Below are positions 1 through 40,144 of a stretch of DNA of 40,144 nucleotides, piece after piece; positions within the stretch are counted from its first letter, which is position 1, and each line of letters begins with the position of its first letter. The notes below the pieces were generated by a model. It made no database searches. It was not told where the DNA came from and was given only the letters and a program-made list of their open reading frames with translations. The stretch covers positions 1 through 40,144 of the forward strand of contig JAUWPF010000001.1 of the NCBI GenBank assembly GCA_030611745.1. The letters run 5' to 3'. Source of the stretch: Chloroflexota bacterium (GTDB lineage: Bacteria > Chloroflexota > Dehalococcoidia > Dehalococcoidales > JAUWPF01). The position numbers were made by a program, and so were the translations under genes.

Positions 1-144
1 TTCCCGGGCGATGGTGATGGACCCTAACGGCTCAGAAGACTCGTTCAGGACCTTGAGAATGGCTACTACCTTTCTTTCCGTGTCAGAGCCGGTGTTCTGT
101 ACCATGCGAACCCCCCTTAGAGGTTTAGCACCGATTATTGCCAT
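1..144 (-). CDS. NrpR-like (DUF128-type) nitrogen regulator, N-terminal part only; gene continues past the left edge
   Basis: Not in the ORF track because it is open at the window edge. Minus-strand translation from ATG at 144 is MAIIGAKPLRGVRMVQNTGSDTERKVVAILKVLNESSEPLGSITIARE. The segment ERKVVAILKVL..EPLG parallels ERKVIAILKVLSASPQPLGG of the NrpR-like ORF at 10179-11201. GGAGGGG lies 7 nt upstream of the ATG at 144; an alternative in-frame ATG is at 105. Confidence 0.6.
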   Translation of the reverse strand, partial: MAIIGAKPLRGVRMVQNTGSDTERKVVAILKVLNESSEPLGSITIARE

Positions 145-254
145 TATATCACCCCTCCATCAAAACCTAAATAGTTAGCATGTTGAACTCTGCCACATTA
201 TTTAATCAATATAGCTAACAATTTTTTAGAAAGTGATAACCAGTCTTCCTGCAT

Positions 255-3200
255 TTATTTTATATCCGCGTGGTAGCCCTGCAGAGACTTGACATCCGAT
301 CTACCCTTGAGGTAAGCGGTTATGCCTTTGACGGCAGCCATAGCGGCGGCTAACGTGGTGATATAGGGCACCCTATACTTGATGGCTGCCTTACGGATGT
401 ATGAGTCATCATACTGGCTCTGCTTGCCGCTGGGCGTATTGATTATCAGTTGAATTTCACCATTTACTATACTGTCTACAATGTTAGGTCGCCCCTCGTG
501 CATCTTGAGAATTAAGTCAGATTCGATACCGTGGCTAGCAAGAAGCTGAAGGGTGCCTTGAGTCGCCCTAATTTTAAAACCGAGCCCGGTAAATTGCTTT
601 ACCACTTTCAGCGCCGCAGGCCGGTCCTTCTCCGAAACAGTTATCAAGACCGCCCCCTTTGTTGGTAGCAATTGCCGTGCCGCCTCCTCGGCCTTAAAGA
701 ACGCCAGGCCAAATGAACCAGCGATTCCCAGCACCTCACCAGTCGAGCGCATTTCAGGCCCTAAAATGGGGTCCACTTCAGGAAACATGGGAAATGGGAA
801 AACAGCCTCTTTGACCCCGAAATAAGGAATCTTTTGAGGCTTGATATCGAGCTCGGCCAGCTTCTTGCCCAGCACGATCTGGGTTGCTACATGGACCATA
901 GAGATATTACAAACCTTTGAGACGATTGGCACGGTGCGTGATGCCCGCGGGTTGGCTTCCAATACATAAACAACATCTTTGGCGATGGCGTATTGAATAT
1001 TCATCAGGCCGATAACATGAAGTGCCCGGGCAATTTTTTTCGTGTATTCATAAATCGTATTGATGTGCCTGGCAGGTATGCTGACGGACGGGATCACACA
1101 GGCTGAATCGCCAGAATGGACACCGGCTAATTCGATGTGCTCCATAACTGCGGGCACAAATACATCGGTCCCGTCAGCAATGGCATCTACTTCGGCCTCG
1201 ATTGCGTTTTCAAGAAACCTGTCGATGAGGATGGGGCGGTCGGGAGTAACCCCCACTGCTGTGGCAACATATTCTTTGAGCATCTCCTCGTCATAGACTA
1301 CCTGCATGCCACGTCCGCCCAACACATATGATGGTCGCACTATTAAGGGATACCCGATTTGCTCGGCAATACCTAGTGCCTCCTTCAGGTTACTGGCCAT
1401 CCCGGATTCCGGCATGGGAATGCCAAGCTCTTGCATCATCTGGCAGAAACGGTCTCGGTCCTCAGCAAGGTCTATGGTTTCAGGGGACGTGCCTAAGACT
1501 TTGACTCCAGCCTCGGCCAATTCGTTGGCAATGTTGAGCGGGGTCTGACCGCCGAACTGAACAATTATACCTTCAGGCTTCTCCTCTTCGTAGATATTCA
1601 AAACATCTTCAACTGTCAGTGGCTCGAAATAGAGCCTATCCGATGTGTCGTAGTCGGTTGAAACTGTCTCGGGGTTACAGTTAATCATTATCGACTCGTA
1701 TCCCTCGTCACGTAAGGCAACAGCGGCATGAACACAGCAGTAGTCGAATTCTATTCCCTGGCCGATGCGGATTGGGCCACTGCCGATGACTATGGCTTTC
1801 TTTTTTTCAAGAGGCTGTGCTTCGTCCTCCTGCTCGTAGGTGCTATAGAAATACGGCGTGCTGGCATCAAATTCGGCAGCGCAGGTATCGACAATCTTAT
1901 AAACGGGCTGTACATTCCAACTACGACGCAGCTGCCTTACATCCCCGTGAAGCCTGTCTGTTAGGGCTCCGATTTGCTCGTCGGAGAAACCGAGCCGCTT
2001 TACCTGCCAGATAAGTTCGGGAGTCAGCGGTTGGGATCGAAGTGTCTTTTCCATATCCACAATATTCTGAAGCTTGGTAGTAAACCACAAGTCGATCTTG
2101 GTATGTTCCGTAATAGCCTCAGGAGTTATCCCTCTTCTTAAGGCAGCCATTATTGCCCACAATCTCAAGTCATTTGGCTCCAGGGGATAGGAATTGATAC
2201 CGGTTGCCTGCTTCCACCTAGGGTCTTCCCAAAGGAGTGATCTCCTGCTCAACTCCAGAGAGCGCACCGCTTTCTGGAGGGCAGCCTCAAAACAACGGTC
2301 AATAGCCATTGCTTCGCCAGTGGCCTTCATCTGGGTGCCAAGAGTGTGGTTACCGGAGGCAAACTTGTCAAACGGCCAGTGGGGAATCTTAACCACCACA
2401 TAGTCCAATGCTGGCTCAAAGGAGGCCATTGTTTTACCAGTTATCTGGTTTGGAATTTCGTCCAGTTTCTTGCCCACAGCTATTTTGGTAGCGACCCGGG
2501 CAATGGGGTAGCCGGTGGCCTTACTGGCTAAGGCTGAGCTGCGGCTTACCCGAGGATTAACCTCAATCACATAGTATTTCTCGCTTTTAGGGTCAAGGGC
2601 GAACTGGACATTACAACCCCCTTCAACCCCGAGGGCACGGATAATCTTGAGGCTGGCTGTTCGTAACATCTGATATTCTTTATTAGTCAGCGTCTGACTT
2701 GGCGCGACAACGATGCTATCACCGGTATGAACTCCCATTGGGTCGATGTTTTCCATGTTACAAACCGTGATGCAGTTGTCGGCACCGTCTCGCATCACTT
2801 CATACTCAATCTCTTTCCAGCCAACCACTGATTTCTCGAGCAGCACTTGTTGGATCGGGCTAGCTGCCAACCCTCTGGTAACTGCCGTCCCCAGTTCCTC
2901 CCGGTTATTAGCCATGCCACTACCAGTTCCACCCAAGGTGTAGGCCGGACGGATTATCAGGGGTAGGCCTATCTCCTTAGCTGCTTCTCTCGCTTGTTCC
3001 AGAGTATTGACGCTGACACTACTCGGTACTGGCTCCCCGATATCAATTAGCAGCTGCTTGAATAACTCTCGGTCTTCGGCCTTTTTTATCGTCTGAATTG
3101 GTGTCCCCAGGCTTCTTACCTTGTATTTATCAAGAATGCCGGCATCAGCCAGGTCTACAGCGAGATTAAGTCCGGTCTGTCCGCCGAGAGTGGGCAGCAA

Positions 3201-3443
3201 TCCGTCAGGGCGCTCCCGCTTGATAATGTGAGTAAGCACATCTACAGTGAGAGGCTCAATGTAGACAATATCGGCGATGCCCTCGTCGGTCATGATAGTG
3301 GCCGGGTTTGAATTGACAAGGACCGAGGTTACTCTCTCCTCCCGCATCGCCTTGCATGCCTGGGGGCCGGCATAGTCGAACTCAGCCGCCTGCCCGATGA
3401 TAATAGGCCCTGAACCGATGATTAAAACCTTAGATGGTTTCAA
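255..3443 (-). CDS. carB: carbamoyl-phosphate synthase large subunit
   Basis: 1062 aa with two ATP-grasp halves ([26 protein letters not shown]... and [26 protein letters not shown]...) and a C-terminal MGS-like domain. It sits directly downstream of carA. Confidence 0.97.
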
Positions 3444-3460
3444 GTTTTTTATTCCTATAT

Positions 3461-4552
3461 CTACTTTGCCTCCTTTACCATCTCCAGAAACCTGTCAAAG
3501 AGGTAGGTGTTATCCAGGGGGCCGGGGGAAGCCTCGGAATGATACTGGATGGCAAATATGGGGAGCTCCTTATGGCGCAGGCCCTCTATTGTGTCGTCAT
3601 TAAGGTTTATGTGGGTAACTTCTAAGCCATCTCTGAGAGTGTCCGGGTCAACGGCATAACCATGGTTTTGAGCCGTGATATAGATTCTGCCGGTAGCTAA
3701 CTCACGGACAGGATGGTTACCGCCGCGGTGGCCAAACTTCAACTTGAATGTCCTGGCGCCAAAGGCGCGGGCAATAAGCTGATTACCCAGGCAAATACCC
3801 ATAATTGGCTTCTTACCGGTGAGCTGCTTAACTGTAGCCACTATGTAATCCAGTAACTCAGGGTCTCCTGGGCCTGGAGAGAGGAGAATGCCATCCGGCT
3901 TCAGGCTGAGGATTTCCTCTGCTGACATAGTGCAGGGCACAACGGTTATCTTGCAGCCCAAGCGGTTCAGGATACGGAGGATGTTATACTTCAAGCCGCA
4001 GTCCAGAACAACAATATGGTATATCGTCGCCGGGCCCTCCGGCTGCCACTGATAGGGGGCCTGGGTAGTTACCTGTCTGACAAAATCAATTGAGCCATAG
4101 TTGGGCACCTTCTGTAATTCTTCCAGGGCCTCCTGCGGAGCCTTATTACTGGTTATCATTCCCATCATTACCCCGCCTGAGCGCAGCCGGCGAGTTATCG
4201 CCCGGGTATCCACGCCGTGAATTCCAGGGATGCCGTTTTCGGCTAGATATTGGTGAATGGTCTTTTGGCTTAAGTGGTGATTGGGCTTGAGGCATTCCTC
4301 CCTGACGACGAAGCCTCTAACCTGTATTCTGGCGGATTCAAAATCTTGCTCATTAATGCCGTAGTTGCCGATGAGGGGATAGGTTGGAACCAGAATCTGT
4401 CCGGCGTAGGAGGGGTCGGTCAGCATCTCCTGATAGCCAATCATGCTGGTGCAAAATACTACCTCACCAAAGGAGGCGTCAGCCTCGGCACCAAAGGAGT
4501 ATCCCTGATACATCGAGCCGTCTTCCAAAACTAAAAATGCCTGTTTACTCAT
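3461..4552 (-). CDS. carA: carbamoyl-phosphate synthase small (glutamine amidotransferase) subunit
   Basis: 363 aa. N-terminal CPSase small-chain domain ([16 protein letters not shown]) and a class I GATase with nucleophile context GICLGNQL and a C-terminal [10 protein letters not shown] motif. 17 nt upstream of carB. Confidence 0.97.
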
Positions 4553-4757
4553 ATTATCTTTCAGAACTCTGTTACCTCTTCATTCCAAGCTACCTAATCT
4601 CTGGTCAACTTGTTATCATCCTCTTGAACCCATTGGTAATGGGTAGCCTTCTGTCTCTCCCAAAGGCCTTGGGTTTTTCTTAGTGCCGGGTGGTGCCCGC
4701 CGATGTTGACGTCGGCGTATACTAACCCACTTGCCCTCAGCTCTGAATACCTTCGGC

Positions 4758-6101
4758 TTATAAGACTGGCAGATATCTCTTAAGCTCGTAATCGGTTACC
4801 TGAGTCCGGTACAGGTCCCACTCAATTTTCTTGTTTTTAATGAACGCATCGAAGACATGGTCGCCCAGAGCCTTACGTACTAGCTCACTCTTTGCTGTCA
4901 GTTGAAGCGCCTCCCAGAGGCTGGCAGGTAGAGTATCTATACCTCTTTTCTGCCTCTCCTCCTCGCTCATCTCATATACATTTTCTCCTACCGGCTCCGG
5001 GGCTTCATATCCCTTCTCAATTCCTTCCAGACCAGCCGCCAGCATAACACTGAAGGCAAGATAGGGATTGCAGGCAGGGTCAGGTGACCTGAACTCAATC
5101 CTGGTGGCATTTTCTTTACCTGGCCGGTACTCAGGAACACGAATGAGATCAGACCGGTTCCGTCTTGCCCAGGAAAGATAGACTGGTGCCTCATAGCCGG
5201 GAACCAGCCGCTTGTAGGAATTGACCCACTGGTTACAGACCAGGGTGATTTCAGGGGCATGCCTCAGCAGCCCGGCTATATAGTACCTGGCCTCTTGAGA
5301 GAGATGATACTCATCGCCTTTGTCGAAGAAGGCGTTGCGCTCACCTTTGAAAAGCGACTGGTGCACATGCATCCCACTGCCATTTATGCCGAAAACAGGT
5401 TTGGGCATAAAGGTAGCATAAACCTCGTGCTTCAAGGCGACTTGCTTGACCACCAGGCGGTAGGTCATCACGTTGTCGGCCATGGTCAGGGCATCGGTGT
5501 ACCTCATATCTATTTCGTGCTGGCTCTCAGCGACCTCGTGGTGGGAGTACTCAATGCCGATACCCATCTCCTCCAGGGTGAGCACCGTGTCTCTCCTCAG
5601 GTCGGTGGCCGCGTCAAGGGGGGTCATATCAAAGTAGCCTCCCTTGTCCAGTGGCTCAGTTCCTTTTGAGTCTCTAAAGTAGAAATACTCAAGCTCCGGC
5701 CCCACATAAAAGGTATAACCCATGTCGGCCACCCGTTTCAGATTTCTCTTTAACACATACCTGGGGTCGCCTTCAAAGGGTTCACCACCGGGCTTTAAGA
5801 CATCGCAGAACATTCTGGCCACGGCTTGCTCCCTCGGCCGCCAGGGAAGAAGTTGAAATGTATCCGGGTCAGGCAGCGCCACCATATCGCTTTCATCGAT
5901 GCGGGCAAAACCCTCGATAGATGAGCCATCAAACCCCATCCCCTCCTCCAGGGCACCTTCCAGTTCCTCCACGGTAATGGTAAAGCTCTTCAGGAAACCG
6001 AGGATATCAGTAAACCACAGCCCGATAAACCTTACATCACGCTCCTTCGCCATCTTGAGAACATATTCTTTGGCTTCTATGACTTCTTTGACTTTAGCCA
6101 T
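4758..6101 (-). CDS. glnA: glutamine synthetase, type I
   Basis: 447 aa with typical GSI motifs (FDGSSIEGF, MPKPVFGINGSGMHVHQSL, NPYLAF). Last gene of the amt-PII-glnA string. Confidence 0.95.
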   Translation of the reverse strand: MAKVKEVIEAKEYVLKMAKERDVRFIGLWFTDILGFLKSFTITVEELEGALEEGMGFDGSSIEGFARIDESDMVALPDPDTFQLLPWRPREQAVARMFCDVLKPGGEPFEGDPRYVLKRNLKRVADMGYTFYVGPELEYFYFRDSKGTEPLDKGGYFDMTPLDAATDLRRDTVLTLEEMGIGIEYSHHEVAESQHEIDMRYTDALTMADNVMTYRLVVKQVALKHEVYATFMPKPVFGINGSGMHVHQSLFKGERNAFFDKGDEYHLSQEARYYIAGLLRHAPEITLVCNQWVNSYKRLVPGYEAPVYLSWARRNRSDLIRVPEYRPGKENATRIEFRSPDPACNPYLAFSVMLAAGLEGIEKGYEAPEPVGENVYEMSEEERQKRGIDTLPASLWEALQLTAKSELVRKALGDHVFDAFIKNKKIEWDLYRTQVTDYELKRYLPVL

Positions 6102-6125
6102 CTCTTTGAACCTCCTTAAATTTGA

Positions 6126-6473
6126 CTAGAGTGCCTCTTCGCCTTTCTCCCCGGTTCTTACTCTAATCACGCTTTCCACAGGATAGATGAAAATCTTGCC
6201 ATCGCCGACCTCGCCGGTCCTGGCACTGGTCACAATCGTATCCACTATCTGATTTACCTCACTGTCCCGAGCCACAATTTCCAGCTTTATCTTTGGTGGG
6301 AACTCCACCTCGAATGTTGTGCCGCGAAACTGTTCCTTAAGCCCTTTCTGTTTCCCATGTCCCTCAACGGGAGTCTTTGTCATTCCAGGGTAGCCTGCTT
6401 TTTTTAAAGCATCCTTTACCTCCTCAAATTTTTCTATTCTGATTATGGCTTCTATCTTTTTCATTTTCTTCAC
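6126..6473 (-). CDS. glnK: PII nitrogen regulatory protein (GlnK/GlnB family)
   Basis: 115 aa. T-loop GHGKQKGLKEQFRGTTFEV and C-terminal GDGKIFIYPVESVIRVRTGE. Immediately downstream of amt, the classic amt-glnK pairing. The T-loop has Phe where E. coli has Tyr51. Confidence 0.93.
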   Translation of the reverse strand: MKKMKKIEAIIRIEKFEEVKDALKKAGYPGMTKTPVEGHGKQKGLKEQFRGTTFEVEFPPKIKLEIVARDSEVNQIVDTIVTSARTGEVGDGKIFIYPVESVIRVRTGEKGEEAL

Positions 6474-6496
6474 GCCCCCTTACTTATCCCTTCCGG

Positions 6497-7900
6497 TTAG
6501 CTTTTCCGCATGGTAACAAAGTCCGGGTAGGCTGGAGTGCCGTGCTCGGGTATATCCAGACCCTGAAGTTCCTCTTCGGGAGATATGCGGACACCGAAAG
6601 CCTTGTCCATTAGCTTAAAGGTTAGGTACCCCGTACCGAATGCCCAGGCAAAAACTACTATGCAGCTGATAAACTGGGCGAGTAGCTGTTCACCACCGCC
6701 GCCGTAGAGTAGTCCGGTAACATAAGGTGCCTCAACTGAATAATTACCGTAGGTGCCATCGGCAAAGAAACCAAGGCTCAGCAGTCCCCATAGCCCACAG
6801 GTACCATGCACACTTATGGCGCCCACCGGGTCGTCTATCCCCTTAGCTTCAAGGAACTTGACACTGGCATACATCAGCCCTCCGGCAATAAGACCGATTG
6901 CAATGGCCGCCCAGCCTTCTACCCAGGCACAGGGAGCAGTAATCGCAACCAGGCCTGCTACCGCGCCGTTTAAAGCCATACCGGTATCCCATTTCTTGGT
7001 TCTCCATTTAGCTATAAGTAATGCTGAGAGTGTTGCCGCTGCCGCTGCCAGGTTGGTATTGACAGCGATAACCGCTATTCTCAGGTGATGGGCGTTACAG
7101 GTGCTGCCGGAGTTAAAGCCAAACCAGCCAAACCACAGGATGAAGACCCCCAGGGCAGCCAGCACTATACTGTGGCCCGGGATTGCCCGCGGCTTGCCAT
7201 CTCTATCATACTTGCCAAACCTGGGTCCGAGAACCATTGCCCCGGCCAGGCCAACGAAGCCACCGATAGCATGGACCACCCCCGAACCGGCGAAGTCTAC
7301 AGCCCCCAATCCGAAGGGCAGTTGAGAGAGCCAGCCCCCTCCCCAGACCCAGTGACCATAGATGGGGTAAATAATGGCACTGACTACTATGCTGTAGATA
7401 AAATAAGCCTTGAACTTCAGCCGCTCGGCAACAGCTCCGGAGACGATGGTAGCGGCTGTAGCGCAGAAGACCAGCATCCAGAACATATTGAGATATTTAT
7501 CTACATCATAGTAATCACCGAGCATAAGCCAGCCTTCGGTGCCCCAGAGGCCGTGCCAATCACCACCCATCATTATGGCGTAACCGATGATGAAAAAGAC
7601 GAGCGAGCCAGTGACATAATCCATCAGATTCTTGGTCATCAAATTGGTGGCGTTCTTGGCCCGACAAAATCCCGCCTCCAGCATAGCAAAGCCAGGCTGC
7701 ATGAACATTACCAGGAAGGCGCAGACCAGTATCCACACATAATCTACCGCCGCATCCGCTGTCCCTCCTAGCCCAGTGGGGTCAGCAGCCAGAGCTATAC
7801 TGCCTCTCATTGCTGCCCACGCCAGCCATACCAGGCAGACGAGGCTGAGGGTTAATCCTACTCTTACTACTATCCTCATCACATTGCTTCTCAGATTCAT
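6497..7900 (-). CDS. amt: ammonium transporter (Amt family)
   Basis: 467 aa polytopic membrane protein with Amt signatures (DFAGSGVVHAIGGFVGLAGA, ISVHGTCGLWGLL). GGAGGA Shine-Dalgarno 6 nt upstream of the ATG. Confidence 0.95.
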   Translation of the reverse strand: MNLRSNVMRIVVRVGLTLSLVCLVWLAWAAMRGSIALAADPTGLGGTADAAVDYVWILVCAFLVMFMQPGFAMLEAGFCRAKNATNLMTKNLMDYVTGSLVFFIIGYAIMMGGDWHGLWGTEGWLMLGDYYDVDKYLNMFWMLVFCATAATIVSGAVAERLKFKAYFIYSIVVSAIIYPIYGHWVWGGGWLSQLPFGLGAVDFAGSGVVHAIGGFVGLAGAMVLGPRFGKYDRDGKPRAIPGHSIVLAALGVFILWFGWFGFNSGSTCNAHHLRIAVIAVNTNLAAAAATLSALLIAKWRTKKWDTGMALNGAVAGLVAITAPCAWVEGWAAIAIGLIAGGLMYASVKFLEAKGIDDPVGAISVHGTCGLWGLLSLGFFADGTYGNYSVEAPYVTGLLYGGGGEQLLAQFISCIVVFAWAFGTGYLTFKLMDKAFGVRISPEEELQGLDIPEHGTPAYPDFVTMRKS

Positions 7901-7984
7901 AGCTATCCTCCTCTCTAAAAGAAGGATAACAGCCAGATGTTTCCAACAGATTACAGCCAGATTAAATCTATGTTACGGAAATTA

Positions 7985-9502
7985 TTAATTAGAGATACCG
8001 GAGGAGAACCCGCCTCTCCACCTACCCATGGATTCAACCTCCCCCTCGGTGTTGAAGAAGTCCCTGAATATTTTGAAGTAGTAAAGCTCTTCCTTGGATG
8101 AAATTCCAACCCAATCAAATTGCCTTTTCGCTTTATCGAATTCAGCGTCCGATATTTCATCCCCGGCAACCTCTATGAGTAGCCGCTCTGAGCCGCAGCC
8201 AGCGGCAAATTCCATCTTGGTTCTCCACAGAACCTCATCGGGTAAGTAGCCAGTGAATGCCTGCCTCAGGAGCCACTTTTCAATATCATCCTTTCCGTTG
8301 TTTGATACCTTCAAGCCGGGGTCAACAGACATCGCATATTCCACGAGGTCTATATCAAGAAACGGCACTCTTCCCTCGATAGAGTGTGCCATGGTGGCGC
8401 GGTCTACCCTCTGGAGGTTCATATTGTGCAGCCCGGTGAGAATCCTCATTGATTCTCTATGGACCTCTGCCTCACTGGCAAATTGCTTGATGTAGTGATA
8501 GCCGGCAAATATCTCGTCCGCTCCCTCACCGGTAAGTATGACCTTCACGTAGTCCCCGGCCAGCCGCGAGACGAAGTAGGTTGGAATGGCGCTTCGCACC
8601 AGAGGAGGGTCGAAGGATTCGAGGTGGTATATAACATCGGGCAACACCTTGATTATCTCGTCTCGGTCGTATACATATTCGTGGTGCTCGGTGCCCAGGA
8701 AACCGGCAACCTTTCTGGCATATCCCAGGTCGGTAGCCCCTTCTACCCCCACAGAGAAGGTATCCAGGTGGTCAAAGTGCTGCTTCGATACGGCGCATAT
8801 TAAGCTGCTATCAATGCCACCACTGAGAAAGCAGCCTAACGGGACATCAGACATCCAGCGCTTCTGCACTGCTTTACTCAATCTCCGGTGTAGCCCCTCG
8901 GTTATCTTGTCTATATCCTCTTCCCAGCACTCGATCTCCGGGAGCCGGTAGTATTGAACCAGCCCTTCTTTCGAAGAGTAGTAGTGCCCGGGAAGGAACT
9001 CCTGAATGCTATCTACTACTCCCTCCAGTGCCTTAATTTCAGAGGCGAAGAAGAGGCAGCCATCCTTCTGCCCCTGATACAGGGGCTTTATCCCCAGTGG
9101 GTCTCGGGCAACAAAGATATCCCTTCCGTCGTAGAGCACAAAGGCAAACATCCCGTCCAGCCTTGAAACCGATTCTTCTCCCTCTTCCTCAAAGAGATGA
9201 AGGAGCACCTCGGTATCTGAATTGGTGCGGAAGTGGTGTTGAGAGAGTTCATCTTTCAGTGTCAGGTAGTTGTAAATCTCACCGTTGCATATAACACATT
9301 TTTGCCCATCCTCAGCGAATATCGGCTGCCTGCCGCCGGCCACATCTATTATGGAAAGCCTTCTTTGCCCCAGGGCAATATTGCTATCCACATAGGTATC
9401 ATGGTCATCCGGACCGCGGTGAGACAACCTATCCAGCATGGTATCCAGATAGGGCGCCCACTGGCCGGCATTATCTCCATAGATGGCAATAATTCCACAC
9501 AC
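7985..9502 (-). CDS. asnB: asparagine synthase (glutamine-hydrolysing)
   Basis: 505 aa. N-terminal Ntn amidotransferase start MCGIIAIYG and PP-loop motif FLSGGIDSSLI. Confidence 0.9.
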   Translation of the reverse strand: MCGIIAIYGDNAGQWAPYLDTMLDRLSHRGPDDHDTYVDSNIALGQRRLSIIDVAGGRQPIFAEDGQKCVICNGEIYNYLTLKDELSQHHFRTNSDTEVLLHLFEEEGEESVSRLDGMFAFVLYDGRDIFVARDPLGIKPLYQGQKDGCLFFASEIKALEGVVDSIQEFLPGHYYSSKEGLVQYYRLPEIECWEEDIDKITEGLHRRLSKAVQKRWMSDVPLGCFLSGGIDSSLICAVSKQHFDHLDTFSVGVEGATDLGYARKVAGFLGTEHHEYVYDRDEIIKVLPDVIYHLESFDPPLVRSAIPTYFVSRLAGDYVKVILTGEGADEIFAGYHYIKQFASEAEVHRESMRILTGLHNMNLQRVDRATMAHSIEGRVPFLDIDLVEYAMSVDPGLKVSNNGKDDIEKWLLRQAFTGYLPDEVLWRTKMEFAAGCGSERLLIEVAGDEISDAEFDKAKRQFDWVGISSKEELYYFKIFRDFFNTEGEVESMGRWRGGFSSGISN

Positions 9503-9504
9503 CG

Positions 9505-10176
9505 CTAATCCTCCTTTACAAATCTGTAGCCGATGTTCCGCACTGTTTCAATGAACGTATGGGTTGAGTCCTCAATCTTGCTCCTGAGTCTTCTGATGTG
9601 GACGTCTACTGTCCTGTCCCCACCGTAGTAGTCGTAGCCCCAGACCTTGTTGAGCAAAGCCTCACGGGTAAACACCTTTCCCTTGTTACCCACCAGAAAC
9701 TTGAGCAGTTCATACTCCCTGAAGGTTAACGCTACCAACCTGCCTTCTATGGACACCTCGCACCTGGAAAGGTCTATTACCAGGTCACCGCATTTAACTA
9801 GCTCGCTGCTGTCCCTGTTGCTTTCTCTGTACTGGAGCCGTTCTACCCTTAATGCTAGTTCCGTTACCTCGCAGGGCATGATGATGAAATCATCTACGCT
9901 CAGGTCGCCGTCAAGGCTATCAAGGCTCTCCTTATTGACCAGGGCGATAACAGGCAGATGCCTTTTTTCCTTGAGCCTTTGGGCCAGCTCCCGCCTGGAA
10001 TCAGGCGAGTGGCCGTCCATTTCCACCAGCACTAAATCATGGGCTTGCTCGGCAACCTGCCTGACCAGTTCCCCTCTATCAGAAGCAAGCGAGCAGGCAA
10101 AGCCCCTCTGGGTGAGCCCCGAGCGCAACTTCTTTACCGCTTCGTTTTCTCCAGCTATTATGAGTAGGCTAAACAA
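9505..10176 (-). CDS. OmpR/PhoB-family DNA-binding regulator with a degenerate (pseudo-)receiver domain
   Basis: 223 aa. The C-terminal winged helix is canonical (LTFREYELLKFLVGNKGKVFTREALLNKVWGYDYYGGDRTVDVHIRRLRSKI...GYRF). In the receiver, the conserved DD, phospho-Asp, Thr/Ser and Lys positions read AG (8-9), E52, V80 and M100. No histidine kinase gene is in the window. Confidence 0.85.
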   Translation of the reverse strand: MFSLLIIAGENEAVKKLRSGLTQRGFACSLASDRGELVRQVAEQAHDLVLVEMDGHSPDSRRELAQRLKEKRHLPVIALVNKESLDSLDGDLSVDDFIIMPCEVTELALRVERLQYRESNRDSSELVKCGDLVIDLSRCEVSIEGRLVALTFREYELLKFLVGNKGKVFTREALLNKVWGYDYYGGDRTVDVHIRRLRSKIEDSTHTFIETVRNIGYRFVKED

Positions 10177-10178
10177 GA

Positions 10179-11201
10179 TTAAATTATCTCCGTCCTGACT
10201 GCTTCTAGGTGCCAGAAGCTTTCCATCCGGCCAGAGTCAATCACGCCGCACAGGGCATGATTTATCACATCTATGCCGACCTCAGCCGCTGCTGCCACCG
10301 GATTCAGCCCGTCGCTGAGTATCATTCCCACCTTGTTCGGCGCTACCGGAAACTCACATAGCGGCTCACTTATTCCACCAAGCATGACCAGACCTCTTAC
10401 TAGTGTTGCCTGTAACTGGTCAATAACTGTCTCCGCTTGTGGTCGAGCTAAAGCCGGGAGCTCCCAGAAGCTAGCCAGCATCTTGCCCTCACCCCCTTTG
10501 ACTACTCTGCCCACACTGGTCATCCTGCTAGCAATAAATACTTCAGCCGGGTCCAGAGAGCAACCAGCATACTCAATGAGGTCAACAAAGCGTAAGGGCT
10601 TATGATGTCGAACCTGGAGTATACCTCCGAATTTAGAATCCACCGAGATGCCCGCCTTGAGCAAAGCAGCACTGACCACAATGCTGGATACCGTAGCCAG
10701 GCCTACCCTGCCCTGGGGCACAATCACTTCTCCCAATCTTTCCCCTTCATAAGCCACAGCTACCAGGTTACTGAGACAAAGGTTGACTTCAAATGCCTCC
10801 TTCATTACTCTTATAGCTTGGCGGAATTTTTCTCCAGGGAAAAGGGATATGCTGACAGGAATATTTCCACTACCCTTCTTCGAGTCAAAAGAGGTCTGGT
10901 AAGCCAGCATCTGGATTCTGGCAGTCACTGAACCTACCCGGTCACCAATCAGAGCACTGCCAAGTTCTTCAAACCCTGATGGGGTAATTAATCGGCCATC
11001 TCTTCTGCCCGCAGGGCAGGTAAGCCCTCGTTCATCCATCAGTTTGAGATGATACCTGACTGCCCTCTCTCCCAGGTCAATACCCAGGTTACCTAGCTGA
11101 CGGGAGATGACTCTGCCCCCCAGTGGCTGCGGAGAAGCGCTGAGAACCTTCAGAATCGCTATCACTTTCCTCTCTACACCTTGGGTTTCTTGACCTATCA
11201 T
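10179..11201 (-). CDS. NrpR-type nitrogen regulatory repressor homologue (wHTH plus one DUF128/NrpR domain)
   Basis: 340 aa. The N-terminal wHTH signature GERAVRYHLKLMDERGLT followed by GRLITPSGFEELGSALIGDRVGSV matches my recollection of methanogen NrpR. Nitrogen-gene context. Pfam PF01995 not run. Confidence 0.75.
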   Translation of the reverse strand: MIGQETQGVERKVIAILKVLSASPQPLGGRVISRQLGNLGIDLGERAVRYHLKLMDERGLTCPAGRRDGRLITPSGFEELGSALIGDRVGSVTARIQMLAYQTSFDSKKGSGNIPVSISLFPGEKFRQAIRVMKEAFEVNLCLSNLVAVAYEGERLGEVIVPQGRVGLATVSSIVVSAALLKAGISVDSKFGGILQVRHHKPLRFVDLIEYAGCSLDPAEVFIASRMTSVGRVVKGGEGKMLASFWELPALARPQAETVIDQLQATLVRGLVMLGGISEPLCEFPVAPNKVGMILSDGLNPVAAAAEVGIDVINHALCGVIDSGRMESFWHLEAVRTEII

Positions 11202-11215
11202 GCTTTATCACCTTC

Positions 11216-11977
11216 TTAATAGGCAAAAAGTCGTCCGTAAGGTCGGAGCCAGCGGGGGAAGAGTTTTATGAAGTTATGCTTTAGTATCCCCTTAGCTTTG
11301 TAGCCGAAATGAGCGGCAAACTCACCAACGAATTTCTGAAGAATCTGGTAGTCCTTCTCTTCCAGCTCGGCAACGCCCACCTCCTTGCCTAACTGGTAAT
11401 CCTCGATGATCCCTCTCAAATAAATCACGCCGCCGTGCATTCCGGTGCCGATAAATTTGGCTTTGTGGCGTTCCTCTTCCGTCAGGTTAAGACCTAGTAG
11501 AATCAGGATGCCGCCCGCCATGTACTCGCCGGGGAAGTCCTGGGCGGTGCCGCCGATGACCACTACCGGCTTCTTATTGCCGTACTCCTTCATATGGATG
11601 CCGGCTCGATAGCCAACGTCATCACGGACAAAGATTCTACCTCCCCTGGCGGACAAACCAAGAATATCCCCGGCATGCCCGTGAACAATTATCTCTCCCT
11701 CATTCATGGTATTCCCACAGCCATCCTGAGCATTACCGTGTACAGTAATCCTCGGGCCATCCATGAAGGCTCCCAGGTCGTTGCCGGGGGTACCAAAGAC
11801 TTCAATGTTTACCGGCTTACCCAGGTCAGTCCCGATGTACCTCTGCCCGTAGACGTTGCGGAGCTCGATTTTGCTGGTGCCGTTGGAGGTCATATCTCTC
11901 AGTCTGGCGTTAAGCTCCCGATAGGAAACGCCGCTGGCATCTATTTTCATTACCCGATTAGTTTCTTTCTGTGCCAT
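11216..11977 (-). CDS. glutamate synthase GXGXG (GltB C-terminal, domain 3-like) subunit
   Basis: 253 aa with repeated G-x-G beta-helix motifs (VFGTPGNDLGAFMDGPRITVHGNAQDGCGNTMNEGEIIVHGHAGDILG). 1 nt downstream of the FMN-domain gene. Confidence 0.85.
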   Translation of the reverse strand: MAQKETNRVMKIDASGVSYRELNARLRDMTSNGTSKIELRNVYGQRYIGTDLGKPVNIEVFGTPGNDLGAFMDGPRITVHGNAQDGCGNTMNEGEIIVHGHAGDILGLSARGGRIFVRDDVGYRAGIHMKEYGNKKPVVVIGGTAQDFPGEYMAGGILILLGLNLTEEERHKAKFIGTGMHGGVIYLRGIIEDYQLGKEVGVAELEEKDYQILQKFVGEFAAHFGYKAKGILKHNFIKLFPRWLRPYGRLFAY

Positions 11978-11978
11978 C

Positions 11979-13484
11979 TTAGCTTCCTGCCATCCTGACC
12001 CCCAGGATTTCGAGTTCAGTATCGGTAAGTCCGATACCCCTCAAGTGCAAACGATTGCCACGCAGGCTTTCCAGGGCATTAATGCCCATACCACCCAATA
12101 TATCCTTTAATTCGAGGCTCCACCCGCGAAGGAGGTTGGCCAGCCTGCGGGCACCGATGTCAGGATTGACCCGCTTGGTCAGAGCCAGGTCAGTAGTGCA
12201 GATACCCCAGGCACATTTCCCGGTATGGCACTGCTGGCAGACGTGGCAGCCCAGGGCTACCAGGGCCGCAGTTCCAATATAGATGGCATCGGCACCCAGG
12301 GCGATTGCCTTAGCCACATCGCCGCTATTTCTTATTCCGCCCGAGACCACGATAGACGCCTGGTTGCGTATGCCCTCCTGCCTCAGGCGGCTATCCACCG
12401 AGGCCAGTGCCATCTCAATAGGGATGCCGACATTGTCACGGATAACCTTGGGGGCGGCACCGGTGGCTCCCCTCAGTCCGTCGAGGACGATAATGTCAGC
12501 ACCGGCCCGCACCATACCGCTGGCAATAGCCGCTGAGTTGTGGACAGCGGCAATCTTTACCGATACCGGTTTTGTATAGTTGGTTGCCTCCTTTAAGGCA
12601 TAGATAAGCTGTGACAGGTCCTCAATGGAGTAGATGTCGTGCTGCGGGGCCGGCGACAGGGCATCGGTTCCCTGGGGAATCATCCGCGTTAGTGATACCT
12701 CGGTGCTCACCTTTTCCCCGGGAAGGTGCCCACCGATACCGGGCTTTGCCCCCTGGCCAATCTTAATCTCAATCACCTGAGCGGCGTCCAGGTACTCAGG
12801 ATGGACACCGAAGCGCCCTGATGCCACCTGGACGATGGTGTTACTCCCGTATTGATATAAGTCGGGGTGAAGCCCTCCCTCGCCGGTATTCCACAGGGTT
12901 CCCATTTCCGTAGCTGCCCGGGCGAGAGACTTATGTACGTTAAGGCTCACCGCGCCGTAGGACATAGCGGTAAACATGACCGGGACTTCTAGTTTGACCT
13001 GAGGCGCCAGCTCTGTTTTCAGGCAGTGTGAATCCGGCTCAAGCTCTACCCGGTCGCTTTTTCGCCCCAGATAGGTAGTAAGCTCCATCGGCTCCCGCAG
13101 TGGGTCAATGGATGGATTGGTTACCTGACTGGCATTTAGAACAAGGTGGTCCCAGTAGATGCGCTGGCCCTTATCATTACCCATCCCGGTGAGGAGTACT
13201 CCCCCCGTCTCCGCTTGCTTGATGATATCCTCAATAACCTCAGGCCGCCAGTTATAGTTCTCCCGGTAGTCCATGGGATTCCGGCTGATAGTTATTGCCC
13301 GGGTAGGACAGAAGAGCGCGCAGCGATGGCAGCCAACGCAGTTCTCCTCACGGCTCCTCACCTCGTCATCCTCGGCATCGTAGTAGTGAACATCGAAAGA
13401 GCACTGGTTGACGCACACCTGACACTGGATACACCGTTCAGGGTCTCGTTCTATTAAAAATTTAGATGGTAGGTAGGTCTTCAC
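11979..13484 (-). CDS. glutamate synthase FMN/synthase-domain subunit with N-terminal 2x[4Fe-4S] ferredoxin domain (archaeal type)
   Basis: 501 aa. N-terminus has CIQCQVCVNQC and CVGCHRCALFCP. Core has the GltB domain-2 motifs EIKIGQGAKPGIGGHLPG and SGGIRNSGDVAKAIALGADAIYIG, plus C-terminal cluster cysteines CHVCQQCHTGKC. Confidence 0.9.
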   Translation of the reverse strand: MKTYLPSKFLIERDPERCIQCQVCVNQCSFDVHYYDAEDDEVRSREENCVGCHRCALFCPTRAITISRNPMDYRENYNWRPEVIEDIIKQAETGGVLLTGMGNDKGQRIYWDHLVLNASQVTNPSIDPLREPMELTTYLGRKSDRVELEPDSHCLKTELAPQVKLEVPVMFTAMSYGAVSLNVHKSLARAATEMGTLWNTGEGGLHPDLYQYGSNTIVQVASGRFGVHPEYLDAAQVIEIKIGQGAKPGIGGHLPGEKVSTEVSLTRMIPQGTDALSPAPQHDIYSIEDLSQLIYALKEATNYTKPVSVKIAAVHNSAAIASGMVRAGADIIVLDGLRGATGAAPKVIRDNVGIPIEMALASVDSRLRQEGIRNQASIVVSGGIRNSGDVAKAIALGADAIYIGTAALVALGCHVCQQCHTGKCAWGICTTDLALTKRVNPDIGARRLANLLRGWSLELKDILGGMGINALESLRGNRLHLRGIGLTDTELEILGVRMAGS

Positions 13485-13495
13485 TGGACTCCTTT

Positions 13496-14263
13496 TTAGC
13501 TTCGTATCGGTATTCCCTTTTTCGCCAGATATTCCTTGGCCTCCCGGATAGAGTAAGTTCCATAATGGAAGATGCTGGCTGCCAGAACTGCATCCGCCTT
13601 GCCTGAAACCAGAGCCTGGTAAAGGTCTTCCAGGGTGCCGGCACCGCCACTGGCAATAACCGGCACACTCACTGCCCCGGAGATAGCGCGGTTAAGCTCA
13701 ATGTCATATCCCGCTTGATGTCCATCGGCATCCATACTGGTAAGCATCAGTTCCCCCGCCCCGAGTGCTACTGTCTCCTTTGCCCAGTCGAGGGCGTCGA
13801 TGCCGGTTGCTTTCTGACCGCTATAGATATAGACCTCCCACTTAGGCTCTTGACTGCTCTCTACCCGTTTGGCATCTATGGCGACCACGATGCACTGGCT
13901 GCCGAATTTTTCGGCGCCTTCTCTAATTAGCCGGGGATTGAGCACGGCTGCTGTGTTTATCGAAACCTTATCTGCCCCTGCCCCCAGCATACGCCGCATA
14001 TCATCAATGCTGCGCAGTCCGCCACCTACGGTAAGTGGCATAAACACATTCTCAGAGATGCGCTCAACCACATCTGCCATGGTGTCGCGTCCCTCAGGGG
14101 TAGCCGTTATATCCAGAAAGACCAGTTCGTCAGCGCCCTCCTCGTAATAGAAGCGGGCTAGCTCTACCGGGTCGCCGGCATCACGCAGCTGGACAAAGCT
14201 CGTTCCTTTTACCACCCGCCCCCCTTTCACATCAAGGCAGGGGATAATCCTTTTAGTTAGCAT
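13496..14263 (-). CDS. hisF: imidazole glycerol phosphate synthase cyclase subunit
   Basis: 255 aa, canonical HisF throughout ([20 protein letters not shown]...LVFLDITAT...VIASGGAG...). Overlaps the stop of the upstream amidotransferase-domain gene by 11 nt. Confidence 0.95.
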
Positions 14264-15404
14264 CCGACGTTACCTCTTCACCGATAGTTACCGGCTGTGG
14301 CTGAGGTGATGTTCCCAGCCTTCCCACAATAGGCTCACCGCCCATCGGAATCCATGCCCTGTCCAGGTCGGGACAGATGAGACGGATAGCCGACTCTTCG
14401 GACGAAAGGTATAACATGTCACCCTTCACCCCGACGGTAAGGGGACGGAGTCTAACGCGGTCAGTAAGCCCGATCATCTCACCGTGATGGGCAATAATTA
14501 CCGTGAAAGGCCCGTTTAAGAGCAGACTGCCATATACCTGACGCAGCGTCCGGAGCAGCTTCTGCTCCCCCGGAGGACAGCGCTCAATATCATTCCAGAA
14601 GGGAGGAGCCAGCACCCTGGCCGCAATCTCGATGGGAAGTCCGTGTTTCCGCACCAGCAGGTCAACAGCATAAGCCACCACCTCAGTATCGGTCTGCAGG
14701 GTACAGCGATAGCCAAATTGCTCCAGATAGCGCCGGTTTATTCCGTAGGATGAAATCTCACCGTTATGGACCACAGTCCAGTCCAGAAGACCAAACGGGT
14801 GAGCCCCACCCCACCAGCCAGGGGTATTGGTAGGAAACCTACCGTGGGCCGTCCACAAGTAGCCTTGATATTGCTCCAGGCAGAAATAGGCGGCTATCTC
14901 CTCAGGGTAACCCATGCCCTTAAACACTGCCATATCCTTGCCGCTGGAAAAGACAAAGGCATCACCAAGCCTGGTGTTTATTTCCATCACCCTGTCGGCG
15001 ACATAGTTATCCTCTGATTGCTCTTCGGGCTTGTGTCGGCCTACCCCAAGAAAGTAGCGCCAGACCGCTGGCGGCTGGATAATCCCCGATGTCAATCGTG
15101 TCGGCACTTCCTCGGCATAAGCCAGGTCAAACCTGTCTTTAAGAAAGGCCTCCACTTCCCGTTGTCCCTCCCGGCTTAGATACATTACATGGAGGGCATA
15201 GAAGTCAGCATATTTCGGATATAATCCGTAGATAGCAAATCCCCCGCCCAGGCCATTACCCCGGACATGCATATTGGCGATAGCCCTGATAATACCCTCC
15301 CCGGAGAACCTCCCTCCCGAGGTATCCATTACTCCAAACAGGGAACAGGCATCAATTACCTTGTCGTCGTGGTAAGGGTTATTAACCTGTCCGATATCTC
15401 TCAT
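14253..15404 (-). CDS. glutamate synthase glutamine amidotransferase (class II/Ntn, GltB domain 1-like) subunit
   Basis: 383 aa. Candidate catalytic Cys at position 20 ([12 protein letters not shown]), implying a propeptide or a later start. Motifs [33 protein letters not shown] and [11 protein letters not shown] are typical of GATase type 2. Confidence 0.85.
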
Positions 15405-15428
15405 CGTCGTCGTCCTCAGAATAGAGTC

Positions 15429-16769
15429 CTACTCTCCCATGACCATCTCTTCAGCCTGCTCAAGGGGAACCGAGGAGGCCAACCCTGAAGGTGGTATCTC
15501 CAGCCCGGGTCGCCATATTTCTTCAGGGAGAGAGGCGAGGCCGAAATCGTCAGCCACAAGTTCTTGTTTGAAACCATCGGCATTTATCTTGTCCTTCATC
15601 AGACCAAAGACTATGCCCGATTTCTCAATATCACCAACAAAGACCATTCCCACCACCAGCCCGTCCTTTAACACCACCTTCCTGTAGATATAGTCATACT
15701 TCCTGCTGAGTACCTCGTAGCTATCATCAGGAGGGGTTACCACACCGGCAGAAACGGCATCCAGTCCGAAGTATCTCATGGAGTTCATCGCCGTCCCACC
15801 GGGATATTCAGTTGGGATACCAGCCATATTAAAGCCGGCAGTCCTTCCCCCGATACAGGCATTGGGCCAAACAGGGGTGAGCCGGTTCTCGCCATAGGCA
15901 AAATCATAAGCCTCAGCCACATCACCACAGGCGTAGACATCAGGGCTGGATGTGACCATGTGGCGGTCAACTATTATGCCCCGATTTACCTTTATCCCGG
16001 TGCCGGACACCAGCCCGGTGCGTGGCACAACACCAATAGCTATTACCACCAGGTTACACGGAGTCCTGCTCCCGTCATCCAGGAGGACCCCCTTTACCGG
16101 ATGCTCGCCTGATATTTCAACCACGGTACGACCGGTCAGGACTTCAACCCCGGCCTGCCTGAGTGTTTCCTCTTCTAAAGCTGATGCCTCTTCATCAAGG
16201 ATGGTATTCAAAATCCGCTCTTTCATCTCCACAACTCTAACTCGAGCCCCCCGCCTCACCAGTGCTTCGGTCACACTTACCCCGATGAGACCGCCACCGA
16301 TGACTACGGCCTCTACTGCTCTTTCCGGCAATCGGCTTAGGAATCGGTCAATCGCTTTAGCATCATCAAGGGTGGTAAAGGTGAAGACCCCATTGAGGTT
16401 AGTGCCCTTTATTTCGGGGATAACAGGCAAGCCACCGGTGGCAAGCAGCAGCTTCTTCCAGGTTATTCTCTCTCCATCCTCCAGTTCAGCAACGTGCTCA
16501 CCAATATCGAGATGCTTTACCTTCCTGCCCAGGTGAGTCTGGATATTGTTATTTTCATAGAAGCCGGCGGGGCGAAACAGCATTCTTTCCAGGGGGCGCC
16601 CCTCGGCCAGGTACTCCGAGATGAGCGGCCGGGAGTAGACAGGATAGGGCTCGTCGGCAATAATGGCAATCATCCCAGCTTTGTCCACCCCGCGGATAGC
16701 TTCAACTGCACCGATGCCCCCGGAGGAGTTCCCGATAATCAGGTATTTTACTTTCTCTGTCCTGGCCAT
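15429..16769 (-). CDS. FAD/NAD(P)-dependent pyridine nucleotide-disulfide-family oxidoreductase
   Basis: 446 aa with two Rossmann motifs (YLIIGNSSGGIGAVEA; AVVIGGGLIGVSVTEAL) and the FAD motif YACGDVA. Resembles NirB-N/rubredoxin-reductase-type enzymes. No CxxxxC redox disulfide seen. Confidence 0.8.
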   Translation of the reverse strand: MARTEKVKYLIIGNSSGGIGAVEAIRGVDKAGMIAIIADEPYPVYSRPLISEYLAEGRPLERMLFRPAGFYENNNIQTHLGRKVKHLDIGEHVAELEDGERITWKKLLLATGGLPVIPEIKGTNLNGVFTFTTLDDAKAIDRFLSRLPERAVEAVVIGGGLIGVSVTEALVRRGARVRVVEMKERILNTILDEEASALEEETLRQAGVEVLTGRTVVEISGEHPVKGVLLDDGSRTPCNLVVIAIGVVPRTGLVSGTGIKVNRGIIVDRHMVTSSPDVYACGDVAEAYDFAYGENRLTPVWPNACIGGRTAGFNMAGIPTEYPGGTAMNSMRYFGLDAVSAGVVTPPDDSYEVLSRKYDYIYRKVVLKDGLVVGMVFVGDIEKSGIVFGLMKDKINADGFKQELVADDFGLASLPEEIWRPGLEIPPSGLASSVPLEQAEEMVMGE

Positions 16770-16785
16770 TTCATCCCTGCCGTAT

Positions 16786-17412
16786 TTACTGATTGCCTGC
16801 TCCTGCTGCCAGAGCCAGCCTTAAGAAATTGTCATAAATCTTGAGTCCGACCTCCCCGCTCTTTTCCGGGTGAAACTGGGTCGCTACCAGGTTTTCTCGA
16901 GCGATGATACTGCAAAACGGAATGCCATAGTCGGTCTCACCAGCTGCCAGGGATTTATCCTCCGGCTCCACATAGTAGCTGTGAACAAAGTAGAAGTTGG
17001 CTCCATCCGGTATGCCGGAAAATATGGGATGAGGAGACTGCTGCCTTACCTGATTCCACCCCATGTGCGGAATCTTTTGCCCCGGGGGGAGCTTGCGCAC
17101 TCGCCCGGGAATGATGCCGAGGCACTCGTGCCAGCCACCTTCTTCGGTGCCGGTAAGTAGGACCTGGAGTCCGATACAGACGCCGAGGAAGGGGCGTTCC
17201 TCAGCAATGAATTGACGAATCGCGCTCACCAACCCCAGTGTCTTAAGGTTTTCCATAGTATCCGCGGCGGCACCAACTCCAGGCAGGATAACCGCTTGAG
17301 CATTAAGCACATCAGCGGGGTCGCTGGTTATCTTCGGGTAGTGGCCTAGCCTGGTGATAGCGTTGGCCACACTTCGCAGATTACCGGCGCCGTAATCGAT
17401 TATGGCAATCAC
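16786..17412 (-). CDS. hisH: imidazole glycerol phosphate synthase glutamine amidotransferase subunit
   Basis: 208 aa, canonical HisH (MIAIIDYGAGNLRSV, GVCIGLQVL nucleophile, FHPEKSG). Confidence 0.95.
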   Translation of the reverse strand: MIAIIDYGAGNLRSVANAITRLGHYPKITSDPADVLNAQAVILPGVGAAADTMENLKTLGLVSAIRQFIAEERPFLGVCIGLQVLLTGTEEGGWHECLGIIPGRVRKLPPGQKIPHMGWNQVRQQSPHPIFSGIPDGANFYFVHSYYVEPEDKSLAAGETDYGIPFCSIIARENLVATQFHPEKSGEVGLKIYDNFLRLALAAGAGNQ

Positions 17413-17449
17413 TTTATTCCCGTCCCTTCCGAGTTTCTAGCATCAAATA

Positions 17450-17887
17450 TCAGACCTCGGCGTATATCAGTGCCTCATTAGGGCAAGCAGTAACACACGC
17501 CGGCACATCTTCTCCCGGACACAGGTCGCATTTGACAATCCTTCTTTGCTCTGTATCCCGCTTTATGGCACCAAACGGGCAAGCTAATATGCACGTCCAG
17601 CAACCAGTACACCTTTCCTCATCCACACTGATGATGCCGCTCTCCGGGTCCCTCTGGAGGGCCCCGGTAAGGCAGGCAAAAACGCAGGAGGGCTCCGCGC
17701 AATGACGACACTGCACGGCAAAGGAAACCGGTTTTCCCCCCTCAACCCACAAACGCGGCAAAGGTCGGGGTGATTCCCTTTTGAAAGCCTTGATTAAGTC
17801 TTTCGTTTGGGAGTGTTCTACCTGGCAATATACCTCGCAGAGGTGGCAGCCAATACAGGCCTCTTCCTTCACAAAGACTCTATTCAC
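17450..17887 (-). CDS. 4Fe-4S polyferredoxin-type protein
   Basis: 145 aa with four Cys clusters (CIGCHLCEVYC; CRHCAEPSCVFAC; CTGCWTCILACP; CDLCPGEDVPACVTACP). GTG start with GGAG about 10 nt upstream. Confidence 0.85.
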   Translation of the reverse strand: MNRVFVKEEACIGCHLCEVYCQVEHSQTKDLIKAFKRESPRPLPRLWVEGGKPVSFAVQCRHCAEPSCVFACLTGALQRDPESGIISVDEERCTGCWTCILACPFGAIKRDTEQRRIVKCDLCPGEDVPACVTACPNEALIYAEV

Positions 17888-17978
17888 TTAAGTCACTCCT
17901 TACGTAACGCTCGACGCCAGCTTCTCAGCCGGAATAATCGCTAACCAAAAAGTATGTGTACGCCTCTGATAGAGGTAT

Positions 17979-19655
17979 TTATTCGTAGGTTCTAATCCTA
18001 TGAGAAGTGACCGGGTAACTAGTAATTGAACCGAAGGCGTAACTATCACCAAGCCCGTTATGACGACCCTCGAGAATATCTATTGCTTCTTCCCGGTAAG
18101 CATTCATAAGATAAGGGATACCAGTAACCTTGGCACATTCCTCAGTAAGGGACATCAAGTCACCACGGCGAATTGCCGGCGTACTGAAGCGCCGGGCGCC
18201 AGCCATTATCTGTTGTAGTCCCACCCTTATCTTTTCGCAGTAGCTGTATATTCCAATCGCCCCCATCGGGATGTTCTTGATCTCTTCAGAACCGACCAAG
18301 TCCTTGACGTCCTCGTAGCAAATAAAAATCTCCTCTGGTGTTGAGCCGAATTGACTAACAGTACTGGGCAATTTACCGCTTTTAATCCACTGGTCAATAT
18401 TTTTGCCAACCATACCCGGGATCATTAACGCGCGTCCCATACATATCGCCTTAACAAAGGGTGCGCCCAGAGCCAGCGCCTTGAAGACGCCATCCTCACT
18501 ACTGAAACCACCAGCAAAGGCAATATCAGGCACCCGTTCGCCCCGATGGGCAAGCTTATTAGCGAAATCATAGGCCGCCGAGTGTAAATAGAGGCTGGGT
18601 ATACCCCATTCCTCCATCATGCGCCAGGGGCTCATTCCGGTACCACCGCCAGCGCCATCTATTGTCAACAGGTCGACTTTGGCTTTTGAGCTCCACTTGA
18701 TTGCCATTGCCAGCTCGCGCAGGCTGTAGGCACCTGTTTTCAGCGTGATGCGTCTGAAGCCCAGGTCACGCAGACGTTCAACCTCGGCATAGAATGCTTC
18801 CTCGTCAATAAAGCCGAGACGGCTGTGACGCTCAAACTCCTTGAGTGAACCGTCCTCAAATGCTGCCTTGTTTATGGGGTGCGATGGGTCAGGGGTAACG
18901 ATATAGCCCCGTCTTTGCAGTTCCAAGGCTCTTTCCAGGCTGTCTACCTTTATTTCCCCCCCGATGCATTTAGCACCTTGACCCCATTTCAACTCGATAG
19001 TGTCCAGACCGTGCTTTCGGCTGACATACTCAGCAACGCCCAGCCGTGTATCCTCCAGATTCATCTGCACCAGAATTTCACCGTAACCGCGGTGGTAACG
19101 ACGGTAGGTCTCAATACGGCGGTCCATATCTGGGGCTGAAATAATCTTTCCGTTTCTGTCCAGTTCAAGCCCTGGGTCAATACCGCAGACGTTTTCGCCG
19201 CAGACAAGGGTAATCCCGCTCAGAGCAGCGCCGACGGCAAAATGTTCCCAGTTCCTGCGGGCTATCTCCGTAGAGCCCAACGCTCCGGTAAATATCGGTA
19301 TGGTCATCCTGACCTTGCTGTCCCAGCCATATTCTGTCTCGGTATTCACGGTTGGGAAGATGGCCGTGTCCGGGTTGCCGACAACACCCTCAGGTAGACC
19401 CTCAGCACCCAGAGCATAGCCCTGGATATTTAGGTGCGAGTAATCAATGGGATAATTCTTGTCGCCGCCGGCAGTAATATCACCGAAGGGTTCGGGATAG
19501 ATAAGCTCGCGGCTACGGAACGAGGCCTTGAATACCTCGCAGTTTCCGGTGCAGCCGTCAATGCACCGAGTGCATAATCCGCTCATCGGCACTACACTCT
19601 TAGAGCGATTGGCGGTCCTGGTGGCATCATTGGCATTTGGTCTCTGTAAGTTCAT
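17979..19655 (-). CDS. FMN-binding glutamate synthase (GltB domain 2)-family protein, second paralogue
   Basis: 558 aa. N-terminal Cys cluster CTRCIDGCTGNCEV. Core ELKWGQGAKCIGGEIKV and IDGAGGGTGMSPW resemble the GltS FMN domain. The substrate cannot be assigned from sequence alone. Confidence 0.8.
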   Translation of the reverse strand: MNLQRPNANDATRTANRSKSVVPMSGLCTRCIDGCTGNCEVFKASFRSRELIYPEPFGDITAGGDKNYPIDYSHLNIQGYALGAEGLPEGVVGNPDTAIFPTVNTETEYGWDSKVRMTIPIFTGALGSTEIARRNWEHFAVGAALSGITLVCGENVCGIDPGLELDRNGKIISAPDMDRRIETYRRYHRGYGEILVQMNLEDTRLGVAEYVSRKHGLDTIELKWGQGAKCIGGEIKVDSLERALELQRRGYIVTPDPSHPINKAAFEDGSLKEFERHSRLGFIDEEAFYAEVERLRDLGFRRITLKTGAYSLRELAMAIKWSSKAKVDLLTIDGAGGGTGMSPWRMMEEWGIPSLYLHSAAYDFANKLAHRGERVPDIAFAGGFSSEDGVFKALALGAPFVKAICMGRALMIPGMVGKNIDQWIKSGKLPSTVSQFGSTPEEIFICYEDVKDLVGSEEIKNIPMGAIGIYSYCEKIRVGLQQIMAGARRFSTPAIRRGDLMSLTEECAKVTGIPYLMNAYREEAIDILEGRHNGLGDSYAFGSITSYPVTSHRIRTYE

Positions 19656-19692
19656 TTTCTTTCCTCCTCTTTATTAAGTGGTCTTTTTCTAG

Positions 19693-22344
19693 TTAGCTTT
19701 TATCCAGGAAACATACGGCACGGCGGGTCTGCGGGTCAGCAATGACTTTTGCCCTAGCACCGTTCGCCGCTGCTTTTACGTCAATCACTTGAACCACCTC
19801 CTCAAAGCTGCTTAATTCTGGCGATATATCCCTCAGTATATTGGGTGAGTTAGTAAAGAATTCGGTGTTAAAATCTGCGGTTTTATCATCGGGATAGACA
19901 GGAAGATAAAGTATCTCTGCCTCTACCAAGTCCTGGAAGAAATGAGTTCCGTAGGAGACTTCCGGTACATGGCCGGCCTTTTCACGGGCAACCTCTACCA
20001 GCACTGCTGTGCCATCAATATCTGAATAGCCAACATTCACGCCAAGCTCGATGTTGCTACTGCCCCAGCGACCGGGGCCCATTGCCATGATCTTACCCTC
20101 TTTGTGACGCAAATGGTCATTTAGCTTACCTATCACCCGACCCAGAGTCCTTTTCTCCTCAAATGTTGCTGCCTCGGCATACTTCCGGGGGTCAATGTAA
20201 ACGATGTATCGAATATCGCTGACCACGCCAGCGCTTATCGCCCGGTTGGAGCGGAATAGCACTTGCTCTTTGGGGAGGTTTTCGGGAATCTTGATCTCAG
20301 TACCTGCTGGCATGGGCACGCGTAACGAGCGGCACTGTAGCAAGTTGACCCTCACATTACCCTTACCGTCAACGTATGCTGTAAATTCAATATCTATCGG
20401 CTGGCTCCAAGCTCCCTCCAGCTTCGTTAATATCTCCCCAATTATATTGACCATTTTGGTTCGATTTATTAGATTGTTAAAAGTCAAGATCAAGTTATTT
20501 CCTGAACCGGTTAGCGGAGTTGCAACCCAGTCACGCAGGTAGCCATCAGCTATTTCAGAGGTCAGTAAGTGAAGCGCAGGGTAGTTGTTCCCACCAATTA
20601 TTTCGGCGAAAGGCTTAACCTCAAAGGTATTTGCTTCGAGATTAAGAACATCTACCATACGCTGTGAATACTTGGCTATTTCCATACCAATTTCTGGTCT
20701 GAGCTGTGGATGGCTTATGGCAATCATCCGGGGGTAGTCCCCGCTGACACGGTTCACGGCACGCGTACCCAATCCAAAGACCAGCCGTATCATCCCCTTC
20801 GTAGGGTCAATACGGTCTGTCCAGGCATAGAGGTTCCGTGAGAACGCGACTCCGGCTAGGCCGGGGAAGAAGTACTGTTTGTAGGGCATACCGGAAACCC
20901 GCTGCACCAGGATTGCCATCTGCTCATCGCCCTCGGTAAGACCGCGCCGGTGCCGATAGGAAAGGGCGTCCGGGTTTAAGGCACTGGCATAGACCAGCTT
21001 GACCGCTCTTATGAAAGCCTCCAGCCGCTCTTCTGGACTGCCCTGATTTGCACAGAACTCACTGCGGTACTTACCAGCAAAAGCGTCTGTAAAGCTGTCC
21101 TCGAGTAGGCTTGACGATCGGACAATAATAGGTGCCTGCCCATAGTAATCAAGCATACTGCGGAACTGTTCCATTACCTCCTCAGAGAATCTGCCGGCAA
21201 GAAACTTCTGCTCAACTTGAGCAAACTTATCCCAGGTTAGCTTGCCCATTTTTGTTAGCTGCAGCCTAAGCTGGAAAAGGTTATTATTAACCAGGAAGGT
21301 AAAGAATACGTCCGAGCCAATATAGAACGAATCATGCTCCTCCAGCACCTGAGTGAAGTCGGTCTCACCCTCATCTGCAACCAGAACACGCCTCGCCATT
21401 AGCATACCCGCCGCCTTACCGCCAATGCGACCGGAACCAATAAGGCGGTTTCTCACCTGCAATAGGTCATCCAAGGTCAGGTAGCGATCAGCAAGCCGGT
21501 TCAACTTGGGGTGATTACCAAATATCATCCGGGAAAGTGCTTCCTTAAGCGTCCTTGCCTCCTGAGCCTCCTTTGCCAAGGCTGTTTCGTTTCCTTGGTA
21601 CTGCATAATCTCGCGATAAACCGTATCCCAGGGAGCGATTGACTGCGAGCTAATGTCAACTGGTCGCCGGCTCACACTAGTCAGTATCGTCGCTGCGTCA
21701 CCGCTGCGGGAAACAGATTCCCAACCTTCATCACTAATCAAGTGTGGCAAAAACATCTGGGGGGAGTAGCGATCACAGACCTTCAGCGGATGAATATAAG
21801 TTCTTCTGCTTACATGGTAAACATCCACAAGTACCTGAGTGGTATTGCGGATACGGGCGATAGTATTATGGCCATGCTGGCCACGTCGTAGGGCAAAATA
21901 GGCTACATCATCAAGCTCAAAAAGGTAAGGGCAGGTCACTTGAAAGAAGTTAGCCAACAGTTCATCGGTAGCCCACTCGTCCACCAAAGCGGAAAGGTTA
22001 TCGAAGATATAACAGGCCCTTCTACCGCATTCCTCAATTATTCGGTGCACCTCACCAGTGAAATAGTCGAACCCGGAACTGGGGTCAATTCTGGTGATCG
22101 TCAGCCCGGGCCGCGGCTCGAGGATCGCGATGTGGGGAGCGAAGCGCAGGTAAACACAATCAAAACCGTCGCGAATTGCTTGTTCAGCAAACGCTTCTGC
22201 AAAGTATGGATAGTCCTCGAGGCGGTCAACCTGCCAGACCACATTGTCACCCAAGCGAAGTCCTTGGAGGAGTTCATCCAGAGGTGTCAAGCCACTGCTG
22301 ATTGTTTTCGATGCGATACTTTCCACTTTTGCCCCCTCTACCAA
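19693..22344 (-). CDS. PEP/pyruvate-binding (PPDK_N, ATP-grasp-like) domain protein with a degenerate KaiC/RecA-like N-terminal domain
   Basis: 883 aa. Central GSGRIGGKAAGMLMA and VRSSSLLEDSF motifs are typical of the PPDK_N domain. The N-terminus (GLTPLDELLQGLRLGDNVVWQV) resembles KaiC/RecA-type proteins but has no GxxxxGK[ST] P-loop. The track start is TTG with no SD; a GTG at 22326 preceded by GAGGGGG may be the true start. Confidence 0.7.
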   Translation of the reverse strand: MVEGAKVESIASKTISSGLTPLDELLQGLRLGDNVVWQVDRLEDYPYFAEAFAEQAIRDGFDCVYLRFAPHIAILEPRPGLTITRIDPSSGFDYFTGEVHRIIEECGRRACYIFDNLSALVDEWATDELLANFFQVTCPYLFELDDVAYFALRRGQHGHNTIARIRNTTQVLVDVYHVSRRTYIHPLKVCDRYSPQMFLPHLISDEGWESVSRSGDAATILTSVSRRPVDISSQSIAPWDTVYREIMQYQGNETALAKEAQEARTLKEALSRMIFGNHPKLNRLADRYLTLDDLLQVRNRLIGSGRIGGKAAGMLMARRVLVADEGETDFTQVLEEHDSFYIGSDVFFTFLVNNNLFQLRLQLTKMGKLTWDKFAQVEQKFLAGRFSEEVMEQFRSMLDYYGQAPIIVRSSSLLEDSFTDAFAGKYRSEFCANQGSPEERLEAFIRAVKLVYASALNPDALSYRHRRGLTEGDEQMAILVQRVSGMPYKQYFFPGLAGVAFSRNLYAWTDRIDPTKGMIRLVFGLGTRAVNRVSGDYPRMIAISHPQLRPEIGMEIAKYSQRMVDVLNLEANTFEVKPFAEIIGGNNYPALHLLTSEIADGYLRDWVATPLTGSGNNLILTFNNLINRTKMVNIIGEILTKLEGAWSQPIDIEFTAYVDGKGNVRVNLLQCRSLRVPMPAGTEIKIPENLPKEQVLFRSNRAISAGVVSDIRYIVYIDPRKYAEAATFEEKRTLGRVIGKLNDHLRHKEGKIMAMGPGRWGSSNIELGVNVGYSDIDGTAVLVEVAREKAGHVPEVSYGTHFFQDLVEAEILYLPVYPDDKTADFNTEFFTNSPNILRDISPELSSFEEVVQVIDVKAAANGARAKVIADPQTRRAVCFLDKS

Positions 22345-22417
22345 CAGGCGCGCCTCGCGGGGTGAGCGGTTACTGGTGTTCTATTAGGCGGCTTGCGGCA
22401 ACCGGTTACCGTAAACC

Positions 22418-22446
22418 AGTATATCATGCAATCTATATTGTGTCAA
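22418..22446 (-). promoter_or_regulatory. sigma-70-type promoter candidate for the nitrogen gene string
   Basis: Minus strand reads TTGACA (22446-22441), 17 nt, TATACT (22423-22418), about 75 nt upstream of the first ORF of the string. Confidence 0.5.
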
Positions 22447-22604
22447 CCCCTTTTCTTGGAGAATGTTGGTTAGCTATGGGAGGGTTAGCTGCGGGCAGAA
22501 AGACATCAGGCCGCTCCTTTTCGGGGTTGTGGTGGGGGGGTTCAGGGCTGGCAGGGGCAGGGCTGATTAAATGAAGTTTTTCTGAAAGGTTAAGAAGCAG
22601 ACCT

Positions 22605-22635
22605 GAAAGCAAAATCACCGCCACGGCTGCGGTGA
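22605..22635 (-). terminator. intrinsic terminator candidate downstream of rho
   Basis: 7-bp stem TCACCGC/GCGGTGA (22615-22621 and 22629-22635) with a 7-nt loop, followed on the minus strand by TTTTGCTTTC. Lies about 65 nt after the rho stop. Confidence 0.55.
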
Positions 22636-22698
22636 ATTTTGCCTTACCATCCGGGGAATTTTACCCTTGCCTGGGATGGAAGTCACCCCGGCAAATAT

Positions 22699-23961
22699 TT
22701 ACATCTCTTTGGTCAGGTTGGCCAGGAACTCGGCGTTGGTTTTTGTCTTGCTCAGGCGGTCAAGGACCCGTTCGGTGGCCTCGGCAAAGTTCACGGAGTC
22801 GTTTGAAATCATCGATACCATCCGCCGTAGCAGCCATACTTGCTTTACCGTCTCTTCACCCAGAAGCAGTTCTTCTCTTCTGGTGCCGCTGCGCGGGATG
22901 TCCATTGCCGGGAAGGTCCGGCGTTCCGAGAGCCTGCGGTCGAGGTGGAGCTCCATATTGCCCGTTCCCTTAAATTCCTCGTAGATGAGCTCGTCCATCC
23001 GGCTGCCGGTATCGATGAGGCAGGTGGCGATGATGGTCAGGCTACCTCCCTCGGCGGTATTGCGGGCGGCGCCGAAGAAACGCTTTGGTGGGTAGAGAGC
23101 CGCCGGGTCGATGCCGCCGGAGAGGGTGCTGCCGCTGGGGGGCATCACCAGGTTGTATGCCCGGGTAAGGCGGGTAATCCCGTCGAGAAGGATAAAGACG
23201 TCCTTACCGTGTTCTACCATTCGCTTGGCTTTCTCCAGTGCCAACTCGGCGACCCGCGTCTGATTCTCCACCGGCTCATCGAAGGTGGCACCTATTACCT
23301 CACCCTTGACGGAACGCCTGATATCGGTGACCTCCTCGGGACGCTCGCCGATAAGGCATACCATCATGTGGATATCATTATAGTTGATGCTGGCGGCATT
23401 GGCGATGGCCTTCAGCAATAAGGTTTTACCGGCTTTGGGTGGTGATACAATCAGTCCTCGCTGTCCCCGTCCGATAGGGGCAATAAGGTTCATGAGCCGG
23501 GTGGACAACTCACCGGGTGAGTTTTCCAGGTTGATCAGCTTGTCAGGGAAGGTCGGGGTGAGTGAGGCAAACCGGGGTCGGCTTTTAGCCAGCTCGGGGT
23601 TGAGGTCGTTAATTGCCTGCACCCTGAGCAGGCTGTAGTATTTCTCGCTGTTCTTGGGGGGGCGCCCCTGACCGGCAACGCTGTCCCCGGTGCGCAGTCC
23701 GAAGCGGTGAATCTGGGATTGGGAGACATAAATATCGGATGAGCTGGGCAGGAGTGAGTCCTGCCTGAGGAAGCCATAGCCATCGGCCATAATCTCCAGG
23801 TCGCCGCTGCAGAAGACGTAGCCCTGCTGCTCGGTGTCGGCCTGGAGCAGGCGCATGACGATGTCCTGCTTCTTGAGGCTGGTGCAATTGGTGATGCTCA
23901 TCTCCCTGGCTAGCTCAATGAGTTCGTCTCTACTTTTATTTTCTAGTTCGGCAATGTTCAT
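22699..23961 (-). CDS. rho: transcription termination factor Rho
   Basis: 420 aa. N-terminal Rho_N ([23 protein letters not shown]), an RNA-binding domain, and Walker [16 protein letters not shown]. Confidence 0.97.
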
Positions 23962-23983
23962 GGTGTAACCTCATTCCTGGTGA

Positions 23984-24637
23984 TTATTGTTGCTCGGAAA
24001 GGTGTTGCCAGTCGGCGAGGAAGCGGGTGATGCCGGTATCGGTGAGCGGGTGGCGTATCATCTGCATCAGCACCGCGTAGGGGACGGTGGCGATATGGGC
24101 CCCGGCTTTGGCGGCAGCGACACAGTGCTCGGGGTGACGAATGCTGGCGGCAATCACCTGGGTGGGTAGCTGGTAGTGCGTGAAGACATCGACCATGTCT
24201 TTAACCAGCTCCATGCCGTCATGGCCGATATCATCCAGTCTGCCGACGAAGGGGCTGACATAGGTGGCGCCGGCTAATGCCCCGAGGAGAGCCTGGTTCA
24301 GGGAGAAGCAGAGGGTAAGGTTGACCTTGATGTTTTCCTTAGCCAGGACGGAGGTGGTCTCCAGCCCCTCGGCGGTAGCCGGGATTTTAATCACGATATT
24401 GGGTGCCCAGGTAGAGATTTGCCGTGCCTGCTCAATCATGGCTTGAGCTTCCTCTACTACCACCTCAGCCGAAACCGGTCCCGGGATAATGGAGCAGATT
24501 TCCTCGATGGTAGCCCTGTAGTCAGCCGGTTTTTCCCTGGATACCAGAGAGGGGTTGGTGGTGATGCCGCTGATTACCCCCAGTCTGGCAGCTTGCCTGA
24601 TGTGGTCAATATTGGCGGTATCGAGAAAAATGCGCAT
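23984..24637 (-). CDS. tal: transaldolase / fructose-6-phosphate aldolase family (short, type 3B)
   Basis: 217 aa with MRIFLDTANIDHIRQAARLGVISGITTNPSL and a Schiff-base Lys context (VIKIPAT). Confidence 0.92.
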   Translation of the reverse strand: MRIFLDTANIDHIRQAARLGVISGITTNPSLVSREKPADYRATIEEICSIIPGPVSAEVVVEEAQAMIEQARQISTWAPNIVIKIPATAEGLETTSVLAKENIKVNLTLCFSLNQALLGALAGATYVSPFVGRLDDIGHDGMELVKDMVDVFTHYQLPTQVIAASIRHPEHCVAAAKAGAHIATVPYAVLMQMIRHPLTDTGITRFLADWQHLSEQQ

Positions 24638-24867
24638 TTAGACCTCCGTAACTAATTGGGTTGAGGCAGGACGACACTATGTAAGCGCTCATAGATGCTT
24701 TCGGTGGCTGAACTAAAGTGCTGAATAAAGATGTGCTCTGGCATTCAGAAAAACCAAACCCTCAGGCTAAAAGCCTGCTAAGTTGGGGAAACGCTTTCTA
24801 TAATCCTTTGGGAAACAGCTCTACGTCGAGTTTATCCTGGCGATAGCGGGGAATAAATACTAGCCTA

Positions 24868-24896
24868 ATTATAGGCAGGCAATTGCCAGTTGTCAA
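24868..24896 (-). promoter_or_regulatory. consensus sigma-70 promoter upstream of tal-rho
   Basis: Minus strand reads TTGACA (24896-24891), exactly 17 nt, TATAAT (24873-24868). Starts 2 nt after the def stop codon and about 230 nt upstream of the tal ATG. Confidence 0.55.
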
Positions 24897-24898
24897 GT

Positions 24899-25387
24899 TC
24901 ACATTGGCTGGGACTCATCAACCTCAATCTTGCGTAGCTTGTCCATATTTTCCAGGTAATCTATGTAAAGCACCCCGTTTAAGTGGTCTATTTCATGTTC
25001 TAAGGCTTGAGCCAGAAGTTCCTCTGCCTTGATTTGTCTTACCTTCCCGTTTGGGCTGAGTCCTTTAACCTTAACTTGCTCTGACCGCTTGACCTGCCCG
25101 ACATAACCGGGGATGCTGAGGCAGCCTTCTTCTACCAGTCGTTCTCCTGTTCCCTTGACTACTTCGGGATTAATCAGGGCAAAGTCTTCTTCCCCGGGTA
25201 TGCCAATGACAATCACCCGCAGCAGGGTGCCTACCTGGGGGGCAGCCAGGCCAACGCCACCAGCAGAGTGCATTGTCTCCAGCATATCGTCGATAAGCCG
25301 GTGGATTGAGTTATCAATACTCCTGACGCGCTTTGACTTCTGTCTCAGGACAGGGTCAGGCACCACCCGCACAGGTATAATCGACAT
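24899..25387 (-). CDS. def: peptide deformylase
   Basis: 162 aa with the three PDF motifs GVGLAAPQVG, EGCLSIPG and HEIDHLNG. Confidence 0.95.
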   Translation of the reverse strand: MSIIPVRVVPDPVLRQKSKRVRSIDNSIHRLIDDMLETMHSAGGVGLAAPQVGTLLRVIVIGIPGEEDFALINPEVVKGTGERLVEEGCLSIPGYVGQVKRSEQVKVKGLSPNGKVRQIKAEELLAQALEHEIDHLNGVLYIDYLENMDKLRKIEVDESQPM

Positions 25388-25412
25388 CCGGTCACCACCT
25401 GATTATAGTTTA

Positions 25413-27854
25413 CTAGACCAGTCCCACCGGGTCAACGTCCACTGTCCATCCCTGGGGGATGGTTAAGTGGGAAAGAAGGGCAGAGGGCTCCGCGCCGCGG
25501 AGGATAATCTGCCAGCGAAACCTGCCCCGCAGCCGGTGAATAAAAGCCGGGGCAGGCCCGATCAGGCTCAAGTCGGCTATTCCCCTGGCTTCTGTTTCGG
25601 CGATGAGCAGTTGCTGCATCCTTTCCGCCTCCCGCTGGCACAGGATATCATTGGGATGGCTGCAGGTAAGGAGAACAAGCCGGCTGAAGGGCGGGTTATG
25701 GAACTTGCGGCGATAGTTAATTTCCCGCTCGTAGAAAGAGGCATAGTCATGTCCGGCTGCCGCCTGGATGACGTAGTGGTCGGGAGAGTAAGTCTGGATG
25801 ATAACCTGTCCCCCCAGAATGCCTCGCCCGGCCCTCCCCGCCACCTGGCATAGTAATTGAAAGGTCCTCTCCCCGGCCCGGAAGTCAGGCAGGTTCAAGC
25901 CGGTATCGGCGTTGATTACCCCGACAAGGGTAACCAGTGGTAGGTCCAGTCCCTTGGCAACCATCTGGGTGCCAATAAGAATATCAGCCTCATGGGCACG
26001 AAACCTGGCTAATATCTCCTGGTGGGAGTGCTTCCCCCGGGTAATATCGCTATCCCAGCGTGCCAGTTTTGCCTGGGGGAAGGCATAACCTGCTTCCTGT
26101 TCCAGCTTCTGGGTGCCAGCGCCTAAAAACTTCAGGCTGCGGCTCCGGCATCGGGGGCAGGCCTGGGGCAGCGGCACTCGGTAGTTACACTGGTGGCAGA
26201 CTAAAATATTCTCAATTAAATGGTAGGTAAGGGTAACCTCACAGCGCCTGCAGCGGAGGACAAAGCCGCAGTGGCGACACTGAATAAATGTCGCCCCTCC
26301 CCTCCGGTTGAGGAAAAAGATTACCTGTTCCCCTTTTGCCACTGCCTCGGCTGTGGCCTGGGTGAGAGACCGGCTGAAAAGGCTTCTGTTTCCCGCTTTG
26401 AATTCTTCCTTCTGGTCAACTATTGCAACCCGGGGCAGGGGGGAGCCTTCACTGGGGACAACCCGCTCCGGAAGCCGGAGTAAGCGGTAGTCTCCGGTTT
26501 GGGAATGATAGAAGGGTTCAACATCGGGGGTGGCGCTGCCGAGAATGACCACGGCGCCGTTGAGTTCCGCCAGCTTAATGGCAACCTCACGGGTGTGGTA
26601 GCGGGGTGATTTATCGTGCTGCTTGTAGGTCCATTCGTGCTCCTCATCAATAACGATGAGGCCTAAATCGGGTTGGGGAGCAAAGATGGCACTGCGGGGG
26701 CCGATAACGACATCGCATTTCCCGTTTCTTATTCGCTGCCACTCGTCGAACCGCTCCCCCAGGGAGAGCTTGCTGTGGAGGATACCTACCCTGCCGGGGA
26801 AGCGTGACGAGAAGCGCTCTATGGTCTGGGGGGTGAGGGCAATCTCCGGCACCAGGGCGATGCCCCGTTTTCCCAGCCTTGTCGCCTCGGCCAGGGCCTG
26901 CAGGTAGACCTCGGTCTTACCACTCCCGGTAACCCCGTGAAGGAGGAAAACGGATGGTCTGGCACTGCCCTTTACTACTCGGGTCAGGCTGGACTTGATT
27001 GAACTCAGGGCTGACTCCTGGTCGGTGGTAGGGAGTAGCGGCTGAGAAGGGGTGATACCCTCATCGGAAATGGGTCTGCGTCTTACCTCGACCGGCTGAA
27101 GCCGGACTAAGCCCTTGCCGGCCAGGGCGCTGGCAATTGCCGTTGAGCAACCGGTGCTCTTCCTGACCTCGGCCAGGGGCAGCGGCCCGGTTTGCCGGGC
27201 CAGAAAGTGAAGGAGGTCTGCCTGCTTACTCGCCCGCTGCTTGCGGAGACTCTCTACCGCCTGCCGGGCCTGGGGGGGCGGTACTGCCAGCTCCAGGTAG
27301 GGTACCGTCTTTGGTCTTACCTTGACCTTCTCCAGCTCATAGACTCTGGTCACCAGGCCTCGGCTAACCAGCTGCGATATGAGCCGCCGCCCGCGCTTTC
27401 CTCCCAGTACCTTCTCTATCTCTTTCAGGCTGGCCTTGCCCCGCCTCCCTACCAGTTCCAGCACCACCTTTTGTTCGGGGGTGAGGGGGGGTGTACCTGT
27501 CCCGGGATTTGGAGAACTGCAGATAAAGGTAACTGTCCGGCGTTCAAAACCCGGCGGCAGCATCAGGGCCACGGCGTCGAAGAGGGGGGACAAATAATAC
27601 TCGCTGAGCCATCTGGACAGCCTTACCTGGGATGGGGTTAAAATGGGGTGAGGGTCGATGACCCCGCTTATTTCCCTGACCTCGTCTACTGAGGGATAGG
27701 GATTGACCTCGAGGATGATACCCTGGAGAAGCTTGTTCCCAAAGGGAACCCACACCGCTTGCCCGACAGCGGCGTTCAGCCCGAGGGGTATTGCGTAGCT
27801 GAAGGTGTGGCGCTGTGCCAGCGGTGAATTAACACTAACCTCAGCATACTCCAT
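25413..27854 (-). CDS. priA: primosomal protein N' (replication restart helicase PriA)
   Basis: 813 aa. Walker A LLHGVTGSGKTEVY, DEEH box (VIDEEHEW), and a Cys-rich zinc region (CRHCGFVLRCRRCEVTLTYH...CHQCNY...CPRC). Confidence 0.93.
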   Translation of the reverse strand: MEYAEVSVNSPLAQRHTFSYAIPLGLNAAVGQAVWVPFGNKLLQGIILEVNPYPSVDEVREISGVIDPHPILTPSQVRLSRWLSEYYLSPLFDAVALMLPPGFERRTVTFICSSPNPGTGTPPLTPEQKVVLELVGRRGKASLKEIEKVLGGKRGRRLISQLVSRGLVTRVYELEKVKVRPKTVPYLELAVPPPQARQAVESLRKQRASKQADLLHFLARQTGPLPLAEVRKSTGCSTAIASALAGKGLVRLQPVEVRRRPISDEGITPSQPLLPTTDQESALSSIKSSLTRVVKGSARPSVFLLHGVTGSGKTEVYLQALAEATRLGKRGIALVPEIALTPQTIERFSSRFPGRVGILHSKLSLGERFDEWQRIRNGKCDVVIGPRSAIFAPQPDLGLIVIDEEHEWTYKQHDKSPRYHTREVAIKLAELNGAVVILGSATPDVEPFYHSQTGDYRLLRLPERVVPSEGSPLPRVAIVDQKEEFKAGNRSLFSRSLTQATAEAVAKGEQVIFFLNRRGGATFIQCRHCGFVLRCRRCEVTLTYHLIENILVCHQCNYRVPLPQACPRCRSRSLKFLGAGTQKLEQEAGYAFPQAKLARWDSDITRGKHSHQEILARFRAHEADILIGTQMVAKGLDLPLVTLVGVINADTGLNLPDFRAGERTFQLLCQVAGRAGRGILGGQVIIQTYSPDHYVIQAAAGHDYASFYEREINYRRKFHNPPFSRLVLLTCSHPNDILCQREAERMQQLLIAETEARGIADLSLIGPAPAFIHRLRGRFRWQIILRGAEPSALLSHLTIPQGWTVDVDPVGLV

Positions 27855-27884
27855 CCCGCATCCTCCAACGAGGTAGGGCTGGGT

Positions 27885-28247
27885 TTAGTCCCTGGGCGCT
27901 GCTTTCGCGGTCCGTTTTTCCTTGATGCGGGATGCCTTACCGCTCAAGCCCCGCAAGTAGTAAAGCTTGGCCCGGCGTACCTTTCCGTGGCGCATAACCT
28001 CCACCTTTTCCACCAGCGGTGAATGCAGGGGGAAGGTACGCTCGACGCCGATACCGGAGGCGACTCGCCTTACGGTGAAGCTGGCCCCCGCCCCACCGCG
28101 CCGCAGCCGGATTACCACCCCTTGAAATATCTGGATGCGTTGCCTTTAGCCTTCAACCCCCTTGGCACTGACCTTTACCGTGTCACCGGGGGCAAGGGGC
28201 GGAATATTAGGGTTTGTTTTGACTTCGACTAGTGATGCCATATCCAT
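27885..28247 (-). CDS. rplS: 50S ribosomal protein L19, reading frame interrupted by one in-frame TAA (28146-28148)
   Basis: The track ORF 27885-28118 is only the C-terminal two thirds of L19 ([46 protein letters not shown]). Reading further upstream in the same frame gives M(DM)[47 protein letters not shown]. This is collinear with B. subtilis L19 (...[27 protein letters not shown]...). Confidence 0.85.
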
Positions 28248-29013
28248 TGACTACATCTCCTCTATTAGCTCCCGACTCCTTTAGCTTGTCGATCGACCCT
28301 GCTTCTTTTAAAGACAGGTTAGCCTTGTCCAGCAGTTCGGGACGGCGTTGCAGGGTACGCTGGATAGCCTGCTGGCGGCGCCACCTGGCAATCCGAGCAT
28401 GGTTTCCTGAAAGCAGGACCTCGGGTACTGACCATTCCCTGTATACTTCAGGGCGGGTGTATTGGGGGTACTCCAGAAGCCCGCTGGCATGAGAGTCGTC
28501 CACCGGTGAAGCCTCCGAACCAAGGACCCCGGGCAGTAGCCTGACCACGGCATCCACTACCACCATGGCCGCCAGCTCACCGCCACTGAGCACATAGTCA
28601 CCAATACTGACCTCATCAGTGACCAGGTATTGTCTTATTCGTTCGTCGACCCCTTCGTAGTGCCCGCAAATGAGTATCAGATGGCTGTGTTGTGATAGCT
28701 CGCGGGCGATTCGCTGGCAGAAGAGACGGCCCTGGGGGGTGAGCAAAATTACGGGCAGGGGGCGAGACTCCTTGTTACCACTCTCTGCTTTCAACTTCTC
28801 TACCGCCTCGAAAATGGGCTCGGGCTTGAGTACCATACCCGCGCCGCCCCCGTAAGCGTAGTCGTCAACGGTGTGGTGCCTGTCATGAGTGTAGTCCCGA
28901 ATGTTATGCAGGCTAATGCTAATCCGTTTCTGGTCGACAGCCCGTTTCAGGATACTGGCGTTAAAGGGCCCGCCAAACATCTCCGGAAACAGGGTCAAGA
29001 TATCAATATGCAC
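28207..29013 (-). CDS. trmD: tRNA (guanine37-N1)-methyltransferase
   Basis: 268 aa with canonical TrmD motifs ([48 protein letters not shown]). The C-terminal tail overlaps the rplS start. Confidence 0.95.
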
Positions 29014-29018
29014 TGACG

Positions 29019-29543
29019 CTAGTCCTTCCCTGCCTGGTGCTCGGTTATCTCCCCCTTGATAATTCCCACGGCATGGGGAATGGCGGGCAGGATTACCTCA
29101 AGGCACTCCCGGACTGCCCTCGGGCTGCCGGGCAGGTTGATGATGAGGCATTTTCCCCTGACTCCAGCCGTGGCCCGGCTCAGGATGGAAAATGGTGTCG
29201 TGTCGAAAGTCCTCATCCTCATTGCCTCGGCCAGGCCGGGCACGACCCTGTCCACTATGGAAAGGGTTGCCTCAGGAGTAACGTCACGCTGACTGAGGCC
29301 GGTGCCACCGGTGGTCAGGATAACGTCCATTCCTCCTTCATCCGCCCACCGGGCCAGTTTGCTAGCGATGATGTCTCTCTCATCGGGGACAATCTCATAC
29401 TCAACCACGTTGCTCTCCAGTCGGGCCAGGCTTTCCCTGATTGCCTGGCTGCTCTTATCCTGGCGCTCTCCCCGCCACCCCTTATCACTGATGGTAAGTA
29501 TACCCAGATTAAGCATAATGCCGCCTTTTGGAACAAGCTTCAT
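29019..29543 (-). CDS. mogA: MogA/MoaB-family molybdenum cofactor biosynthesis protein
   Basis: 174 aa with [10 protein letters not shown] and [19 protein letters not shown]. The true start may be the internal ATG at 29516 (MLNLGIL...). Confidence 0.85.
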
Positions 29544-29778
29544 TTTACCACATATGGGTTGTATCGCAAAATCAAGTGTTCCTTCCCTTCCATTTCTACC
29601 AGCGCCGCAACTGCATCGCTATCAAGGACACAATTCGCTACTTTGTTGGCTCAGGGTATTTATTTCCCAGCATAGCAGGCACTTAATCAGGATACAGTCA
29701 CTATGGAGCCAGTGACAAATGTAAGCTTGTCGTAAATCCGGGTGATTGGAGTGTTTGGTTCAAGGGCTCGAAAATTGC

Positions 29779-29807
29779 TTCATTTATTGTGGCGTCATCT
29801 GTATAAT
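29779..29807 (+). promoter_or_regulatory. possible promoter of the ABC-F gene
   Basis: TATAAT at 29802-29807, 16 nt before the ATG. Weak -35 TTCATT at 29779-29784 with a 17-nt spacer. Confidence 0.35.
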
Positions 29808-29823
29808 TACTTAGGTTGTAGAA

Positions 29824-31809
29824 ATGCTGGGTATTTCAGACATATCAAAGTCTTACGGGGATCAGACTCTATTCAGTGCTGTTACCTTTAATATGGGGGC
29901 AAGGGACCGCATAGCTATCATCGGGCCGAACGGCTCAGGGAAGACGACGCTGTTCGGTATTATCGCTGGGAATGTGCTCCCCGATTCCGGCAGTGTAAAT
30001 ATGCAGAGGGGAACTACAATTGGCTATCTGGAACAGGAAATTAGACCCTCTTCTGAGAGGCAATTGCTTGATGATGTCGCTAACGCGTCAACTAGGATAA
30101 GCAAGCTGGCGCATAAGATACAGGTTCTCCAAGAAGAATTGGCAGGGGGAGTGGATGGGGAAAGTTTGAAAGAACTCCTGCATGAGTTGGGTGAACTTCA
30201 GCATAGCTTCGAGTTTGCCGGTGGCTACAGCGCCGAACATGAGGCCAGGGCTGTCCTTTCCGGGTTAGGATTTGTGGAGTCTGACTTCCACCGCCCTCTA
30301 ACTGACTTCAGCGGTGGGTGGCTGATGCGGGCTGCACTGGCCAAACTTCTTCTTCTTTCCCCTGATGTACTCCTGCTTGATGAGCCGACAAACCATCTCG
30401 ATCTGGAGTCCTGTATTTGGTTTGAGCGTTACCTGGGAAGCTATCGTGGGGCGGTACTGGTCGTTTCGCACGACCGGGCATTCTTGAATCGAGTGGTAAG
30501 CAAAGTGCTTGCCATCGAGCAAGGTAAGTGCATCTTTCACCGTGGCAATTACGATAGTTTCGTTATAGCCAGAAAGAAAGAAATTGAGGTTACGGAAGCT
30601 ACGGCCAAAAGACAGAATCTCAAGATAAAGAAGGAGATGCGCTTCATCGAACGATTCCGTGCTAAGAATACCAAGGCAACTCAGGTTCAGAGCCGAATGA
30701 AACAGCTGACAAAGATGGAAAGAGTGGTAATCCCCAGAGCAACCAGGAAAATGCAATTCTCCTTCCCCGAACCGGTACGGAGCGGAGAGAGGGTTATCAC
30801 CCTCAATCATATCCTCAAGTCTTACGATGCAAATGTCGTTTACCGCGACCTTAATCTGGTCCTTAATCGTGGAGATAGGGTAGCTCTGGTAGGCCCCAAC
30901 GGTGCCGGTAAAACGACCCTGCTCAAGATCCTGGCCGGAGTGCTTCCTTTCGATAAGGGCGAGCGTAAATTAGGACATAATGTCATCACTGCCTATTATG
31001 CCCAGTACCAGCTTGAGCTTCTCGATCCAACAAATAATATACTGACTGAGCTGCAGAGCGTAGCTCAAGATGAACCAGAGCAGAAACTGAGGAGGATTCT
31101 CGGCGCCTTTCTCTTCAGCGGTGATGATGTATATAAAAAGATATCCGTCCTTTCCGGGGGTGAGAAGAGCCGCTTGGTGCTAACCAAGATGTTGATTCAA
31201 TCGGCCAATTTCTTGCTGATGGACGAGCCTACTAACCATCTTGATATTGCCTCGCGGGAGATACTGGCAGATGCCCTTGAAGCCTATCGCGGGAGCCTTT
31301 GTTTTATCACCCACGACCGGACGCTAATTCGCCAGATTGCAAATAAGATCATCGAGATAAGGGATGGCAACCTACAGGTATTAACCGGAAATTATGAAGA
31401 CTATCTCAATTGGAAGGAGTCTTTAGGACAAGGAGTTTCAAAGATTTCCGAAGTGCCGATGTCCTTAGCTATAGGAAAAGGTGCGACAAATAATAGACTG
31501 CGCCAGCGTAAGCTAATCGAGGGGGAACTAAGGAATAAGTATTACCGGGAGAGTGCCCCCACTAGAAAGCGAATAGCTGAAATCGAGGCAGAGCTTTCGG
31601 AGCTTGAGGCACAGTTTAGAGAAGTCGAGAGCTTGTTTTCCGATGAAGATCATTATGGATGTAGTGCGCAGGTTATCGCCACCATAGAGAAGCATCACGG
31701 ACTGAAGGAGATTATAAGTTCGCTTATAGAGGAATGGGAGCGGCTTTCTATAGAACTTGAGAGGATGAAACGAGAGTTTGAGAAAGCGAAGAGTACCACC
31801 GAGACTTAA
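29824..31809 (+). CDS. ABC-F family ATPase (two ABC cassettes, no membrane domain, C-terminal coiled coil)
   Basis: 661 aa. Two Walker A motifs (GPNGSGKTTLF; GPNGAGKTTLL), two ABC signatures (FSGGWLMR; LSGGEKSR), two Walker B motifs (LLLDEPTNHLD; LLMDEPTNHLD). Charged helical tail. Confidence 0.9.
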   Translation: MLGISDISKSYGDQTLFSAVTFNMGARDRIAIIGPNGSGKTTLFGIIAGNVLPDSGSVNMQRGTTIGYLEQEIRPSSERQLLDDVANASTRISKLAHKIQVLQEELAGGVDGESLKELLHELGELQHSFEFAGGYSAEHEARAVLSGLGFVESDFHRPLTDFSGGWLMRAALAKLLLLSPDVLLLDEPTNHLDLESCIWFERYLGSYRGAVLVVSHDRAFLNRVVSKVLAIEQGKCIFHRGNYDSFVIARKKEIEVTEATAKRQNLKIKKEMRFIERFRAKNTKATQVQSRMKQLTKMERVVIPRATRKMQFSFPEPVRSGERVITLNHILKSYDANVVYRDLNLVLNRGDRVALVGPNGAGKTTLLKILAGVLPFDKGERKLGHNVITAYYAQYQLELLDPTNNILTELQSVAQDEPEQKLRRILGAFLFSGDDVYKKISVLSGGEKSRLVLTKMLIQSANFLLMDEPTNHLDIASREILADALEAYRGSLCFITHDRTLIRQIANKIIEIRDGNLQVLTGNYEDYLNWKESLGQGVSKISEVPMSLAIGKGATNNRLRQRKLIEGELRNKYYRESAPTRKRIAEIEAELSELEAQFREVESLFSDEDHYGCSAQVIATIEKHHGLKEIISSLIEEWERLSIELERMKREFEKAKSTTET

Positions 31810-31824
31810 GTTTTTGGAGGTCTG

Positions 31825-31968
31825 ATGTATCTATTCGACACAGACATCTTGAGCAATCTTCTGCGGCGCACACCATCCACGGTGCTGATTGCGAAACTGG
31901 CTTCGGTGCCGCCTGAACAGCAGTTCACCTCCGCCATTACTCTGGGCAGGCTTTATTTTTGGGTGTGA
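31825..31968 (+). pseudogene. truncated PIN-domain (VapC-like) toxin remnant, 47 codons
   Basis: Not in the ORF track (too short). GGAGG 4 nt upstream of the ATG. Translation is MYLFDTDILSNLLRRTPSTVLIAKLASVPPEQQFTSAITLGRLYFWV-stop. This matches only the first third of a typical ~130-aa VapC (MxLLDTNxLSEL...SAITxxEL). No vapB-like gene precedes it. Confidence 0.55.
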
Positions 31969-32078
31969 ACCACTCATGCATTGTTAGTGCCACCTGCCTG
32001 TGTGTCTTATCGCCTTCACTTAACAAGATGAGTTGTTGTTACTTGAGGCTACGGCCTAACTATACCGGGGTTCGATTG

Positions 32079-32675
32079 CTATGCGACTTCCCCTCCCTCC
32101 TCTTGGACAGCAAGTAAGGGGTTAACGACTAACTCTTTCAGCTTCTCGCTAGAAGTTATTTGATAAAGTGGTATAGTGAAGGTCTCAGAACCCTTTAAAT
32201 TTTCCGAGTATTTGGAACCGCCAGTCCTTCGCCATCCCTCAAGGGCCTCATGCGACTTTCCGAAGAACCAGTATTTGCACATGTAATAATCATAATTCTT
32301 GTTGGCCACTTTAGCCGTCATAGGTTTCTTGTATTTAATGCAGCCGGCCGAGATCAGAGGCTCATCAATATCAGTGGGTAGGCTGGTATTTAGGTCCGAT
32401 GCAAAGTGAATGCTTACGAAAAGAATCTGGTCGATGCTCGGGTCATCACCACCTGAGGCTATGGGTACGTAGAAACGCACGGCCCATCGCGCATACCATC
32501 GCTCCGGCGTATTCAACGAGTATGAAAAACCAGAAGGTGCGGTAGTATTTGTTGGCTCCCACCCATGCTCTCCCATCAGGCGGTCGGCATCCATAAGCAG
32601 AAGCTGTCCCTGCTTGTATAATTTTGCTAGAGACTCAAATAAAGCCCTTGTTGGGCTTCCCATAGTTTCAGTCAT
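32079..32675 (-). CDS. hypothetical protein, 198 aa, no family recognised; downstream partner of the predicted nuclease
   Basis: The ATG overlaps the upstream stop in an ATGA junction (32672-32675). GAGGTGA Shine-Dalgarno sits about 6 nt upstream. No TM segment or known motif spotted. The region looks more AT-rich than its flanks. Confidence 0.6.
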   Translation of the reverse strand: MTETMGSPTRALFESLAKLYKQGQLLLMDADRLMGEHGWEPTNTTAPSGFSYSLNTPERWYARWAVRFYVPIASGGDDPSIDQILFVSIHFASDLNTSLPTDIDEPLISAGCIKYKKPMTAKVANKNYDYYMCKYWFFGKSHEALEGWRRTGGSKYSENLKGSETFTIPLYQITSSEKLKELVVNPLLAVQEEGGEVA

Positions 32676-33478
32676 CTCATCACCTCGAATACATAATCGA
32701 TATCTAACGACTCAGGAATAACCGGCCAAGAATACTTGGTTGGAGTAAGGTGGTAGAAGTCAGGTAAAACGAAACACTCAGTAATGGGCTCCACTCCGCC
32801 GAACATTATTAGTCCTTTTCTCAACAATAATGCGAGCATATCTGCCATTACAGCCCTATTCTCCGGGACGCTTTCTTGCTCAAGACTTTGCTCCAGAATG
32901 GGTGGTAAAAATCTCCACGATACCCAAAATATTTCACCATCTTTGTTACGTTTGCGCCGATATTCGGCCAGTGACTTCACCAGCAGGTCTCGTGGAATTC
33001 CCATGTTTTGGGTTACGAAAAGAAGCGCACGTGAAGCGATTTCCAAATGTGTCCCCCAGCCTAAAGTGGCACAGGACACTGCGTCTAGATTATCCAGTTC
33101 ACGAGCTAACTGGTCGTTTGGTTCGGCTCGCTCGTCTTCCTCGCTGGAAAGCCCCGAATAGTACTTGGCTTCAATCACTACCAAGTGCACCTGGTTTTCT
33201 TCTGTTTCAAGACAAAGTACCACATCTGGTTCACAAGGAGTGCGGTTTGCTAATTTCAGCCAAGGCCAGAATGAATAGTGAACCCTGATGACTTCACCCT
33301 GGATTGTCAGGATATTGCCATGAAGCGAGTGGGCTGTCTGCAAGAATGGAATTAAGGCTTTCTGAGCTGGCAGATATCTCATACAGCCAAAAATGTCAGA
33401 AGTAAGGAGGTCCTCCATGCGCTCGGAAAGGTTGGTGCCTGTTTCCGAGATTTTCCCTCGTATCTCCGCTATGCTCAT
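32672..33478 (-). CDS. predicted PD-(D/E)xK-fold nuclease, 268 aa
   Basis: Motif layout is an N-terminal acidic helix (ERMEDLLTSDIFGCMRY), then CEPD85VVLCLE, then after 17 residues LVVIE103AK105YY, then a downstream DQLAREL helix. That is the classic D...(D/E)xK arrangement. The C-terminal ~100 aa is unassigned. Confidence 0.65.
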   Translation of the reverse strand: MSIAEIRGKISETGTNLSERMEDLLTSDIFGCMRYLPAQKALIPFLQTAHSLHGNILTIQGEVIRVHYSFWPWLKLANRTPCEPDVVLCLETEENQVHLVVIEAKYYSGLSSEEDERAEPNDQLARELDNLDAVSCATLGWGTHLEIASRALLFVTQNMGIPRDLLVKSLAEYRRKRNKDGEIFWVSWRFLPPILEQSLEQESVPENRAVMADMLALLLRKGLIMFGGVEPITECFVLPDFYHLTPTKYSWPVIPESLDIDYVFEVMR

Positions 33479-33486
33479 CGGCTCTA

Positions 33487-33515
33487 ATTATACGACAACG
33501 TTATCTGCTGAGCAA
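33487..33515 (-). promoter_or_regulatory. possible promoter giving a leaderless transcript of the two-gene module
   Basis: Minus strand reads TTGCTC (33515-33510), 17 nt, TATAAT (33492-33487). Only 8 nt separate the -10 from the ATG at 33478, and there is no Shine-Dalgarno. Confidence 0.35.
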
Positions 33516-33660
33516 TTGTCAGGATTGGAGTGAACCCCTGAGGCTGGACACAATGGGTTAGGAAGATTAGGAAGGTCTGGCAGGGTCAGAGTATAATCGA
33601 TAGGAGAAAGGACCTTATACTCTCCAATGAGTGAAAGTCATAAGTCATCTAAAAGTGACC

Positions 33661-34500
33661 CTACTGTACCTCATTCGCCTGCCTTAAATTCCATATCACT
33701 TCGAAGAAATGCCGCGTCCACTCATTGGCTACCTTCCGGTTAGCGCAGAAGGTGATGCGTAAGTCAGGATGAAGGGCATATAGCTCGGCAATTGCTTTGG
33801 CGCAGAAGCCGGGATTATAGTGATGCAGCTTCTTGGGGTTCAGAAAATCGGCATAAGGGGCCTCGATTACCAGGGCATGGTTATCATGGGCAGCCAGCTC
33901 GGCAAGCCTCTGGTGCAGTACCGGCATCGTTCCGAAGTCGGCCAGCAGGTTGTCCAGTGTCTTGCGCTCCACTACCGCCAGCATCTTATCCCCATCTATA
34001 AGTGCATAATCACCGGCAGAAATAGTGCCGCGCTCAGTAACCGCGCCGGGGAAACGCCACGGGTATTTCTCGTTGCTGTGTATTCGAACAACCATTTCGG
34101 TATCGCCCTTGCGTGAGACCAGTTTAAAGGCAGGGCGATGCTGTTCGATGGACCTCTGGGTCAGCCAGAAGATTTGCTCGTAGCTCTCACCCGGTCTGCC
34201 CTTGTACGTCTTCTTCAGGAAGAGAAAATCGCAGCGCTTGTAGCGCTTGCGGTCGAGCACAACGGAGATACGGCGGCCGCGCTCATTGAAGGCGATGATA
34301 TCCACCCGCTCCAGTTCTTCCAACACCTCATCGGGTGGTGGCGGCTCGTCTTCACGCAGGCAGAAAATATGCCTGCCCGCCGCCGGCCATCGGTCCTGCG
34401 TACGGAGTACCAGCCACAGCTTATCCCCTCTCAGAATCTGCAGGCGGTAAGGGAAGCGGTCACTGACACATCGCTCTAGAATCCAGGTTCCTTTTATCAC
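33661..34500 (-). CDS. ERCC4 (XPF/Mus81-type) nuclease-domain protein with an unrecognised N-terminal domain
   Basis: 279 aa. The C-terminal half carries GDYALIDGDKMLAVVERKTLDNLLADF (GDY-x12-ERK-x2-D), then ALVIEAPY. The N-terminal ~135 aa has no motif I recognise. GTG start; TATAAT (34513-34508) lies 7 nt upstream. Confidence 0.7.
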   Translation of the reverse strand: MIKGTWILERCVSDRFPYRLQILRGDKLWLVLRTQDRWPAAGRHIFCLREDEPPPPDEVLEELERVDIIAFNERGRRISVVLDRKRYKRCDFLFLKKTYKGRPGESYEQIFWLTQRSIEQHRPAFKLVSRKGDTEMVVRIHSNEKYPWRFPGAVTERGTISAGDYALIDGDKMLAVVERKTLDNLLADFGTMPVLHQRLAELAAHDNHALVIEAPYADFLNPKKLHHYNPGFCAKAIAELYALHPDLRITFCANRKVANEWTRHFFEVIWNLRQANEVQ

Positions 34501-34648
34501 TGTGATGATTATACCGCAAAAGTCAAATCCGCAACGAACTTATCATCGAATCGTTCAATTGCCCTGTTAGTCCTCTCCCGAGTTTGCGCTGGAAGTCTGT
34601 GAATCTGTCGGTGGAAAAGGCGGTCTTTAAAAAATTTAGCCAAAAGAC

Positions 34649-34679
34649 TTGACAAAGAGGGGCAATTGTGTTTTACAAT
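34649..34679 (+). promoter_or_regulatory. mraZ (dcw cluster) promoter candidate
   Basis: TTGACA at 34649-34654 and TACAAT at 34674-34679 (spacer 19; or TTACAA with spacer 18), about 55 nt upstream of the mraZ ATG. Confidence 0.5.
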
Positions 34680-34683
34680 GGTA

Positions 34684-34703
34684 GAAAGTGGTGGAAAGTG
34701 GTA
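34684..34703 (+). promoter_or_regulatory. tandem GAAAGTGGT(G/A) repeats, candidate MraZ operator
   Basis: GAAAGTGGTG GAAAGTGGTA is a perfect 9-nt repeat with 10-bp period, immediately downstream of the -10. MraZ is known to bind direct repeats of this periodicity in its own promoter region. Confidence 0.5.
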
Positions 34704-34731
34704 AACTAGGGGAACAAGTGTAGGCTGAGAT

Positions 34732-35160
34732 ATGTTTTTTGGTGAATTTGAGTACAAGGTAGATGAAAAGGGGAGGGTGCCTGTCCCGCCCCGCTTCAGG
34801 AGGGAGCTAAAGGAGGGGATAGTACTGGTGGCGGGGGTGGAGAAGTGTATCACGGCTTATCCGCTAGCCGAGTGGAAGAAGCTGGCGGGTACCCTTACTA
34901 CCGGCTCGTTGACACCGAATGATAAGATGAGGCGCTTGAGCCGGGCTGTTTTCGCTGCTGCCTTTAGCCTCAACCTTGATGGGCAGGGCAGGGTAGCGCT
35001 CCCGGTGCCGCTGCGGCAGCATGCCGGGATTGAGGACGAAGTAATTATCGCCGGGGTCAATAGCTATCTTGAACTGTGGGATAAAGCTGAATGGGAGGCG
35101 GAGAAGGCTATTAGCCGGGAGCAGGCGTGGCAGGATATAGAAAGCCTGGAGAGGCGCTGA
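34732..35160 (+). CDS. mraZ: transcriptional regulator MraZ
   Basis: 142 aa with two SpoVT/AbrB-like halves ([23 protein letters not shown]...; [19 protein letters not shown]). Confidence 0.95.
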
Positions 35161-36215
35161 TGGTTACAGATATGTCAACCTCCAGCCATACCCCGGTTCT
35201 GCTTGAAGAAACGGTCCAGGCACTGGCGGTTCAGCCTGGAGGGCGTTATATTGATTGCACGGTTGGTGGTGGTGGGCATGCGGCTGCCATTCTGGACCGC
35301 AGTTCCCCCGGGGGGCAGCTTCTGGGGATTGATGCTGACCCGGAGGCGATAAAAGTAGCGAGGACAAGGCTTGAAGCCCACAGCGGCTCGAGCCTGTTTG
35401 TTAATGAGAACTTTTTAAATCTACAGGCAAGCTGCATCAGGTACGATTTCTTCCCGGTACATGGTATTCTCTTTGACCTGGGCCTGTCATCACTTCAGCT
35501 TGGTAGCCCGGCTCGCGGCTTCAGCTTTCAGCATGAGGGGCCGCTGGATATGCGTTTGAGCCCGGCTCAGGAGCTTACCGCTGATGAGATCGTCAACACC
35601 TATTCCGAGAACGAGTTGGCCCGGCTGATAGGGACGTATGGTGAGGAAGGCTACAGCCGTCAAATAGCCCGCCGTATCGTGCAGAAACGCCCCTTGCGGA
35701 CTACCCTTGAGCTGGCCCGGGTGGTAGAACAGGCTACCGGGGGCAGAAGGGGTAAAATCCACCCCGCCACCAGGACCTTTCAGGCACTGAGGATAGCCGT
35801 TAATCAAGAGCTTGAGCATCTGGAGGCAGCGCTTGAACAGGCAACCAGTCTTCTTGGTTTTCAGGGCAGGCTGGTTGTCATAAGCTATCATTCCCTGGAA
35901 GACCGCATCGTGAAGCGGTTTATGCTTAAGGAAGCCAGGGACTGTATCTGCCCTCCGGGTACACCGAGCTGTGTCTGTGGGCATACTGCCTCTTTAAGGT
36001 TACTTACCAGAAAGGTTATCAGGCCGTCTCCGGCTGAGGTTGGGTTTAATCCGCGCAGCCGCAGCGCCAGATTGAGAGCGGCGGAGCGCTTACTTTCCCG
36101 TGACGAACTGGATGAGACGATTGAGAAGCTGTGTTTTTCGGTTGCTGGCAGTAGCACCGTGTGGAAGCGTCCCGCTTTGCTCAAGGAAGTGAGAAGGGCC
36201 TTTTCCGCGGTCTAG
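35160..36215 (+). CDS. rsmH: 16S rRNA (cytosine1402-N4)-methyltransferase
   Basis: [34 protein letters not shown] and [11 protein letters not shown] motifs. I prefer the ATG at 35160 (overlapping the mraZ TGA) to the track start at 35127. About 45 aa longer at the C-terminus than typical RsmH. Confidence 0.93.
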
Positions 36216-36315
36216 ATTTAGATAAAGCTGATAGAGTGGTGGAAGGGGGGCAGGAAAATGTGATGGTGAACATAGATTAAAGTGAGTCAAAAATCTGTTA
36301 GCAAGGAGGGGGTAG

Positions 36316-37530
36316 ATGAAAAGAACGACTTTAGCTTCGATAGATGTTGGCACCACCAAGGTGTGCACTACCATTGCTGATGTAACCAGTGATGGGGGTA
36401 TCCGGGTTGTGGGTGTGGGGGTGACCCCGTCCCGTGGTTTGCACAAAGGGCTGGTGGTCAACATCAACGAGGCCGGGGAGTCAATCAGGGAGTCGGTGAG
36501 AAAAGCGCAACAGGCCAGTGCCACCAGGATAGAATCAGCCTATGTTGGTGTAACAGGAAGGCATGTCAGTTCGCTGAATAACCGCGGGGTAGTCGCTATT
36601 ACCCGAAATGACCGGTTGGTGCGCCCTGATGACCTGAGACGGGTACTTGAGTGTGCCCGGAGTATTAAAGTTCCTAACGACAGGAAGCTGCTCCATGTTA
36701 TTCCCCGGGGTTATGCCGTTGATGGTCAGGTGGGAGTCAAGAACCCGGTGGGGATGCATGGCTTCAGGCTGGATGTGGAAACCCACATCATCACTGCCGC
36801 CACGACCTCGGTTCAGAATCTGGTGAAGTGTATCCGGGGCATCGGAATTGATATCGACGACCTCATCCTTGAACCATTAGCCAGCAGTGAGGCAGTGCTG
36901 ACCGAGGACGAGAAGCAGGTTGGGGTTATCCTGGCTGATATCGGTGGAGGTACCACAGATATCGCTGTCTTCAAAGAGGGGAGCATCTGGCATACCTCTA
37001 TTCTGCCGGTGGCCGGTTACCAGCTCACCAGGGATGTGGCTATCGGTCTGGGGCTACCGTTTGATGTCGCTGAGGAGATGAAGAAGAGATACGGTAGTGT
37101 CATGCCAGTTTACGAGAGCAAGGTTGAAACCAATCCTGCAATATCACAGGATGGACACGGCGTTTCCTATCAGGACCTGTGTGATATTATCAGAGCCAGG
37201 ATGGAAGAAATTATGAGGCTTATCCTGCTGGAGATGCCGCGTGCTGACTATGAAACGCTGGTTCCGGCGGGGCTGGTGCTCACCGGTGGCAGCGCTAACC
37301 TTTCCGGCATAGAGGCGCTGGGGCGTGATGTGTTGCGGCTTCCCGTAAGGGTAGGTGTTCCGACCAATATGTATGGTATTACTGATTCTCTCCGCGACCC
37401 GGCGTATGCCACCAGCGTTGGTCTCTTGCTCTGGGGAGCAAAAAACGAGGGTGCGCATACCTGGCGTTCTGTCGGGTTTGCTACCAGGCTGCGGCGCTTA
37501 CTTTTCCGCATGAGGAAGCTATTTGTTTAG
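36316..37530 (+). CDS. ftsA: cell division protein FtsA
   Basis: 404 aa, actin-like ATPase (ASIDVGTTKVCTTIADV, ADIGGGTTDIAVF, LTGGSANLSGI). Confidence 0.95.
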   Translation: MKRTTLASIDVGTTKVCTTIADVTSDGGIRVVGVGVTPSRGLHKGLVVNINEAGESIRESVRKAQQASATRIESAYVGVTGRHVSSLNNRGVVAITRNDRLVRPDDLRRVLECARSIKVPNDRKLLHVIPRGYAVDGQVGVKNPVGMHGFRLDVETHIITAATTSVQNLVKCIRGIGIDIDDLILEPLASSEAVLTEDEKQVGVILADIGGGTTDIAVFKEGSIWHTSILPVAGYQLTRDVAIGLGLPFDVAEEMKKRYGSVMPVYESKVETNPAISQDGHGVSYQDLCDIIRARMEEIMRLILLEMPRADYETLVPAGLVLTGGSANLSGIEALGRDVLRLPVRVGVPTNMYGITDSLRDPAYATSVGLLLWGAKNEGAHTWRSVGFATRLRRLLFRMRKLFV

Positions 37531-37574
37531 CGCGATGATGAAAAAATCTGGAGTCGCAACGAAAGGAGGAGGAG

Positions 37575-38702
37575 ATGGCGAAAACAAGTTTTGTCCCTAA
37601 CCCGGCCAAGATCAAGGTTATTGGTCTGGGTGGTGGTGGTTGTAATGCGGTTACCCGTATGGTCAGAGAGGAAATCCAGGGCGTAGAGTTCATTGCCATG
37701 AATACTGATGCCCAGGCTCTGGCGATTACCGAGGCCCCGACTCGTATCCAGCTGGGAGAGAAGCTCACCCGGGGTTTGGGTGTGGGCGGCGACCATGCAA
37801 TGGGTCAGAAGGCTGCCGAGGAAAGTCGTGATGAACTCAAGGAGCTCGTTAACGGGGCTGATATGGTGTTTATCACTTGTGGTCTGGGTGGTGGTACTGG
37901 CACCGGGGCTGCCCCGCTGATTGCTGAAATATCTAAACAGAGCGGAGCTCTCACTATCGCCGTAGTTACCAAGCCGTTCACCTTCGAGGGTACTCATCGC
38001 ACCCAGGTGGCTGAAGAGGGAGTAGTGCACCTGTTGAGTAAGGTTGATACCCTGATTATTATCCCTAATGACCGCCTGCTTGACCTCTGTGACAAGAAGA
38101 CGGCAGTGGACAGTGCTTTCAGGCTGGCTGATGATGTGCTACGTCATGGTGTGCAGGCGATTGCGGAGGTTATCACCGTTCCCGGGTTGATTAACCTTGA
38201 CTTTGCCGATGTCAAGGCGGTGATGAGAGATGCCGGGCCGGCATGGATGAGCATAGGCAGGGGGTCAGGTCAGAGCCGGGCCACAGATGCGGCCAGGGAA
38301 GCCCTGGCCAGCCCGCTGCTGGATGTTTCTATCAACGGCTCAAAGGGTGTCTTATTCAATGTTGTTGGTGGTAGTGACCTCAGCCTGTTTGAGGTTAATG
38401 AGGCGGCTGAGGTAATTAGACAGGCGGTGGACCCTGATGCTAACATCATCTTTGGTGTGGCACATGACCCGGCGATGGATAAAGAGATAAGGATTACCCT
38501 GATCGCTACTGGCTTCGTTTCTAAGATGGGACTGCCGGGAAGCGAGGATGAGGATCTGAAACATCTCCTCAAAGGCCTGGATAACGAAGAGGAGCTGGAT
38601 ATTCCTTCCTTCCTGCGTCGCCCGCTGTTCAGCCACCGGCGCCAGGCAATAACACCGTCAACCAGGGTGGTTAGGTCGCCCTTGGGCACTGAAGTTCGGT
38701 AG
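37575..38702 (+). CDS. ftsZ: cell division protein FtsZ
   Basis: 375 aa with the tubulin signature [17 protein letters not shown], and a C-terminal DIPSFLRR peptide. Confidence 0.97.
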
Positions 38703-38752
38703 AGTTCTCGGGGAGGTTCCTGCCAGCGGGCAGGAAGCCCTGAGACCGGTGC

Positions 38753-38790
38753 AAGGCTGTAGGGCATTCGTGTCCTGCGGCCTTTGTGTT
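38753..38790 (+). terminator. possible intrinsic terminator after ftsZ
   Basis: Interrupted stem AAGGC...AGGGCA-TTCG-TGTCCT...GCCTT with a UUCG tetraloop, followed by TGTGTTT. A second 8-bp hairpin (TTCCTGCC-AGCG-GGCAGGAA, 38717-38736) lies just upstream. Confidence 0.4.
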
Positions 38791-38801
38791 TAAAAAAAAC
38801 C

Positions 38802-38853
38802 TTGACAAACACTACATATTGTGGTATTTTAGTATCGCTACTCAATATAGTGT
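38802..38853 (+). promoter_or_regulatory. nrdR-nrdJ promoter with two NrdR-box-like palindromes
   Basis: TTGACA (38802-38807), 17 nt, TATTTT (38825-38830) with an upstream TGn. Box 1 ACACTACATATTGTGG (38809-38824) fills the spacer. Box 2 CTACTCAATATAGTGT (38838-38853) lies over the expected transcription start. Both resemble the 16-bp NrdR box (acaCwAtATaTwGtgt). Confidence 0.55.
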
Positions 38854-38864
38854 GGTGTTTGGCG

Positions 38865-39377
38865 ATGAACTGTCCCTACTGTGATTATCATGATTCTAAG
38901 GTTATTGATTCGCGTGAAGTGAGTGACGGAGTCCGCCGCCGGCGTCAGTGCCTGAGCTGTGGTTCCCGCTTTACCACTTATGAGCGACTGCAGTCCGCCA
39001 GTCTGTTTGTGATTAAGAAAGACCAGCGGCGTGAAGAGTTTAATCGCAGTAAGCTGCTGATTGGTATTCGCAAGGCATGTGAAAAACGGCCGCTGCCTAC
39101 CGGCACGGTTGATAAGCTGGCTGATGATATCGAGGCTGAGCTTTACCGCCTGGGTAAGGCGGAGATACCCGGCGCTGTCATTGGGGATATGGTAATGGAA
39201 AGGCTAAGGGACCTTGACCATGTGGCTTACATCCGCTTTGCCAGTGTGTACCGGGAATTTACCGATATCACTGCCTTAAAGCAGGAGGTGGATAGTCTGG
39301 TCAGTGGTAAAGCGCAAGCACCCAGGTCCACCAGTCAGTTGCCCCTGATATTGGGTGGGGAGGCAAAGGTGAGATGA
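38865..39377 (+). CDS. nrdR: transcriptional repressor NrdR
   Basis: [17 protein letters not shown]...[17 protein letters not shown] zinc ribbon plus an ATP-cone. I prefer the ATG at 38865. The track's TTG at 38784 would lie inside the ftsZ terminator and upstream of the promoter. Confidence 0.93.
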
Positions 39378-40144
39378 GGGGTAAGCCGGGAGATAAAGGG
39401 TCAACCTCAGTTGACCGCACCCGGGTCGCCCGGGCTATCTTTGCCGCTGCCGAGTCGATGGGCATCTCGGATAGGGGGCAGATTGAACAGCTCACAGCCC
39501 AGGTGATCGAGCGCCTGGAGCAGCCGCAGCCTCTACCCGGGATGGAACACCTGGTGGCCAGACCTCGCCAAAAGGGCAGGCGTGTGGACGTTGATTCCAG
39601 AGTCCAGGTTATCGTGAGTCAAATTCTGGCCGGGAAGCAGCCGGCCGAACGAGAGGGAGTCGAGATGATGATAGAACCAGCTGCTGTGTTAAAACCAGGA
39701 GTGACGCAACATACCTCTGACATCAAGCTTACCGAAAACGCCCTTCGGGTTCTGGAAAGGAGGTATCTGAAAAAAGACAGCCAGGGGCAGGTCATTGAGA
39801 CTCCGCAGGAGATGTTCCGGCGGGTGGCTCGGGCTGTTGCCTCTGCGGAACTCGTCTACGCCCCCGGTGCCGATGTCGAGGCCTGGGAGGAGAAATTCTA
39901 CCGGTTGATGGCAGGTTTGGAGTTCCTCCCCAACTCGCCGACACTGATGAACGCCGGCCGGGAATTAGGGCAGCTCTCTGCCTGCTTTGTGCTTCCCATT
40001 GAAGACTCAATGGAGTCTATCTTTGACGCTGTAAAGTATACCGCCCTTATTCATAAGAGTGGTGGGGGTACCGGTTTTTCCTTCTCCAGACTGAGACCGG
40101 AAACGGACAGGGTCGGTTCTACCGGTGGGGTAGCCAGTGGTCCG
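39374..40144 (+). CDS. nrdJ: adenosylcobalamin-dependent (class II) ribonucleotide reductase, 5' part; gene continues past the right edge
   Basis: Not in the ORF track (open at the edge). The frame starting at ATG 39374 (ATGA overlap with the nrdR stop) is open to the end of the window. It contains [17 protein letters not shown]...[34 protein letters not shown]...[17 protein letters not shown]...GGVASGP, which is typical class II RNR. The conserved core begins near an alternative ATG at 39665. Confidence 0.88.

Follow-up and report, generated by a model that had tools for sequence, protein, structure and literature searches.

A candidate GlnR-type nitrogen regulator with an aspartate-less receiver domain in Dehalococcoidia

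The window analysed here, a 40,144-nucleotide stretch of DNA from a Chloroflexota bacterium of the class Dehalococcoidia, carries on its minus strand a long string of nitrogen genes in which an orphan OmpR/PhoB-type regulator is embedded with 2-nt gaps. The regulator gene (positions 9505–10176, minus strand) was assigned to the GlnR type from its open reading frame (ORF), Pfam and NCBIfam matches, and PDB and fold matches; it starts with TTG and encodes 223 amino acids. Directly upstream lies an NrpR-type repressor gene (10179–11201, minus strand; Pfam NRD1_2 at 229.5 bits plus HTH_12), which is probably co-transcribed with the regulator gene and whose stop codon precedes it by 2 nt. The regulator gene is in turn 2 nt ahead of the start (9502) of asnB, a gene for a glutamine-hydrolysing asparagine synthase (7985–9502, minus strand; NCBIfam asparagine synthase B at 593 bits, with Pfam support). 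Both gaps had been reported in an earlier reading made without database searches (here called the sequence-only reading), and the ORF coordinates bear them out.

Beyond asnB, three ORFs constitute the predicted target operon (4758–7900, minus strand), namely the ammonium transporter gene amt (6497–7900), the PII gene glnB/K (6126–6473) and glnA (4758–6101), which are separated by gaps of 23 and 24 nt. The order amt-PII-glnA is identical in two 12-kb Dehalococcoides-like loci. Syntenic orthologues of the regulator, all with degenerate receiver pockets, occur throughout the class Dehalococcoidia, where their cluster context is GOGAT-(nrpR)-RR-(asnB)-amt-glnB-glnA, with RR denoting the regulator. 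Specifically, the order GXGXG(GOGAT)-(NrpR)-RR-(AsnB)-Amt is found in most of 30 loci, as well as in two complete Dehalococcoides-like genomes, and nrpR adjoins the regulator gene in 9 of 29 related loci.

Residues 1–120 of the regulator (9817–10176, minus strand) constitute a pseudo-receiver, or aspartate-less receiver, domain as judged from alignments, AlphaFold2 secondary structure and family composition. The five phospho-relay positions are occupied by A8, G9, E52, V80 and M100. An HMMER alignment to RegX3 (2oqr) matches A8 and G9 to the E-D pair, E52 to the acceptor Asp, V80 to the Thr and M100 to the Lys. As a control, the same columns of a MAFFT alignment were inspected in 48 canonical OmpR-family paralogues, which hold D/E (46 of 48), D (46), D (48), T/S (46) and K (48), respectively. 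The AlphaFold2 model (pLDDT 80.4) retains the (βα)5 fold with its five strand–helix units, and positions the five residues just past β1 (residues 2–7) and at the C-terminal ends of β3 (48–52), β4 (76–81) and β5 (96–100). The two alignments and the model confirm what the sequence-only reading had claimed, which is that every phospho-relay residue has been replaced.

By definition, a pseudo-receiver (PsR/ALR) has a (βα)5 receiver fold from which one or more members of the catalytic quintet, the Asp among them, are missing (PMC12632262). According to the model and alignments, the regulator is such a protein, with a receiver fold in which all five residues, including the Asp, are replaced. It has neither the DD-D-T/S-K quintet nor the partner kinase of a canonical two-component response regulator. 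The domain scores 19.1 bits against Pfam Response_reg (cut-off 30.2) and 24.1 bits against GlnR_1st (PF21695), which is under the gathering cut-off of 27. A Pfam assignment of the receiver was rejected because both scores are under cut-off. At E ≤ 0.01, weak matches to GlnR_1st are seen for 52 of the 69 members of the family, the best E-value being 1.1e-7.

The acceptor position varies considerably among relatives. It holds E in 83, A in 26 and D in 5 of 120 close homologues, in which the Thr site is hydrophobic without exception and the Lys is retained in 50. The 30 syntenic orthologues from Dehalococcoidia exhibit the same pattern of degeneracy. For syntenic orthologues associated with the same DNA box (described below), the acceptor residue is D in 12 of 26, A in 7 of 26, and otherwise E, N, S or Y. 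The older acceptor state seems to be Asp, which is retained in GlnR and in deeper branches of the tree and lost in the subclade of the regulator. A nearby residue, D54, had been raised as a possible substitute acceptor, the presence of which would have undermined the earlier reading. However, D54 is located in the β3–α3 loop and is not conserved, with D, N and A present in 79, 27 and 6 of the 120 close homologues. A redox switch like that of RitR, formed by Cys28 and Cys129, was also considered and rejected, as these cysteines are near-invariant only in close homologues and are not retained in Dehalococcoides-like orthologues.

The carboxy-terminal part of the protein (residues 125–223; 9508–9804, minus strand) is an OmpR/PhoB winged-helix DNA-binding domain that matches Trans_reg_C at 97.8 bits, an assignment with which the AlphaFold2 model and Foldseek matches agree. 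Residues R186, V190, R193 and R194 contact bases in SaeGlnR (PMC10235972) and map by alignment to R188, V192, R195 and R196 of the regulator. These four columns are kept in 26, 26, 24 and 26 of 26 orthologues, versus 22, 32, 10 and 16 of the 48 paralogues. The N214 signature is also common to the regulator and GlnR.

GlnR is an orphan OmpR/PhoB-type global nitrogen regulator in Streptomyces coelicolor, Mycobacterium tuberculosis, Amycolatopsis mediterranei and Saccharopolyspora erythraea. The best PDB sequence matches of the regulator are GlnR structures (8hig and 8hih), and its best fold match by Foldseek is M. tuberculosis GlnR (8hih_N). Furthermore, GlnR is its reciprocal best match in three actinobacterial genomes (139.7 versus 111.5, 125.9 versus 112.6 and 111.7 versus 101.1 bits), and reciprocal best matches with GlnR are likewise found in five Dehalococcoidia genomes, with margins of 22–46 bits. 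In a full-length tree, the clade of the regulator and GlnR is split from the 48 OmpR-family paralogues with UFBoot 100 and SH-aLRT 99, and in 1000 of 1000 bootstrap trees; the paralogues were drawn from eight genomes of two phyla, and HP1043/HsrA, ChxR and RitR were left out. A tree of the DNA-binding domain recovers the same clade at SH-aLRT 95. The receiver-only tree contains no well-supported set that includes the regulator, and was set aside as evidence on kinship because it does not resolve the relationship. Together, the sequence comparisons show in silico that the regulator is a homologue of actinobacterial GlnR and more than an analogue of it.

The resemblance to GlnR extends to several levels. 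Both proteins are kinase-less, combine a winged-helix output domain with a receiver that has no acidic pair, Thr or Lys, and carry a hydrophobic residue at the Thr site; the columns of A8, G9, V80 and M100 hold T, a variable residue, V and P in GlnR. In addition to the reciprocal best match, the common clade and the four base-reading residues, N212/N214 is retained. The two differ in that the regulator belongs to another phylum (Chloroflexota), with an identity of roughly 40–43% across about 180 residues, the first ~40 residues being outside the phmmer alignment. A charge network of Asp-50, Arg-52 and Thr-9 has been reported to be necessary for GlnR dimerisation (PMC10704036), whereas E52, D54 and A8 replace it in the regulator, and Arg-52 does not appear among the top residue counts of 26 diverged orthologues. 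The regulator gene, moreover, is located within a nitrogen-assimilation cluster beside nrpR, and only one full four-site box was detected in the 1-Mb source genome, compared with an actinomycete regulon of hundreds of genes.

The sequence-only reading had stated that no sensor kinase gene is nearby. Indeed, when the entire assembly (0.97 Mb, 87% complete) was searched for HATPase_c and HisKA, no match fell on the contig of the regulator. The single HisKA kinase of this assembly is encoded on another contig, C54, adjoining a canonical OmpR-type regulator. The regulator is an orphan that has no cognate kinase, although assembly incompleteness leaves a small doubt.

Upstream of amt, the minus strand carries a GlnR-type box with the arrangement GTAAC-n6-TTAAT-n6-GTAAT-n6-GAAAC (7939–7976), in which four sites of 5 bp follow one another with an 11-bp phase: GTAAC (7972–7976), TTAAT (7961–7965), GTAAT (7950–7954) and GAAAC (7939–7943). 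asnB lies between this box and the regulator gene. The published GlnR element has the form a-n6-b-n6-a-n6-b, in which a is gTnAc and b is GaAAC (PMC10235972), and the amt box agrees with it. A leave-out position weight matrix (PWM) built from 11 other genomes gives the box a score of 50.5 bits, with null maxima of 8–13, and a whole-genome scan finds no other four-site run in 1.94 Mb, counting both strands. Boxes with equal geometry recur in 25 related loci (27 boxes), and in 25 of 25 box-bearing loci the box adjoins the regulator gene on its downstream side. Dehalococcoides-like genomes carry a second box ahead of glnA, such that the predicted targets, amt and in relatives glnA, are core targets of GlnR.

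Two intergenic regions had been proposed for binding by the regulator. The first (7901–7984) contains the box, while no box was found in the second (22345–22698); box scans of the operon-head promoter and of the carA leader were likewise negative. Further targets were sought by scanning the genome with a two-site (dimer) PWM, which gave 28 matches above threshold versus 19–23 in Markov-shuffled sequence. These counts are at the level of shuffled sequence, and therefore no extra targets can be claimed and the four-site box alone is significant.

The −10 hexamer TATCCT (7923–7928, minus strand), extended by a TGn motif, follows the last box site at a distance of exactly 10 nt. The amt promoter has no −35 match, with only one of six positions agreeing with TTGACA, and the box sites span roughly −60 to −23. 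An N10 spacing between the box and a TAnnnT-like hexamer is observed for 27 of 27 boxes in the 25 loci. [quoted passage not shown]

These observations are consistent with a model, which we consider probable, wherein the regulator represents GlnR in Dehalococcoidia and is a phosphorylation-independent, GlnR-like activator of amt-glnB-glnA that functions via the four-site box. The receiver-fold domain would no longer be a phosphorylation switch, and probably constitutes a permanent dimerisation and RNA-polymerase-bridging module. Protomers would bind head-to-tail on the four phased GTAAC-like sites at 7939–7976, with the promoter-proximal protomer 10 nt upstream of the −10 hexamer of a promoter that lacks a −35 element. 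From this position, the regulator would activate amt-glnB-glnA transcription, as occurs in the actinobacterial GlnR activation complex. Binding to the box, and activation rather than repression, are what we infer from sequence and geometry, and most likely the regulator switches on the operon located two genes downstream. The central proposal of the sequence-only reading, a phosphorylation-independent nitrogen regulator like the orphan GlnR, thereby gains support beyond what was originally put forward, as suggested by the reciprocal best matches, the common clade and the box at the amt promoter.

Could another factor occupy the amt box, leaving the regulator with other targets or none? PhoB, PhoP and RegX3, including the paralogue encoded on contig C54, are members of the same family with a very similar recognition helix and 11-bp phased repeats that replace the −35 element. 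For the C54 paralogue, the recognition helix is nearly identical to that of the regulator (TRTVDVHIRWLRQKIED against DRTVDVHIRRLRSKIED), and just past the C54 kinase gene there is an array of six TTAAC/TTAAA sites that likewise shows an 11-bp phase and the N10 distance to a −10 hexamer; cross-binding is therefore possible. In Streptomyces, PhoP competes with GlnR at the amtB and glnA promoters. However, the PhoB-type proteins differ from the regulator in having an intact phospho-relay quintet, an adjoining kinase and a separate clade. Their presumed sites, including all of those in the C54 array, start with T (TTAAC), whereas three of the four amt sites start with G, and the Gua-reading Arg (GlnR R194 column) is a Trp in the C54 paralogue. 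Moreover, the box is always directly downstream of a pseudo-receiver regulator gene and never of a PhoB-like gene. NrpR would be a second candidate, as NrpR-domain genes occur in the source genome and its relatives, but one genome (G132, 96% complete) carries the regulator and the box and gives no NrpR match, and the operators described for methanogen NrpR are palindromes rather than direct repeats. Occupancy of the box by either of these factors is thus unlikely in our estimation. We hold it to be equally improbable that the regulator binds the box as a repressor that blocks RNA polymerase at the −35/spacer region of the amt promoter. The sites do overlap this region, the extended −10 might function without an activator, and GlnR activates or represses depending on site position (PMC10235972). 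Nevertheless, the promoter has no −35 match, and the fixed N10 register is one that a protein–polymerase contact would need and reproduces the activating GlnR–TAC geometry.

The remaining explanations concern the receiver. A conventional response regulator, phosphorylated on D54 or another residue by a distant or unassembled kinase, would be compatible with the incomplete assembly and with the minority of orthologues that retain the acceptor Asp. Against this stand the loss of the acidic pair, Thr and Lys, the hydrophobic Thr site in every orthologue examined, the poor conservation of D54, a receiver score far under the Response_reg cut-off and the pairing of the only HisKA kinase found with a canonical regulator. 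Asp phosphorylation also does not occur in the homologous GlnR (PMC10704036), and we regard the conventional mechanism as highly improbable. The sequence-only reading had suggested that Glu52 may act as a phosphomimic, which in its fullest form would lock the receiver in an active state while PII or a small-molecule ligand adjusts its activity. Glu is the commonest acceptor residue among the close homologues, as it is in aspartate-less receivers generally (PMC12632262), and the target operon includes a PII gene. This suggestion was not borne out because the position varies among orthologues that share the box and the synteny, the residues there being D, A, E, N, S and Y; in addition, the Thr and Lys thought to engage a phosphomimetic Glu (PMC12632262) are missing family-wide. 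We therefore give the phosphomimic a low probability, and favour the phosphorylation-independent activator.

Other OmpR/PhoB-type proteins with degenerate receivers provide a useful comparison. HP1043/HsrA of Helicobacter pylori (2hqr), ChxR of Chlamydia and streptococcal RitR are thought or have been shown to be constitutive dimers on direct repeats (PMC12632262). All three share with the regulator a full OmpR/PhoB architecture, a degenerate receiver and the absence of a kinase, and they are among its fold matches. They differ in giving weaker PDB sequence matches than GlnR and in having other targets and no nitrogen link.

The input signal of the regulator may be its own abundance, which would be set through a cascade from NrpR to the GlnR-type protein. 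Abundance is our best guess because the gene is part of a nitrogen string, the string has a strong promoter with an operator-like palindrome, and nrpR is directly upstream. This head promoter (22397–22446, minus strand) comprises TTGACA (22441–22446), a 17-nt spacer, TATACT (22418–22423) and a 14-bp near-palindrome (22397–22410) that falls at the expected transcription start. The palindrome, GGTAACCGGTTGCC, may be a repressor operator, perhaps for NrpR. No second promoter in the source genome has it, and it was rejected as a recurring NrpR operator, being the single operator-like element of this kind in the genome. NrpR, a euryarchaeal 2-oxoglutarate-sensing nitrogen repressor, shares with the regulator a nitrogen theme, co-location and probable co-transcription, but is unrelated in fold and family (HTH_12 and NRD1_2); it is possibly the upstream layer of the circuit. 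Covalent modification is reported for Streptomyces GlnR and, by analogy, could be an alternative input. Control by a ligand or PII is speculation.

The Dehalococcoidia include the bioremediation organisms Dehalococcoides and Dehalogenimonas, together with many abundant marine and subsurface lineages. We found no description of GlnR outside Actinobacteria in the searchable literature, and none of nitrogen control in Dehalococcoidia in the literature searched. The present analysis extends the OmpR-type GlnR family past Actinobacteria, and offers a testable hypothesis of one regulator, one 38-bp site and one operon, with two promoters (amt and glnA) in Dehalococcoides-like genomes. It is conceivable, though rather doubtful, that GlnR-type control is an older, Terrabacteria-wide circuit that in Dehalococcoidia operates in series with an archaeal-type NrpR, the regulator being active just by being made. 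NrpR would then act as the 2-oxoglutarate sensor and control whether the operon containing the regulator gene is transcribed. If so, the natural changes of Asp to Glu, Ala or Asn would mean that the GlnR mechanism can do without the Asp regarded as ‘essential’ in GlnR. The family also provides a natural test case for the working of a receiver domain after phosphorylation is lost: the acceptor residue drifts among D, E, A, N, S and Y, while the DD...E...R residues of β5/α5 and the DNA-reading residues are fixed.

The regulator gene (9505–10176, minus strand) begins with a TTG codon and encodes a 223-amino-acid protein. The stop codon of a 340-amino-acid NrpR-type gene lies 2 nt upstream and asnB lies 2 nt downstream. 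The Trans_reg_C domain is a strong Pfam match (97.8 bits), whereas the N-terminal half falls under the Pfam cut-offs for both Response_reg (19.1 versus 30.2) and GlnR_1st (24.1 versus 27), and NCBIfam returns only generic OmpR-family models, far under equivalog cut-offs. A HMMER alignment to Mycobacterium tuberculosis RegX3 places A8-G9 at the columns of the acidic pair, E52 at the acceptor Asp, V80 at the Thr and M100 at the Lys. The same five columns in a control set of 48 canonical OmpR-family paralogues from eight genomes hold D/E (46/48), D (46/48), D (48/48), T/S (46/48) and K (48/48). An AlphaFold2 model built with 69 homologues (pLDDT 80.4, pTM 0.71) retains the (βα)5 receiver fold, with A8, G9, E52, V80 and M100 occupying the catalytic-residue positions. 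Taken together, the alignment, the paralogue control and the modelled positions therefore demonstrate that the sequence-only reading, which had concluded from a hand alignment that all five relay residues are replaced, was correct at every position. Cys28 is invariant across the 69 close homologues and Cys129 nearly so, although more distant orthologues retain neither; C102 is another cysteine of the protein.

That reading had also reported that no sensor kinase gene is nearby, which is borne out: four HATPase_c matches occur in the window's own assembly (0.97 Mb in 106 contigs, 87% complete), none of them on the window's contig. This 87% complete assembly encodes one HisKA kinase, on contig C54 and adjoining a canonical OmpR-type regulator, and only two Trans_reg_C proteins. 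Judged from sequence, the protein is a regulator without phospho-relay residues and without a kinase, and its conventional phosphorylation is very unlikely.

Proteins 60–86% identical to the regulator form a large set in a search of 5.8 billion proteins, where they are named merely as Dehalococcoidia or Chloroflexi response regulators. Matches at E ≤ 1e-30 are present in 162 of 201 Dehalococcoidia genomes, and across 301 genomes sampled from the whole phylum those at E ≤ 1e-42 are confined to this class (25 genomes, including the window's own). The 30 best loci place the gene 3′ of a GXGXG-subunit gene (split glutamate synthase) and 5′ of amt or asnB, with nrpR between the GXGXG gene and the regulator in 9 of 29 loci (window's own excluded). 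Two complete genomes of 1.4–1.5 Mb from the same taxonomic order, Dehalococcoides-like in size and synteny, carry the gene arrangement hisF-gltB-GXGXG-RR-amt-PII-glnA. The best 120 homologues have A at the first acidic position in 106 cases, E (83), A (26) or D (5) at the acceptor position, and V, I, L or A at the Thr site without exception, while the Lys is retained in 50. In syntenic orthologues the acceptor column holds D, A, E, N, S, Y or W, with neither T nor S ever present at the Thr site. The regulator is evidently a member of a stable family rather than a decaying gene.

[quoted passage not shown] The earlier suggestion that Glu52 has this role does not hold up well, as these partners are absent and position 52 is occupied by Ala or other residues in orthologues that share the synteny and the box. 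The acceptor Asp is retained in deeper branches of the full-length tree and in GlnR, and E52 seems to have drifted in after the position had lost its catalytic role.

The best PDB sequence matches are GlnR of Saccharopolyspora erythraea (127.6 bits) and of M. tuberculosis (119.2), with RegX3 at 108.6, and by fold the model best matches 8hih_N, the GlnR chain of the M. tuberculosis activation complex. In Mycobacterium, Saccharopolyspora and Actinosynnema genomes, the top match of the window protein is the GlnR locus, ahead of 11–31 other OmpR-family genes. Conversely, the SaeGlnR query, a fragment from an alignment rather than the full protein, best matches the syntenic regulator in five Dehalococcoidia genomes by a margin of 22–46 bits. 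A tree of 26 orthologues, 10 GlnRs and 49 paralogues, the paralogues coming from eight genomes of two phyla only, splits the orthologues together with GlnR and a single mycobacterial GlnR-like paralogue from the other 48 (UFBoot 100, SH-aLRT 99, 1000/1000 bootstrap trees). The DNA-binding domain alone, which has short branches, gives the same grouping (SH-aLRT 95), and mutual attraction between two degenerate receivers is therefore not its cause; a receiver-only tree leaves the relationship to GlnR without resolution. Beside its true GlnR, Mycobacterium sp. SMC-11 has a long-branched second member of the GlnR clade (L142, G201:C1:3515888-3516364), which may be a GlnRII-like paralogue.

GTAAC is the consensus in the GlnR co-crystal, where bases are read by R186, V190, R193 and R194 (PMC10235972). 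These residues align with R188, V192, R195 and R196 of the regulator and are retained in 26, 26, 24 and 26 of 26 orthologues, compared with 22, 32, 10 and 16 of 48 paralogues. Asn214 (GlnR N212) is also common to GlnR, and this position is Gly in 42 of 48 paralogues. The main difference from GlnR proper is that its Asp-50/Arg-52/Thr-9 network (PMC10704036) is not retained in the regulator clade. Reciprocal best matches, the tree and the base-reading residues support as homology a comparison with orphan OmpR-type GlnR that had been drawn previously, and on such comparisons the regulator is a GlnR homologue. GlnR has been described as actinobacterial (PMC10235972), and full-text literature searches returned no paper linking it with Dehalococcoides, Dehalococcoidia, Dehalogenimonas or Chloroflexi/Chloroflexota.

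Alignment of the spacers between regulator and amt in 16 loci reveals a shared motif, GTAAC-n6-TTAAC-n6-GTAAT-n6-GAAAC; the published GlnR element is a1 (gTnAc)-n6-b1 (GaAAC)-n6-a2-n6-b2 (PMC10235972). With the window left out, a 40-bp PWM built from 11 other genomes scores 50.5 bits at 7937–7976 (minus strand), against 14.4 for the genome's next best site and peaks of 7.6–12.7 bits in five Markov shuffles of the genome. A cruder rule, [GT]NAA[CT] with an exact 11-bp repeat distance on both strands of the genome, yields 25,810 single sites, 311 doubles, 4 triples and a single quadruple, which is the amt box. In 25 loci, three to six such sites follow one another just 3′ of the regulator gene and on its strand. 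Most relatives carry the box directly after the regulator gene, whereas asnB (7985–9502) intervenes in this lineage and a few more (L005, L010 and L013).

In all 27 boxes, exactly 10 nt separate the last site from a −10-like hexamer, which is TAnnnT in 25 and CATAAT or CATACT in the two others; the GlnR activation complex (GlnR-TAC) has the same arrangement. The amt hexamer in the window is TATCCT with an upstream TG (7923–7928, minus strand), and the −35 position matches TTGACA at 1 of 6 bases. Since glnA follows PII by only 24 nt in the window, one promoter can serve amt, glnB and glnA. Two Dehalococcoides-like genomes have six sites at the amt promoter and a second four-site box in the PII-glnA spacer (L031:4247-4284 and L032:3982-4019; GTAAC-n6-GAAAC-n6-GAAAT-n6-GAAAT/C), again 10 nt before a hexamer, TAnACT. 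By these patterns, the amt-glnB-glnA promoter carries a unique and conserved GlnR-type box in activator register. The regulator would bind this box as two dimers and, once bound, would activate transcription of the three genes.

Repression of the amt promoter by the regulator is possible, but is a poorer fit to the fixed 10-nt register and the missing −35 element. It is also conceivable that another factor, such as the genome's PhoB/RegX3-like paralogue or NrpR, binds the box or that there is cross-talk. The recognition helix of the canonical paralogue is near-identical to that of the regulator, save a Trp for R196, and a separate phased TTAAC/TTAAA array of identical 10-nt geometry accompanies this paralogue. 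The array, six sites at 11-bp spacing, lies outside the window (G000 C54:7225-7300), directly 3′ of the only HisKA kinase gene. TATGCT follows exactly 10 nt on, and then a gene that starts MHIENRWFLLPLTGLILVDVVLGGC, has a lipoprotein-like signal and is cut by the contig end. However, the C54 sites are T-initial whereas those of the amt box are mostly G-initial, and the array probably serves the canonical PhoB/RegX3-like regulator as its Pho-type box. Moreover, wherever the amt box occurs, the pseudo-receiver gene accompanies it. NrpR has three domain matches in the roughly 1-Mb genome (C28:298-1014, C18:6-308 and window 10221–10937), and its homologues lie away from the regulator in Dehalococcoides-like and Dehalogenimonas-like genomes. 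As a point against NrpR as the binder, it is absent from one genome (G132, 96% complete) that has both regulator and box.

Residues D95, D96, E106 and R110 (β5 and α5) are invariant in the orthologues and kept or nearly kept in GlnR and the canonical paralogues. We take them to be part of the α4-β5-α5 dimer surface of OmpR/PhoB receivers. Given this conservation, and that GlnR dimerizes through the α4-β5-α5 surface without phosphorylation (PMC10704036; PMC12632262), the receiver-fold domain of the regulator can be read as a putative permanent dimerization and bridging module.

The input signal may be abundance, which is our preferred, albeit weak, guess because of the 2-nt gaps in the gene string, the near-consensus head promoter, an operator-like palindrome and nrpR directly upstream. 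The head promoter of this nitrogen gene string of about 18 kb (22397–22446, minus strand) reads TTGACA-17-TATACT, and the 14-bp near-palindrome GGTAACCGGTTGCC lies at its expected transcription start. The guess is weak because no second copy of the palindrome occurs in any other promoter of the genome, and because a gap of 120–200 nt precedes the regulator gene in many orthologues. Alternatively, the input could be Ser/Thr phosphorylation or acetylation, by analogy with Streptomyces coelicolor GlnR, for which both modifications have been reported (PMC12632262).

Follow-up and report, generated by a model that had tools for sequence, protein, structure and literature searches.

Between an ABC-F gene and mraZ, the 40,144-nt stretch of contig JAUWPF010000001.1 (Chloroflexota; Dehalococcoidia; Dehalococcoidales; JAUWPF01) that we analysed as a whole, hereafter called the window, holds an interval at positions 31810-34731 (the islet) that is occupied by a short VapC-like ORF, an overlapping gene pair, and a gene for an ERCC4-domain protein. 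A first-pass annotation had described this interval as a small variable or defence islet wedged between two conserved housekeeping units, whose three nuclease-related genes might either work together or be independent cargo. The question that the locus raises is whether these genes form one acquired island, or whether unrelated units have come to lie side by side.

Organization of the interval

The ORF positions confirm the reported gene content, comprising the 47-codon VapC remnant, the overlapping pair, and the ERCC4 gene, as well as the strands: both genes of the pair and the ERCC4 gene, all intact, run on the minus strand, and the flanking ABC-F and mraZ genes on the plus strand. The features are as follows.

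29776-31812, plus strand: ABC-F gene and its promoter (CDS 29824-31809)
31825-31968, plus strand: 47-aa ORF, VapC remnant (from the ORF listing)
31813-31940, plus strand: vapBC relic, with about 4 last vapB codons, a TGATG junction, and about 39 first vapC codons
31941-32078, minus strand: 3′ flank of the p268-p198 cassette, common to contig L078
32079-32675, minus strand: p198 (198 aa), an ORF overlapping p268
32672-33478, minus strand: p268 (268 aa), leading gene of the pair, predicted PD-(D/E)xK nuclease
33479-33575, minus strand: cassette promoter, with TATAAT at 33492-33487; L078 homology stops at 33575
33661-34500, minus strand: ERCC4-domain gene (279 aa, GTG start; Pfam ERCC4)
34501-34731, no strand assigned: divergent promoter region, with the ERCC4 TATAAT and the mraZ promoter, as read from sequence
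34649-34654 (TTGACA) and 34674-34679 (TACAAT): mraZ promoter, as read from sequence, then the GAAAGTGGT tandem repeat
From 34732, plus strand: mraZ

Independent assemblies (L156, L158, and L170-L176) reproduce this arrangement at 98.6-99.9% identity, and the islet is therefore not an assembly artefact.

The ABC-F flank and the vapC relic

Rather than a conserved housekeeping flank, as had been supposed, the ABC-F gene is a moved piece itself. More than 10 relatives align with it at 82-97% nucleotide identity from exactly 29776 to 31812/3, and these relatives share other flanks that are absent from the window, including a 47-nt 3′ element. The gene has its own short-leader promoter, with TATAAT at -22, and a GC content of 0.485; no other ORF among the 31 analysed in the window is as poor in GC as ABC-F, p268, and p198. 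Moreover, contig L078, which is 96% identical to the window across priA-trmD-moaB, lacks window positions 29610-31940 and has no ABC-F gene between moaB and p198. Its homology to the window at 31941-33575 amounts to 91.8% identity (blastn), and it diverges once more 97 nt upstream of p268. This comparison upholds the earlier claim of a variable locus, and the homology edges point to an ABC-F gene that was relocated to its present site and belongs to the variable segment. The proposed search for an empty site, with ABC-F and mraZ adjacent, returned none among the loci available, which included 73 ABC-F loci and no locus anchored on mraZ.

The adjoining 47-aa ORF matches annotated VapC toxins in tblastn (2e-4, 45% identity), PHROG 13721 (5.7e-5), and the NCBIfam VapC model (0.036), which supports its description as a PIN/VapC remnant. 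It gave no Pfam PIN match, and a complete PIN domain with acidic catalytic residues is not present. Here, we noticed a vapB-like TGATG stop/start junction just ahead of the ORF, while the homology to L078 restarts at 31941 within it, in a terminator-like T-run. As in VapBC type II systems, the N-terminal ~39 residues align with VapC toxins; in difference from them, vapB is reduced to about 4 codons, only about 30% of the toxin is left, and vapC is non-functional because the tail of the ORF (to 31968) is unrelated sequence. The ORF is the relic of a vapBC toxin-antitoxin operon. This operon may have been destroyed when a segment bearing ABC-F recombined in, with a second deletion taking the 3′ end of vapC.

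Promoters and translation signals

Both intact transcription units show the reported TATAAT at 7-8 nt from the start codon, which lies at 33492-33487, 8 nt ahead of the p268 ATG, and at 34513-34508, 7 nt ahead of the ERCC4 GTG. As had also been reported, neither gene has a Shine-Dalgarno sequence. The contrast drawn with the rest of the window stands insofar as 21 of the 32 window ORFs do have one, but the missing motif is not specific to the islet, since ABC-F, mraZ, moaB, and def are likewise without it. Among 62 distinct upstream regions of p268, TANNNT occurs at -14 (±1) in 50 and a Shine-Dalgarno-like motif in 3, and the p268-p198 cassette seems to carry its own leaderless promoter that travels with it. 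A TATAAT close to the start codon is also found in four of five ERCC4 contexts.

The ERCC4-domain gene

The identification of this gene as an ERCC4-type nuclease is well founded, as the 279-aa protein passes the Pfam ERCC4 gathering threshold (27.3 bits versus 24, residues 151-264), and the residues G163-D164 and E178-R179-K180, which we take to be the GDXnERK catalytic motif of the ERCC4 family, are invariant. A conserved N-terminal domain of about 150 aa matches no known family. The protein stops about 15 residues past the ERCC4 domain and has no (HhH)2 C-terminal domain (at E<=0.1, Pfam returned no HhH family), and the PDB holds no sequence relative of it, a profile search included. Its nearest annotated relatives (30-36% identity) are “ERCC4 domain-containing proteins” from Rhodococcus and Mycobacterium plasmids. 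There are 946 homologues of the gene, the best 120 of which are all at least 73% identical; its GC3 is 0.657 versus a window mean of 0.596, and its dN/dS is 0.08. Its context is different in L076, L077, L163, and L166, and we never found it together with the p268-p198 pair outside this strain in the loci examined, and the suggestion of independent cargo was therefore the correct one. The ERCC4 gene is independent of the pair, has a core-like composition, and is highly conserved throughout Dehalococcoidia. Most likely, its product would be a structure-specific repair or recombination nuclease that is merely a neighbour of the pair here.

The p268-p198 pair

The label of a PD-(D/E)xK pair fits only one of the two genes. 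In p268, the residues D85, E103, and K105 are invariant across 54 homologues and make up a D...(D/E)xK triad, which is also kept in the archaeal homologue and in L167. No Pfam family scores above gathering (PDDEXK_7 has 17.7 bits versus a cut-off of 22.1, and PDDEXK_13 has 13.6 versus 27), and p268 relatives show weak matches to DUF4143, NERD, and UPF0102. The AlphaFold2 model of p268 has a core pLDDT of 85-95 and low confidence over 68 residues. A Foldseek search of the PDB gave nucleases as 11 of the 12 best matches, these being mostly recognisable PD-(D/E)xK enzymes, at E-values of 3.6e-3 or worse and with low TM-scores; included among the top matches, with weak E-values, were the R2 endonuclease domain, Shedu, ACE1, BstEII, Cap4, HamA, and PspGI. 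Moreover, p268 matches four PADLOC PDC-M15A HMMs (E 4.7e-10 to 6.4e-6), one of these matches being near full length (residues 7-218 versus model positions 16-198 of 231), and the archaeal homologue also matches PDC-M15A. The PDC systems entered PADLOC as untested candidates (10.1101/2024.01.29.577857), and we found no mention of PDC-M15 in the literature.

The label does not extend to p198, because it has no nuclease motif. This protein has 195 close homologues, and a profile search puts its family at 306 clusters (50% identity). Since p198 and 103 relatives match no PADLOC model, p198 is not a component catalogued there; these relatives match no Pfam family either. Its AlphaFold2 model (pLDDT 76.5) has no fold match in the PDB or among viral structures, the sole and very weak resemblance being to the chaperone-like YbjN fold. 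With a GAGG Shine-Dalgarno inside p268 and an ORF overlap of 4 nt (ATGA), p198 is translationally coupled to p268.

In 46 related metagenome loci, p198 stands directly after p268, with both at full length, and an intact p268 without p198 was not seen among the loci examined. Remote pairs are found in L167 (hhalign 97%), on a JGI contig (284 aa and 205 aa), on a B. cereus megaplasmid (260 aa and 200 aa), and in Methanohalobium evestigatum (302 aa and 195 aa; hhalign 99.6%, E 1e-23), where the copy adjoins a NERD+UvrD candidate, IS605, and integrases in a mobile island. The upstream neighbours of the pair (57 genes) fall into 51 families and the downstream ones (44 genes) into 37; for comparison, those of ABC-F fall into 31 families for 47 genes in the first (upstream) set and 27 for 43 in the second. 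Within two positions on either side, the 122 neighbours of the pair include N6_Mtase (5), N6_N4_Mtase (5), Eco57I (4), and ResIII (3), along with BanI, EcoRV, TdeIII, Type ISP, and AIPR (1 each), and PADLOC recognises mad2 (5), PbeA (2), and DrmMI (2) among them; DNA methylases and restriction enzymes, together with PbeA and DrmMI, are the most frequent neighbours. None of these restriction-modification or defence families is among the 25 commonest of 122 control ORFs, a comparison of family-level counts in which the controls come from other loci, in species-representative genomes, and the pair neighbours from metagenome contigs. Relative to these controls, the pair family is strongly enriched beside restriction-modification and defence genes. 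Neither restriction-modification genes nor other defence genes adjoin the copy in the window.

What the pair may do

The cassette at about 31941-33575 would be a self-contained two-gene module with its own leaderless promoter. In this proposal, p268 would be a Mg-dependent PD-(D/E)xK DNase, and translational coupling would supply p198 in a fixed ratio with it; p198 might bind p268 and keep it inactive or direct it, and DNA cleavage would follow once foreign DNA or a signal of infection appeared. The pair would be a candidate anti-phage or anti-plasmid module with addiction-like properties, one that spreads and swaps alleles horizontally. Such an exchange of alleles is suggested by the alignments themselves: p268 and p198 distances are discordant, and over the 5′ 420 nt of p268, dS versus L078 is 0.6-0.9, while the moaB, trmD, and priA flanks give 0.09-0.10. 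We tentatively put forward, as a possibility short of even chances, that the pair is an uncharacterised two-component immune system of Chloroflexota, Bacillota plasmids, and Methanohalobium, made up of a DNase and a sensor or inhibitor of about 190 aa with an unmatched fold, and equipped with a mobile leaderless promoter.

Alternatively, though we think it rather unlikely, the pair could be a selfish toxin-antitoxin-like addiction module without phage defence, with p268 as the DNase toxin and p198 as the inhibitor. The small size of the two genes, their translational coupling, and their autonomous promoter would suit this, as would their highly variable contexts and plasmid copies, yet both proteins exceed typical type II partners in size. 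That p198 has no catalytic constellation and resembles, if very weakly, a chaperone-like fold agrees with an inhibitor, but no DNA-binding antitoxin domain (HTH, RHH, or AbrB) was found in p268 or p198, and p198 is the more constrained of the two (median dN/dS 0.10 versus 0.16), opposite to the usual fast-evolving antitoxin. The vapBC wreck adjoins the pair in the window, and 5′-only p268 fragments (residues 1-103 to 1-138) in L142, L144, L145, and L150 may be decayed copies, whereas the enrichment of restriction-modification neighbours suits defence at least equally. The defence and addiction roles are not mutually exclusive.

Still less probable, in our view, is a vertically inherited housekeeping repair or recombination complex of Dehalococcoidia whose varied neighbours reflect scrambled gene order. 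Both genes are under purifying selection similar to that on ABC-F (dN/dS 0.10-0.16 versus 0.14), and hundreds of homologues of constant length grade smoothly in identity within one bacterial class, a pattern with which a lineage function passed down vertically agrees as well. Moreover, because synteny is generally poor, with the ABC-F and ERCC4 genes switching neighbours too, context diversity overstates the mobility of the pair, which lies beside moaB in L078 as in the window. We found no copy on viral contigs or in phage records, and no PHROG match. Arguing against such a complex are the homologous pairs in the mobile island of a methanogenic archaeon and on Bacillus megaplasmids, the GC3 (lowest) and codon-usage distance (highest) of the pair among the 31 window ORFs analysed, a dS in the 5′ part of p268 at 6-9 times the genome background, the neighbour enrichment over controls, and the 5′-only fragments.

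One islet or several units

The proposed composition check gave a divided answer, with the pair atypical and the ERCC4 gene core-like. As the first-pass annotation had stated, there is no integrase or transposase, in that none of the four islet ORFs scanned (shorter interval ORFs left out) matches such families, and flanking repeats occur only at chance level, so that the suggested search for att-like repeats at the borders yielded nothing beyond this. The islet has no tRNA and no Rfam match either. An integrative genomic island was rejected for want of an integrase or transposase, a tRNA, and flanking direct repeats.

It is highly improbable that the VapC remnant, the pair, and the ERCC4 gene arrived together as one acquired defence islet between stable housekeeping units, where they may cooperate; the co-orientation of the three intact genes opposite to the flanks, the two leaderless transcription units, the unlikeness to the otherwise 96%-identical L078, and the distant ERCC4 homologues on actinobacterial plasmids near toxin-antitoxin genes speak for it, but it is largely refuted by an ERCC4 gene that never adjoins the pair elsewhere and is very widely conserved with core-like GC and codon use, by the missing integrase, tRNA, and att repeat, by an ABC-F gene that is no fixed flank, and by L078, which has the pair at this moaB-side site but no ABC-F there, and a different sequence upstream of p268. 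Of the earlier description as a variable or defence islet, the variable locus holds, as does the proximity of the pair to restriction-modification genes elsewhere, though not the single islet.

The locus comparisons demonstrate recombinant import at this site and variable contexts of its units. On balance, rather than one acquired island, we favour a junction in a Dehalococcoidales chromosome that is prone to recombination and where unrelated units meet, one of them a two-gene nuclease module that is a candidate for defence or addiction.

Implications

Should the pair indeed function in defence or addiction, it would add a compact nuclease system whose partner family spans 306 clusters and is without a match in Pfam, PADLOC, or the PDB, and would place it both in an environmentally dominant, uncultured lineage and in cultivable, testable strains of the Bacillus cereus group and Methanohalobium. 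The conserved ERCC4 protein, with its novel N-terminal domain, is a candidate Dehalococcoidia-specific repair nuclease. For annotation, the lesson is that a neat “islet” amid housekeeping genes may be a junction of independent rearrangements, and that a seemingly core flank, here ABC-F, may be the piece that moved.

Comparison with known nuclease systems

The 279-aa protein shares with XPF, Mus81, and Hef an ERCC4 domain with invariant GD and ERK residues, but differs from them in having no detected helicase or (HhH)2 domain and a unique conserved N-terminal domain of 150 aa. With regard to PDC-M15A, p268 is a remote match that scores 24-37 bits, and most of the similarity falls within the N-terminal ~100 residues. 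Compared with the Shedu, Hachiman, Cap4, and Cas4-type systems, p268 is without a helicase, ATPase, or SAVED partner, and is accompanied instead by a protein of about 190 aa with an unmatched fold. Although p268 matches none of the defence PD-(D/E)xK effectors (Shedu SduA, Hachiman HamA, Cap4, and ACE1/Cas4), type II restriction endonucleases, or DUF4143, NERD, and UPF0102 at family threshold, it has the same invariant D...ExK triad as these effectors and restriction endonucleases.

Gene order and borders of the interval

The interval between the ABC-F gene and mraZ (31810-34731) had been read in the first-pass annotation as a single acquired islet, and our ORF calls agreed exactly with the positions and strands in that annotation:

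29824-31809, plus strand, ABC-F gene
31825-31968, plus strand, 47-aa ORF (the VapC stub)
32079-32675, minus strand, p198 (198-aa partner protein)
32672-33478, minus strand, p268 (268-aa predicted PD-(D/E)xK nuclease), overlapping p198 by ATGA
33661-34500, minus strand, ERCC4-domain ORF of 279 aa with a GTG start
34732 onward, plus strand, mraZ, followed directly by rsmH, ftsA, and ftsZ

Rather than one islet, the region is an ordinary rearrangement junction, in which the ABC-F gene has moved, a VapC relic is cut on both sides, and the ERCC4 gene is separate from the p268-p198 pair. The gene order was recovered at 98.6-99.9% identity in independent assemblies from other samples, and this agreement rules out a chimeric assembly. 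No tRNA genes, Rfam elements, or att-like repeats were found at the borders, matching the earlier observation that flanking direct repeats are missing. Also as described in that annotation, TATAAT lies 8 nt 5' of the p268 ATG and 7 nt 5' of the ERCC4 GTG, neither gene has a Shine-Dalgarno sequence, and most core genes do (GGAG/GAGG/AGGA in 21 of the 32 window ORFs). Moreover, ABC-F, mraZ, moaB, and def likewise lack a Shine-Dalgarno sequence, so its absence here marks operon-first genes and not foreign DNA.

To the left of 29543, every large gene is minus-strand and GC skew is negative; to the right of 34732, all are plus-strand and skew is positive. The interval sits at this switch (~29.5-34.7 kb). 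A replication origin was considered as the cause, though it is not supported, since DnaA boxes do not cluster (7.7 matches expected and 12 seen, none of these intergenic). On the mraZ side, a tandem repeat at 34680-34712 stands between the -10 box at 34674-34679 (TACAAT) and the start codon of mraZ. It comprises GAAAGTGGT twice with a 10-nt period and a degenerate third copy, and appears to resemble the AAAGTG-type MraZ operator boxes of other bacteria. The dcw cluster (34732-38702) consists solely of mraZ-rsmH-ftsA-ftsZ, lacking any ftsL, ftsI, or mur gene among them, a reduction that we take to fit the peptidoglycan-less Dehalococcoidia. Here, the start site of rsmH is ambiguous, as its longest ORF begins at a GTG 34 nt inside mraZ (35127-35160), while gene callers in other assemblies start at the mraZ stop to give 351 aa.

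Relocation of the ABC-F gene and the vapBC relic

The window derives from an uncultured Dehalococcoidales bacterium, and its nearest ABC-F loci are all from Dehalococcoidales or Dehalococcoidia MAGs. Nucleotide homology to more than 10 relatives (82-97% identity) begins precisely at 29776, taking in the 48 nt 5' of the ABC-F ATG and a TATAAT at -22, and stops at 31812/3. These relatives have ABC-F flanks in common that the window is without. On the 5' side this is a shared sequence or, for several of the genomes, a divergently oriented gene whose motifs look like those of a putative SpoU-type methyltransferase. On the 3' side it is a conserved 47-nt element (AAGGTTGTGAGTCAAACTAAAAGCCAGCATGTAACCCACTGAACAAT) right after the ABC-F stop codon, found at 11990-12036 in L001 (the closest species representative, with an ABC-F gene 92% identical to that of the window) and at the same position in five other related loci (L005, L053, L057, L065, and L071). 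Beyond this element the relatives' genomes diverge from each other. It was rejected as a dispersed repeat, being found at that single position only in the relatives, and might serve as a 3' UTR or terminator, or mark a recombination hot spot. Further upstream of ABC-F in L001 (5500-9400) there are unannotated small ORFs as well as one of 391 aa, which gave us no more than an impression of a DNA-polymerase sliding clamp and a hint of prophage.

Searches for an empty site gave none, as the window's neighbouring genes are absent from all 73 ABC-F loci in species-representative genomes, and an exact-protein look-up of MraZ returned only the same strain. The 73 loci thus make ABC-F no stable anchor. 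Taken together, the flank data are accounted for if the gene relocated once in the lineage of the window, and the gene previously regarded as a conserved housekeeping flank is the piece that moved.

Directly after this homology, the sequence at 31813 (TTTGGAGGTCTGATG) resembles the 3' end of a vapB gene whose TGA stop overlaps the next ATG, and is followed by about 39 VapC-like codons. Matches of the latter to annotated VapC toxins (2e-4) and to PHROG 13721 (5.7e-5) bear out the PIN/VapC remnant of the first-pass annotation. The VapC similarity ends at 31941, where homology to L078 (a metagenome contig from the closest different strain) restarts in a T-run, preceded in L078 by a hairpin; the stub is therefore the relic of a vapBC operon cut at both ends.

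Comparison with the closest strain

Alignment with L078 gave 96.2% identity over 25549-29609 (priA-trmD-moaB), after which 113 unrelated nucleotides replace window positions 29610-31940. The alignment then resumes at 91.8% identity over 31941-33575 (p198, p268, and the p268 promoter), and breaks off once more at 97 nt 5' of the p268 ATG. Thus, in L078 the pair adjoins moaB without ABC-F or the VapC stub, and the 3' end of the ERCC4 gene is not upstream of its p268. Synonymous divergence (dS) from L078 is 0.09-0.10 in moaB, trmD, and priA and 0.055 in p198. Within p268, it is 0.13 in the 3' part but 0.6-0.9 across the initial 420 nt (33058-33478, codons 1-140), or 6-9 times the flank level. Based on this step inside the gene, the 5' part of p268 is a recombinant import with its breakpoint within p268.

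The ERCC4 gene

The 279-aa protein exceeds the Pfam ERCC4 threshold over residues 151-264, with G163-D164 and E178-R179-K180 invariant and the 150-aa N-terminal domain conserved to the same degree. Among its 946 homologues, none of the best 120 falls below 73% identity, and dN/dS is 0.08. From family membership, it would be a lineage-conserved structure-specific nuclease. Earlier, the gene had been counted as part of the islet, which does not hold: its composition is core-like (GC3 0.657), and in L076, L077, L163/L164, and L166 (related loci) its neighbours are quite different and never include the pair or mraZ. TATAAT lies near its start codon in 4 of 5 contexts. Distant homologues (30-36% identity) occur on plasmids of Rhodococcus and Mycobacterium, close to genes for toxin-antitoxin systems, ParA, or a resolvase. 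Many assemblies (L076, L163, L166, and L173-L176) end a few hundred bases or less from the ERCC4 gene or from the ERCC4/mraZ spacer, which suggests strain heterogeneity beside the gene in natural populations.

The p268-p198 pair as the recurring unit

The real unit of the interval is the p268-p198 pair, with close homologues numbering 274 for p268 and 195 for p198. In 78 p268-anchored metagenome loci, p198 lies directly 3' of p268, overlapping or abutting, wherever the contig runs past an intact p268, and both genes are full length in 46. A profile search with p198 gave 306 clusters, nearly all of 180-205 aa, and in the distant members examined a p268 homologue again precedes p198:

L167 (a related locus), p268 homologue recognised by hhalign at 97%
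Methanohalobium evestigatum (CP002069, about 340.7-342.2 kb), 302 aa + 195 aa, hhalign 99.6%, E 1e-23, 32% identity
JGI contig, 284 aa + 205 aa, 4-nt overlap
B. cereus megaplasmid (strain FM1, BG03_5714/5713), 260 aa + 200 aa

By tblastn, p198 had no match on plasmids, and the Bacillus partner was seen only by profile comparison. The neighbours of the pair rarely recur, with 57 upstream falling into 51 families and 44 downstream into 37; for ABC-F, over a wider phylogenetic span, 47 fell into 31 families on one side and 43 into 27 on the other. The p268 promoter moves together with the cassette, as TANNNT stands at -14 (±1) in 50 of 62 distinct upstream regions, with an SD-like motif in 3 of the 62. 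An imperfect palindrome (CTGACAATTGTTCAG, 33508-33522) overlaps the -35 region, is kept in many p268 promoters with unrelated flanks, and could be a putative operator for autoregulation.

Several loci hold a 5' fragment of p268 alone, four of them (L142, L144, L145, and L150) matching just residues 1-103 to 1-138, and these are possibly decayed copies. Bacillus and Niallia plasmids match p268 at residues 3-127 only, and it may be that the N-terminal nuclease core is exchanged as a module. In another related locus (L139, 685-1307), two p198 fragments in opposite orientation follow the p268 homologue, which may reflect a local inversion or duplication inside the cassette. A viral origin was rejected, with no relatives of p268 or ERCC4 in IMG/VR, none of p268 in GenBank phages, and no PHROG match apart from the VapC stub.

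Structural features of p268 and p198

In p268, D85, E103, and K105 are invariant and the N-terminal helix is strongly conserved, while its matches to the Pfam PD-(D/E)xK families fall under threshold and its distant relatives match DUF4143, NERD, and UPF0102 weakly. Single and profile sequence searches found no solved-structure relatives for p268, p198, or ERCC4. The AlphaFold2 model of p268 has a confident core, and 11 of its 12 best PDB neighbours are nucleases, mostly recognisable PD-(D/E)xK enzymes, all with weak E-values. The p198 model is moderately confident (pLDDT 76.5, pTM 0.78) and shows a long helix at its N-terminus, a beta-sheet, and another helix at its C-terminus. For p198, fold searches of PDB and BFVD returned nothing significant, the top hits being YbjN (E 0.86) and a viral protein (0.27). 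It lacks a conserved set of catalytic residues, and neither it nor 103 relatives matched Pfam or PADLOC.

Possible role of the pair

The 122 genes lying no more than two places from the pair, counted at family level, most commonly belong to N6_Mtase (5), N6_N4_Mtase (5), Eco57I (4), DEAD (4), and ResIII (3), with one each of BanI, EcoRV, TdeIII, Type ISP, C5 methylase, and AIPR. PADLOC added mad2 (5), type II and III methyltransferases, PbeA (2), and DrmMI (2). In a control of 122 random ORFs from ABC-F loci, the 25 commonest families were metabolic and transport only. The Methanohalobium copy adjoins a NERD+UvrD candidate, IS605, and integrases. We lean, somewhat beyond even chances, toward the whole picture of a candidate defence module with addiction-like behaviour. 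Here, a leaderless bicistronic mRNA would yield p268 and p198 in a fixed ratio, p198 would bind p268 and restrain or direct the nuclease, and a trigger tied to foreign DNA would release DNA cleavage.

Distances of p268 and p198 show only a moderate correlation (r = 0.6) and disagree in many pairs. Purifying selection acts on both genes (median dN/dS 0.16 for p268 and 0.10 for p198, against 0.14 for ABC-F). GC/GC3 of the pair (p268 0.470/0.483, p198 0.476/0.508; window mean 0.534/0.596) is the lowest among the 31 window ORFs analysed, and p268 has the largest codon-usage distance. A pure toxin-antitoxin module seems rather unlikely. A lineage housekeeping repair complex is doubtful, slightly more so than the toxin-antitoxin reading. 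A single cooperating islet, as first proposed, is highly improbable, the ERCC4 gene keeping apart from the pair.

As a candidate defence module, the pair is one of many nuclease modules of such kind, and its function is a prediction from sequence. It is readily testable, given its bacterial and archaeal breadth, the orphan fold of p198, and cultivable hosts. Four PADLOC models of PDC-M15A, a component of phage defence candidate PDC-M15, match p268 (best 4.7e-10). The PADLOC PDC systems are untested candidates (10.1101/2024.01.29.577857), and we found no mention of PDC-M15 in the literature. The partner family p198 is not catalogued anywhere, and the pair is a distant variant of the PDC-M15A entry, its p268 model having as PDB neighbours the R2 endonuclease domain, Shedu, ACE1/Cas4, BstEII, Cap4, and HamA.

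Follow-up and report, generated by a model that had tools for sequence, protein, structure and literature searches.

The window analysed here is a stretch of 40,144 nucleotides from a Chloroflexota bacterium (contig JAUWPF010000001.1, positions 1 to 40,144), and it carries two overlapping genes on its minus strand. Gene A (32672..33478, minus strand) is an ORF of 268 aa with an ATG start that encodes a predicted PD-(D/E)xK nuclease; gene B (32079..32675, minus strand), which likewise starts with ATG, encodes its partner of 198 aa and belongs to no annotated family. The junction between the two (32672..32686, minus strand) can be read directly from the sequence as one of translational coupling: the stop codon TGA of A (32674-32672) overlaps the start codon ATG of B (32675-32673), giving an ATGA at 32672-32675, and a Shine-Dalgarno sequence for B, GAGGTG, is located at 32686-32681, which leaves a spacer of 5 nt to the ATG. 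A preliminary description of this DNA, made from the letters alone, had claimed these two reading frames together with their overlap and Shine-Dalgarno sequence, and all of them were found in place. Each ORF has close homologues, roughly 200-270 of them, that agree with it in length, and hence they are more than chance. Furthermore, the tight junction recurs across phyla. A strict filter left 35 intact pairs. The distance between their A and B ORFs ranges from -110 to +61 nt, and in 19 of these 35 it lies between -8 and +4 nt, the two genes either overlapping by 4 or 8 nt or being separated by no more than 4 nt.

Upstream of A, a possible -10 box, TATAAT, can be read from the sequence at 33487..33492 (minus strand), 8 nt before the ATG of A. 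It would make the A-B transcript nearly leaderless, which is speculative. A promoter and terminator scan around the pair gave background level only; the TATAAT goes unreported by the consensus promoter scan because it has no good -35 element.

The assignment of A to the PD-(D/E)xK nucleases is supported by its motif and its predicted topology. In the AF2 model (pLDDT 74, pTM 0.73; residues 31-100 with pLDDT 87-94, and a C-terminal tail at 227-268 with low pLDDT when A is predicted by itself), a helix at residues 17-33 is followed by beta strands at 63-70, 86-92 and 96-104, a second helix at 123-131 and a further strand at 146-156. This order, alpha-beta-beta-beta-alpha-beta, is that of the canonical PD-(D/E)xK core, with D85 opening the second strand and E103-x-K105 closing the third. 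The catalytic codons, all on the minus strand, are those for E22 (33415-33413) and D23 (33412-33410) in the first helix and for D85 (33226-33224), E103 (33172-33170) and K105 (33166-33164) in the core, and the codon for Q123 lies at 33112-33110. These six residues are invariant among 64 relatives with 28-55% identity to A, and the five catalytic ones (D85, E103, K105, E22, D23) are kept at every locus checked. The restriction-endonuclease-like layout that had been proposed for this protein, P84-D85 followed by E103-A-K105 inside LVVIEAKYY, is indeed present at these positions. However, the proposal had also included E83 in the layout, as part of E83-P-D85, and this part did not stand: E83 is only ~90% conserved, with Q in some close relatives, and is therefore not required.

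Sequence and structure searches with A gave matches in the same direction at low significance. A matches the Pfam family PDDEXK_7 with E 0.004 and 17.7 bits, below the cutoff of 22.1, and PDDEXK_13 with E 0.043; at E <=0.01, seven of the 64 relatives match the former and six the latter, and there is a weak match to Pfam REase-ARP in the A family. Searches of PDB sequences with close and with broad profiles of A returned nothing meaningful. The top Foldseek matches were McrC (the best), R2 endonuclease, Shedu, Card1, Cap4, ACE1, Hachiman and PspGI, mostly PD-(D/E)xK nucleases and all non-significant (E 0.009-0.08, TM-score <=0.3), such that the fold assignment of A rests on topology and motif. 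The protein is under strong purifying selection (dN/dS 0.10-0.18), and its superfamily comprises 1,535 clusters at 50% identity. A polymorphic toxin/immunity pair was also considered and rejected: A is a stand-alone protein of ~250-300 aa with its own conserved N-terminus, and it is fused to B in three genomes.

The partner B could be described mainly through its predicted structure. Its AF2 model (pLDDT 77.6, pTM 0.77) has a long N-terminal helix (residues 8-35), a central beta domain that carries the family-conserved motif S-x5-P-x2-W-x6-R, and a C-terminal helix (176-193). B has no match in Pfam, NCBIfam, PADLOC or PHROG, and a Pfam search of 35 diverse B members gave scattered single matches, all with E >0.01. 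By Foldseek, the best E values were 0.18 in the PDB and 0.04 in BFVD, with TM <0.3, and thus no fold could be assigned; PDB profile searches retrieved only designed helical proteins, aligned to the N-terminal helix. No transmembrane segment is present, the maximum Kyte-Doolittle value over a 19-aa window being 0.85. Both the family searches and this hydropathy profile thus bear out the earlier statement that B has neither a recognisable family nor a membrane segment. The possibility that B is a degenerate copy of A was tried and discarded (hhalign probability 2%). B is not an orphan, since homologues of it accompany A-like genes across phyla, and a profile of B partners, after one iteration, recovered held-out full-length partners with E 1e-18 to 1e-36. 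Like A, B is acidic (median pI 5.5 for A and 5.1 for B).

With respect to the surroundings in the window, the preliminary description had contrasted a stretch of roughly 38-50% GC with flanking genes of roughly 52-65%. A and B are indeed the lowest of the window genes in GC content (0.470 and 0.476, as compared to a mean of 0.539 with an sd of 0.025 for the 28 other genes), but these ranges were overstated, and the pair is not alone in its low value, because the adjacent housekeeping ABC-F gene has 0.485. The claimed neighbouring nuclease gene is an ORF of 279 aa with an ERCC4 domain (33661..34500, minus strand), whose identity was confirmed by a Pfam match with E 3.9e-6. It lies outside the module. 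Among 80 metagenome loci with relatives of this gene (53-98% identical), none has a close A, B or ABC-F gene beside it and only one has kept mraZ; the neighbours of the ERCC4 gene make up 163 clusters out of 203, and the gene does not recur beside A-B elsewhere. The ERCC4 gene is hence an independently mobile accessory gene, and this mobility is the reason why a search for the empty site that used it as an anchor failed. On the other side of the pair lies an ORF of 47 aa (31825..31968, plus strand), also outside the module, that resembles the N-terminus of a VapC/FitB-type toxin. Its sole PDB matches are to the PIN toxin FitB, with residues 1-44 of the two proteins aligned and a marginal E (0.07-0.13), and it has no Pfam match and no continuation in other frames; the decayed toxin gene that had been reported here is thus present as a FitB-like remnant, though with a marginal match. 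We found no tRNA genes flanking the pair, no convincing direct or inverted repeats, and no structured RNAs within 29000-36000.

The relationship between A and B becomes apparent when other genomes are considered. Loci were gathered through one peptide pattern of A, EDLLTS[DN][IV]F, and the frequency of pairing given here therefore holds for that part of the A superfamily. At 46 of the 51 loci with an intact A-like gene, which span Chloroflexota, Bacillota, Methanosarcina, Bathyarchaeota and others, a B homologue is adjacent to A, fused to it or separated from it by an IS. These 51 loci include 36 intact pairs with a B-like ORF immediately after A, three A-B fusions of 453-457 aa in Bacillaceae (Anoxybacillus and Thermolongibacillus; the fusion of 457 aa, at L027, is from Anoxybacillus kestanbolensis), and one pair separated by a transposase-like ORF of 583 aa. 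Neobacillus and B. pseudomycoides are among the Bacillota with a pair. Conversely, look-ups seeded with B found A upstream in all cases. Furthermore, the distances of A and B co-vary (r = 0.855, Mantel 0/2000). No third recurrent gene was found among 314 neighbours, with no family present at more than three of 63 loci. The co-occurrence of the pair in unrelated genomes, in both domains and in differing contexts, which had been proposed as a check, was thus found, and it is supported that A and B form a conserved, self-contained and horizontally mobile module.

This mobility is seen in the settings in which the pair occurs. Shared synteny is absent even among copies that are 80-87% identical. 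The settings of copies with 57-87% identity include thyA and ribosomal genes, UDG, an IS21 element, DUF2779 with a serine recombinase, and UvrD-Cas4 with a methyltransferase and Hypoth_Ymh; the L001 copy adjoins thyA, and the L073 neighbourhood holds UDG, RNase HII, UvrB and RuvABC. The pair is also found on Bacillus megaplasmids, and one copy abuts an integrase gene. The view of the pair as a horizontally acquired operon is consistent with all of this, as the pairing is kept across phyla, both domains and unrelated contexts, including the three fusion loci. However, the surroundings were also said to be the typical footprint of a defence system, and this argument proved weak: across 63 genomes, the neighbours are mostly housekeeping genes (e.g., ilvD, hypD, thyA, SRP54), and only a minority is defence-like. 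Neither the 149 nearest neighbours at 44 loci nor the settings of the individually inspected copies place the pair within a BREX, DISARM or type I RM system. The Pfam families that recur beside the pair at the 63 loci include no methyltransferase, which speaks against a linked RM cognate. A viral origin found no backing either, as no relatives were retrieved from IMG/VR contigs or GenBank phages.

Decay of the module is common, and split or fragmentary A genes alone are present at 12 of 63 loci. There are at least seven loci at which A is full length with intact catalytic residues next to a damaged B: at L074, B is split by IS21, and at L031, L036, L037, L038, L046 and L064 it is truncated or frameshifted. 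They include three Sporolactobacillus loci, two of which are from culture-collection strains. These natural B knockouts could be recent, or they could lie in silenced operons.

The B allele of the window itself has an unusual composition. In comparison with the locus L008, nucleotide identity is 85-98% across A and for ~90 nt into B, shifts to ~50-65% over the central segment of B (~aa 36-160; 32196..32570, minus strand), and is ~80% again from aa ~165 of B. The central part instead resembles B of the L006 type, with which B shares 68% aa identity though A shares only 57%. Three independent assemblies carry this mosaic operon with 99.9% identity. Judged by these identity profiles, central B derives from an allele lineage other than that of A and the ends of B, and the operon is a recombinant mosaic. 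Two allele types occur in Dehalococcoidia.

How might such a pair work? The reading that we favour, and to which we would give a little less than an even chance, is that A and B are the two subunits of a self-contained, mobile nuclease module that belongs to the defence or abortive-infection type, with B acting in regulation, sensing or targeting. A defence role is suggested by the genomic behaviour of the pair together with the distant homology of A to PDC-M15A. One translationally coupled transcript would give A and B in a fixed ratio, and the two would assemble into a stable heteromeric complex, for which the conserved adjacency, the co-divergence and the natural A-B fusions argue indirectly. 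A would be the effector, a metal-dependent PD-(D/E)xK DNA endonuclease whose catalytic centre is intact, as its invariant residues and predicted fold imply. B would serve A in regulation, sensing or targeting, either as a subunit without which A does not act or as one that gates A, rather than as a neutralising antitoxin; that it is a partner and not an antidote is suggested by the loci at which A is intact and B disrupted. The terminal helices of B probably hold it on A, and recognition of the trigger or the substrate probably falls to the central beta domain, the part that is exchanged between lineages, such that foreign DNA or a cue of infection may cause the A-B complex to cut DNA. A bolder version of this reading, which we consider possible at best, holds that A-B is an undescribed, widespread two-subunit immune nuclease, distinct from PDC-M15, in which B is an exchangeable sensor or specificity module whose fold has no counterpart in the PDB or the viral structure library.

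Several other explanations have to be weighed against this defence reading. In a type II-like toxin-antitoxin or addiction module, A would be a DNA-cleaving toxin and B its neutraliser, and loss of the module would kill the cell. This would fit a small overlapping two-gene operon that has no third partner, is patchy and mobile in its distribution and often decays, with both proteins acidic and B free of enzymatic motifs; in addition, the adjoining PIN-toxin remnant shows that such modules land in this gap. However, going by the sequence, A has remained full length with E22, D23, D85, E103 and K105 at the at least seven loci where B is disrupted, the putative toxin gene comes first, B has ~200 aa without an HTH or RHH domain, and stable covalent A-B fusions are ill-suited to a labile antitoxin. 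We therefore regard the addiction module as unlikely, and the toxin-immunity or toxin-antitoxin role that was initially contemplated for the pair is disfavoured by the intact A genes at those loci and by the fusions. It is also distinctly unlikely, in our estimate, that the pair is a heteromeric restriction-type endonuclease without a methyltransferase, e.g., of a Type IV-like kind, in which A cuts and B reads the DNA or a modified base. McrC as the best Foldseek match of A with several Type II restriction enzymes next, the weak PDDEXK_7 and REase-ARP matches, the lack of a recurring methyltransferase beside the pair, as expected for Type IV, and the swaps of the central domain of B, which resemble an exchange of specificity domains, all agree with it. 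Against it, B resembles no modified-base reader or DNA-binding fold known from the PDB, a motor like the GTPase/AAA+ protein McrB is missing, and both subunits are acidic. In practice, this explanation falls within the defence hypothesis as one of its cases, and the two are inseparable in silico.

Two further possibilities move away from immunity altogether. If the pair spread selfishly, as a free-standing homing-type endonuclease with a helper that inserts into intergenic gaps, one would understand why the moving unit is the pair alone, in short gaps between conserved genes, and why no transposase or integrase recurs with it; homing endonucleases of the PD-(D/E)xK type do exist. However, the sequence around the pair yielded neither terminal repeats nor target duplications, the search based on the ERCC4 gene recovered no filled site together with an empty counterpart, and the obligate partner of 200 aa is left without explanation, which makes selfish mobility very improbable. 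The lowest probability goes to a housekeeping or repair complex that is mobile in appearance only, in which an accessory subunit would assist a structure-specific endonuclease. Many neighbours are genes of DNA metabolism or core genes (UDG, RNase HII, UvrB and RuvABC at L073, thyA at L001), and A is under strong purifying selection, as a repair function would have it. However, such a function is at odds with the loss of synteny even at 80-87% identity, the sporadic occurrence across domains, the frequent pseudogenisation and disruption by IS elements, the presence on megaplasmids and next to an integrase, and the deviant GC content.

If the defence reading is right and A-B is an immune module, it would represent a small nuclease system of two proteins whose regulatory or sensing subunit is of a new kind, and, should the sensor role of B hold, it would add a new sensor family to nuclease-based immunity. 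The cassette is common to bacteria and archaea and is abundant in the poorly studied subsurface Chloroflexota. PADLOC-DB v2.0.0 (2023) flags A weakly and misses B, which leaves the cassette uncounted by PADLOC. The A-B fusions, the natural B knockouts and the mosaic B allele offer handles on the control that a partner exerts over a PD-(D/E)xK effector. If A-B is instead a selfish or addiction module, it would be an ordinary addition to a crowded class.

The closest relative among catalogued systems is PDC-M15. According to Payne et al. (2024 preprint, doi 10.1101/2024.01.29.577857), this is a PADLOC "phage defence candidate" (cassette CAS_00081, FAM_00087>>FAM_00103) whose definition rests on its location inside BREX, DISARM or type I RM systems, and it is a candidate only, with no assigned mechanism. 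The library that we used for the comparison was PADLOC-DB v2.0.0 (2023), and systems described later lie outside it. Both PDC-M15 and A-B are two-gene cassettes, and the A subunit of PDC-M15 is homologous to gene A: A matched four of the five PDC-M15A models with E 4.7e-10 to 6.4e-6, and 62 of 64 A relatives matched with E 1e-6 to 1e-16. However, the match is distant and mostly N-terminal (mostly residues 12-108, with one model spanning 7-218), which places A outside the clusters behind the models. The window B matched no PADLOC model at E <=1, PDC-M15B included, and no PADLOC model was matched by 15 further ORFs in the B position from diverse loci, 11 of which are clear B homologues; PADLOC would therefore call no system at the window locus. 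Even the most divergent of the A-like loci, and likewise the pair on a Bacillus plasmid, showed a weak PDC-M15A match and no PDC-M15B partner, and tblastn of divergent A-like proteins against plasmids gave no match. A further difference is that no A-B locus was seen inside a BREX, DISARM or type I RM system; such embedding is not demanded of every PDC-M15 homologue. A literature text search found no paper naming PDC-M15, the RefSeq accessions of a Bacillus pair, or DUF4143 with defence terms. The first impression that the pair fits no named system thus needs to be qualified: it stands for B, which is unmatched, and for named systems, no component of which was matched in PADLOC, but A is distantly related to PDC-M15A.

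Among better-known systems, Hachiman (HamA and HamB), Shedu (SduA), Cap4 and Card1 resemble the pair in having a PD-(D/E)xK effector of similar size that is gated by a partner or sensor, and all four are among the top Foldseek matches of A, none of them significant. However, the partner B, with 200 aa and a predicted structure that could be assigned to no fold, has no helicase, SAVED or CARF domain. No HMM match of A or B to HamA, HamB or SduA was obtained, and no component of the named systems in PADLOC-DB v2 (Hachiman, Shedu, Gabija and others) was matched by either protein. The likeness to McrBC lies in the best fold match of A, which is McrC, in the combination of a nuclease with a separate non-catalytic subunit and in the absence of a linked methyltransferase, but A has no AAA+ GTPase of the McrB type beside it, and B has no relative among the restriction specificity subunits of the PDB or Pfam. 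With type II toxin-antitoxin systems, the pair shares the compact, overlapping bicistron and the mobile, patchy distribution. It differs from them in that the toxin-like gene comes first, that B lacks an HTH, RHH or AbrB antitoxin domain, and that an intact A is tolerated where B is disrupted. In this context, fused toxin-antitoxin proteins that function in defence and act as sensors exist (CapRel), and the occasional fusion of A and B gives the pair a likeness to this type of fused sensor-toxin.

The two genes lie on the minus strand as ORFs of 268 aa (gene A, 32672-33478, a predicted PD-(D/E)xK nuclease) and 198 aa (gene B, 32079-32675, its partner). The TGA stop of A overlaps the ATG start of B in an ATGA at 32672-32675, and a Shine-Dalgarno sequence, GAGGTG, lies within A, 5 nt 5′ of the B ATG, so that the gene layout of the preliminary description can be read directly in the sequence. 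For each gene, metagenomes contain roughly 200-270 close homologues of matching length, and the dN/dS of A (0.10-0.18) points to purifying selection; both are real genes. The low GC content noted earlier is indeed the minimum of the window (A 0.470, B 0.476, other genes 0.539 ± 0.025). However, the adjoining ABC-F housekeeping gene stands at 0.485, such that the compositional argument is weaker than was first stated. A perfect TATAAT, without a good -35 element, is found at 33487-33492 (-), 8 nt 5′ of the A ATG, and the transcript may be nearly leaderless.

The catalytic layout proposed for A is borne out by 64 relatives (28-55% identical), in which D85, E103, K105, Q123 and E22/D23 are invariant, whereas E83, named with them as part of the motif, is conserved to only about 90%. 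In an AlphaFold2 model (pTM 0.73) the elements follow the canonical alpha-beta-beta-beta-alpha-beta order, with D85 at the start of strand 2, E103-x-K105 at the end of strand 3 and E22/D23 on helix 1. The best Foldseek matches in the PDB are nearly all PD-(D/E)xK nucleases (among them McrC, R2 endonuclease, Shedu, Card1, Cap4, ACE1, Hachiman and PspGI), but each has E ≥0.009 and TM ≤0.3 and is individually non-significant, and the Pfam matches to PD-(D/E)xK families are likewise all sub-threshold (PDDEXK_7, E 0.004). By analogy, A would resemble the nuclease effectors of defence systems in its predicted mode of action. An exhaustive profile search (E ≤0.001) delimits a superfamily that forms 1,535 clusters at 50% identity and in which stand-alone proteins of 245-300 aa predominate. 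The extreme N-terminus of A (residues 1-22, 33478-33413 (-)) carries a strongly conserved M-x-x-A-E-I-x-G-K-I-S, with A4 and K9 conserved to at least 90% across the broad family; the model gives this stretch low confidence (pLDDT <50), and it may be an interaction peptide. The loop after K105 reads S-G-K-S-S in the broad family and S-G-L-S-S in the clade of the window.

For B, the earlier failure to recognise a family persists: Pfam, NCBIfam, PADLOC and PHROGs give no match, neither a close nor a broad profile finds sequence relatives in the PDB, and nothing in the PDB or BFVD credibly matches the fold of the fairly confident AlphaFold model (pTM 0.77). RefSeq labels both genes "hypothetical protein". 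A relationship of B to A was considered and rejected (hhalign probability 2%). In the model, a long helix at the N-terminus (8-35) is followed by a central beta domain, and a further helix (176-193) forms the C-terminal part. Among members of the broad family, W60 is the sole invariant residue, S51, P57, R67, P106, G38, G111 and P169 are conserved to at least 85%, and no acidic or histidine catalytic constellation is conserved, so that B looks non-enzymatic.

A pattern scan using one genome per species detected relatives of A at 63 loci, drawn from Chloroflexota, Bacillota (Neobacillus, Niallia, Sporolactobacillus, Anoxybacillus, B. pseudomycoides), Nitrospirales, Planctomycetota, Desulfobacterota and Rokubacteria, and from the archaea Methanosarcina, Methanoperedens, Methanomethylovorans, Bathyarchaeota and Thermoplasmata. 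An intact A is followed by an intact adjacent B in 36 of them, and three more encode an A-B fusion protein. In the remainder, A and B are parted by a transposase-like ORF (one locus), an intact A has a short or split B (six), a split A occurs with B (three) or without it (one), only an A fragment is left (eight), or an A-like gene lacks B (five, four of them the most divergent A-likes). With a profile of close B homologues only, 28 loci show a co-oriented B-like ORF directly 3′ of A (E ≤1e-4), and after one iteration held-out full-length partners from Bacillota and elsewhere score E 1e-18 to 1e-36. Look-ups seeded with B found A upstream every time, the distances of A and B co-vary (r = 0.855, Mantel 0/2000), and no third gene recurs, each family among 314 neighbours occurring in at most three loci. 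The pairing that was to be checked in unrelated genomes is thus found, and the comparison indicates that A-B is a conserved unit. No B accompanies the A-like proteins that diverge most (244-503 aa; L062 5992-7503 and L066-L068); in L066, L067 and L068 unrelated ORFs of 114-119 aa without a PADLOC match come next, which suggests sister cassettes with different partners.

The fusions, found in Anoxybacillus and Thermolongibacillus (453-457 aa; L027 2106-3479, L030 245-1618, L049 6001-7362), like the translational coupling, point to a physical complex. Their B part begins at about residue 232, which implies that the last ~40 residues of A, modelled with low confidence, are a linker or dispensable. 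If A-B were a toxin-antitoxin or addiction module, an intact A should not survive the loss of B. However, in locus L074 (7804-10818) an IS21-family insertion cuts B into residues 1-137 and 135-193, and in six genome loci, three of them from Sporolactobacillus, B is truncated or frameshifted, and in all of these A retains its full length and its complete set of catalytic residues. Indirectly, this speaks for B as a subunit required by A, or a gate on A, rather than an antidote, and makes the addiction reading unlikely. In L017 (6759-8818), a 583-aa ORF, transposase-like by eye, separates B from an intact A.

The B of the window is a mosaic. Compared with locus L008, nucleotide identity is 85-98% over A and the first ~90 nt of B, about 50-65% at B residues ~36-160 and about 80% again from ~165; the central ~125 codons (32196-32570 (-)) are of another allele lineage than A and the ends of B. 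This segment resembles the B of locus L006, where B is 68% and A only 57% identical, whereas B is at least as conserved as A in the majority of other close pairs. The operon is hence a recombinant, with A and the terminal helices of B from one lineage and the central domain from another. An assembly chimera is ruled out, since three independent metagenome assemblies contain the operon at 99.9% identity. We infer co-adaptation of the terminal helices to A, with the central domain serving as a functional module that can be exchanged.

Copies of A 57-87% identical to that of the window occupy unrelated contexts: thyA with a ribosomal-protein operon; DUF2779 with a serine recombinase; a UvrD-Cas4 helicase with a methyltransferase and Hypoth_Ymh; UDG; and Hypoth_Ymh with an IS21 element. 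The context of the window recurs only in a near-identical strain. Bacillus megaplasmids carry the pair, and in one Bacillus genome it lies directly against an integrase gene; searches of viral contigs and phage genomes did not find it. Horizontal acquisition, as originally proposed, fits these findings, but the defence footprint is less clear, for the 149 nearest neighbours are mainly housekeeping genes, with a defence-like minority (PDC-S11, RT-protease, Schlafen/AlbA_2, WYL, Csa3). Upstream of the pair lies a 279-aa ERCC4-domain ORF (33661-34500 (-)), whose relatives (53-98% identical, 80 metagenome loci) have no fixed neighbours, mraZ being kept in one locus; it is thus a mobile accessory gene itself, which makes the ABC-F/mraZ gap a small hotspot with at least two independent inserts and a toxin remnant. 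In eight loci a ~146-aa ORF, GIY-YIG/DUF123-like by eye, follows these relatives. The remnant, a 47-aa ORF (31825-31968 (+)) starting 16 nt past the ABC-F stop, is similar to the N-terminal part of the PIN-domain toxin FitB/VapC (phmmer against the PDB, E 0.07-0.13, 1-44 on 1-44); having no Pfam match, upstream antitoxin gene or continuation in other frames, it is likely to be a decayed toxin gene, as suspected.

The pair is real, and its support is firmer than could be known from the sequence at first reading. We tentatively prefer a defence-type, two-subunit nuclease module in which B would be the regulatory, sensing or targeting subunit, a reading that we hold somewhat short of probable. 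A Type IV-like restriction enzyme, really a sub-case of the defence reading, seems slightly less plausible than the addiction module. That the pair is a selfish homing-type element is improbable, and a housekeeping repair complex is a shade more so.

Of the two kinds of system first suggested, defence or toxin-immunity, the former is favoured, while the pair lacks the hallmarks of type II toxin-antitoxin modules and polymorphic toxins. It likewise falls outside restriction systems with a linked methyltransferase and all named PADLOC systems, in line with the earlier statement that no named system matches, except that A is a distant relative of PDC-M15A, whose PADLOC models match A and 62 of the 64 diverse relatives (E 1e-6 to 1e-16). 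PDC-M15 is described as a two-gene "phage defence candidate" (cassette FAM_00087>>FAM_00103, 241 RefSeq instances), proposed from its embedding in BREX, DISARM or type I RM and given candidate status (doi 10.1101/2024.01.29.577857). The A-B pair departs from it at the B subunit, and the two cassettes may be very remotely related. The A-B cassette is one further candidate in a field that holds hundreds.

Follow-up and report, generated by a model that had tools for sequence, protein, structure and literature searches.

The window, i.e., the whole stretch of DNA that was analyzed (40,144 nucleotides from a Chloroflexota bacterium of the order Dehalococcoidales), carries on its minus strand a gene whose 279-residue product joins an N-terminal β-barrel to a nuclease domain of the ERCC4 (XPF/Mus81/Hef) type. 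The features of the locus are given below, with the evidence for each in brackets.

33661..34500, minus strand: coding sequence of the two-domain nuclease, 279 aa (ORF listing, homologues, dN/dS)
34500..34498, minus strand: GTG start codon, with the stop codon at 33663..33661 (ORF listing)
34508..34513, minus strand: perfect –10 hexamer TATAAT, putative promoter of a leaderless mRNA (sequence and comparison of homologous loci)
34162..34500, minus strand: N-terminal eight-stranded β-barrel, residues 1–113, with a fold like that of the LigD 3′-phosphoesterase (PE) and without the PE catalytic residues (AlphaFold, Foldseek)
34096..34161, minus strand: short helix, residues 115–121, ending in the near-invariant His121, then a linker of lower confidence that runs to about residue 135 (model secondary structure, pLDDT, conservation)
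33664..34095, minus strand: ERCC4 (XPF/Mus81/Hef-type) nuclease domain, residues 136–279 (Pfam PF02732, Foldseek, profile alignment to Hef 1j22)
33961..34014, minus strand: catalytic core GDY-x12-ERK, residues 163–180, then TLDN with D183 and N184 (sequence, conservation)
34078..34080, minus strand: codon for His141, the residue that stands where ERCC4 nucleases have their first metal-binding Asp, i.e., VDSRE in Hef and D676 in human XPF (alignment to Hef)

The gene is real, intact and strongly constrained. The open frame upstream of the GTG holds no further in-frame ATG, GTG or TTG, and comparison of homologous loci showed that homologues share the start position, with the protein beginning M-x-K/Q-G-T-W. 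There are 946 homologues, and the best 120 of the 946 are 73–94% identical across the full length. An initial annotation, made from the letters of the window, had described a GTG start preceded at 7 nt by TATAAT and without a Shine-Dalgarno sequence, together with the motifs GDY(163–165)-x12-ERKTLDNL(178–185) and ALVIEAPY(209–216), and all of these are present as described.

On the minus strand the upstream sequence reads ...GCGGTATAATCATCACAGTG, where TATAAT at 34513..34508 is followed by 7 nt and then by the GTG. A consensus promoter scan of the window did not list this site, and because it has no acceptable –35 hexamer the TATAAT of the window is by itself weak evidence. Of 22 distinct homologous loci, 13 have kept the hexamer at a distance of 7–11 nt upstream of the start codon, amid surrounding bases that vary, and this conservation places it beyond chance. 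AGGAGG-like Shine-Dalgarno sites lie 6–14 nt upstream of most other genes in the window, whereas none precedes the nuclease gene. The conserved TATAAT without a Shine-Dalgarno site supports a leaderless mRNA, as far as comparison of sequences can speak to this, so that the leaderless start first proposed from one sequence gains comparative backing. Transcription would most likely proceed from the conserved TATAAT, with the 5′ end of the mRNA at the GTG or 0–4 nt away from it, and the spacing between hexamer and start would make a clean comparative case, in Dehalococcoidia, of leaderless translation that initiates at GTG and ATG codons. Between loci, sequence similarity ends about 20–60 nt upstream and at the stop codon, and the gene is a self-contained unit consisting of the ORF and about 45–60 bp of promoter. 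Regulation by LexA was considered and rejected: matches to the LexA (Cheo-box) motif were no commoner than chance, and the single match near the gene falls inside conserved codons.

The ERCC4 nuclease domain and its active site

ERCC4 nucleases are textbook repair enzymes of eukaryotes and archaea, and we know of no bacterial member with an assigned function. That the protein of the window contains such a domain, as the initial annotation had read from its motifs, was borne out both by profile and by fold. Residues 151–264 scored 27.3 bits with Pfam PF02732, above the gathering cut-off of 24 (E 3.9e-6), and the scores of relatives ranged from 26 to 47 bits. Across the ERCC4 domain the pLDDT of the model is above 95, and Foldseek matched this domain with a probability of 1.0 to A. 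pernix XPF (E 3.8e-5), Hef (TMt 0.73), human XPF and Mus81. In searches of solved structures the single sequence found nothing, and the profile gave a marginal match to Hef and, for a longer form of the protein found in other members of the family, a winged-helix match. Profile alignment to Hef 1j22 matched motif for motif.

The nuclease motif is written GDXn(V/I)ERKX3D in the passage of PMC3620063 that cites Enzlin and Scharer 2002, and the same paper gives D676 and E679 as the first-strand acidic residues of human XPF. In the window protein GDY-x12-VERK is present and invariant, with G163, D164, Y165, E178, R179 and K180 unchanged in 91 diverse and 121 close homologues. The X3D position is taken by N184, which is Asn in at least 90% of sequences across the family, and D183 lies one residue earlier. 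The first-strand Glu is retained as E144, and the first-strand Asp is replaced by His141. In the close clade (n=121) position 141 is His in 92 sequences, Asp in 28 and Asn in 1; in the wider family Asp is near-invariant there, at 90% or more. There is no HhH profile match, and no residues extend beyond the final helix of the nuclease domain, so that an (HhH)2 domain is absent. The His at the first acidic position, the Asn at X3D and the absent (HhH)2 domain had all been missed in the initial annotation.

These features suggest that the protein is a metal-dependent DNA endonuclease of the ERCC4 fold. Since E144, D164, E178-R179-K180 and E213 are retained, the domain is predicted to nick branched or junction DNA, like its archaeal and eukaryotic relatives, and because His141 and Asn184 replace canonical Asp residues, catalysis may be altered or lost. 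The ERCC4 fold is held in common with A. pernix XPF (2bgw/2bhn), the nuclease domain of P. furiosus Hef (1j22–1j25), eukaryotic XPF and Mus81, and the GDxn-ERK core and first-strand Glu are likewise common to these enzymes; presumably the window protein also works by one-metal-site chemistry and prefers branched DNA, as they do. In contrast to XPF, Hef and Mus81, the window protein is without an (HhH)2 domain, a helicase-like domain or a PCNA motif, and has instead an N-terminal barrel, to which a C-terminal winged helix is added in other phyla. It also departs from them at the active site, where this lineage has His for the first Asp and where Asn takes the last position of ERKx3D, directly preceded by an Asp, and its family is bacterial, sporadic and sometimes plasmid-borne.

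The N-terminal barrel

For the N-terminal portion of about 135 residues, which the initial annotation could not assign, there was no match in Pfam, NCBIfam, PADLOC or PHROG. Structure prediction gave an eight-stranded β-barrel folded like the LigD 3′-phosphoesterase, in AlphaFold models of the monomer and of the N-terminal domain with pLDDT of 93.7 and 89.2, respectively (monomer pTM 0.80). The top three PDB matches of the barrel in Foldseek were LigD phosphoesterases; the top matches included 3n9b, 3n9d and 5dmp, and the alignment to 3p43 had a TM of 0.64/0.65 over about 130 columns (E 2e-3, probability 1.0). This fold was the sole convincing structural match of the barrel. A viral structure library searched with the barrel gave no match, and a search with the N-terminal domain for stand-alone barrel proteins returned only fragments of the same nuclease family.

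With the LigD PE domains (PaePE, 3n9b/3n9d; CkoPE, 3p43; M. paludicola PE, 5dmp) the window protein shares an eight-stranded antiparallel β-barrel of about 115 residues and the short helix that comes after it. There is no sequence similarity: Pfam LigD_N (PF13298) had no match in the protein at E up to 1, a search of the entire genome with E up to 10 found none either, and hhalign against 22 Chloroflexota PE domains gave a probability of 0.2%. Homology to LigD PE by sequence was rejected on these grounds, and because there is no sequence signal the relation is one of fold only. In LigD PE two His and one Asp bind manganese, and Arg, His and Tyr form the phosphate site (PMC3082917). Neither set of residues is conserved in the barrel; the single short stretch aligned by hhalign places the PE His, His and Asp opposite Thr/Cys11, Pro17 and Arg19. 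Inside the barrel there is no conserved His, the sole near-invariant one being H121 in the helix that follows. The PE catalytic residues are replaced by a different invariant set (W38, P39, C47, R49, E64, D83, R84, R89 and Q109), and the barrel is fused to a nuclease rather than to a ligase or polymerase.

We propose that the barrel is a substrate-recognition module, which would hold a 3′ end or a junction between single strand and duplex and so stand in for the (HhH)2 DNA-binding domain used by the classical enzymes. The invariant polar residues R49, E64, D83, R84, R89 and Q109 would mark where the substrate is bound or perhaps where a second active site lies. With this barrel, the LigD phosphoesterase fold would for the first time be found in a new use that dispenses with the original active site.

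Distribution, constraint and neighborhood

The gene belongs to a widespread bacterial family without a characterized member, which spans several phyla (Spirochaetes, Gemmatimonadales, Proteobacteria and Actinobacteria). In most members the nuclease is followed by an additional winged helix, which is absent from the Dehalococcoidia branch and has been lost there. The family is thereby defined across phyla by an ERCC4 nuclease joined to a LigD-PE-like barrel and frequently also to a winged helix, and we found no description of this combination in the literature. PHROGs and phage genomes yielded nothing except an ERCC4-only match in a Halorubrum virus. Within the order, matches were present in 14 of 363 genomes (about 4%), at 16 places, and 8 of the 16 contain stops or fragments; many truncated copies are also found in databases. 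The nuclease gene is thus accessory and often lost or broken. A second copy in the same assembly is cut by IS21 and sits on a 3.2-kb contig of uncertain binning. On long contigs the gene lies at a contig end in 6 of 11 cases, where 1.2 would be expected (P 4e-4).

Intact copies are under strong selection, with dN/dS of about 0.08 in both domains, a value obtained with synonymous sites saturated. Between the same genomes, identity of the nuclease was 89/85/81/81/78%, compared with 84/74/78/73/79% for FtsA and 82/75/78/70/78% for FtsZ, and intact copies therefore evolve as slowly as FtsZ. All three proteins, FtsA, FtsZ and the nuclease, point to one and the same closest genome. Six-genome trees of the nuclease and of FtsA plus FtsZ were both star-like with no supported branch, so that they give no answer on horizontal transfer. 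The resulting pattern is that of a gene dispensable in most genomes and often decaying, and yet constrained like FtsZ where intact.

At the surveyed loci the gene is solitary and never part of a conserved repair operon, in agreement with the stand-alone gene of the initial annotation. The link drawn there to a neighboring two-gene nuclease module did not hold: the module is absent from all other loci of the gene and was rejected as a partner, since it accompanies the gene nowhere else. The neighbors vary. Housekeeping genes surround most Dehalococcoidia and long-form loci, and IS21, IS110, MazF, CRISPR, or Gabija with an integrase, are found at some loci only. Some homologues lie on plasmids with a Tn3-type transposase or resolvase, and toxin-antitoxin genes adjoin some homologues. 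PADLOC models had no match to the nuclease at E up to 1. A role in mobile DNA or defence, as first suggested from the position of the gene, is weakly supported: it is favored by the accessory and decaying state of the gene and by the mobile or defence context of some loci, and disfavored by the housekeeping surroundings of most loci and by the lack of a PADLOC match.

Flanking direct repeats as the ends of a cassette were rejected, since of 17 loci only 1, and not that of the window, had a significant repeat shared between upstream and downstream sequence. An empty-site comparison with the nearest genome was uninformative because the region upstream of mraZ is not syntenic there. One gene beside the nuclease, unrelated to it, matches the PADLOC candidate PDC-M15A.

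Candidate roles of the nuclease

The explanation that best joins these observations, to which we give a probability of about 0.6, is that the gene encodes a constrained accessory endonuclease of the ERCC4 type that uses the barrel as its recognition module and is expressed from a leaderless mRNA, with a slight lean toward foreign or mobile DNA as its target. Action on such DNA, in defence or in the maintenance of mobile elements, would be slightly likelier than accessory repair of the chromosome. The protein resembles single-gene defence nucleases that join a sensor to a PD-(D/E)xK-type domain (Shedu SduA and type IV restriction enzymes) in that one stand-alone gene encodes both a recognition domain at the N-terminus and a restriction-endonuclease-like nuclease at the C-terminus, and in its patchy distribution and frequent loss. 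Unlike these, its family has no PADLOC match, is not concentrated in defence islands and evolves much more slowly, and for it a protective role is a prediction. Because the nuclease is as conserved as FtsZ, it would make an unusual defence gene; conservation equal to that of FtsA and FtsZ counts against such a role and fits a repair enzyme better than a gene in an arms race. A rather doubtful extension of the defence idea has the barrel as a second catalytic or ligand-sensing site (C47, R49, E64, D83, R84, R89 and Q109) of a bifunctional enzyme for DNA-end processing and against mobile elements; on recognizing 3′ ends of invading DNA, or intermediates of its replication, this site would license cutting by the ERCC4 domain. 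If true, the protein would be a single-gene, structure-sensing defence nuclease with unusually slow evolution.

The slow evolution gives some weight to an accessory nuclease of chromosomal repair or recombination, a possibility that we hold to be less probable than the constrained accessory endonuclease above and more probable than any other. This would be the bacterial counterpart of the archaeal short XPF/Hef, trimming 3′ flaps, blocked 3′ ends and stalled forks, inherited mainly vertically, lost in most lineages and without a part in conflict. Conservation at least as high as that of FtsA and FtsZ in the same genome comparisons, the dN/dS of about 0.08 at saturated synonymous sites, the same closest genome by all three proteins, neighbors that are mainly housekeeping genes, the likeness of the barrel to a DNA-end-healing enzyme and the lack of a match to defence models all speak for it. 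Such a role sits poorly with matches in only about 4% of the genomes of the order and decay at half of the matched places, with the IS-disrupted second copy and the enrichment at contig ends, and with homologues that lie on plasmids or adjoin Tn3-type transposase, resolvase, toxin-antitoxin, Gabija and CRISPR genes; moreover, an operon with repair genes was never found, and the LexA-box signal was not above chance.

A further candidate is a selfish, free-standing cassette of promoter and ORF encoding a homing-type endonuclease, which would cut sites without the cassette and be copied in during repair. The unit common to the loci is indeed only the promoter of about 20–60 bp and the ORF, the gene is always solitary and in varied intergenic sites, decay is frequent and this assembly has two copies, although the second is on the 3.2-kb contig whose binning is uncertain. 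This is nevertheless very unlikely, given that no target site or flanking repeat is conserved (1 of 17 loci with a significant repeat), that the very strong sequence constraint is unlike that of typical homing endonucleases, and that ERCC4 enzymes as a rule read DNA structure rather than sequence. The copies have also diverged to saturation at synonymous sites, which means that they did not spread recently.

Equally improbable is that the domain is catalytically dead in this lineage, owing to the His at the first metal-binding Asp, and acts as a scaffold or DNA-binding protein in the manner of ERCC1, Eme1, FAAP24 or LlaI.R1, in which the ERCC4 fold serves a bacterial conflict system or a DNA-binding scaffold. 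H141 and N184 do occupy the positions of XPF D676 and D720, and defence systems contain ERCC4 folds limited to DNA binding (bioRxiv 10.64898/2026.08.31.748284). Those four proteins are, however, without the catalytic motif, whereas the window protein retains nearly all of it; as general background, the inactive paralogues known so far miss the entire motif, and His is able to bind metal. E144, D164, E178, R179, K180 and E213 do not vary, whether residue 141 is His or Asp, and selection on the nuclease domain is just as strong.

Nuclease domain and N-terminal barrel

33661..34500, − strand: ERCC4 gene ORF, 279 aa, GTG start

The assignment of this protein to the ERCC4 nucleases, proposed in the initial annotation, was borne out by the Pfam ERCC4 match (residues 151-264, 27.3 bits against a cut-off of 24 bits), by fold matches and by alignment to archaeal Hef. 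Both motifs on which it had drawn were confirmed: residues 163-185 read GDY-x12-ERKTLDNL and residues 209-216 ALVIEAPY. With 91 diverse homologues as input, AlphaFold gave a confident model (pLDDT 93.7, pTM 0.80), whose C-terminal half matched, each with probability 1.0, XPF of A. pernix (E 3.8e-5), the nuclease domain of Hef (TMt 0.73) and human XPF, FANCM and Mus81. The family profile aligned motif by motif with Hef at VDSRE, GDY, ERK and a later Glu. E144, G163-D164-Y165, E178-R179-K180, H196, E213, R255 and W261 are invariant or nearly so, both in the 91 diverse homologues and in 121 close ones.

The assignment to ERCC4 is correct but is qualified on three points: the substitution to His141, a DN swap and a missing (HhH)2 domain. 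PMC3620063, which cites Enzlin and Scharer 2002, lists as conserved in human XPF the residues D676, E679, D704, E714, R715, K716 and D720. Relative to that list, the first Asp is His141 in the window protein; of the 121 close-clade sequences, 92 have His at this position, 28 Asp and 1 Asn, and at least 90% of the wider family has Asp. Across the family the X3D aspartate is replaced by Asn184, with Asp183 beside it, the window protein reading Asp183-Asn184 where Hef has Asn-Asp. Beyond the window protein's nuclease domain there is no (HhH)2 domain.

The N-terminal part could not be assigned initially. This held for profile databases, there being no match in Pfam, NCBIfam, PADLOC or PHROG; its fold, however, is now assigned by structure prediction. 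In AlphaFold models it forms eight β-strands and a short helix, and the top three matches to this domain alone were all 3'-phosphoesterases (PE) of DNA ligase D (LigD): CkoPE 3p43 (TM 0.64/0.65, probability 1.0), followed by PaePE 3n9d and 3n9b. M. paludicola PE 5dmp stood further down the list, and no further match in this search exceeded a TM-score of 0.31. The PE fold is an eight-stranded barrel with a 3-10 helix, and in its active site manganese is bound by two His and one Asp, and the phosphate by Arg, His and Tyr (PMC3082917). The likeness to LigD PE is structural only. No LigD_N match was found in the window protein or its genome, hhalign against 22 Chloroflexota PE domains gave a probability of 0.2%, the barrel has no conserved His, and its own invariant set (W38, P39, C47, R49, E64, G75, D83, R84, R89, Q109, T114) replaces that of PE, all of which argues for a PE-like barrel without PE catalysis. 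Most plausibly the barrel is a DNA-end or junction-binding module, and it may harbour a new active or ligand-binding site.

The protein represents a familiar type of nuclease in a new architecture. The database held 946 matches, of which the best 120 are Dehalococcoidia proteins, 73-94% identical and 272-309 aa long except for one 260-aa entry; an exhaustive search gave 635 cluster representatives. Most of the distant relatives are 345-370 aa long and comprise barrel, ERCC4 domain and C-terminal winged helix; they come from Spirochaetes, Gemmatimonadales and both delta- and gamma-proteobacteria and also, at 30-36% identity, from plasmids of Mycobacterium, Rhodococcus, Pseudonocardia and Streptomyces. 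A 470-aa subfamily (locus L036; Cysteiniphilum P0311) carries the barrel twice in tandem, and one family protein is fused to a nucleotidyltransferase-HEPN pair. Family members are annotated only as "ERCC4 domain-containing protein", with an Lsr2 annotation on some Rhodococcus plasmid copies, and literature searches found no paper on the barrel-ERCC4 architecture.

Start codon and putative promoter

34513..34508, − strand: perfect TATAAT, in the upstream coding-strand sequence GCGGTATAATCATCACAGTG

The perfect TATAAT reported 7 nt upstream of the GTG was confirmed in the upstream sequence, as was the lack of a Shine-Dalgarno; most other window genes are preceded by an AGGAGG-like site at a distance of 6-14 nt. 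No in-frame ATG, GTG or TTG precedes the GTG as an alternative start, and the start position, M-(x)-K/Q-G-T-W, is common to all homologues. A consensus promoter scan did not report the site because an acceptable −35 hexamer is absent.

Between loci of different contexts, similarity reaches back only ~20-60 nt from the start codon and stops at the stop codon; the unit is promoter plus ORF. Inside this short upstream stretch, 13 of 22 distinct loci have a perfect TATAAT at 7-11 nt from the start codon, with varying spacers (CATCACA, CAACGGC, CATCTCA, TCTGGTA, GCATCTCG, CATGCCAGTA and others). At many TATAAT-bearing loci a TTCAAG-like element recurs 18 nt further upstream; the window has none there. 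Bacterial transcription usually starts ~7 nt past the −10 hexamer, and a 5'-terminal AUG or GUG is enough for leaderless translation in several phyla. Given these rules and the observed spacing, the mRNAs of these loci would be leaderless, beginning with the start codon itself or 3-4 nt ahead of it.

In a subset of loci (window 33640-33660, L006, L007, L008), the stop codon is immediately followed by a conserved ~20-nt block, GTCACTTTnAGATGA; in L008 it resembles an upstream motif, TTTCGATGAAA, a likeness that is not general.

Distribution, decay and selection

The ERCC4 gene is accessory and self-contained. It was matched in 14 of 363 genomes of the window's order (6 of the 131 high-quality ones), and 8 of the 16 matched places are stop-interrupted or fragments; many truncated copies occur in databases. 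The window's assembly has a second copy (contig C47, L003 1498-1908). Its 96% DNA identity begins 61 nt ahead of the start, and an IS21 element (istA/istB) truncates it near codon 131. The contig is only 3.2 kb long, which makes it uncertain whether it belongs to this genome. Intact copies are under strong purifying selection on both domains (dN/dS ~0.08, synonymous sites saturated).

Protein identity to the window's proteins in the same five genomes
Genome ERCC4 FtsA FtsZ
G074 89% 84% 82%
G315 85% 74% 75%
G179 81% 78% 78%
G155 81% 73% 70%
G075 78% 79% 78%

Six-genome trees were star-like for both the ERCC4 protein and FtsA+FtsZ, so that vertical descent with loss is indistinguishable from transfer within the order. 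Of the 11 contigs that are 20 kb or longer, 6 carry the gene no more than 1.75 kb from an end, where 1.2 would be expected (P 4e-4); assemblies are therefore prone to break beside it.

Neighbourhoods of the gene and its homologues

32079-33478, − strand: two-gene operon, genes overlapping by 4 nt, downstream of the ERCC4 gene

The first protein of this operon (268 aa, PD-(D/E)xK-like) matches the PADLOC candidate PDC-M15A (E 4.7e-10), and its 198-aa partner has no family match. The initial annotation had inferred a mobile-DNA or defence-related role from the gene's position beside this module. At other loci the module did not accompany any homologue, and the juxtaposition is therefore local to the window. 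The 268-aa protein gene has a TATAAT 8 nt upstream of its ATG without a Shine-Dalgarno, making the operon a second leaderless-looking unit.

The ERCC4 gene is solitary in every locus examined, with no recurrent partner. At Dehalococcoidia loci its neighbours are complex I genes, a peptidase, a mechanosensitive channel, NAD biosynthesis genes and DnaG, and also a PIF1-WYL helicase, a MazF pair and IS110. One long-form locus adjoins a cas4-cas1-cas2 cluster, another a Fic gene, and in L036 the gene lies between Gabija-like OLD-TOPRIM + UvrD genes and a phage-type integrase; three long-form loci are in plain chromosomal settings. Actinobacterial plasmid copies adjoin a serine recombinase and ParA, or a Tn3-type transposase and recombinase, and others lie among toxin-antitoxin genes. 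The biological role may be conflict with mobile DNA or accessory repair.

On the Mycobacterium and Pseudonocardia plasmids (L062, L073), the homologue adjoins a serine recombinase and, in one, also a Tn3-type transposase, which suggests transposon cargo.

In the window, a 231-bp intergenic region separates the ERCC4 gene from mraZ. Upstream of mraZ, at 34649-34703 (+), a promoter (TTGACA, 19-nt spacer, TACAAT) that points away from the ERCC4 gene is followed by two 10-nt direct repeats, GAAAGTGGT(G/A), which look like MraZ operator repeats. The ABC-F gene (29824-31809, +; upstream stretch 29784-29823) has no Shine-Dalgarno and a TATAAT 16 nt before its ATG, implying a very short leader.
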